A stretch of DNA of 44,566 nucleotides from contig JAAOMT010000140.1 of NCBI GenBank assembly GCA_016748015.1, forward strand, positions 1 to 44,566. The letters run 5' to 3'. Source of the DNA: Geosiphon pyriformis uo1 (lineage: Eukaryota > Fungi > Glomeromycota). Shown here one piece after another: positions 1 to 44,566 of the stretch; within the stretch, counting starts at the first letter, position 1, and each line of letters opens with the position of its first letter. The notes under the pieces were generated by a model, which was given only the letters and a program-made list of their open reading frames with translations, had not been told where the DNA came from and ran no database searches. Made by a program: the position numbers and the translations under genes.

Positions 1-1043
1 CCAATATTGGAGATTACGCGAAACGCTGAAACACTCGAGTATGGAATTGTGATGGATTTTGCCAAATATGGTGACATGCGAAAATATTTAGCAAAAAATC
101 TTCATTCTACGAGTTGGCCTGATAAATTAGAGATCGCGCAAGATATAGCTTTTGGACTTGATTCGATTCATTCTTCTGGTATGGTCCATCGTGATCTACA
201 CTCGGGCAACATCCTACAATATGTGAAAGATGAAGTGACTATTGGAGACCTCGGGTTATGTCAACCTACAAACACAAACAATGAAGCAACAACAACAGAG
301 GAGAAAAAGATCTATGGAGTGATTCCATACATTCCACCAGAAGTTTTAAGAGGAGAAAAGTTTACAACAGCTGGTGATATTTATAGTTTCTCTATGTTAT
401 TATGGGAATTAGCAACAGGAAAGCCTCCTTTTCATAATCGTTCTCATGATCACCTTCTTATAATGGGATATTTTAAATGGTCAAAGACCTGAAATTACCT
501 CCCCACTTATTCCACCTTGTATTGCTGAAATAATTGTAAAGTGTTGGGATGTTAATCCTGAGAATCGTCCTACTGCAAAAGAACTTAGAAATGAGTTGGA
601 AGAACTTTGGGAGATGGATGGCAAGAATTCTGGAAGAATGTCTAGTAAGATAGGAAGAATGTCTAGTAAGAGGGGAAAAATGAAACAGTTTAAAGAATCA
701 GAGAAATACGTTAAAAAAATGTTGAAAAACGACTCGAAAACAAATCATTCAAAAACAGCGACAACGACAACAACAAAGATAAAAACTCATCCACAAGCAG
801 TTTATACAAGTCGTGTTCTAAGTTTGCAAATGTTTGAAGAGACAAAAGGTCAGTTTATCTATTTTTATATTGAGTAATTCATTGATTTAAATTAATTAAC
901 ATAAATTTATTTTACTTTTTAAAAGAATTAATTTATTCGCCTAAAGGTAAGAAGTTAAACAAAATTGAGAATATAATTACAGTGTGTGCAATTGATTGAA
1001 AAGCTTATTTTACTATCTATCATATTTAGACGACTCTTCATGA
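1..1043 (+). pseudogene. TKL kinase paralog K1, 5'-truncated by the window edge, with one +1 frameshift at 465-467. Exons: <1-848, 926-946, 1030-1043
   Basis: It carries HRDLHSGN, GDLG, YIPPE, DIYS and LLWEL. An extra G at ATGGGATATT breaks the paralog consensus M-[D/A]-I-L-N-G-Q-R-P; frame +2 then continues CWD..RPT..HPQAVYTSR. Donor GTCAGT at 849, a 21-nt micro-exon (ELIYSPK) and a terminal DDSS* exon follow. It could be an intact gene with a homopolymer sequencing error. Confidence 0.8.
632..671 (+). repeat. In-frame 21-bp tandem duplication (GRMSSKI/GRMSSKR) in the K1 tail
   Basis: GGAAGAATGTCTAGTAAGA occurs at 632 and again at 653. Confidence 0.9.
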
Positions 1044-1114
1044 TCGGACATCACAATTTTTAAACTTTATAATGAAATTAAAATTATTAGTTTCCCTTGA
1101 CCTCTTATTAATTA

Positions 1115-1350
1115 AACAAGTAGCTTTAGTACACAAAGATCTCAAACGAGTTTCCCATTGTCTTTTCACCTAAACGAGTAGTTCTGATATCTGTGAATAA
1201 GAAAATAATTACTGCTTTTAAATACGTTAAGCTGATTCAAAAACATGAAACCGAAACGACATCTTGAATTTACAATTTATTAGCATTTATTATAACCTAT
1301 CACTTATTAAGACTTTAAATGAAAACCAATATAGAGATCATAGATAAATT
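1115..1350. repeat. Copy of the kinase upstream (promoter-region) element, oriented antisense to K1
   Basis: It aligns in the same + orientation with 5970-6290 (upstream of minus-strand K2) and with 34340-34575. Shared blocks: AAGTAGCT..ACACAAA, CATTGTC..CCTAAAyGAGT, TTTAAATGAAA..AATATAG. Confidence 0.7.
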
Positions 1351-4066
1351 CATTTTTTTAAACCAATTTTATGAAGTGGCTGATGAAATAAATAAAAACT
1401 AATGCTTTTATGTGATTAAGTTTTATTTTGTTATTTTAATTGAAAATTAATTGTTAAAGCGCAAATCGAAAAAATGTTATATTTATTCAACATAAATAAT
1501 ACGTTTATAAAAGTATCTTTATTAATTTGTTTTAAAAAAATAGCATTCAATAATTTTAAATTTTTTTAATTTGATTTGCCTACTATAAATTATTTTTATA
1601 TATTTTTTTTTTACAAATATAAGTTTTTAAGGATAAAATCATTAAAAGAAAACCATAAATATTAGTTTTAGTTTAAATTATTAAATTTAGACATATATAT
1701 AATATAATCGATTATATTAAACAAAAAACATTCATCAATTTTTTTAAGAAATAATACTAAAATTAGATTTTAGAATTTGTAAGAATAAAATAAATCTACT
1801 TTTAAATTTTGTGATTGAATTAATTTATGATATTTTTTTTAATTTTTTATTTAGTGCCCTTTTTTTATTTATTAATTTTTCCAAGTAGAAAATTCCTTTC
1901 AGTGCTGTTGTTTTTATCTATAATATAATTAAACAAAAATTGCTAAAATATATTTTATAGCCAATTTTAATATTTAAATATGGCTCTCTTAATTTCAAAT
2001 CAAATTATTAAACATATAAGCAAACAATATTATTTATTATTAAATAAATTTTAAATTTGAACAACAAAATTTTATCATCATTAATATTGCAATTAACTCT
2101 TAACTACAAAAGTTTTGAAGTAAAAAAAAGTTATTTGTTTTATTAAATATACAAATATTAAAACAAATATATAATTGAATTTAAATTTTTGGTTTAGAAT
2201 ATAAAATACAATAATATTATTAATTAATTTTTCGGTTAATTATATTTTATCCAATTAATTATTAATAAAACAAAGTATAATAAATTTGTCAACAATTAAT
2301 ATATAAACCAAAATTATAAAATTTTTTTTGTTGATAAATTACTTCACCAAGTTCATAGTTTTCACCAATCATTTTTATTCTATCTGTCTCACATTTATCA
2401 AAAATATATTTTTTTAATTTTAATAAAAAGTAAAAAATTAGAAAAATATAAAAATTAACTTTTAATTTAATATAAAGTAAAAAAATTACATTAAAGAAAA
2501 TTTTATTTTTTATTGAATTTAATTCAATTAAATAAGATTGTGTAAGATTTTTTTAAAAAGATATTGACTAAAATATTTTTAGTATTTATTAAAAAAATTT
2601 ATTATTTTCAATTAAAAAACAGAATTACAAAAAAATTTAGTTTAAATTATTGTTTATAGTAATAATAATTTTAAGTTTAATAACAAAGATAAAAAAAAAC
2701 ATTTTATAAAAATTTAAATTATTTAAATAAAAATATCAAATGAGTGTAAAATTATACAAATAATAATATTCTAACCAATAAAAATTTATATAAATTAAAA
2801 ATGCTATATAATAAATTATTTTTTAAAATGAAAAAAATTTATCGATATTTGATTAAAACCAAAATTTACAAAAATGAGATGTAATTGAATTAATATATTA
2901 ATTTATGAAAGAAACAATTTTAAATTATATTAACAATTTTTTAGAAAAAAAATTAAATATAATAATAATAATAATTAAATAATATAAACTGCAAACACAA
3001 ACAAATATGAAATGATATTATATAAAAATCATTTATTGTATTAAAATTTACAATACTAAAAAATAAAAATAGGAATAAAAAATATTATGAAAAAGCATTG
3101 AGCACTTGTTTCAAGTGTCCAACAAAATATATCATGCAATATTAGCAATAAAATTTTAAACTTTTTTTTGCAAGAAAAGATGTCAAAAAAGCAAAAATTT
3201 ATGTGGAATACATATTACAAATTTTTAAATGATGAAATAAAACAAACATATGAATCTAAATTTTGTTAAGGAATAAAAAGTATCGCACTATTTGTCACAG
3301 ACGTTGCAATCATAGTTTTTCAAATTTTACATATTACAATTTTCAAGTGTTGAATATGTTGTGTTCTTATATTAAAGAATTAACAAACATTTTTAACGAA
3401 TCGAAAAATTGTACCACAGAATCGCATAAAACGTGTTAATTTGAGAATAAATTATACGACCTTAATAAGTCACAATGATCGACACTTATTTGTTAATTTT
3501 TATAATTTAGTGAAAGTGTCATGTTTAGTTAAAAAAGATATTTTTTATTTTATTATCATTAAAACAAACAAGGGTCTGAAACATTATTTATAATAGTTTA
3601 AGTCAAAGACTTTAATGTGTTTAAAAAAGTAATTTACCCATATTTACCTTTAATGTTTAGAAAATCCGAAATAAAGAAATCCCAATAAACTTACTTTAAT
3701 TATAAAATTAATAAGTATATATATATATATATATATATTTATTAAAGGTGAATGTTGTTAACTTTAAGGTTTGAAAAAAATAATAATTTAAAGTTTTTAA
3801 AATTTAATATCCATCACTTTTTAGTGATTAAGGATAATAAAGATTTCTTGAAATGCTGAAATTATAAGCAAAAAGGGTTTAGAATTAAATCATAGCCTTT
3901 TATCAGCTTTTTTGTGCCTAGAGCTACTTAAATTATTAGGTAGGTATTTACAATATTAGATTAACTTAACAAGCACAAAATGAAACATTAAACTTAAAAT
4001 AGCAATAACAGAAGGGAATATTATTTTTTATCACTTATGAAACTAACAATATTAAGCTCATGACTA

Positions 4067-5723
4067 TTAAGAGTTATCTAAATAGAATAGATATTAAAAT
4101 AAATAAAGTTTAAACAAGAGTATATAATACATTCTAACTTTTTTTACCTCTTACCTTCAGGCAAATATACTAATTCTTTTAAAAGTAAATTTAGATAAAA
4201 TAGATTTTTAAAATAGTGTTTAACATTTAAATCAATAAATTATTCAATATAAAAATAGATAAACTAACCTTTTGAAAAATCAACCATCTGTGCAGTTAAA
4301 AGACGACTTGTATAAACTGCTCCTGGATGAATGTTTATCTTTGTTGTCGTCGAGGGTTTTGCTATCTCGTCGCTTTTCTTTGCTTTTTTAAGAAATTGAA
4401 TATATTTTGAAAATCTTCTTAAAGGTTTTGTTGTAGAGTCGTTCTTTAGCATATTTTTTACGTATTTATCTGATTCCTTAAACTTGGAAATTGTGTACAA
4501 AAGTTTACCCAACATATTGAAAACTTCTATCGCAGTAGGACGATTCTTAGGATTAACATCCCAACACTTTTTGATTATTTTGGCAATTGAAGTTGGAATA
4601 AGTGGGGAAGTAATCTTAGGTCTTTGACCATTTAAAATAGCCATTATAAGAATATGATCATGAGAACGATCATGAAAAGGAGGCTTTCCTGTTGCTAATT
4701 CCCATAATAACATCCCATAACTATAAATATCACCAGCTGTTGTAAAATTTTCTCCTCTTAAAACTTCTGGTGAAATGTATGGAATCACTCCATATATCTT
4801 TTTTTCCTCTGTTGTTGTTGCTTTATTGTTTACTGGTTGACATAATCCGAGGTCTCCAATATCTACCCATTGTTCATCATATTGTAAGATGTTGCCCGAG
4901 TGTAAGTCACGATTAACCATACCAGATCTATGAATTGATTCAAGTCCTCGAGCTACTCTATACGCGATCACTAATTTAACAGACCAACTCATAGAATGAA
5001 AATTTGTTGATATATATTTTCGTATATCTTCATGTTTGGTAAACTTCATCACAATTCCATACTCGAGTGTTGTAGCGTTTTGCGTAATCCCAAATATTGA
5101 AGATATACTATTTGAGTAGTTACCGCTATTCATAAACATAACTCTTTGAATATTTAACTATCAACACAGTGTTAAAAAGTAAATAGATAGCATACGGTAA
5201 ATAAATAAATAATAAGTAAATATGAATTAAATATAAATATAAATATAAATATAAATAATAATTTGTTTACCTCTTTAAACACTTCTGAACTGTTCGTTTT
5301 TATAACTTTTATTGCTACTTCTGTGCCTATTCTTCCTCTTTTATATTCCATTTCACCATGATGTTTTATAGTATATTTATTAATTACTCCATCAATTAGG
5401 GTTGCAATACAAATTATACCGAACCCTCCTCTAGCAATTTCCTTTATATTCGACAAACGCTCCCATGGAATCCATTCATAGTAATTCAATATACCATTAT
5501 ATTTTTTACTAAAATTATTAGGTGGAATATAGATTGGATTCTTAATTATTTCATCCACTTCTTCATTGCCGCTTGAAAAGTCTTTATAAAGTTTTTTGAA
5601 AAATCTGAAATTGCATGCACTACATTTATTATCACTATTGTTTAGAATACTCCATTGACAAATATAACACTCATCGCAATCATGAAATTCTGGACGATAT
5701 CTATTAATTTCTTTTTTTTCCAT
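4067..5723 (-). CDS. TKL protein kinase K2 with N-terminal Cys-rich module, ~457 aa. Exons: 5723-5271, 5157-4269, 4175-4155, 4077-4067
   Basis: Motifs: RGGFG, VAIK, FKE|L across a phase-0 GT-AG intron, NRDLHSGN, DLG, YISPE, DIYS, CWD, RPT, HPGAVYTSRLL. All splice phases are consistent and micro-exons encode ELVYLPE and DNS*. Confidence 0.9.
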
Positions 5724-5759
5724 GATGTGGATAAAGAACAAAAGATATATATAGAAGGA

Positions 5760-6830
5760 TAAAATGTGAATAAGTTATTATTATTCGAAAGAGGGTTTCT
5801 TTAAAGGTTTATTTTATAGTACGTTTAGAAAGTTATTTGTCTAAAGGCGAGTTCTTATTTATGTTGTGTCTTCTATGTTCGCATAGTGTAACAGATCAAT
5901 CTAATTAAACCTTATTCATCAGACTGTGATTCGCTACAAATCATACTAAATAGGTTTAATTATGAACAAATTTAAGTAGCTATAATACACAAAAACCCCA
6001 AACACGATTCCCATTATCTCATTGTCATTTTGCCTAAACGAGTTATTCAATTTATTTGTAGAACAATAATAACAATAATAACGGTAACAAATAACACGAT
6101 TTAGGCTTTGTGTGAAAACAAAAAAATATGATCTGCTTGTATTAATCAATTTTTTTTTTACCTTTGGATAAAAGTATTAACACAGTTTCTTGAATGTTAG
6201 GCTAAATATCATAAATTTACTTAGATACTGTATTAAGGCTTTAAATGAAATCAATATAGGTATCAGAGATAAACGTAATTCAATGCTAAAACAAATCTTA
6301 TCTTTATGCTTTTAACTTAAAATTTAATATTAAATCCAACATAATTAATATAGTTATCTTTTAACCCTTGAATTTTAGAGTTAAATATTAATATTGGGGT
6401 TTGAAAAAATTACAAAAACAGCTCTTTATAACTTTTAATTTAACTTTGGAAAAATATTTATTAAGATAAACTTTATAAATAATTAAAGAAATATTAGTTT
6501 CTTATTTCGATCTGTAAATATAATGAATACAAACCTTTGTACACTTTTTCGAAATTAAGTTATTTATCTTCTCATAATTGTATGCGATTATTCTTAAAAA
6601 TAATATTTTTTATTAAAAAATTTTTGGTTATTATAATTTAGAATAGAAAGCTTTTATTAGCGGCCGTTTTTAATTTTTGTTTTTGCTAGCTCTCTGTTTT
6701 TCTTTAAACTAAGTTTGGATGCTCCAACTGTAAACTTTCGAATCACTTCTCTTATCAAATTAATTAGGCTAATTTATCATTTAAATATTCTAAATTTGGA
6801 CCTACAGTAAATGTATCTTGAAACCAAGAT
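5760..6830 (-). promoter_or_regulatory. Upstream region conserved among kinase paralogs
   Basis: Blocks are shared in inverted orientation with 27530-28146 (e.g. ATTTACTGTAGGT, AAAAACGGCC..TAATAAAA, GTTCTACAAAT.AATTGAA) and in direct orientation with 32100-32400 and 39400-39865. Regulatory function is inferred. Confidence 0.55.
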
Positions 6831-7625
6831 TTAATAATAAAATTAAAGATTTAGTGAAAACTTAACCATCCCTTGAGCATACACTACCAGTTGATAGTAA
6901 TATTGGTATTTTGGGGGTTTGTGAAAACTTCAAGGTTTTAAGTCTTTTCAGTAAACAAGTTTTAATAACATAAAACAAATTTAAAATATTCATATCATAA
7001 AATTTCGAATACATATACCAAATTTTCAGGAATTATATATATAAACCTTCCATGTGTGCTGTAAATAAAATTAATTAATAAATATATATATATAGTATAT
7101 ATATTTCAATAAACCAATTAATACTTCAATTTTGAAAAATTTGGTGTTTCTACTTATTTTATTCTGATTCGGAAATATGTGCTACAAATATTTATCATAA
7201 AGAGAAAAAAATTGAGATTTTTATATTCTGAATAGATCTGCACCCAATTTATGATCAACCTCATTTTAAGTGAAGAAAATTATTATTATTTTATAAATTT
7301 TTTTTAAAACTTAAGTTTCTTATTTTCGAGGATTACCCATTTTCAGTCATATACGGTATATTAATCAAATTATTTGTTCATTGCGTCGAATATTCTAAAA
7401 GATATCGACTTTCAATAAATCTCAAAAGGTTATCAGTGATTCAGAAGTTTAAAACCACGATTCAATAGAACACAATGATTTGGTTTTTTTATTGGCTGTA
7501 AACACATATATGCTAAATAAAGATTTGAAGAGTCTTATGACCTTTTAAATTTTTATACTTATAAAAAGAGTCGACTAAAACGTTGCCACTGAAAAAACTA
7601 TGAAATTTTCCCAACTTTTTTAAAC

Positions 7626-10060
7626 ATGAATTATGATAGTCTTCGAGCAAGTTATACCTTATCAACATCTCTCCATATTGATAGATGTAGCGATTTGAGT
7701 CGAATTGATCCTGGCACCGTTAATCAGCAGCTAGCACCTGTTAACCCTTCTCTAAACCCACTACCAGCAGCACATAATAATCCTGCTGAAAATATATCAA
7801 CAATTCTCACTGCACAAAACATTGACTTTACAGTAAAAGAAGAATTTATCGAACCGACCTTTGTCTATTCATATAGACCTACCAATACAAATTAATTATT
7901 CTGTAAGCATTTTATATTTAAATCAACTAGACTAAAGAGGTAAATAATTTATTTTCACTTTTCCAACTCACATATGTTTATAATTTGCTATTCAATCACC
8001 TTTGCAAGAACATTTGAATTTTTGTACTTCTTAACCTTTTATCTCTTTTTGTATACTTCGTCTTTACATCGCTCTCTACGTGTTTTTTTGAACTAACTTC
8101 CCAAAAATGGCATAGCATTAAGAAGACAAATAATTTGTCGCATACTTCATTGGATTTATTCAATTTATTTGTTTACTACGGTGACTTACCTCTTCAAATC
8201 TTTTACAATTGTGTGTGTTTGTCCAAAGTAGTTTTATTTATTTATATATATTCCAGTTTAATAAATCCAAGCCTCAATTAAATTGTGAAAATAGAAATTT
8301 CTTAATCTTTTAAATTGACTTGAAAGCTGAGTGAATTTAGTAATTCCATAGAAATGACCTTGTTTTTCTAAAAATCTATTTTCAAAATGACAACCTTGAT
8401 AAAAAATTATTAAATTCTTATTAAGGCTTTCTATTTTCATAATTGTCTATTACAATAATTTTTTAAGTCAACGAGTTGATTTCACAACTCTTATAAAATT
8501 TTCTTTTTGAAGAAAATTTCTTGTTTAAAAAAACTACTTTAAATAAAAACCCTATCAAAACGTTGTTTTTTAATTCTTGCGGTTTAAAAATTAAAATTAT
8601 TATGCAATAAATGTATTCAAGTATTTTAATTATCATGAATAAAGTGACTTTTAAAAATTAAAATAAAGCGTGATTCAACTTATCAAAGTTTCTAAATCAA
8701 AATCCTTCTAAATACCCTTAACCTGATGGTTTTTTAGTTAACTTCACCTACCTTTATAGAGTAGGCACCAGAAATAACGCCCGATTTATGTGTGTAACAA
8801 TTTAAAAAAATCAGGGCGTTACTTTTAGTCATAAACATTTTTCGTGTATTGCTATTTCCATAATCTGAGGATATTTTTGATAAGCGAATGCAAGGCTGGA
8901 TACTTTTCTCTAAAGATAAACTTTGACTACTAATATTAAATTTCTGCTGGTACTATTGAAGTTGTACTGAAAAGGTTTACTAGAATTATAGACACAATAG
9001 CATTTAAGTATCACTCTGAAATTTTTGGCTTAATAAATAGAGATTTTTGAGAAAGTTTGAATTGGTAATATTAGTGAAATTTTGTTCTTTCGATGGAGTT
9101 TTGAGAATATATTGTTGCATAATACCTCAAGATTTAAAGTATTCATTACCGAATAACGTTATTCATACTACCCGAAACATATATAAGTTAACCACCTACA
9201 CCAGTAAAAAAAATTAATCCCAGGTAACCTCATTTTTTTCACAAAAGAAATTATTATTAAATTAGATTTTTAAATAATTTATTTAAATTTAAAAACTCAC
9301 CAATAAATTGTTCATATAAAATCCAAATATCAACTGAAATAAAAGAGGCAAGTAGCGAAAATATGTTTAAATGCTCCTGAATACTTTTAGACCAATGGCT
9401 TTTTTATTCACATCTATTCTTTCAGTTAGATCTAAGGTGATACTAATTTTATTTATGCAAAATTATTTTAAATGGATCTAAGATTGATTTTGATAAACTA
9501 TGAGCTCAACAAATGAAAAACTTTTTGAATGATATCTCAAGAAATTATTAGGTATATAATGGCTAAATGTTTAAACTCTCCATTCATTTCTCTTAGAGCC
9601 AGTATTTTATCTGAAGAGTATTTATAATTTTTTTTTATATCAATATAATCAGGATTGTATTTTCTGCTTGCAATTCAAATGAATTAAACGTTATATTTTT
9701 CAATATTTTCATATTTAGACAGAGTAAGATATTTGGTAGTGGCATGCTAGTTTTTAATTTAGTTTGGTTTATAGAGATTGACAATTATTGATAAAATACT
9801 GAGCGAATGACAAACCATCATCTTAAATTAAATGGTAAGAATCAAGAAAAAAATTGAGCAAATGAATAGGTTTTAGTTCTAAAGATGCATGAAATAAGAA
9901 TATTTATATATTTATTCAATTTAAATGGTGTCTGAAAAGAATATTATGATAAAATTTTCAAGTCCCTTGGAATTTCTTTGCAAAGGTAAATCGTGAAATA
10001 AACAACTTGAGGATCAATCATTCGATTAGGAATCTTTTTTAAAAGGTGCTATCATGTAAA
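7626..10060 (+). other. Possible decayed coding sequence of unknown family
   Basis: GC is locally elevated. An 89-aa ORF with protein-like composition is followed by short stop-interrupted protein-like segments (DIFDKRMQGWILFSKD, NGSKIDFDKL*AQQMKNFLND, RQSKIFGSGMLVF). No family recognised. Confidence 0.3.
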
Positions 10061-10699
10061 TTATTTGAAATTTTCAAAGATAAATATGGGGAATCTATTA
10101 AGAGTCAAAAATTATAGTCATAAAATATCTTATCTTGCTTTGATCAGAACCAAAAAATTTCATTATTTATTATTGGCAATTTATTGTGGTAAATTTTTAT
10201 TCTTGAAGAATAATAATATTAATACATTTGTTTATTTGTTTGTTTATTTGTTTTCCAAATAACTTTATATTCTTTAATAAAATTTAAAACTAAAGTTTTC
10301 TATATTTCTGAAATATGGAATGAATAATTGTCGTTTTTAAAAAGTTTTAATTAAGCTGACCCACAAGTCAAATTTCATTTCGTAAATGTGAATTTGGTTT
10401 AGATTACTTCGAAATGTAATTTCTTTCATACTTGAATTTAATTGAAATATAATTTAATCCATTTACTTAAAAATTTAATGTAAATACTAATTTCAATATT
10501 TTAATTTGACTTAATTGCTATTGATTCAAAACGAGCTTTGAATTTACCCAGTAGGAAACAAGATAATAGTGAATAAGAATCAATTATACTATGCTTAAGT
10601 AGAATCAAAACTCAATTTAAAAGCTTTTCTGTTTCTCACTCAATGTATATATACCTAAAAGCAGTCAATTTTGATTAGTATTTTACAGAAGATAATTTT

Positions 10700-12135
10700 T
10701 ATTTGTTAGCTTCACAATTAAAACAATCATTTTCAGTCAGCTTATTCAATGTGCTATTTGTTTCAAAGTTAAAGTCCTGCGAATGTTTTGACTCATTAAC
10801 TGGGAAAGCAATTTAACTATGAAACATGGAATAACAACAAATATATAATTTTATAGGACGAAAGTTGGAAAAAGATCATGTGAAAAATCTGCCGTATTTG
10901 GATTCTTGTTTTTCTTAGCGTCAAGGGAGCTTTGGAGAAGATATTATTAGATAATTCTTCAGAATTTGAATTTCCCCATGACCAAAAAGAAATAATCATA
11001 TCGCAGAAGTAAATATCAACAATCCCATCTAGGGACTATATGAAATCAACCAAATTATAAGCTTTGTTTTCCGTATAGTCTGGCAACGTTTTGAATTTTT
11101 AATTTCGCATGTATAAAGAGACCTATCATAGAAACATAATCAAAAATCGATTCGAAAATAACGAATTCACATATGAATGTATTATTGTACCTGCGATTGT
11201 TTCCTTCTGCGTCAATCTTCTTAAAAAAATTAAATGTGAGCTTATGTAAACAAATATCTTTTTTAATTCGTATTTTGATAATCATTAATCCCTACATGTA
11301 GTATCAAAAGAACCCGATTGGATTTTCTAGATTTCTCAAAAGAGTTAGATTACGCCCCCAAAAATCTGATCCTACTAAACTCGAATCGAGTCATTTGATA
11401 TTCTATTGTCACTTTTTCTATGGCGCTAAATACACAAATATAGTTGCCTGCAATTTGTATATTTATCGTTGATGTTTTCTGGTTTTCAATAGTTTTTTCA
11501 AGTTTTAGAGTTGAGTTGTGAACAAAGAATGATGCAAACTTATAAGACGAATCTCTAGTTTTGGATTTCATTTTAAGAAGCCAAAGGAATCTATTTTTCT
11601 AAAAAGGGAAAACATAGTTTTCGAAGATAAATACAATCTTTTCTAGCACTAATGAAATCAAAGGTATTACGAAATTTAAGTTTTCTTACCATATATAGAT
11701 AGGAAAGAACTTGAATAGATGAGTAAAAATGCTTCAATAAAAGTTTCATTAAAATAGAGCTAAACAATATTTCTTTCAGATGAATAATGATGGTAATGAT
11801 TAGGAATTTTTGTCAATATTTAAAATTGCGAATGGCTTTATGAAAGATAAATTGCGAATGGCTTTATGAAAGATAAATTGCGAATGGTTTTACGAAAGAT
11901 AAATTACCAATAATAAAAATATCTTTCGGATTTTTAAAACCGAACCGCAGCAAACAAATAAACAAAGCAAGCAAAGAGGATAGTTGTAGATATTATCCTA
12001 AAGAATATTTATCATTAAAATTACTGCGAAAACATTGATTTTCCAGAGATAAGATTCATAAATGATAGCAAACATTCCGAAAACATATTCAATCTATGCA
12101 CTCAATAGAAAGAATTGGTAGAATGATTCATATAT
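10700..12135 (-). pseudogene. Decayed F-box/LRR (RNI-like) protein gene
   Basis: Collinear minus-strand segments LPILSIECID*I (F-box start), SILMKLLLKHFYSSIQVLSYL, FISARKDCIYLRKL and LKLEKTIENQK resemble the Glomeromycotina F-box/LRR expansion. There are many stops and frameshifts, and the boundaries are approximate. Confidence 0.5.
11823..11905. repeat. 26-bp tandem repeat, 3.2 copies
   Basis: AAATTGCGAATGGCTTTATGAAAGAT is present twice exactly, plus a third copy with 2 mismatches. Confidence 0.95.
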
Positions 12136-12222
12136 TCAAAATTAGTGTAAATAATTTTTATAATTATTTGAATTATTAATTGACAAAATTGAAAACCTAT
12201 TATATTAATTTATAATCAATTA

Positions 12223-12224
<2 letters not shown>

Positions 12225-12266
<42 letters not shown>
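12225..12266. repeat. (TAA)14 microsatellite
   Basis: Read directly from the sequence. Confidence 0.95.
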
Positions 12267-12268
<2 letters not shown>

Positions 12269-13492
12269 TTTATTCTTAAAAAGTAAACGCAGAAACAAAT
12301 TATTTTTAAAAACAGAATAAAAATTTGATTTAAAATTTTGTTATTTATATTAAATTAGAAATTTATTATTATTATTATGCATTCACGAGTGTGGCACAAA
12401 AGAATTAAAAGTTAAAAAAAAAAATTTATTTAATTATGTATATTGTTATGTTTTATTTTTTATTTAGTTATATTTATTCAAATTTATTAGTAAATAATAA
12501 AAAATTTTTTTTATCAATTTTTTAAAATAAATAACTTTTAATTTTATCTATAGGATTTTGTTAATTGATATATAAATTTTCTACTTATTATAACGCAATT
12601 AATCTGTTATATTTCTAATACTAAATTTTTATCTAATTAGTCTAGCCATTTTTCTTTTTTTTATTAGACTCCGGTATAAATAATACTATTGTGAAAAAAT
12701 AAAAAAATAAACACCACAATGAGAATAATCTAGTTTTCTTACATAAACAAATTATTATTTTTTAAAATACTATAATTGTAATTTTTCCTCCAATGAACTC
12801 ATTCTTAATTGAAATCTTCATCTTCATTTGCTTGATAAGTTTGGAAATTAGATCAAGGCGGATAAACCGCGCCTTTTCTGGGACTATTAAAAGGGACTCA
12901 TACTTTTTAATGTCGTGGAAACTAAGGCTGTTCAAAAAATAAATATTTCCTTTTTTCAAATTATTTAACACAAAGATTGAGATGCATAGATAAAAAAATT
13001 CCTAGATTAAGAAATGTTCCCATCTTTTACAAAAGTTTCTCAGCATTCCCTTGTGTGTCGTTTTAAGGTTAGTTTTAACATTTTTTTATTAGTAATTTCA
13101 AGCTTTTAATGCTCAATGTCATGTGTGAATTCTCCTAAATTCAAAATGATTATCCACGCCAAAGCCAAACTTTCCGGGCAAGGTAACATCATGTCTATTT
13201 CGACCTTCCCACTTGTAAACTTTATCAAGAATTTTTAATTATCTCAGCAAAGAGAGTTAAAGGGGCTTTTTTGCAGAAATGTTTAATTGATTTCGTAATT
13301 GAATTTTTTCAAATTTTCAAATTTTCAAATTATTCCCTCGTTATTTCATTTTAATTTTTCATGAAATGATTTCAACCATTTGAACTGTGACATGTTACCC
13401 ATGCTCAATTTCTTTTTCTCTCGTAAAGTTTTAGCTAATCTCTTGTAATCCAAATTGAAATCAATTTTCTCCCTTTTTAAAGTTTCTTTAAG

Positions 13493-13540
13493 GAGAATGA
13501 GAATGAGAATGAGAATGAGAATGAGAATGAGAATGAGAAT
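13493..13540. repeat. (GAGAAT)8 microsatellite
   Basis: Read directly from the sequence. Confidence 0.95.
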
Positions 13541-13838
13541 GAAAATGAATGAATCCGGAAGTGAAGATAAGATTAAAATTCATGTAACAAATTTGGTCTA
13601 CAAACCAAAAGCTTTTTAAATAGAAAAACCTTTAATGCTTAAAAAAGCTTCAATTGGAGAGTATAAATATTTATAAATGAATGAATAAAATGTATAATGA
13701 AATAATTAAAATATTCGGCTATTCTCTTTAAGTTTAAAACTTGTATTATATTCCGAGTATGTTGATTTTATTTCAGCCAATTGAGATGTTTTTATGTGGA
13801 AACTCGAGATTAAATTATACATTATAAAGTATATAAGT

Positions 13839-13870
<32 letters not shown>

Positions 13871-16131
13871 ATTTGAAAATTAGATTGTGTAAAATATTTA
13901 GGAATAGGAAAATCTAAAAAAAAAACTCAAAATTTTTTTTTAGATGATTAATATTGTAAGATTACTGGATAGGGAGATCTTTTTTGGACGTCATAAAGAC
14001 TTTTGAAACTCGCCGATTTGTAATACTAGGTGAAATTTTTTTTTTTTTTTTTTTATAGACAATACCCCCCGCATATGCTATTATATAATTTAAAGTTTCA
14101 TAATCCTTTATTATTATTCAAAGGACACATGTTAAAGTAAATATCCCCTGTGAGTTACATTTCAATGAACCATTTACACATGCTTCTTTAGCCCTTGCAT
14201 ATGATATAAACACATTTGCTTTAAAACAAAGAAGGCTAAATAAAGAAATTTTTATTGTTAATCAAAGATATAAATAAGTATCCTAATAATTGTCATGAGA
14301 TAAAAAGATAACCCTTGACATTTATAATATCATGAAATTGATATTGAGAATATTTTAATGGGCAAAATAAAAAATATTTTTTTTTTATCAATGACGTAAT
14401 TTTGGAATTTTGATTACTAATAGTTCCCAATGAAAAAAAGCTTTAAACGAATAAAAAAATGTCCAATAAGAGTAACGTATTATCTATTGATATTATATTG
14501 ACCTTTACAAATGGAATTAATTTCAAGTGGTCAATTCTTTTTTTTAGCTTCTTATTTTTCAACAGATTTTTTAACCTCCTAATCAGCTGTTCATTGACGA
14601 ATGTTAAAATCTTTATAGAAAAATATTGTTGCTTCATTTGATTTGATTTGATTTGATTTGATTTTTTTTTTCATACGAAAATCTATTTTTAATCGTGTAC
14701 CCATAATTTTTAACTGGAAATATTTTTATATAATCAAGGATATAGTTAATAAATGTAAATGCTTCTAAATCTTTCAATTTTCTACTCATTGATAATATTT
14801 ATCAGGTTCACAAAATGAAAACTCATCTTTAATAATAGCCTTTTAAAAAATTCGGAGAATTTAAATAAAATTTTCTTTTGAAATAAAATGAAACTCATTT
14901 ATAAAATTCTATTTTTTAGATTAAAATCCTTTTAAAAGGATATCAATGAGAAATTTTGTGCATATAAAAGGAGCACAGCAAGGCTTTTTGTAGAATTAAA
15001 AATGATAAAATTTTATTTTAAATTGTGTTCATATTATGAAAACCGTTTACTGCACACACGTTATTAATGTAATAAAAGTAAAAATTAAATGCTTTTATCG
15101 TGTGTAACCTTTATTTTTATCTTTTAACCCAAAAAGTCTTCATAACTAATACATTTTTAGATTCCCTAACTGGCAAACAAGTGAAAATGAAAAGTTGACG
15201 AAATATAAAATAAATTATACTAATAAGAAAGTTCTTCAATAAAAAAAAACACTTTTTTAATGTCAAAAAATAAATTTTTTAGATCAGATTATTTGTATTT
15301 TCGGCACAGTTTTTGAATTATTATAATATCCAATTAAATATTTTATTTTAAAAAGAAATTTTAAAATTCATCATTATCATCATCATCATCATCATGAAAA
15401 ATACACAAAACGTAAAGTTTCTTTTTAAATTGATTAAGTCATTTAGAGCTTTTACTTATTTATCATTTATTTATCTCTTTATGACCTAAGATGGTTTCGG
15501 GATATGGCGGATAATCGACCATTTTTAGGTGACTAGATTTCATTTCCTGATTATAATAATTTCAATTGAAAAAAAAAAAATAAAAAAAAAATAAAAAAAA
15601 GTTTATTTGGTAGTAATTTATCATTTTAATAAATATAAAGACAATATTTTGACATCTTTATTAATACATGGGCTTGTCTCTGACTAACCTTTTTTATTAT
15701 AAATATATACTGTCAAACTAATGTGAACATAGCGTCGCTGTTGACTGATTATACATTATTGCATTGTTTATGGTATAGTTAATCTTTTAAAAATTACCCA
15801 ACCTGGATCACAAAGTAACAGAATGTTCGTATTATTGTATTATCTTTAAAAAGAATTGTTCTCTTTCATTTATTTACATGAATCCTCGCTGTACCTTTTT
15901 AATTTTGTGGTACTTTAAGGATTCTCAACACTATTAAAAACCCATCGGAAGGGAGAAATTTGAAACAGAAAGGGTCGTCTTTAATTCATTTATCACAAGA
16001 ATTTAAAGATTCTTTCACGCAGAAACACAAATCTGTGTTTTGATAGATAATTCACACAAAACTTGTTTTATTACACGTGCTTTGCTTCATATTACTACTA
16101 GATTGCATTTTCTTTGGCTCATATTTCGTCA

Positions 16132-16133
<2 letters not shown>

Positions 16134-16199
<66 letters not shown>
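16134..16199. repeat. (ATT)22 microsatellite, ~140 bp upstream of the central gene ATG
   Basis: Read directly from the sequence. Confidence 0.95.
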
Positions 16200-16201
<2 letters not shown>

Positions 16202-16339
16202 AAATCACCATCAAGATTGTCAGGTAGCCAGTTTGATTTCATTGAAAGTGGGTGGGTGCTAGACTCAAATCGGTACGATACGGTACACCATAAGAAACCA
16301 TTCCTCCCCTCCAAATAAAGACACAAAAATTTGGTTCTT

Positions 16340-17621
16340 ATGCCACCTATCCGTCAATATCAAATGCAGCAACCAAAAAATCAAGATGAAGAAAATGATA
16401 CTTTTACTTCCCCAAATTCCTCACAAGTTATTATAAACAAAGACAAGGAGAAAAACAGACGTAATAGACGTTCGCCAAATATTAATACTCGAGCGTCGCG
16501 TGTCGGTGTCACCAATTTTATTAATGTGATCAAACATCTCCACCCTGGTGAATCAAGGACTCATTTTCCAATTAATAAGGAAAGTTTGCAAGAATACATA
16601 GACTCCAAGAGAAAAGCCTTGATAAAAGCTGGTTCATTAGAACAATATCTACAACATATTCAAGCCTATAATATTGCTCTTGGCTTTGGATGGGATGGTG
16701 AAATTTTTGGACCCATAATAAAGAAAGTTTTAGATGAATTACGAGTTAATGAAGAAGAAACGCAAAAATCATTTGAACAGCGATCAGGGACATTTTCAAT
16801 GAACCCAGAATTTTTGCCTGGTTCAAGTTCGACTCCAGCTGCTGATGTGATTAATTTGTTACGAAGTGATTATAATATCAATAATCCTTTGTTTGATATG
16901 GATCAAAATGACGAACGACGGGGGATTTTTCATCAAAATAATTCATCAATTACCAGCCATGAATTTCTTCAGCTAGCTGGCCATGGTAATAATTTTCACC
17001 ATACCTTACCTAATTTTTGATGTGTTTAAAAGGTTATTCCCTTCCGTTCCGTTCCGTTACCTACCCAAACTTTTAATTTTTTCCCTAATTAAATTATGAA
17101 AATTTTAATTTTCTTTTTTACTTAAACAGAGAAACAATCTAGCGTTGGAGATTTTCATGGTAGGTTTAACAAAAAATTATTTTTATTAAAGAATTGGAAG
17201 TCTATTATTTAATTTCTTTTTCAATCTATTTTGACATTCATCCTCTTTCTTTATCAATCTCAAAGCTAATATTACTGAGAGAAAATCTAATGGGTTGGAG
17301 GCAATCCCCATGAATGTTATCCAGACATCCTCAAACTTATCAATAGAAACTTCAATTCTTAAATCAGTCACTATCCGATCCAAAAACAGAGTCTACAAAC
17401 AAAAAATCGCTGTGGGAGAAACGACAACTTTTGCGTCTATAGTCACGTTTGCGATTAAAGCAAGTCCTCCGACAAGGAAACAATTTGTAATCCGATCAAT
17501 TGATGGCACTTTAGAGTTCATGCCAGAAGATATTGTCAAGCAAGTTATTACCGATGTGGAACATGCTGAACTATTGGTGACTTTGGAGGATGAAAGTCCT
17601 GTGGACTTTGATTATTTTTAA
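16340..17621 (+). CDS. Uncharacterised ~343-aa protein: integrase/tyrosine-recombinase SAM-like (core-binding) domain, low-complexity linker and C-terminal beta-grasp-like domain. Exons: 16340-16985, 17130-17159, 17266-17621
   Basis: Two GT-AG introns (GTAATA..CAG and GTAGGT..AAG), both phase 1, join the 229-aa and 108-aa ORFs without stops through a 30-nt exon (EKQSSVGDFH). The gene model is well supported; the domain calls rest on motif resemblance. Confidence 0.8.
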
Positions 17622-18443
17622 AAAAATCATTGTCACCTTTTTAAAAGCCTCCTTGTTTAATTCTAAATTTTCTGATATAATGTTTCTTTTAGATTTTGAT
17701 CTTTTTTCTGATACTATTTAGACCATCTCAATATTTTGTCATCTTTTTCTTTTTTTGATTATAAATTCCAACTTTTTAAGACAATTCTCAATAAATTAGT
17801 TTAAATATTATAATATAACATCGAGATTTTAGTTTAAAAAAATGAGGGGGCTATACATTAAACATAATTTTTTTCTCAACCTCTTTTTTCTGTACATATT
17901 CATAATTTCTTTATTAAAAATATATAATTATATATATATATATATATGATTGAGTGACATTTCTAAGCCCCTCATATTATATGATTTTTATTAAATAAGC
18001 ACTCTTTTATTAAAGATAATTTTTCATTTCCATTAAATCTTTATTTTGTTTCCATATTAAATTAAATTAAATTAAATTAAATTAAATTCATGGTAAAAAA
18101 AATATATATATGAAAAGTTCTATTTCATTTTTTTTTTCTTGATATTAATTTTATCAATTAAGATATATACAATATATATGATTTGCTTTTTTCATTTTAA
18201 TTTATATATTTAAGAGATTTATTTAAAGAGAAGGATCTAATTTTGAAAAAGAAAAAAATGATTTCTGATCAAAAAATGGTTAAAAAAAAGTTTTTTTCAT
18301 CAAAAAGGACCTTTGAATAACTTTTTTAATAAAAAAGAAGATTTCCCGATCAAAAAAAAGTCAATCTGTAACTCTTTTTTTTTGTGGAAAAAAGCTAAAC
18401 CGTTTGATCACCATAATAAATATATAAATACCCATCTTTGTAC

Positions 18444-18444
<1 letters not shown>

Positions 18445-18489
<45 letters not shown>
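18445..18489. repeat. (TAA)15 microsatellite
   Basis: Read directly from the sequence. Confidence 0.95.
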
Positions 18490-18491
<2 letters not shown>

Positions 18492-18965
18492 GCTATTTTT
18501 TTTGGTGAAATGAAAACAGATAAACGATGCATCGGAAAACTTCAAATAAGGCTTAGAATGTTGAAATTGAATATATCCATATTTGAACATCTTTGAATGA
18601 ACTTTTTTAATTTAAAGCACGTTTTTATTTTAAAAAATACAAAAAAAAAACGAAATAAACCTGTCGAGAATGAACAATACCAGTATAAAATTTAAAAGAA
18701 AAAAAACCCTTTTTTTTCTTTTTAATTAATTAATTAATTAATTTTTGTGAGAGTTTTAAACACCAAAAAATTATGTCATCATATTATTCGTACAAAAAAA
18801 ATAAATTGGTATAATGAAATTTTCACAAACTTTGCAGGGAACTGGATCTATTTAATTTTTAATTATTATAATTTTTTTTAGTTTTAATTAACAAAAAAGT
18901 CAAGGGTCTGTGCTTATCATTTCTAAATGGTTTTTTTTCTTTTTTTTTTTTTTTTTAAATATTAG

Positions 18966-19207
18966 NNNNNNNNNNNNNNNNNNNNNNNNNNNNNNNNNNN
19001 NNNNNNNNNNNNNNNNNNNNNNNNNNNNNNNNNNNNNNNNNNNNNNNNNNNNNNNNNNNNNNNNNNNNNNNNNNNNNNNNNNNNNNNNNNNNNNNNNNNN
19101 NNNNNNNNNNNNNNNNNNNNNNNNNNNNNNNNNNNNNNNNNNNNNNNNNNNNNNNNNNNNNNNNNNNNNNNNNNNNNNNNNNNNNNNNNNNNNNNNNNNN
19201 NNNNNNN
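18966..19207. other. Assembly gap (242 N) between poly-T runs
   Basis: Run of N in the sequence. Confidence 1.
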
Positions 19208-19595
19208 TTTTTTTTTTTTTTTTTGCAAATAAAACTTTTGGATTTAAAATTATCACTCCCGATCAATCAATTGTTAACTGAATTTAGTTATTTAGTAGTA
19301 GGTACATCTGTTATCACAAAAATCGTTAGAATTTATCATTAAAAATTATAATCTGTTATTTGGAATACAAAAACCTCAAAATTCTAAATAAAAAAGTCAG
19401 AGAACTTCTGGTACCTCTTTCTTTAGTCTATAGACGAGGAAGATAATTGTAAGAAGGAACAATGCAAGTTGCATTGCACTCCTGAATAATAAATTTGTGA
19501 TTCATTAAAAATGATTTATTGTCCAGGAAAAGTTGTGAACCAAAACTTCATAAATGAGCAGAACAAAGCACAACGTTCAAACCTTAAAAATAATT

Positions 19596-19597
<2 letters not shown>

Positions 19598-19689
<92 letters not shown>
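19598..19689. repeat. Poly-T tract, 92 nt
   Basis: Read directly from the sequence; the length may be an assembly artefact. Confidence 0.9.
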
Positions 19690-19692
<3 letters not shown>

Positions 19693-21121
19693 AGCATTAT
19701 TACTACGTCATGAGCGTATCAATGATTTGTTGTATGTTTCTGGCTTTTATGAAAAAATTTGAAGTTGAAAGTTTCCTCTTGATTTCACTACTTTTCAAGA
19801 AAAATATGTAAATATCATGCGGTTTGGATTGATTAGTCTCTTCTATAAGCAAACCTCAAAAATTGGAAACAAATCAATCCAAAATTAGAAATTCAAGCTC
19901 ATCTCCAGCATTCATAGAGTGAAAATTTCTAAACGAACCCTACATATAAAAAACCTCCCCTGTTCAAAATATTTATTTCAATTATCGCTGACACACTTAG
20001 ATATGTTCAATGATCATACAAATACAAATCTAGTAAGCAAGTGTTGCGGATATAATCACTTATGTAGGACAAAATTATATAGGATTTTCGTAGAATATGC
20101 AGTACAATGCTCCATTAATAAGATTTTTCGGTTAAAAATTGAGTTGATCATCCCATCTTTTAACACCTAAACTCTAAGTGTTTTAATTTATGACAAATAA
20201 ATTGAAAAAAAAAAGTTTTATTCACCTAGTTTAGAAACAATGACTTAATAGTGTAAACAGCAACAGCATGATATTACCATTTAAAAAAATAAAATAGTAC
20301 CGAGATCTGGATATGAGACAAAAAATAAATTTTAAAAATTTTTGTTTACTTTTTGATAGTTAGTTAGTTAGTTAGTTAGTTACTATAGGAATCAATGAAT
20401 ATTTTAAGGGGTCAAAATTCAATTTAATGAAATCTTTTATGACCCAAAGTTAGTAATATCTACGTATGAAAGATTTAAAACACTGTTTCCATATTTTTAA
20501 AAGAAATTTTAAAAGATTTTCAACTCAAAAATATTAAATGAAACAACTATTCCAAGAAAGTTCATTGTTCTATAAGAACATTGAATTAAGGTATAATTAT
20601 AACCCCTTAAATTCAAGCAATTGATCATTATTCTCAACTTAAATTATGTTCTTTTTCACTTGAAAATCATTCTCAGAATACAAACTTACTTTTTACGCCA
20701 AGAATCCAATTGGTACGATTTTGTTTTTTTTTTATATTACAGATATCTGTCTCGAAACCTTTTTTATCATTTGTGTACAGATATCAAAAAGTTGGTCAAA
20801 GAACGCCAATCTAGTTTTATAATTTCTTTTACGATATAAAATTGGTAGCATTAAAAAATTGTGTGAACAAATTATGAAAAATAGTTAAATGAGAATTTTA
20901 AATTTTTTTTTCCTCCCTAAAATAAAATAAAATAATAAAGTAAAATAAAATGAAATTTACAAAAAATGTGATCATTATAAGTTTTTTAAAGTATACTCTT
21001 TTACTTTTCAAAAACCTGATCTATTAAAAAATAGATTTTTAATTATCCAATTATCAATTATCAATTATGAATTATCAATTAAAGAATTTTTTTTCTTTCT
21101 CCAACTTAAACCTATAATTTA

Positions 21122-21160
21122 AATGATTTTTGGTAATGATTTTTGGTAATGATTTTTGGT
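21122..21160. repeat. 13-bp tandem repeat (AATGATTTTTGGT)3
   Basis: Read directly from the sequence. Confidence 0.9.
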
Positions 21161-21799
21161 TACAGCAACACTTGCTTCAGAAATATTCTTCTTCATCTTT
21201 TTACCTTAAAAAAATCAAATGTGCATAAAAGAAAATATAATAGTATAAAATAAAGTTTTAACATGTTAATAATAATAATTTTTTTTTAAATACAAATATT
21301 TTTAATATTTCAATTTAATAAAATAAGATTGAGATCTTTTTGTGGCTTCATCGAAATACCTTTTTATGTCATTGTCATAGGGTTCCCACAAAGATTATAA
21401 ATTATTTTATGGGTATTGGATTATTTTTTTAAAAATTAATTTGAAATTTCCCTGTTAACCAAAGAGAGTAAACAAAGAATAATTAATTCACTTCATTTTT
21501 AAATTTCAAATTTTTTAGGTCAAAGATATTCGCGCGGTAAAAAGTTTAAATATGTATATATCTTCTAAAGTTAGGGTCGAATAAAGATCATTCACATGTA
21601 TTTCATATTTAATTTAGGGCAGTATCAACGATTTCAAAAAGGGTGAATTGTACATATTATCAAAAATACTTGAATTTCACATGTAGTCACATGAAAACTT
21701 GTAAAATTACGCTTCACAAAGTCTTTGGACCTTCGGTCAATAACATAAAAATTTCAAAAGCTCATCTAATTCAGATTTGGTAATAATTGAGATAAAAAT

Positions 21800-24700
21800 G
21801 ATATTGAAACTATCAATGACTAGATACAAAATTAAATATATATGAGATTTTTTATTGTAATGAAAATCTTTTTTAAAAAAATATATATATATATATATAT
21901 ATATTATAGTAACAATTTATGCTAAAAAATAATAATAAAATTTGATTTCAAAAAAAACAAACTATATTTTACAAAAAATAGCTTTTTATATTTGAAGAGT
22001 ATGAAAAATATTTATCAATCCCAAAATAATAACATATTTTTATTAAATAAATAAAATTATAATTTAATGCTATTTATATAAAATGAGTCCCATAAGTGAA
22101 AAGATTATTAATAGCTTTGAAACTATTCCATTGTCATAAACTACGTGAATACTCTCTCACTTACCTTCAGTAAAAAATATTGGAATGGTATAGAACGTCA
22201 TGGAATTTTTTGGATGATCTGTTTGGTTAACATTAATTAGTTTCCTTTTGTCTAGCAGTCTACATCTAAATTCTTCGATACCTTTAGTTTCTAACAATTT
22301 AACGAGCACAAAACCCAATTTAATATATGTTGCAATATAATTATATATTGAAATGGTTAAAAAAATAATCTTATTTAAAACTTATATCTAAAAATTTCTT
22401 AATTTAAAATTTCGATTTATTTAAATTAAATAAAAAATATGTAAATAAAATAATTTTAAAAATTAATTCTTAAATGTTGTAATATATTTTTAAAAGGAAA
22501 AGTGAACATAAAACTATTTCGATAAAAATAAGTAAAATGATTAATTTAATATATTTTAACATTATAATTATAAAAAAATATTACTAAAATTAATTTCATT
22601 ATTCTTATTTCAAAAAATAAATATATAACAATTTTTGTTTTTTAATATATAGCAGAAAAATATTAATGATATTCTGTTTTGAATATAAATCAAATTTGGT
22701 TTATAGCAAAAAAACTATTTCAACCAAAAATTAAATTTGCAAATTATTAAGAATTTTTATAAGAAAAGATTTTATTGCAGTGTTTTTTTTTTCTTGAATT
22801 TATTACTATTAAATATGATTATTCATTTATAATTAGAATCACTTGAAACCTTTTTTAAGGTATAAGCAAAAGATTTTCCTATGCATGGGTTTTAAATAAA
22901 GTAGGATCATCATCAATTTCTAAAAGTGTTAATCAATTAATAATCGAACAATCAAATGACCCGATATTGGTTTATTAACCATTATGTATCGAGTCTATTA
23001 GATTCAGCTTTTTTGACTAAACAAATTCCTTTTAAGAAATCTAGAAAAATCTGCATGAGATCACATTAAAGTGACTGAAAAGTTTTTAGGAAATATATCT
23101 TTTTTTGAAAATATTCTTTGAGATCAACTCTTAGAAAAATTTGAAAAATAATAAAAAATTCCTTCTTTAAATATTTAATTGTTAGATGAATTTTTAATAT
23201 ATTTTATATTTCTCAAACCAAATTTGCCAAGTCATAATATACCATTTTTGACTTGAACTTTTCTTTTGGAGCTAAAATTTTGAGAAAATCAATTGAAAAA
23301 AAATAAAAGTTCAAAATAAAAAAGTCTTAAATTAAAACTATCGTTCTACAGCTTTGATAATTAAGTTTTAATTTGATTATTAATTTTTTGTAAAATTATA
23401 TTAACACGATAAAATTTTTTCATAATATTATTAATTACAGATAATTATCCGAATTAATAATCTTTATAATTCCAATTTTTTTTTTAAATACATGACAAAA
23501 TAATTAATTTCAAAAATCTTTTTTGGTTTGTAAATAATTCATTTTTTAATATGAAAATTTTTTTAATCACAAATTATATATAATTTTGTCCAATCAAAAA
23601 ACATAAAAATTAAACAATATAATTATAATTATAAAAACCAATCAAATTGTAATTTCAAATCAATATTTGAATTGAAAAAAAAAACAATATATAATTAATA
23701 ATATATTTAAAAAATTGAAATTTGATTACCACTTTTTGTAATTGAAATAAACATTTTTTAAATTTTGAATGAACAGATTTCAGTTTTTTTAAAAATTGTT
23801 TCATGTAATATACATCTGCAAAATTTATTTATTGTAAAAATATTTATTAACTAAATAAAAAATTTAACTTGATTAAACCATGTATTAAATTGTTGTTTAT
23901 CAATATTTTTATGTGCAAAAAATTTCTTATTAATTTATAATTAAAAAAACTGTAAATAATTGACCTTTATTCCAAAAAATTTTAATGACTAAAATCAAAA
24001 CTTTCAAGTAAATTGTAGACTATAATTAAAAATAAATTTATTTAAAAATTTATGTAATTTTATTATAAAGCGAATTTTGTAATTTTGTAATTTTGTAATT
24101 TTGTAATTTTGTAATTCTTTAGGAGTAACTGTTTATTGTAATCTATTACATTAATGCAAATTCAGATCTAAAATAAATGTAAATTGAGTTTTAATTAATA
24201 ATTTTTATAGTTTTAAAAGTTTTTGTTTACATATATATTAATAAAAAGTGAATAACAAAGTTAATGATTTGGTTAATGACTAAAACAAAAATTAATTCAT
24301 TAATCAAGTTAATAAATTAGTTCAATAACTAATTCTAAAAATAAGCTTTTAAAATTTGTAACATAAATGAATAATATATCATTAAAATAATTAGAAATAG
24401 TTACTATAAATTACAAGTTTAAAAATTTAATTGTAATAATGAAAATAAAAATAAAAGCTAAAATAAATACTTTTTTCAATTTTTTTTAATGTTTTATTAA
24501 TTGTATTATTTTATTGAATTATGTTTTTTAATAAACTACCAATTTTAAAATCTCAATAATAAAATACCTGTAATTCTAAAAAAAAATAATATCAATATTT
24601 TTGAATCTATTATAATAATATTATTATGATATTAAAAGTCTTATATTTCATTAATTATCACATGTATTAGCCAAATAATGTCATATAATTGGCCATTTTA

Positions 24701-27400
24701 TTTTTAAATAGTAATTATTGGCATGTTTATCAATTTAATCAAAAACTTAATTATTGATCCAGTTATTAACTTGGTTATTGACTTTATCATTGACTTTATT
24801 ATTGATCATCTTTATTAAAAAATATATAGATGAGATTTTTCAAAGTGTTTAACAAAACAAAAATCAAGATCATAATTTCTTTTTTTTTTCTTAATTTGTA
24901 TTTGTGTTAGCTTTTATAAAGTACTTTCGAATAAATGAATATTAAAAAGCAATTATTATTTGTTATTAAATTCTAAAAACATCAATTTAGACTATTTTTT
25001 ATCTTGAAATTTTTTATAAAAAAATTAACAACTGAAATTTTTATCACACTGATCTTGTATATTTTTTAATAAAGTTAAAATTTTTGCAATTTTGTATAGA
25101 AATAATAATATAAGAGTTAAACATAATAATTATAATTTTTTAATTTTTGAAAAATACCAAAAATTTATAATAAATTCAAAAAAAATTTTATTCATATTCA
25201 AAAAAATTCGTAAAATTACAACAGTTTCTTTTAATATAAGTTTAAAAATTGCCAATTAATTTAAAAGATTAAAAATTAAAGATAATAAATTTTTCCAATT
25301 TGAAATAATACATACACATTTGTTTTAAGAAACAAAATAAATATTTTAACAAGCAATTTAAATATTAAATAAAATCGTTGGATAGATTTTATTTAAAAGA
25401 TTATAAATTGGTCTGAATAAAAATTATATATGTTTCTATTAGATGAATAAAGTAATTATATAATTAATAATTATAAATTTTGATTAAAATTTTGATTAAA
25501 TAATGCAAAATAATATATGTTAGATTTAAGATTTTCTTAAACAGTTTAAAAAAATAGAACAGCTTTGATAAGTATTATATTGGTTGCAGTTTGATCACTT
25601 AATTTCAAAGTAATTATAATTTGTGTTTGGGTTTCAGATTTGTAATTAATAAAATTATATATTTTTATGTGCTAATTAATAATAGTTGTTTTAATTATAC
25701 AAAAAAGTTTAAAAGACAAAAAAGTTAAACACCTAAAATTTAAAAGAAATAATTTTATACATTAACAAAGGATCACTAAATATTATTCTAAAATTATAAA
25801 TTAAAACAAAGAATATAAATGAAATAAAATTTTTGCGAACAAATAATATTTTAATTTAAAGTCCCAAACAAAAAACTTTAATATCTTCCTTCATAAGATT
25901 TCTTAAAAATAATTTCTATTTTTTTTATTAAATTTGTAAAGGAGATTTGTTTTTTCATTTTACTAATATTCAATTTATTTGGCTTTAAAAACTTGTTAAA
26001 ATGTAAGTTATACAAAATTACTATTTCATATTTATATAAATAGTTAGGTGAATATTTTGATAAATTATTATCTAAAAAGTAATTAGTTTTTTAAGCAATT
26101 AATAATTTACTTTTTCATTATAAAATAGAAACTTTTTCAAAACAAAAAGTATATAAATATTATTTATTTTGTGTATAAAAATTAATTAAGTTTGTAAGAA
26201 ATATGTTATCAGATAATTCAAAGAGTTCAATACTTGAAAGAAATTATATTTGATTAAGCTTCGTTTGATTACAATTTTAGTTATTTGCATATTAAAATAA
26301 GATTTAAAATCTGACTTCAAATTATATCGTAAAATAATATTTCTTTTGACTATTTATTGTTTTAGAATAAATTTAAAAATAAATTTAAATTCTTTCACTA
26401 ATTTTCATAAAAATATTTTTACAGTTTGAAAAAACTATTTTGTATATTTTAGATATTTAATTTGGCAATTAAATTAATAATTAAGTATAGAGTTGAATTA
26501 ATAATCAAGTTAACAATTAATTTAAAATAAAAATTATGTTAAAATTTTTTAAGTAATACATAAAATTGTATTATTTATTTATATTTACAAAATTATTTAT
26601 CATATTTAATTGTTTTTTTCATATTTATAATAATAATAATTTTAAAAATCAATACATATTAGATTTTATTAATATTTACACATATAAGAAATTTTGAATA
26701 ATGTTTATAAAATGATAATTGATTTAAAATTATAATGAATAATTTTTAATAAAACATTTATTATAAAATGACTGTTCAATTAATTGTAATTTATGTGATG
26801 TTTATTATAATATTTAAAATTTTTAAATTATACAAATATAATTGATTACTTTAAGTAAGATTTATTTATTATATATGTTATTTTCCTTTTATTTTATCAA
26901 TTTTAATAACAAGTTTTCATGAATAAATAATTACAATTAATAATTTTGCTATTTAATTATTAATTAAGTAATAAAAAGTAATGTAATAGTTTTAAATTAA
27001 AAATTATTTTATTTAAAAAACAATTATTAATTTTATTAAAAATTTTTTGGTCATTTATAAAATTTATTCATTTATCATTTCAATTTATAACAGTAATAAA
27101 ATTATTTTCGTGCATAAAATTTAAATTATTTTTAAATTAAGTTGTCAATAAATTATTCAAATACCATAATAATTAACTATTCATATATATTTTTATGAAT
27201 TATATTTAAATATAATAAATTTATTTATGGACATTAAAATAACAAGTTAAAAATCTTGTAATTACTTATTTTGCAATAGTTTTAAAGAAATTATTTAAAA
27301 TTGTAATAAATTATATAAATAATCAAAACACCTGGTTTCCTATTTTTATCAAATTTCATATTGTTTTCTAATTAATTTTTTTGAGATAAAAATGAAATAG
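21800..27400. repeat. Extremely AT-rich tract, probably eroded transposon/repeat DNA
   Basis: C and G are very scarce and there are no ORFs. It contains the degenerate 12-bp-period motif (TTrGTyATTrAC) at 24720-24815 and, inverted, at 24250-24335; the same motif occurs at 35970-36055 and 42120-42175. Confidence 0.5.
24073..24116. repeat. (AATTTTGT)5 tandem repeat
   Basis: Read directly from the sequence. Confidence 0.9.
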
Positions 27401-28146
27401 AATTTTTTACATACTGTAAAGTCACGAAAATAAGCTTATTTTCAGCATTTAAAAGTTTCGATTGAAAAACCAATTACTATTTTGTCGAATGGTATTGTAA
27501 TGTTCAAATCATGAATTTATTATTTGACTCTTAGTTCCAATATATATTTACTGTAGGTTCGAATTTAACACATTGAAATGGTTTATAAGCCTGACCAATT
27601 TGATAAAAAAGTTTATGGTTGAAAAACGGCCAGTAATAAAACTTTTCTGCTTTAATGGTAAACAAACTATAACGACAAAAAAAAAATTTTAATAAAAATA
27701 TCTATTATTAAAGCATAACTTCAAAAGATAACCCTTTTTAATATTTACAGAATGAAATTGTGAAATAAACTAAAATCTTAATATCTAAGTAAATTTATGA
27801 TAATTATGATTCTGAGTTTAATAAACAGTGATTAATGATTCAATGGTGTGCTAAAAGTAAAGGCTATGTAAGGAGTAATGATAAGTTTTATGATGCCTAA
27901 GTCTTAATCGTTATTGTTGTTGCTGTTATTGTTCTACAAATGAATTGAACTACTCACTTAGGCAAAATAATAATGAGACTTGTATGGTGTCTTATGTTTT
28001 GTTAACATAGAGAAACACCATAAATGACAACTCCGTCTTTAAAAGATTACTTACTAAACGTACTATCAAATAAACTATCGAAAAAAACTCTTCAAATAAT
28101 AATCTATTTACACTTTATCCTTTGTCCTTTGTCCTTTATCCACATC

Positions 28147-28830
28147 ATAGAAAACAAAGAAATTAAAAGTAGTTGTCCAGAAGGTCATAATTGCAACCTG
28201 TATGAAACAAGTCAATGGAGTATTAAATAAAATAGTGTTAATAATTATTATAATGCATGCAAGTCCATATTTTTCGAAAAACTTTACCGCAACTTTTCAA
28301 GCGGCAATAAAGTAGTCGATAAAATAATTAAGAATTCAATCTGTATTCCAACTAAGAGTAATAGTGGCTATTTGAAGTACTATGAATGGAGTGTTTGTCG
28401 GATATCAATGAATTTGATAGAGGAAGGTTCAGTATAATTTATAGAGCAACACGGATTGATGGATTAATTAATCCACATAGTATAAAACATCATGGTAAAA
28501 TGGAGTATTCAAGAAAGAAAACCAATTTTTTGGGAGCAGAGGTGGAAGAGATGAAAGTAACAATAAAAATAATGAAGAATAGTGAAGAAGTGTTTAAAGA
28601 GGTAAACAAAGTATCTATTATTTATTCTATTTATGATATTATTTATTTACTGTATATTATCTATTTACAGTTTTACACTGTGTTGATAGTTAAATATTCA
28701 AAGAGCTATGTTTATTAATTACCCTATATATTTATCTCTCCAATATAGGGGATTACGCAAAACGCTGAAACACTCGAGTATGGAATTGTGATGGAGTTTG
28801 CTAAATATAGAGACATGCGAAAATATTTAT
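28147..28830 (+). pseudogene. TKL kinase paralog K3, 5' half only
   Basis: The start is mutated ATG>ATA (28147), Cys residues are lost, there is a TAA at 28228 and a frameshifting deletion in YEWIPWE. It retains NFSSGN, RGRFSIIY, the conserved intron at 28602-28689 and GITQNAETLEYGIVMEF, then ends abruptly after MRKYL. Confidence 0.9.
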
Positions 28831-30448
28831 AATTATTATCATCCGAAGCGCCGCAGAGAAAGTTCATTTTTCACATGTTTCACATATTCCTCCTTCTATA
28901 TCATTTCCATTCCCAACCGCTGTTATTGTGATGAATACCCGTAGCAAGCTAGTGACTTAACCTTTATATGAGAGAATTAATTTAATATCGTAAAAGTTTT
29001 AGCGAACTCTATTACTTGAAATTAGCCAAAGGGCTCAAGAAAATTGAAGAAAGCTTTTTTAGGGAGTTCAAACCTAAATATTTTATTTAAGTAAGAAATT
29101 AGCTAACTCAATTAGAATTAATAATATAGACAGTATAAAATCAATTAATAATAGAAAAAATTGAATTAAACATTTTTTCATTTTGAAAAAATCATGTTTA
29201 AAACTTAATATAAATATATTATCATAAAAAAACAAATGAAAAATAAAAGGACATGTGAATAAAATTATTAATAATGTTACAATATTAAAGAAATTATACA
29301 TGAATTAAAATAGAAATAACTAGTAAAAATTAATTATTAGATTAATTATCAGCTGAAAAACAATATTTTTTATAAATACAATTTTTTTTTTGATTATAAA
29401 AAATCCAAAATAATTTTATTATTATTAATTTTTTTGTTAAATAAAAACTTTATTTAAAAAAAAAAGCGAGATTCATTAAAATTATAATGTTTAAAATTTT
29501 CTAAATAAACGAAATTGATTAAATTAAAATGACAAAACAATTGAAAATTTATAATTATGCAGATTTTAACAATTTTTTATTGATTTGATTAATTATTAAA
29601 AAAGTTACATTGAAAATTTAATCAAATATTTTTGGGATAAAAGATTGAATAACATTTAAAGTTTGAATTTAAAAACTAAGTAAGGTTTTTAAAATGACAA
29701 CTAGATTTTTAATGGTTATCATTTTGTCCTTTAATTCTTCAATATATATTTTTCTTATCAAAATTTAAAGCAAAAATATTTTAGACTTTTCTATGGTTTA
29801 AAAAATAAACCAGAAGATAGTTGAAATTTTAATTTTTATAAAAAAGTGGTTCTCAATCAAATTTAATTTAAAAATCTTTTGACTCAAAGACTTATTTTTA
29901 TAAGCAATAGTAATCAAGCTTAAAAAATAAAAAATCGAAAATTAACCTCTTGGTTTCAATTTCTTTAAAAAATATTTGAGAAATAATCAAAGTTTTTACA
30001 TGAAAGTATCATTATTTGATAAAATTGATACTAATATCCAAAGATTTTTGATTTTAATTTCATATAAGGTTAATGGTCAACTTTAAATTAATCAAATCAG
30101 ATATGCAAATAACAAAGTTCATTGGTATTAATTATATAACATTGGTATTTAACGATACCAAAATCACCATGTTAATTCAAGTTTAATATTTAGGTTGATG
30201 AACGTGACATTTCAAAGGTTAAAAAAATTAAATTTATTTGAATAGGTAAAATTTATCTGGGTGGCTAGTCACGTGTAAAAAGCACACGATCCTCTTTTAC
30301 TTTAGAACATGTATACGATCCATGTACGCGGACTCCACTCACTTATGACAATGAAGCAATTAACCTTTAATTTTTAAATAAATAAATGAGTAGAAAAAGG
30401 CATTTTATCACATTGATTATCTATCAGATGAACATAAAAAATACTATT

Positions 30449-32002
30449 TTACGGAAGGTAGATAAAGTCTATTTGAAAATTCAAATAAAAGAAACTTAGC
30501 ATATTAATTTACTTAATAGATTCATCAATTGAAAAGCTTATAACTTATAACTTTTATGAACTAACCTTTTGATTCTTCAATCCTTTGCCAACTTAAAACA
30601 CGACTTGTAAAAACTGCTCCTGGATGAATGCGCGTTGGAGTTGTTGTTTCCGTGTCGTTTTTTACCATTTCTTTTACATATTCCTCTGATTCTAAAAACT
30701 CGAAATTCCTACGCGAAATTTTATCCAACTTCTGTCTAACTTCTTTCGCAGTAGGACGATTCTTAGGATTACCATCCCAACACATTTCAATTATTTCAGC
30801 AATTGAAGGTGGAATAAGGGGAGAAGTAATCTTAGGTCTCAAACTATTAAAAACAATGTCAAATATGAGATCGAGGTCATGAGGAAGATCATGAAAAGGA
30901 GGCTTTCCTGTTGCTAATTCCCATAATAACATGGCGTAACTATAAATATCACCAGCTGTTGTAAACTTTTCTCCTCTTAAAACTTCTGGTGGAATGTATG
31001 GAATCACTCCATAAATATTTTTTTTCTTTGTTGCTTTTCCTGTTGTTGTTTCTTCATGGTTTACTGGTTGACATAATCCAAGGTCTCCAATATTTATATA
31101 ATCATTCTTCAATTGTAGAATGTTGCCCGAGTGTAGATCACGATGAACCATATCATAATAATGAATATTATAAAGTCCAAAAGCTATCTGATGCGCGATA
31201 CGTAATTTACAAGCCCAACTCATAGAATGAAAATTTGTTGATAAATATTTTCTCATGTCTCCATGTTTAGCAAACTCCATCACAATTCCATACTCGAGTG
31301 TTTCAGCGTTTTGCGTGATCCCCCATATTGACGTGATACCAATGCTTGAATGGTGACCCATGTGATTATAGTTAGGTCTTTGAATATTTAACTATTAACA
31401 GTGTATAAAAGCAAATAGATAATATGATAAATCGACCAAATAGATAATATAAATAAATAGATAATAATATACAGTAAATAAATAATTGGCAAATATGAAT
31501 TAAATATAAACATAAATAATAATAGTTTGTTTACCTCTTTAATCACTTCTGAGCTGTTCCTTTTTATGATTTTTATTGCTAGGTCATCAATCTTTTTTCC
31601 CTTATGATTAGCTCTTTCTCTTTCATATTCCATTTCACCATGGTGTTTTATAGTATATTTATCAATGAATCCATCAATTAGGGTTGCTTTATAAATTATG
31701 CCGAACCCTCCTCTAGCAATTTCGTTTATATTCGACAAACTCTCCCATGGAATCCATTCATAGTAAACCAATCTATATTTACATAAATCATTATTATTAG
31801 GTCTAATATAGACTGGATTCTTAATTATTGCATCAACTGCTTCATTGCCGCTTGAAAAGTTGCGGTAAAGTGTTTCAAAAAATATGAACCAGCATGCTCT
31901 ACAAGAATTAGGACCATTTTTTTCAATACACTCTTGACAGTGTGAGCATAGGTTACAATCATGAGCCTCTGGACGAGTTCTTTTAATTTCTTTGTGTCTC
32001 AT
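30449..32002 (-). CDS. TKL protein kinase K4 with all catalytic motifs intact, ~437 aa. Exons: 32002-31535, 31391-30566, 30468-30449
   Basis: Motifs: RGGFG, LAIK, KE|L, HRDLHSGN, DLG, YIPPE, DIYS, CWD, RPT, HPGAVFTSR. The last exon DFIYLP* is homologous to the 21-nt micro-exon of the paralogs. Confidence 0.9.
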
Positions 32003-32429
32003 GATGTAGATAAGTGCGGATAAGGTAATAAATGTGAAAAATTTAATATTCGAAGAGGGATTTTTTAAAGCTTTATCCGATAGTGCGTTTAGAAAGTAAA
32101 TCTTAAAGGCGGCGTTCGTATTTATATTATTCACATAGTTTAATAAATCAATTTAACCTTAAAAAATAGAATTACTAAACAGGTTAACTATGAACAAATT
32201 AGTCTTTATTTGGCGTAATTTGGGCCTTATAGCTACTTAAATTTATAGGATAACAGCAACAACAACAATAATGATAAAAACGACTTAGCAAAATAGTTTC
32301 TCAGTTTCTCTCTAAACTAAATTCGGTCTAATACATGAAAGTTTTAGATATTAAGAGAATTTCTTCTCTTACTTCATCTATAGGAAAGTTTTTATAAAAC
32401 AAACTAATTAGCAAGCCTAAATAGGTTGG

Positions 32430-32600
32430 GCGCAAAAACACCTCTTTTCACGAAAAAAAATCCGTTTAGCCAATCCCGAAAGATCGCTCTATAAAAATCA
32501 AGATAAGGTTATATTATTTCACGCAAACAATGAATGTCGAAATGTATGTTGAAATGCTCAACGAACATCTTTACGAGATTTAAGAATTAATGGGAAAAGG
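32430..32600 (+). mobile_element. Tc1/mariner transposase relic (internal DDE-domain fragment)
   Basis: It encodes IPKDR and QTMNVEMYVEMLNEHL, and shares CAATCCCGAAAGATCGCTC and ACGCAAACAATGAATG with 40890-40980. Confidence 0.65.
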
Positions 32601-32659
32601 TAGCAGTAGTTATTATTATTTGTTGCTGTTTTTTCTTACTGGTAACAACAGACAAAGAG

Positions 32660-32990
32660 TCTCAAATGAAACAGTTGATAGAAACAGAGACTATATAAAA
32701 ACATATTAAATAATGTCCCAACAATAAAAACAGTAGAAATTCATCCAGGAGCAGTTTATAAAGAATTGTGTTTTAACAATGCTTATTTTAATTGACTTAT
32801 TAATTTAATTATTATACAGTTTATATTAATTTACTTTTTTTCATAATGGAATTTATTCTATTTGCCAAAGGTATGAAATTATAATAAATAAAATTTAAAA
32901 TGTACTTTATGCTTGTGTTATTTTTTTCTTTTAATGTTTATTATATTTAAAGAATTCTTAATAGATTTAATTGTGAACGGACATTTGAAT
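32660..32990 (+). pseudogene. Kinase 3'-end relic (tail plus micro-exon remnants)
   Basis: It encodes QMKQLIETE and IHPGAVY, with a micro-exon remnant ..TTCTATTTGCCAAAG|GTATG and a terminal-exon remnant. Confidence 0.7.
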
Positions 32991-33004
32991 TTTTTTGTTT
33001 CGTT

Positions 33005-33325
33005 ATCCAACATCCCTTATTCCATTTTGTATTGCCGAAATAATTGGGATGCTAATCCTGAGAGTCTATATATATGGTAAGAATCACTCGACAACAAAAA
33101 CTTCAACGAAAACGAGCATTAATCCAGGAGCAGTTATACAAGTAGTGTTTTAAATTTGCAAATGTTTGAAGCAACAAAAAGTTAGTTTATCTAAATTATA
33201 AGTGATAAACTTTATAATTAAATAATCTATTGGTTAATTTAATAAGCGAAACTTTTTTTTATTTTAATTTTCAAATATCATTTTTAAAACAGAAATTATT
33301 CACTTACAATAGACGACTATTAATA
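33005..33325 (+). pseudogene. Second kinase 3'-end relic
   Basis: It encodes SLIPFCIAEI, WDANPE, INPGAV and TSSVLNLQMFEATK|GTTAGT, followed by a K4-like last intron and a terminal AG|ACGACTATTAA. Confidence 0.75.
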
Positions 33326-33372
33326 CACCCAATCACTTAATCGTGATCGATAGTCTTCATAGCAAAAAGTAT

Positions 33373-34093
33373 ATGGCTAATGGCCTTTGTTCAATTCATT
33401 ATTCTAGTATAGTTCATCGTGACCTATACTCGGGCGACATCCTACAATTAGAAAAATATAGAGTAAATATTTGCGACCTTGGATTATGTCAACCCACAAA
33501 CCATGAAGCAACAATGACAGGTAAAGACGCGAAGAAAAAAAAGATATATTGAGTGATTCCATACATTCTACCAGAAGTTTTAAGAGGAGAAAAGTTTAGA
33601 ATGGCTGGTGATATTTATAGTTTTGCATTGTTATTATGGGAATTAGCAACAAGAAAGCCTCCTTTTCATGATCGTTCTCATGACCACTTTCTCGTGATGG
33701 ATATCCTTTATAATGACATTAGACCTAAGATTATTCTCACTTATTCCACCTTCTATTGCCGAAATAATTGTAAAGTGTTGGGATATTAATCATGAGAATC
33801 GTCCTACTGCGAACGAACTTAAGTTGAAGTTCGAGGGTTCGTCCACGGATTCCGAATATATAGGATCGGAGAAATACGAAGAAGGAATGTTAAAGAACGG
33901 CTCAAAAATAACAACAACAACGCCAACGCGCATTCATCCAGGAGCGGTTTATACAAGTCGTGTTTTAAGTTTGCAAATAATTGAAGAAACAAGAGGTTAG
34001 TTTATCTATTTTTATATAAATATTTTAATTATTATACATATTAAAAATTTATATTAATTTACTTCATAAAAGGATAAGTGTATTTCCCTGAAG
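33373..34093 (+). pseudogene. TKL kinase paralog K5, C-lobe only
   Basis: It has HRDLYSGD and CDLG, a GGA>TGA stop at 33550, a frameshift near 33735, HPGAVYTSRVL, and a 21-nt micro-exon at 34073-34093 containing a stop. Confidence 0.9.
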
Positions 34094-34269
34094 GTAAGAA
34101 TATATATGCTAAATTAAATTTATAAGCGATATACTGAATTCTAGATAGGCTTTATTAGTTAATAAAATTTAATTTACAGTATATTAATTATAAAGGTTAT
34201 TAGATGTTAAAATAGATAATTTTAAAAAGGATATTCTCTCTTCTACCTAATCTCAATCATGTTATTGAG

Positions 34270-34575
34270 TGTTGCCCGAGTGTAGGTCACAATTATCAGT
34301 TTTTCTTTTATATTCCCTTTCTCTTTGAACAATTATTGCTTAACTATGAATAATCTAAGTAGCTTTCGTACACAAAGATATCAAGTTAGTTTCCCATTGT
34401 CTTTTTGCCTAAATGAGTAGTTCTAACAGATCTGTGAATAAGAGCTTAATCACTGCTACTTAAAAGTATTAAACTGATTGAAAAACATAAAACCGAAACA
34501 ATATCATAAATTTACTTAGAAAAATGAAATTAATATAGGGATCAGATATTTAAAATTTAAACGTGATTCGATGCA
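34270..34575 (-). pseudogene. Collapsed minus-strand kinase relic (upstream element plus two ~20-nt coding scraps)
   Basis: Collinear on the minus strand: upstream element at 34575-34340, an exon-1 scrap (EYKR) at ~34321-34304, and a catalytic-loop scrap (DLHSGN) at 34290-34270. Confidence 0.6.
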
Positions 34576-35959
34576 TTTTATTAACTTTATAATTTGGAAA
34601 TTGAAAAACTCTAAATGCATTTTTCCTTTCAAACTAACTTTAATAAAAACACCAAGTTTTTTTTAAAAATTTTCAGATATTTTCATTTTGGATTTCTAAA
34701 TATTTAAATTTTTATTTATAATTTTTTCTTTATAGTTTTAATTTTTTTAAAATTAAAATAAAAAAGTTTTATTAACGCTCAAAAATAACTTTAAATTTGC
34801 AAATAAAATTTTTGATCATTAATTCAAACCTATTTTTTGTTAAACCTAAATTTAACAGTGAATGTTCACTATTAATCGAGAAATACTAACATCAACTTAA
34901 ATACACAATAATATATTTTTTTAATAAAATGATATTCTGTAACAGCATTCAAATTATTATATATTTTTTATTCTATATATTTTAATTAAACTATATGTGA
35001 TTTAATTATAAATTTCAAGTTTTAATAAATTAAAAAAAATTATTTTGCTTAATACACAACATAATGCAAACTGGTACTAATTAAAATAAATACACTAAAT
35101 TTTATTACAAAGTATAATTTTTGGCAAAAAATTTCTTAAATGCGATACATTTTTTAATTAATTTTTATTCAATTTTCGTTATTTATTTGTTAATATCAAA
35201 ACTAAATATATGAGACTAATTTTTATGACTTACTAAATTAAAGAATATTACTTTATTAATATTATCAATTTTTATTGTTAAACTATTACTTAATAAATTA
35301 AATAAAACTATTCTTTATTATCTAATTTAAATATTAATTTCTTTAAAACAAAGTGTTTTTAACTTTATATTTTAAAAATTTTGATTTACAAAGCAAATTT
35401 TGATATGCTTTCTTAATTTTTTTAAAAAAACCTTTTTAGGTCTATAGTTTCTTCTAACTTGAATTTAATTCGTTATTACATATTGAAAAAAAAGTACAAT
35501 AATTAATAAAAATTTTTAAAAAGGAATTATATCAAAATTGAATTTTAGAAAATAATTAAACTGACCAAACATTTGTTGTGAATTTAAAAAGCCATTATTA
35601 AAATCACATTAGAATTTTAATTATGATTAAATAAATTAATTACTCTTTAAATATGTTTGTGAGCATTTGTGTAAATAATGAACCACATTTTGTAAAAACA
35701 ATTAAAATAAATATAATAGATTATAAAATAGGTTTTAGATAATTACACAATAATTTTGATGACTTTTTTAACTTTTTACTTTAATCATTCTTTTATGTTT
35801 TTTAGTGATAAAATTAATTGTAATAATATATTTTAAATTTTTTGATTAATTAAGTAATAATTAAATTAAAAAACAATGTTATAATTATAATTTTATTAAT
35901 AATATTATAATTCTTATTTTCTTTATTTGATTATGTTTCAATTATTGATGTTATATTCT

Positions 35960-36330
35960 ATATTTGAAATTATTTGTTAACTTCATTATTAATTTAATCA
36001 ATAATTTGATCATTGACCAAATCTCTAACTTAGTCATTAACTTGGTTAATAATTTTTTTAATAAATATAAATATAAGATTTCTAAAAGCTATAAAAAATA
36101 TTATAAACAAAAACATTCAAACCATTTTATCTTTTTCTTACTTTTTTGATTTGCATATTAATAAAAGTTTTAAAATTAATTCAAAATTATTACTTTAAAG
36201 ATATATGAATTATAATGCGCTTTAAAATAAAAGGTTTTAAATATATTGTTTTAAAATTAAACTATATAAATATTTTAATAAAAGTTTTTCTTTAATTTTA
36301 ATAAACCATATTTTTAAATCCTAATAGTAA
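35960..36330. repeat. Degenerate interspersed repeat, also at 42120-42250 and 43310-43470
   Basis: Shared blocks include AATTTGA.CATTGACCAAA..TCTAA.TTAGTCATT.ACTTG and AAATTAATTCAAAATTATTA..AAAGA.ATAT. Confidence 0.6.
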
Positions 36331-37289
36331 AATTAAAAAGGAAAACCAAAGCTAATTTTGTTTTAAAAAATTCAAATATTATAAAAGCAATAATATCTAT
36401 TTATATTAATATGATATGTGTAAATTAAAAATATACTATTATAAAATCTTTGATTATTTAAAAAAACATAATATATGAAATTATTATAATAATAACTAAG
36501 TTCATTCTATTATAAATCAACTTAAAATTAAAATTAATGACTATTTATGTAATTTAAAAGCAATTTTTTTTTTATAGTTGAAGATTTTCTAGATAAGTAT
36601 AATTAATCTAAATTGAAAATTTGCAATTATTTCAATTGGATATTGTGGACACAAAATTAGAAATATTGTAATTAGTTGATTGATACTTTATGTGGAAACA
36701 CTTTTTCAAAAAATTATACTCTAAATTATGATTGTGATAATTTATAAAACCAAGTTCAAATTCTAATAACAGCTGATTTGCTGAGGATACTTAAAAATTA
36801 TGTTAAAAATTCAACTCTTAGAAATTAATTGGAGAATGTATATTTTTGAGGTAAGAGATAGAAAGATTTTCAAAAATTAGAAAATAGTAGAATTTCTTTT
36901 TGAATATCTGTTTTTACGAAAAAATTGTTTGGAATTAAGTTTGATTTAATTCAAGCGAAAATAGTTAAAATTAGTTTTTTACTCAAATAATCATGTAAAA
37001 ATTTTTATTACTAATTCTCACACGGACCACATGACAGTCACCATAAGTCAAACAGAGCGTATGATAAGGTTGATAAGTGAATAATTTTATAAAGGGTTAA
37101 CGCTCGATCTTTTGATTGATCAAAACACAATTTTATTATTAAATTATAGTTACAAATTGAGAGATCAAAAAAGTACCTAAATTTTAATAATATTCGGTTA
37201 ACGATAACCCATTTACTGTCTATTTAGTTAAACTTTCAATATGAAAGAATATTTATTTGAATTTAACATATAAAATAGAGACTTTTCAA

Positions 37290-37515
37290 GCGACCCCTAA
37301 TAATAAAAATAATAACTGTTATAGTAGTGTTTATTTGAATGGATTCTTAGGGGAGCATTTGCCGAATATCGACGAAATTGTTAGGAGGGTGTGGATTGAT
37401 AGACGGATTGATACACGTAGTGTAAACATCATGGTTCAATGGAATATAAAAGAGAAAAAACAATTCCAGGAGGGAAGGGTGGTAAAAGAAAGTAACAATG
37501 AAAATTTATGGACAT
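37290..37515 (+). pseudogene. Kinase exon-1 relic, convergent with the K6 3' end
   Basis: Frameshifted segments PNN, EWI, EHLPNIDEI, ID.RID and HHGSMEYKRE match paralog exon 1. Confidence 0.8.
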
Positions 37516-37646
37516 CTTTTTAGAATAGTGTAAAACCCTTTAACATATTAACATGAGTCTGATAAACTTTAATATAAATTTTATAATTGAAAATAACAAG
37601 GACGATACGAATGAAAAATTATTATGTCCGATAACCATTAGATCTA

Positions 37647-39349
37647 TTAAGAGTCGTCTAAATATAATTAATAGTAAAATAAATAAGTGTTAAACAAGAG
37701 GATAAATTTTATTAATGATTAATGATTAATAATACATGTAATTTCTTACCTTCAGACAAATATAATAATTCTTTTATAAAGTAAAATAAATTGATGTAAA
37801 TTTTTAATATACTGTATATTAATTGATATTAATGAACCAATCAATATAAAATTAGATAAACCAACCTTGAGAAAAATTCAACATCTGTTCAGTTAAAAGA
37901 CGACTTGTATAAACTGCTCCTGGATGAATGCTTATTGTTGCTGTCGAGGGTTTTGCTATCTCTTCGTGTTTTTTAGTTTTTTTAAAAAATTTAATATATT
38001 TTAAAAATCCTCCTAAAGGTTTTTTTGTCTCCACAAAACCCTTTTCTGAAGATTTTGTTGTAAAGTCGTCGCTTTCCGCACTTTCTGATTCTAAAAACTG
38101 TTTCAATTTTGCCCTATTAATTTTAGAGTTTTTTGTATACCCCTTACAGATATCCACAAGTCCCCACAACTTATTCCTAACTTCATTGGCAGTAGGACGA
38201 TTCTTAGGCTTAACATTCCAACACTTTACAATTATTTCAGCAATACAAGGTGGAATAAGTGGGGAGGTAATTTCAGGTCTTTGACCATTTAAAATAGCCA
38301 TTATAAGAATGGCGTCATGAGAACTATTATGAAAGGGAAGCTTTCCTGTTGCTAATTCCCATAATAACATGGCAAAACTATACATATCACCAGCTGTCGT
38401 AAAATTTTCTCCTCTTAAAACTTCTGGTGGAATGTATGGAATCACTCCATATATCTTTTTTTCCTCTGCTGTTGTTGCTTTATGGTTTACTGGTTGACAT
38501 AATCTGAGGTCTCCAATATTTGCCTCACAAGTACTCAATTGTAGAATGTTGCCCGAGTGTAGGTTACGATGAACCATACCAGAAGAATGAATTGAATTAA
38601 GTCCAGAAGCTATGCTCCATGCGATTTCTAATTTATCAGACCAAGTCATAGAATGAAAATTTGTTGAACAATATTTTCGCATGTCTCCATATTCGGCAAA
38701 CTTCATTACAATTCCATACTGGAGTGTTTCAGCATTTTGCGTAATCCCCCATATTGAAGAGATATAATCTAAGTCTTTACCGTGGTTATTAATAAACATA
38801 GCTCTTTGAATATTTAACTATCGACATAATATAAAAAAAGATAATAGTCAAATAAACGATAATATACAGTAAATAAATAATAAATATTGATAATAATACT
38901 TTGTTTACCTCTTTAAACATTTCTGAGCTGTTCGTTTTTATAGTTTTTATTGCTACTTCTGTCCCTATTCCTTCCCTTTCATATTCACCATTACATCTTA
39001 TACTTCTCTTGTTAATTAATCCATCGATTAGGGTTGCTTTATAAATTATACTGAACCCTCCTCTATTAATTTGACTGATATTCGATAAACGCTCCCATGG
39101 AATCCATTCATAATATAAAACTCTACCATATTCTAATATAATATTAGGTGGAATATAAATTGGATTCTTAATTATTTCGTCTACCTCTTTATTGCCACCT
39201 GAAAAGTTATTATAAAGTTTTTCGAAAAATATTAAGCGGCATGCCGCACACCAATTCTCTTTATTATTTAGAATACTCTGTTGACACGGTTTACACTCGT
39301 TGCAATCATGGGCTTGCGGACGATTTCTTTGAATTTTTTTGTTTTCCAT
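37647..39349 (-). CDS. TKL paralog K6, intact frame but predicted pseudokinase, ~474 aa. Exons: 39349-38909, 38817-37866, 37770-37750, 37657-37647
   Basis: The frame is open and all splice sites are conserved. Substitutions: HRD>HRN, DLG>DLR, GGFG>GGFS. Micro-exons encode ELLYLSE and DDS*. Confidence 0.85.
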
Positions 39350-40503
39350 GGTTAACTTTATGTTGATAAAATTGAATACGCTATTATGAGAATAGGCTTT
39401 TTAACAAGGTTTGTTTAGGAAGTAATTATTAAAGGGAGAGTTCCTATTTATATTGTTTCTCTATGATTACATAATGGAACAAATCAATTTAACCTTAAAA
39501 AATGGCATTACTAAAAATCATACTAGAATTGATTAAACAGGTTTGACTATGAATTAATTTAATTAGTTATAATACACAAATTAAGTCTCATTATTATGAT
39601 GCCTAAATTAGTAGTTCAATTTATTTGTAGAACAAAACAATAATAATTATAAAAATGATTTAGGCTTTCTGTGATGAATGAAAAATACCGTACTGTGAAA
39701 AATTCTGTGAACCAAGAGAAAAAAGTTTCATTAACCACCACTTTTAATTTTTCGTTTTTATTAGCTCTCGGTTCCTCTAAATTAAATTTGGACTCATACA
39801 TAAAAGTTGTAAATATTAAGGAAATTCTTCTCTTACATCATCTATAAGAAAGTTTTTATAAAACGTAAATTAATAATATTAAATAGCAGAGTGAGCTACA
39901 ACTGCTATAATGGTAGCATTTTGATGTTAAATTTAAATCTATTCTATCAAACCGAAGTTTAAAAGTAAATATAATTGAATAAAATTAAAAATTAAAATAT
40001 CTAATAACATTTAAATTGGGTATTTTTTTAAAAATTTTATTCAATGATATGCTTTAAATTTCGAGATAATAAATTTTGTATAAAGTTTTTATTCACATTT
40101 AAAAAACCTATCACTTTATAAACTTTAACACCAAATGGAATATTTTCCAATTTTATTATTATAAAATTAGGTTTTTGAGATTTCATAATAATAATATTAT
40201 ACTTTTTAAAGATAAATATATTTTATGTATTAATATAGATAAAATATTCAGATAATTTTTTATTTTTGCCAAATTAACTCATATAATTTACTAAACTTGA
40301 AACTTTTTTATTAATCTAAACTTTTTGAAACCATATTTTTAGTTATGATAAATTTGTATTAATTAAATTCCAATTAAAATATATTTTCTTATAGTTTTAA
40401 ACTTAATTTTTTGGTTGACAAATATTTTAGTACCTTTTTTTTTATTGATGAAGCTTGAATTGAAATAATTTCCCTGAATATTTAAAAATTAAAAAAGAAT
40501 ATA

Positions 40504-40985
40504 CAGTCTGTCCACAAATTTTTGGCAAAATTGAAACATGTGTACCTTTCCCAAAATAAGGGTCATCTTTTAGCAAAAAAATCGAGCTAAAATGACAAAA
40601 TCGAACCGAATACCAATTGGAAGTCATTTTAGATTTTTGTAAAAATGGAGTTCATACAGCCAAAGATAATTAAACGGCAACCAATATTTTCATTACAAAC
40701 TATCTACAATCGCCTCAAAAAGTTGGCAATAATGATGGAAAAGACCAAAAAAGATTATTCCGAAAACGTCAAACTCGATTGCCCAATCAAATACGCAATA
40801 ACTCTACCATTGTTTTACAGAAGCTTAAATCAAGAATATATAACAAACAAACGCACAACTGTTAATTGGCATAAGGGAAAAAACCCGTTCATAACAATCC
40901 CGAAAGATCGCTCGGCATGTTTCTGTAAAAGGTAAGATCAGGTTACATTGTTTAACGCAAACAATGAATGCTGAAATGTAGAAGT
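40504..40985 (+). mobile_element. Tc1/mariner relic with probable left TIR
   Basis: A TA|CAGTCTGTCC terminus is followed by HTH-like segments (ILDFCKNGVHTAKD, SLQTIYNRLKKL) and by WHKGKNP..IPKDR, GKIRLHCLTQTMNAEM. It is internally deleted and no matching right TIR was seen. Confidence 0.7.
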
Positions 40986-41379
40986 AATCTTACTCAAAGA
41001 TAATATTTCCTAACTTCTGGACTGGTCATAGTCTACGTGTATACACAAAATTCATCGTATAACCTAAGAAAATTTATTAAAATTTAGGTATCACTTTAAA
41101 GGAACAAATGAGAAAATCAACAATAAATTTACTCAAAGTGGTTGCGTTTCTTATATAGTTTTATTGCACGTTTCAGATTGTCTTAATTGAAATAATTCAA
41201 GAGAAAAAAATCTTTATTTATATGTATTGAACCTAAAAAAGAGTTCTCTGAAATAAATTAAAAATGTTCTTGTTATAAAATAATTATTGTAACTAGAAAA
41301 ATACTTACGAATATATATCCTTCGTAAGAAAGATATTCTACTTGAAAAGTTGTTTCTCATAAAAGTATAATACAATCTA

Positions 41380-41970
41380 CCGTAATATGCATAAAAATGT
41401 AATTGGTAGTTTCACAGATCTGGATCCCACGACTTTTAATTAAACGTGATGAAAAAAGCTTGTTCATCTTATCTCTGCTCAAAAATAGTTAACAGAAGCA
41501 CGACTTAAAAAAAACTAAATATAAAAAAATACACGAAAAACGACAGGTAATCTGGTCTGACGAAAGTAAGTCCTGATTTTCGGTCTGGCGGACGGAAGAA
41601 GCCTATGGAACCATTTAGAAAAATTATTTTAGTGAATCAAATAAAAAATAAATAAATTATAAAGATCATAAAATACATAATCTTAAGTTAATTGATAACG
41701 ACGGAAAATTAATACGGAGCTTAATTTTGATAAAGATTGGTGGGTCAAAAAATTCACAGCTGAAAAAATTCAAAAAAATTAATTAAATAATAACTATATG
41801 ACCAACATTTAGGTATCTGGACGATTATAATTTCCATTTAAAGTATTTGATCAAGTTTAGTTTCACATTTTGCACATTTATTTTGATGCGAATTGGAAGG
41901 ATAAATTATTAATAAACTTAATAAACTTAATTAAAGGTTTAATTTTTGCTGAAAAAAATTTTGGGCACAT
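41380..41970 (+). mobile_element. Second-family Tc1 transposase relic
   Basis: RSG/PRLLIKRDEK resembles the GRPR linker, and VIWSDESK at 41547-41570 is the first-Asp motif of Tc1 transposases. Boundaries are uncertain. Confidence 0.6.
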
Positions 41971-44109
41971 TATTTTATAATTTTAATTTATGAATAAAAT
42001 TATATATAGTAAACAATTGAATTAGAAAATTTAATAAATAATCAATCACATTTCAAAAAATTAATGATTTGTTTATCAAATATTTAAGTTATTAAGTGAA
42101 AATAATTTCGCTAAAATTAAAATTTGAACATTGACCAAAGTTCTAATTTAGTCATTGACTTGATTACTAATTTTTTTATTAAATAGTTAAATAAGATCTT
42201 TAAAAACTGTAAAAATATTTTAAACAAGAATATTCAAATAATTTTTCATTAAAGCATGAAATAACTTCAATTATCATTGTGTTTTTTAATAAAAAAAATT
42301 TACTGTATTTTCCCTTTATTTCAGCTTACAATATTTTTTCTCAATTTTAACATAATCTATTTATATATAACGATTAAATTATTTTTATTTACATAATTTA
42401 TGTGAATGACAATAAAGTATTTTATTACACAAAAAGATAAATCATTTTTTGCTAAATTTGAAGAATTATATTAACATAAATTATTATTTTATAATTTAAA
42501 ATGGCTCATAAAATATTTTTTAATTTTAACATGTCTAAAAAATGAATAAATGATAAACCAATTTCAATTAATATAAATATTATTATAGCAAAATTATTAC
42601 ATATTGATATAAAGCAATAAATTACAATATAATTGTTTTTAGATTTTTTATATTTCTATTAAAAAGCTTGCTAATAAGTTTTCAAAATATTGATTATAAA
42701 TTTTTTGCAACAATTAATATTATTTACAATATGAACATGTAAAAAAAAGAAAATTTTTATATTGAAAATTTCCGATTAATTAATAAATTCTAAAATAAAA
42801 AAATTCAGAATTATTTTTTCAAAAATTTTATTGATATTATTTTAATATCTTTATAAAATGCAAAGTGTAAATGTAAAATGTAAAATTTATTATTTTAATT
42901 AATTAAATAATTAAAATTACTTATATTAGTTAAAAAATGTTTTACAAACTTTAAAAAAAATTAATATTAATAAATTAAAGTTTTTGAATTTCTTGTTTTT
43001 AGTATTTATAATTTGGATATACCTTTTTGAAAATTGTATAATTTGATTTATCATAAATTAATATTAGAAATACATTCTTATAAAATATTGAATTTTTTTT
43101 TTAATAAAAGATATGTGTTAGTTAAATCACGCCGTTTAAGCATAATATCAAATTACCATGAATTATAAATATTAGATAAAACTTTAAAAAATCTATCAAA
43201 GACTTTTAATTTGACTTTGAACTAAAGTTTTTTTTAATTAATTTATATTAATTTAAAATTATTACATTTATTAAAATAATAAGTATATCGAAAAATTTGA
43301 AACTTAAAAAATTCAATATTTAATAAAAAGATTTTAAATTAATTCAAAATTATTAATATAAAGAGATATGCGAATTTAAATATGTTTTGAAATAAATAAA
43401 TTGCTTTAAAATATTACTTACTGAATAGTTTATCAAAAATCTTTAAAATAAACCGTATTTTCAAATATTTATGATAAAATTAAATCATGTGAATACAAAT
43501 CTACTATAATAATGAAACCATAAAATTTAAAGAAAACCAGAATATGTTAAATTATTAATATAATTTCTAAGTTTTTCTATTTTAAATTAAGTGAACATAT
43601 AAAATAAAACTTTTCAAGTGGCACCTAATAACAATAGAATAAATATTATATTAGTTGTTTTTTTTTGAATAGATTTCATAAAATTTTGGTTTACAAAAAA
43701 TTACATTTTTTAGAGAAATTCTAAAAAGTTTTCAATTTCATTATTTCTCAAAAATTTTCGCATCAAGAAAAATTTATTTTGAAAGTTTTTAATTTAATTA
43801 ATCGAATATTATACTTCGCTTTTGAAAATTTCCAAAGCTTTTTTTTAAATATTAAAATATTAAACAATTAAGTTTTACTTTTATTATATTACTTTATAAG
43901 ATTCTGAGAAATTAAAATAGAATACCAATACGGTTATATTTTTTAAAATTAAAAAAAGAACAACAAATAAATAAATATAATTTTGCAAAATCATTTTTAA
44001 AATTGATTTTATTATTTGTTTAATAAATATTTTTAGTATCTTTTTTTAATTGACAAAACTGAAGTTAAAATAACTTAAGCAAATTTAAGATGAATAAAAA
44101 AACTTCATA

Positions 44110-44566
44110 GGCTCAGTAAATCTTTATGATAATAATTATAACTCATTTAAATTTTTATGAGCATTAAAACATATTAATTAGATCGAAATAATGTTGGCCA
44201 TAAATCAAATCAAGTTATATAAACAACCATCCGATATCCCACTTATCTGCAAACTTGAAACAAGACTGTAAAGTACTTGAATGGCTAATATGATAAATTA
44301 GATTTGAGGAATTTTATCAAAAGCCATTTACTATAATCTTTGTAAAGATCCTTTTTAACTATAAGAATTTTTTAAAAAAGGTGAACCTCTATTTTGACTC
44401 GATATTCGCCGAAAGGAGATTAATTAAACATTACAAAAATGATTGATAAAACCTTTCTCTCTATTTATTATTTATCATATTACTAGTTTTAGCCCTCAGA
44501 TTTAATATTCCCTTGATGAAATTAATTATAATCATATTATCACTTAAATCTCTAGCTAAAAAGATT
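44110..44566 (+). pseudogene. Possible decayed F-box/LRR gene (5' part)
   Basis: Segments IFMIIIITHL..ILIRSK*C, LYKQP and NYKNFLKKVNL appear in the order expected for this family, with many stops. Confidence 0.35.

Follow-up and report, generated by a model that had tools for sequence, protein, structure and literature searches.

The gene at positions 16340–17621 (forward strand) of the 44.6-kb stretch of Geosiphon pyriformis DNA analyzed here (contig C482, hereafter the window) probably codes for a host regulatory protein specific to arbuscular mycorrhizal fungi (AMF; Glomeromycotina). The predicted protein joins two modules: an N-terminal helical domain (N domain) that is predicted to fold like the core-binding domain of tyrosine recombinases and likely derives from a mobile element, and a ubiquitin-like tail. 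A preliminary description of the locus, made from its sequence alone, had proposed such a union of a recombinase-type domain with a ubiquitin-like module. The analysis supports this overall reading: both modules match the expected folds in structural comparisons, the gene is present in low copy number, and its coding sequence is under purifying selection.

Gene model and predicted product

The gene has three exons and a frame that is intact over 343 codons, and its predicted product is identical to the NCBI hypothetical protein G9A89_003530 (P0001, 343 amino acids). These exon coordinates, the GT..AG introns and the identity with the database protein bear out the intact 3-exon gene of the preliminary description. 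All of the peptide segments quoted there are present in the exon translations, and the basic patch that it had singled out (KEKNRRNRR) lies within the longer KDKEKNRRNRR motif (Table 1). We ran the full-length analyses on the database protein P0001 and searched the exons individually. Exon 1 codes, in order, for an N-terminal tail, the basic arm, the core-binding-like domain and an acidic linker. The K/R-rich patch is kept in the orthologues, and the net charge of the window protein is +7 over amino acids 36–55. Both exon junctions are phase 1. Skipping of exon 2 also keeps the frame and, thus, both domains stand under either gene model. The gene forms an island of 34% G+C versus 23% for the window.

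Table 1. Coordinates of the gene, its predicted domains and an adjacent repeat in the window.
Feature	Position	Strand	Description
(ATT)n microsatellite	16131..16200	.	Upstream of the gene; not an element end
Exon 1	16340..16985	+	Amino acids 1-215 and first base of codon 216; starts with ATG; open frame, identical to P0001 1-215
Basic arm / NLS-like patch KDKEKNRRNRR	16439..16471	+	Amino acids 34-44; from translation
Tyrosine-recombinase core-binding-like helical domain	16475..16786	+	Amino acids 46-149; predicted, AlphaFold2 model m0238bbfc0819, pLDDT 83.9
Predicted intron 1	16986..17129	+	144 nt, GTAATAAT...TTAAACAG; canonical GT..AG ends, frame continuity, agrees with the NCBI model P0001
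Predicted exon 2 (30-nt micro-exon)	17130..17159	+	P0001 residues 216-225; position of the orthologues' middle-domain exon
Predicted intron 2	17160..17265	+	106 nt, GTAGGTTT...TCTCAAAG; GT..AG ends
Exon 3	17266..17621	+	Amino acids 226-343 and stop codon; equals the C-terminal part of P0001
C-terminal ubiquitin-like beta-grasp domain	17361..17618	+	Amino acids 258-343; predicted, AlphaFold2 model m5c4600ca958b, pLDDT 90.5

The N domain is predicted to have the fold of a recombinase core-binding domain

We modeled the N domain with AlphaFold2 from an alignment (A2) of 26 sequences sharing 30–80% identity. The model (pTM 0.72) is all-helical, with main helices at approximately amino acids 55–67, 80–92, 97–113 and 120–149. 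The best 20 or so entries listed in a Foldseek search against the PDB are all Cre, with probabilities of 0.87–0.99, TM-scores of 0.52–0.58 over 84–95 columns, and E-values of only 0.2–1.3. Cre also came first in a wide search of 48,161 representatives with VIA-align, which is independent of Foldseek; the match extends over 101 residues (Cre 32–137) and has a Z-score of 10.0, although the documentation of the tool notes that helical bundles can score above 10 by coincidence. The matches that followed were QRICH1 (6.7), DNA-bound ALOG (6.3), IntI (6.1), XerA (5.6) and domain 1 of Ndc10 (5.4 and 4.8).

Searches of the ESM Atlas gave similar results. Six of the ten rows retrieved by shape carry a Pfam family, in every case a tyrosine recombinase or a core-binding domain, at TM-scores of 0.55–0.69. 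These matches include bacterial recombinases of the XerC and integron types, a cnidarian element with a reverse transcriptase (RT) and a recombinase (YR), and clusters named ‘core-binding domain’. A search by language-model features retrieved clusters at 0.94–0.95 whose names were core-binding domain, Phage_int_SAM_1 and QRICH1. The SAM-like core-binding domain proposed for the N-terminus in the preliminary description is thus upheld by predicted structure, with Cre at the top of the Foldseek and VIA-align searches and the Atlas shape and feature searches in agreement.

Sequence comparisons reached less far. The N domain is 12–15% identical to Cre. When the A2 alignment was compared to Cre of phage P1 with hhalign, the stretch FP...Y...[ST][LI]xQ[YH]L aligned with Cre 60–103 (P 0.006, calibrated probability 6%) in a register that agrees with the structural superposition on Cre. 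We take this stretch to correspond to Cre helices B–D, which approach the DNA, and consider it a lead only. The N domain is basic (pI 9–10) in all 26 family members. The window protein had no Pfam match at E-values up to 10, and searches of Pfam, PHROGs and PDB sequences with both domains returned nothing significant. No profile of Phage_int_SAM_1/3/4/5, ALOG or QRICH1 matched significantly, 3 of the 26 members touching SAM-like models at E-values of 0.07–0.18, and a PDB profile search with the N domain gave no matches. Matches to DUF7634 (E 0.05–0.07) and to multicystatin (E 0.011 and 0.11) were treated as chance.

The predicted structure provides good support for assigning the fold of a tyrosine-recombinase core-binding domain to the N domain. 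Common descent from the N domain of a recombinase is likely, as judged from the predicted structure and the language-model features, and falls short of proof since none of the sequence statistics reaches significance. The evidence does not single out any donor element, be it Crypton, DIRS or Ngaro. What follows the N domain in the window protein is only the acidic linker and the ubiquitin-like domain, and the scanned family members contain neither Phage_integrase nor DUF3504. The protein is not a tyrosine-recombinase enzyme.

The C-terminal domain is a predicted ubiquitin-like beta-grasp

The model of the C-terminal 86 amino acids, built from an alignment (A3) of 23 sequences, has its secondary structure elements in the order b-b-a-b-b-a-b. 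Foldseek matched it to SUMO, UBX and Ufm1 with a probability of 1.00. In a structure comparison, 274 chains reached a Z-score of at least 5 and the listing was dominated by ubiquitin-like proteins such as FAT10 (8.8) and SUMO (approximately 8); further matches were ubiquitin and the ubiquitin-like domains of EccD. The window protein ends in DFDYF and the family consensus in D-x-F, with no C-terminal Gly-Gly. By its model and its terminus, the domain is a predicted ubiquitin-like beta-grasp of the non-conjugatable kind. Among the sequences in A3, one His is invariant, a TF pair and an E are nearly so, and conservation extends to the first hairpin, which is basic, and to the tail, which is acidic and aromatic.

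The preliminary description had called this end of the protein ubiquitin/PB1-like. Its beta-grasp part stands with the model and the Foldseek matches, and its PB1 part has no specific support, the resemblance being to ubiquitin-like proteins in general. The domain matched neither PB1 (PF00564) nor any named ubiquitin-like family in Pfam, and the PB1-like NTD of Par3 scored a Z of 7.5 against the model, within the generic ubiquitin-like range. The conserved basic hairpin and acidic tail cannot be aligned to OPCA. A prediction of a complex of two copies of the domain scored 0.00, which is no answer and counts neither way.

We also identified the same C-terminal module, always at the extreme C-terminus, in other proteins from early-diverging fungi. 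For example, it follows a Myb/SANT domain of the trihelix type (Pfam E 7e-15) in the Geosiphon protein G9A89_009102 (P0110). In proteins from Basidiobolus it follows Cys-rich N-terminal regions and, in proteins from Mortierella, other N-termini. What precedes the module in the proteins from Mortierella and Basidiobolus was not recognized by Pfam, and Myb/SANT is the only identified DNA-binding domain among the partners of the module in other proteins. The module defines an undescribed domain family that Mortierella and Basidiobolus proteins share with the family described here. A C-x4-C-x24-C-x-H spacing can also be noted in the Mortierella proteins and may be WRKY-like.

A conserved family in AMF that has lost its middle domain in the window

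Word-based and exhaustive profile searches retrieved orthologues across the Glomeromycotina, answering the call of the preliminary description for an ortholog search. They are proteins of 330–460 amino acids from Rhizophagus (GLOIN_2v1572339), Funneliformis, Diversispora, Acaulospora, Scutellospora, Cetraspora, Racocetra and Ambispora, and Gigaspora has one as a partial record. The exhaustive profile search gave 95 matches among 1.84 billion cluster representatives. All of the named N-domain matches come from Glomeromycotina, with the domain nearly always at the protein N-terminus. We found no description of the family in the literature when searching by locus tags and by topic, and no Pfam family covers its own domains. 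Synteny with the orthologous loci is uninformative because the neighborhoods are gene-poor.

An alignment of the family (A1) has three conserved blocks: the N domain (approximately amino acids 46–135 of the window protein), a middle domain of approximately 115 amino acids and the C-terminal domain of approximately 86 amino acids at the end of the protein. Between T50 and W118 of the N domain, 51 residues are invariant in 13 orthologues. The window gene is missing the middle block and has its 30-nt exon where the orthologues have an exon of 270–350 nt (approximately 90–117 amino acids). A tblastn search of the window, introns included, recovered no remnant of the middle domain. As read from the sequence, then, the middle domain kept by the orthologues has been lost from the window copy. 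The middle domain of the orthologues gave leads, all weak, to GRHL1_C, TDP-43_N, Ubiquitin_GT-1 and PB1 in the feature search.

Two further clades, from Gigasporaceae and Acaulospora, consist of more distant proteins with the N domain. In these proteins, the domain lies at the very N-terminus and long regions rich in S, N, Q and P come after it, with a short helical segment at the end of some of them, a layout that is reminiscent of transcription factors.

The preliminary description had also called for an estimate of selection, which proved strongly purifying. For all pairs of N-domain sequences from five AMF genera (90 ungapped codons), pS is saturated (0.64–0.86) and pN is 0.02–0.11. The C-terminal domain has a pS of 0.72–0.78 versus a pN of 0.22–0.32. 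The near invariance of the N domain across all of the AMF orders sampled, at saturated silent sites, suggests that its target is conserved and probably essential.

Copy number and genomic surroundings

The surroundings of the gene agree with the statement of the preliminary description that no R-H-R-Y domain, RT or terminal repeats lie nearby. No other open reading frame of at least 90 amino acids is present between 8 and 26 kb of the window. The other large open reading frames of the whole window include no recombinase or reverse transcriptase; they either code for protein kinases or are without a match in Pfam. We saw no terminal repeats or element ends at the locus, and the repeats around the gene are only (ATT)n/(TAA)n microsatellites. 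An inverted pairing of positions 16131–16200 with 18444–18491 was rejected as a low-complexity artefact, its partner being a (TAA)n run.

A search of the Geosiphon genome (128 Mb) recovered one intact-looking paralogue (contig C560) and three truncated 3' duplicates. The C560 paralogue keeps all three blocks and is approximately 55% identical to the window gene in the N and C domains. Its closest relative in the searches is the Rhizophagus irregularis protein GLOIN_2v475988 and, therefore, the duplication is old. The three DNA-level duplicates (C662, C772 and C564) are 73–85% identical to the gene and all contain stop codons. They begin inside intron 2 and span exon 3, and those on C662 and C772 extend into the 3' flank. 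In R. irregularis, too, degenerate copies lie at a distance of a few kb from the orthologue. Hence, where the preliminary description had left room for many dispersed copies with element ends, the copy number is low and there are no such ends.

We also searched for a donor. HMM searches of the Geosiphon genome with PF00589 (Phage_integrase), PF12012 (DUF3504), PF25561 (QRICH1) and PF02899 (Phage_int_SAM_1) gave no matches, though a positive control did not work for at least one of them (DUF3504) and absence does not follow from these searches. No protein in the library of 1.84 billion contains both the N domain and the catalytic domain of a recombinase. The hallmarks of an active Crypton, DIRS or Ngaro element (a recombinase open reading frame, terminal repeats and many copies) were not found. 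A transposon family that is active, or that died recently, would look different.

Alternative explanations

Mere convergence of the N domain on the core-binding fold is unlikely, at perhaps one chance in several. In that case the domain would be a helical bundle particular to the lineage, with no ancestry among recombinases or transposons, and the protein could bind protein or RNA instead of DNA. Convergence would fit the result that no recombinase family matched significantly by sequence, an hhalign probability of 6% and Foldseek E-values of at least 0.2, and the structural tool itself warns that helical models often receive middling Z-scores by chance. No protein with the N domain and a catalytic domain is present in the library, as convergence would also predict. 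However, assorted bundles are not what the searches returned: four of them (Foldseek against the PDB, VIA-align wide, Atlas shape and Atlas features) meet on one family, Cre leads the second-best match by 3.3 Z units, and the three that come next are likewise N domains of the recombinase type. Furthermore, the hhalign register matches the superposition, and the domain is basic family-wide.

The other alternatives concern what the gene is today. Intactness argues against a decaying window copy, with the C560 paralogue as the functional Geosiphon member, even though the middle domain is absent, exon 2 is down to 30 nt and the three truncated 3' duplicates carry stop codons. The 343 codons and the canonical splice sites are intact, and the N domain of the window copy is 79–89% identical to those of the orthologues (pN 0.07–0.11 at saturated pS), whereas that of C560 is only 55% identical to it. 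The C560 type is also a separate and old paralogue with a Rhizophagus relative of its own, and we regard decay as improbable. Lower still is the likelihood that the gene is part of a mobile element even now, supplying a DNA-binding accessory protein to a Crypton, DIRS or other element with its remaining parts outside the region inspected. Elements bearing a recombinase are reported in Glomeromycota (PMC13465315), and there are partial duplicates in Geosiphon and degenerate copies near the R. irregularis orthologue. Yet the old C560 paralogue is the only other place in the Geosiphon genome with the 5' half of the gene, there are no terminal repeats, the large open reading frames of the 44.6-kb window include no recombinase or RT, selection is strongly purifying, and in every AMF lineage sampled the orthologues have introns and a low copy number. 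A split host site-specific recombinase, in which the core-binding-only protein would act in trans with a separate catalytic half encoded by the host, is similarly far-fetched.

Proposed role of the protein

The reading that we prefer is that of a host regulator. The basic arm and the domain of four to five helices would most likely come from the core-binding domain of a mobile-element recombinase, whose catalytic half would have been lost before the AMF radiation. By analogy with ALOG, QRICH1 and Ndc10, we infer that the N domain is now probably DNA-binding. The basic arm and the core-binding-like domain may contact DNA together, in the way known for the homologous part of Cre and ALOG (PMC3537659, PMC10927535). 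Core-binding domains of tyrosine recombinases bind DNA with helices that enter the major groove; for the N domain, the pI of 9–10 throughout the family and the basic arm give such binding indirect support. The ubiquitin-like domain would most likely provide a protein-protein contact, either for self-association or for the recruitment of a partner. The product would then probably be a nuclear DNA-binding regulator. The broader proposal, that the family is an AMF-wide family of transcription factors that arose by independent capture of a recombinase DNA-binding domain, is in our view about evenly balanced between true and false.

Comparison with known proteins

The AMF family looks like a fungal parallel to the transposon-derived ALOG regulators of plants. 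In ALOG proteins, the host has kept a recombinase-type N-terminal DNA-binding domain without the catalytic domain (PMC3537659), and a DNA-bound structure is available (PMC10927535). Like the family described here, ALOG (DUF640, PF04852) is lineage-specific and has a stand-alone domain of the recombinase N type; its structure 8p5q_A is the third-best match to the N domain (Z 6.3 over 96 residues). However, ALOG proteins are specific to plants, have no ubiquitin-like tail, and carry a zinc-ribbon insert, whereas the N domain of the window protein (amino acids 46–149) does not contain any Cys. The Pfam scans of the family gave no ALOG/DUF640 match. Captured recombinase parts are already known; what is new relative to ALOG is the missing zinc ribbon, the different kingdom and the ubiquitin-like partner domain.

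The fold is also shared with Cre, XerC/D and the integron integrases, all of which have the R-H-R-Y catalytic domain that is missing here. Among eukaryotic host proteins made from recombinase parts are QRICH1 and ZMYM, both from CryptonA, and Ndc10 and Gcr1, both from CryptonF (PMC3212892). QRICH1 and ZMYM retain a DUF3504 domain with the catalytic fold (PMC3212892, PMC13465315), whereas the AMF family keeps only the N-terminal helical domain. QRICH1 (9hjt_H, residues 471–598) is the second-best structural match to the N domain (Z 6.7), and the recombinase-like domain of Ndc10 is larger than the stretch matched here. QRICH1, ZMYM, Ndc10 and Gcr1 all differ from the window protein in having no ubiquitin-like tail, and the family scans gave no Pfam matches to GCR1_C, DUF3504 or QRICH1. 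The Glomeromycota have CryptonA elements of their own, Glomhopper, which are multi-copy and have DUF3504 with catalytic residues; the paper reporting them describes neither this family nor a derivative reduced to the N domain (PMC13465315). Glomhopper elements are from the same phylum as the family and are a plausible kind of donor, to which no sequence link could be made.

If the proposed origin is true, the family represents a further and apparently independent capture of a recombinase domain, in AMF, and its pairing of a core-binding with a ubiquitin-like domain is a new architecture. To our knowledge, few lineage-specific regulators have been characterized in AMF, and a family restricted to these fungi is therefore a concrete candidate for study. 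The combination of a DNA-binding domain with a beta-grasp module likewise occurs in GT-1 trihelix proteins (PF26214), Grainyhead (GRHL1_C) and ARF/IAA proteins (PB1), whereas the matches of the C-terminal domain here are only to generic ubiquitin, SUMO, UBX and FAT10.

Domain modularity and duplication

The N-terminal recombinase core-binding-like, middle and C-terminal ubiquitin-like blocks of the family behave as separable modules, because the Gigaspora rosea protein P0075 carries the middle and C-terminal domains and lacks the N domain. The ubiquitin-like module also forms the C-terminal ends of two Mortierella proteins (P0100 and P0115) and three from Basidiobolus (P0056, P0063 and P0078). 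The N-terminal regions of these proteins are conserved and rich in Cys, and Pfam recognizes none of them. The Mortierella pair has a C-x4-C-x24-C-x-H spacing, tentatively similar to that of WRKY-type zinc fingers.

The 3' half of the window gene (G9A89_003530) has three truncated DNA duplicates in the Geosiphon genome (73–85% identity), which contain stop codons and have their 5' edge within intron 2. Degenerate N- and C-domain copies with stop codons are also present in Rhizophagus irregularis (locus L013, 16288–18785), 4–7 kb downstream of the intact orthologue, suggesting that copies have arisen by local duplication and decayed in this fungus as well. For the Geosiphon paralogue on contig C560, the last intron of the database model (P0039) was probably wrongly predicted, because the annotated tail after 'GHAE' is non-conserved and an open frame (L002, 2726–3031) runs on to the conserved family ending (..DFSQF).

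Genomic surroundings

Tyrosine-kinase-like protein kinases are an expanded family in arbuscular mycorrhizal fungi. At least four ORFs in the window contain such domains (Pfam E-values of 1e-30 to 6e-38) and are a local cluster of this family.

Truncated duplicates of the gene and kinase ORFs of the window
Feature	Location	Strand	Source
Truncated 3' duplicate	G000:C662:830747-831467		
Truncated 3' duplicate	G000:C772:57813-58500		
Truncated 3' duplicate	G000:C564:17386-17740		
Tyrosine-kinase-like protein kinase ORF	window 7-492	+	Pfam
Tyrosine-kinase-like protein kinase ORF	window 4264-5139	-	Pfam
Tyrosine-kinase-like protein kinase ORF	window 30561-31361	-	Pfam
Tyrosine-kinase-like protein kinase ORF	window 37852-38799	-	Pfam

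Immediately 3' of the gene is a short dispersed repeat of approximately 185 nt (18063–18250), with at least five further copies (76–77% identity) on contigs C626, C655, C662 and C772. A run of N, which is either withheld sequence or an assembly gap, lies at approximately 18958–19205 and is flanked by long poly-T/poly-A tracts.
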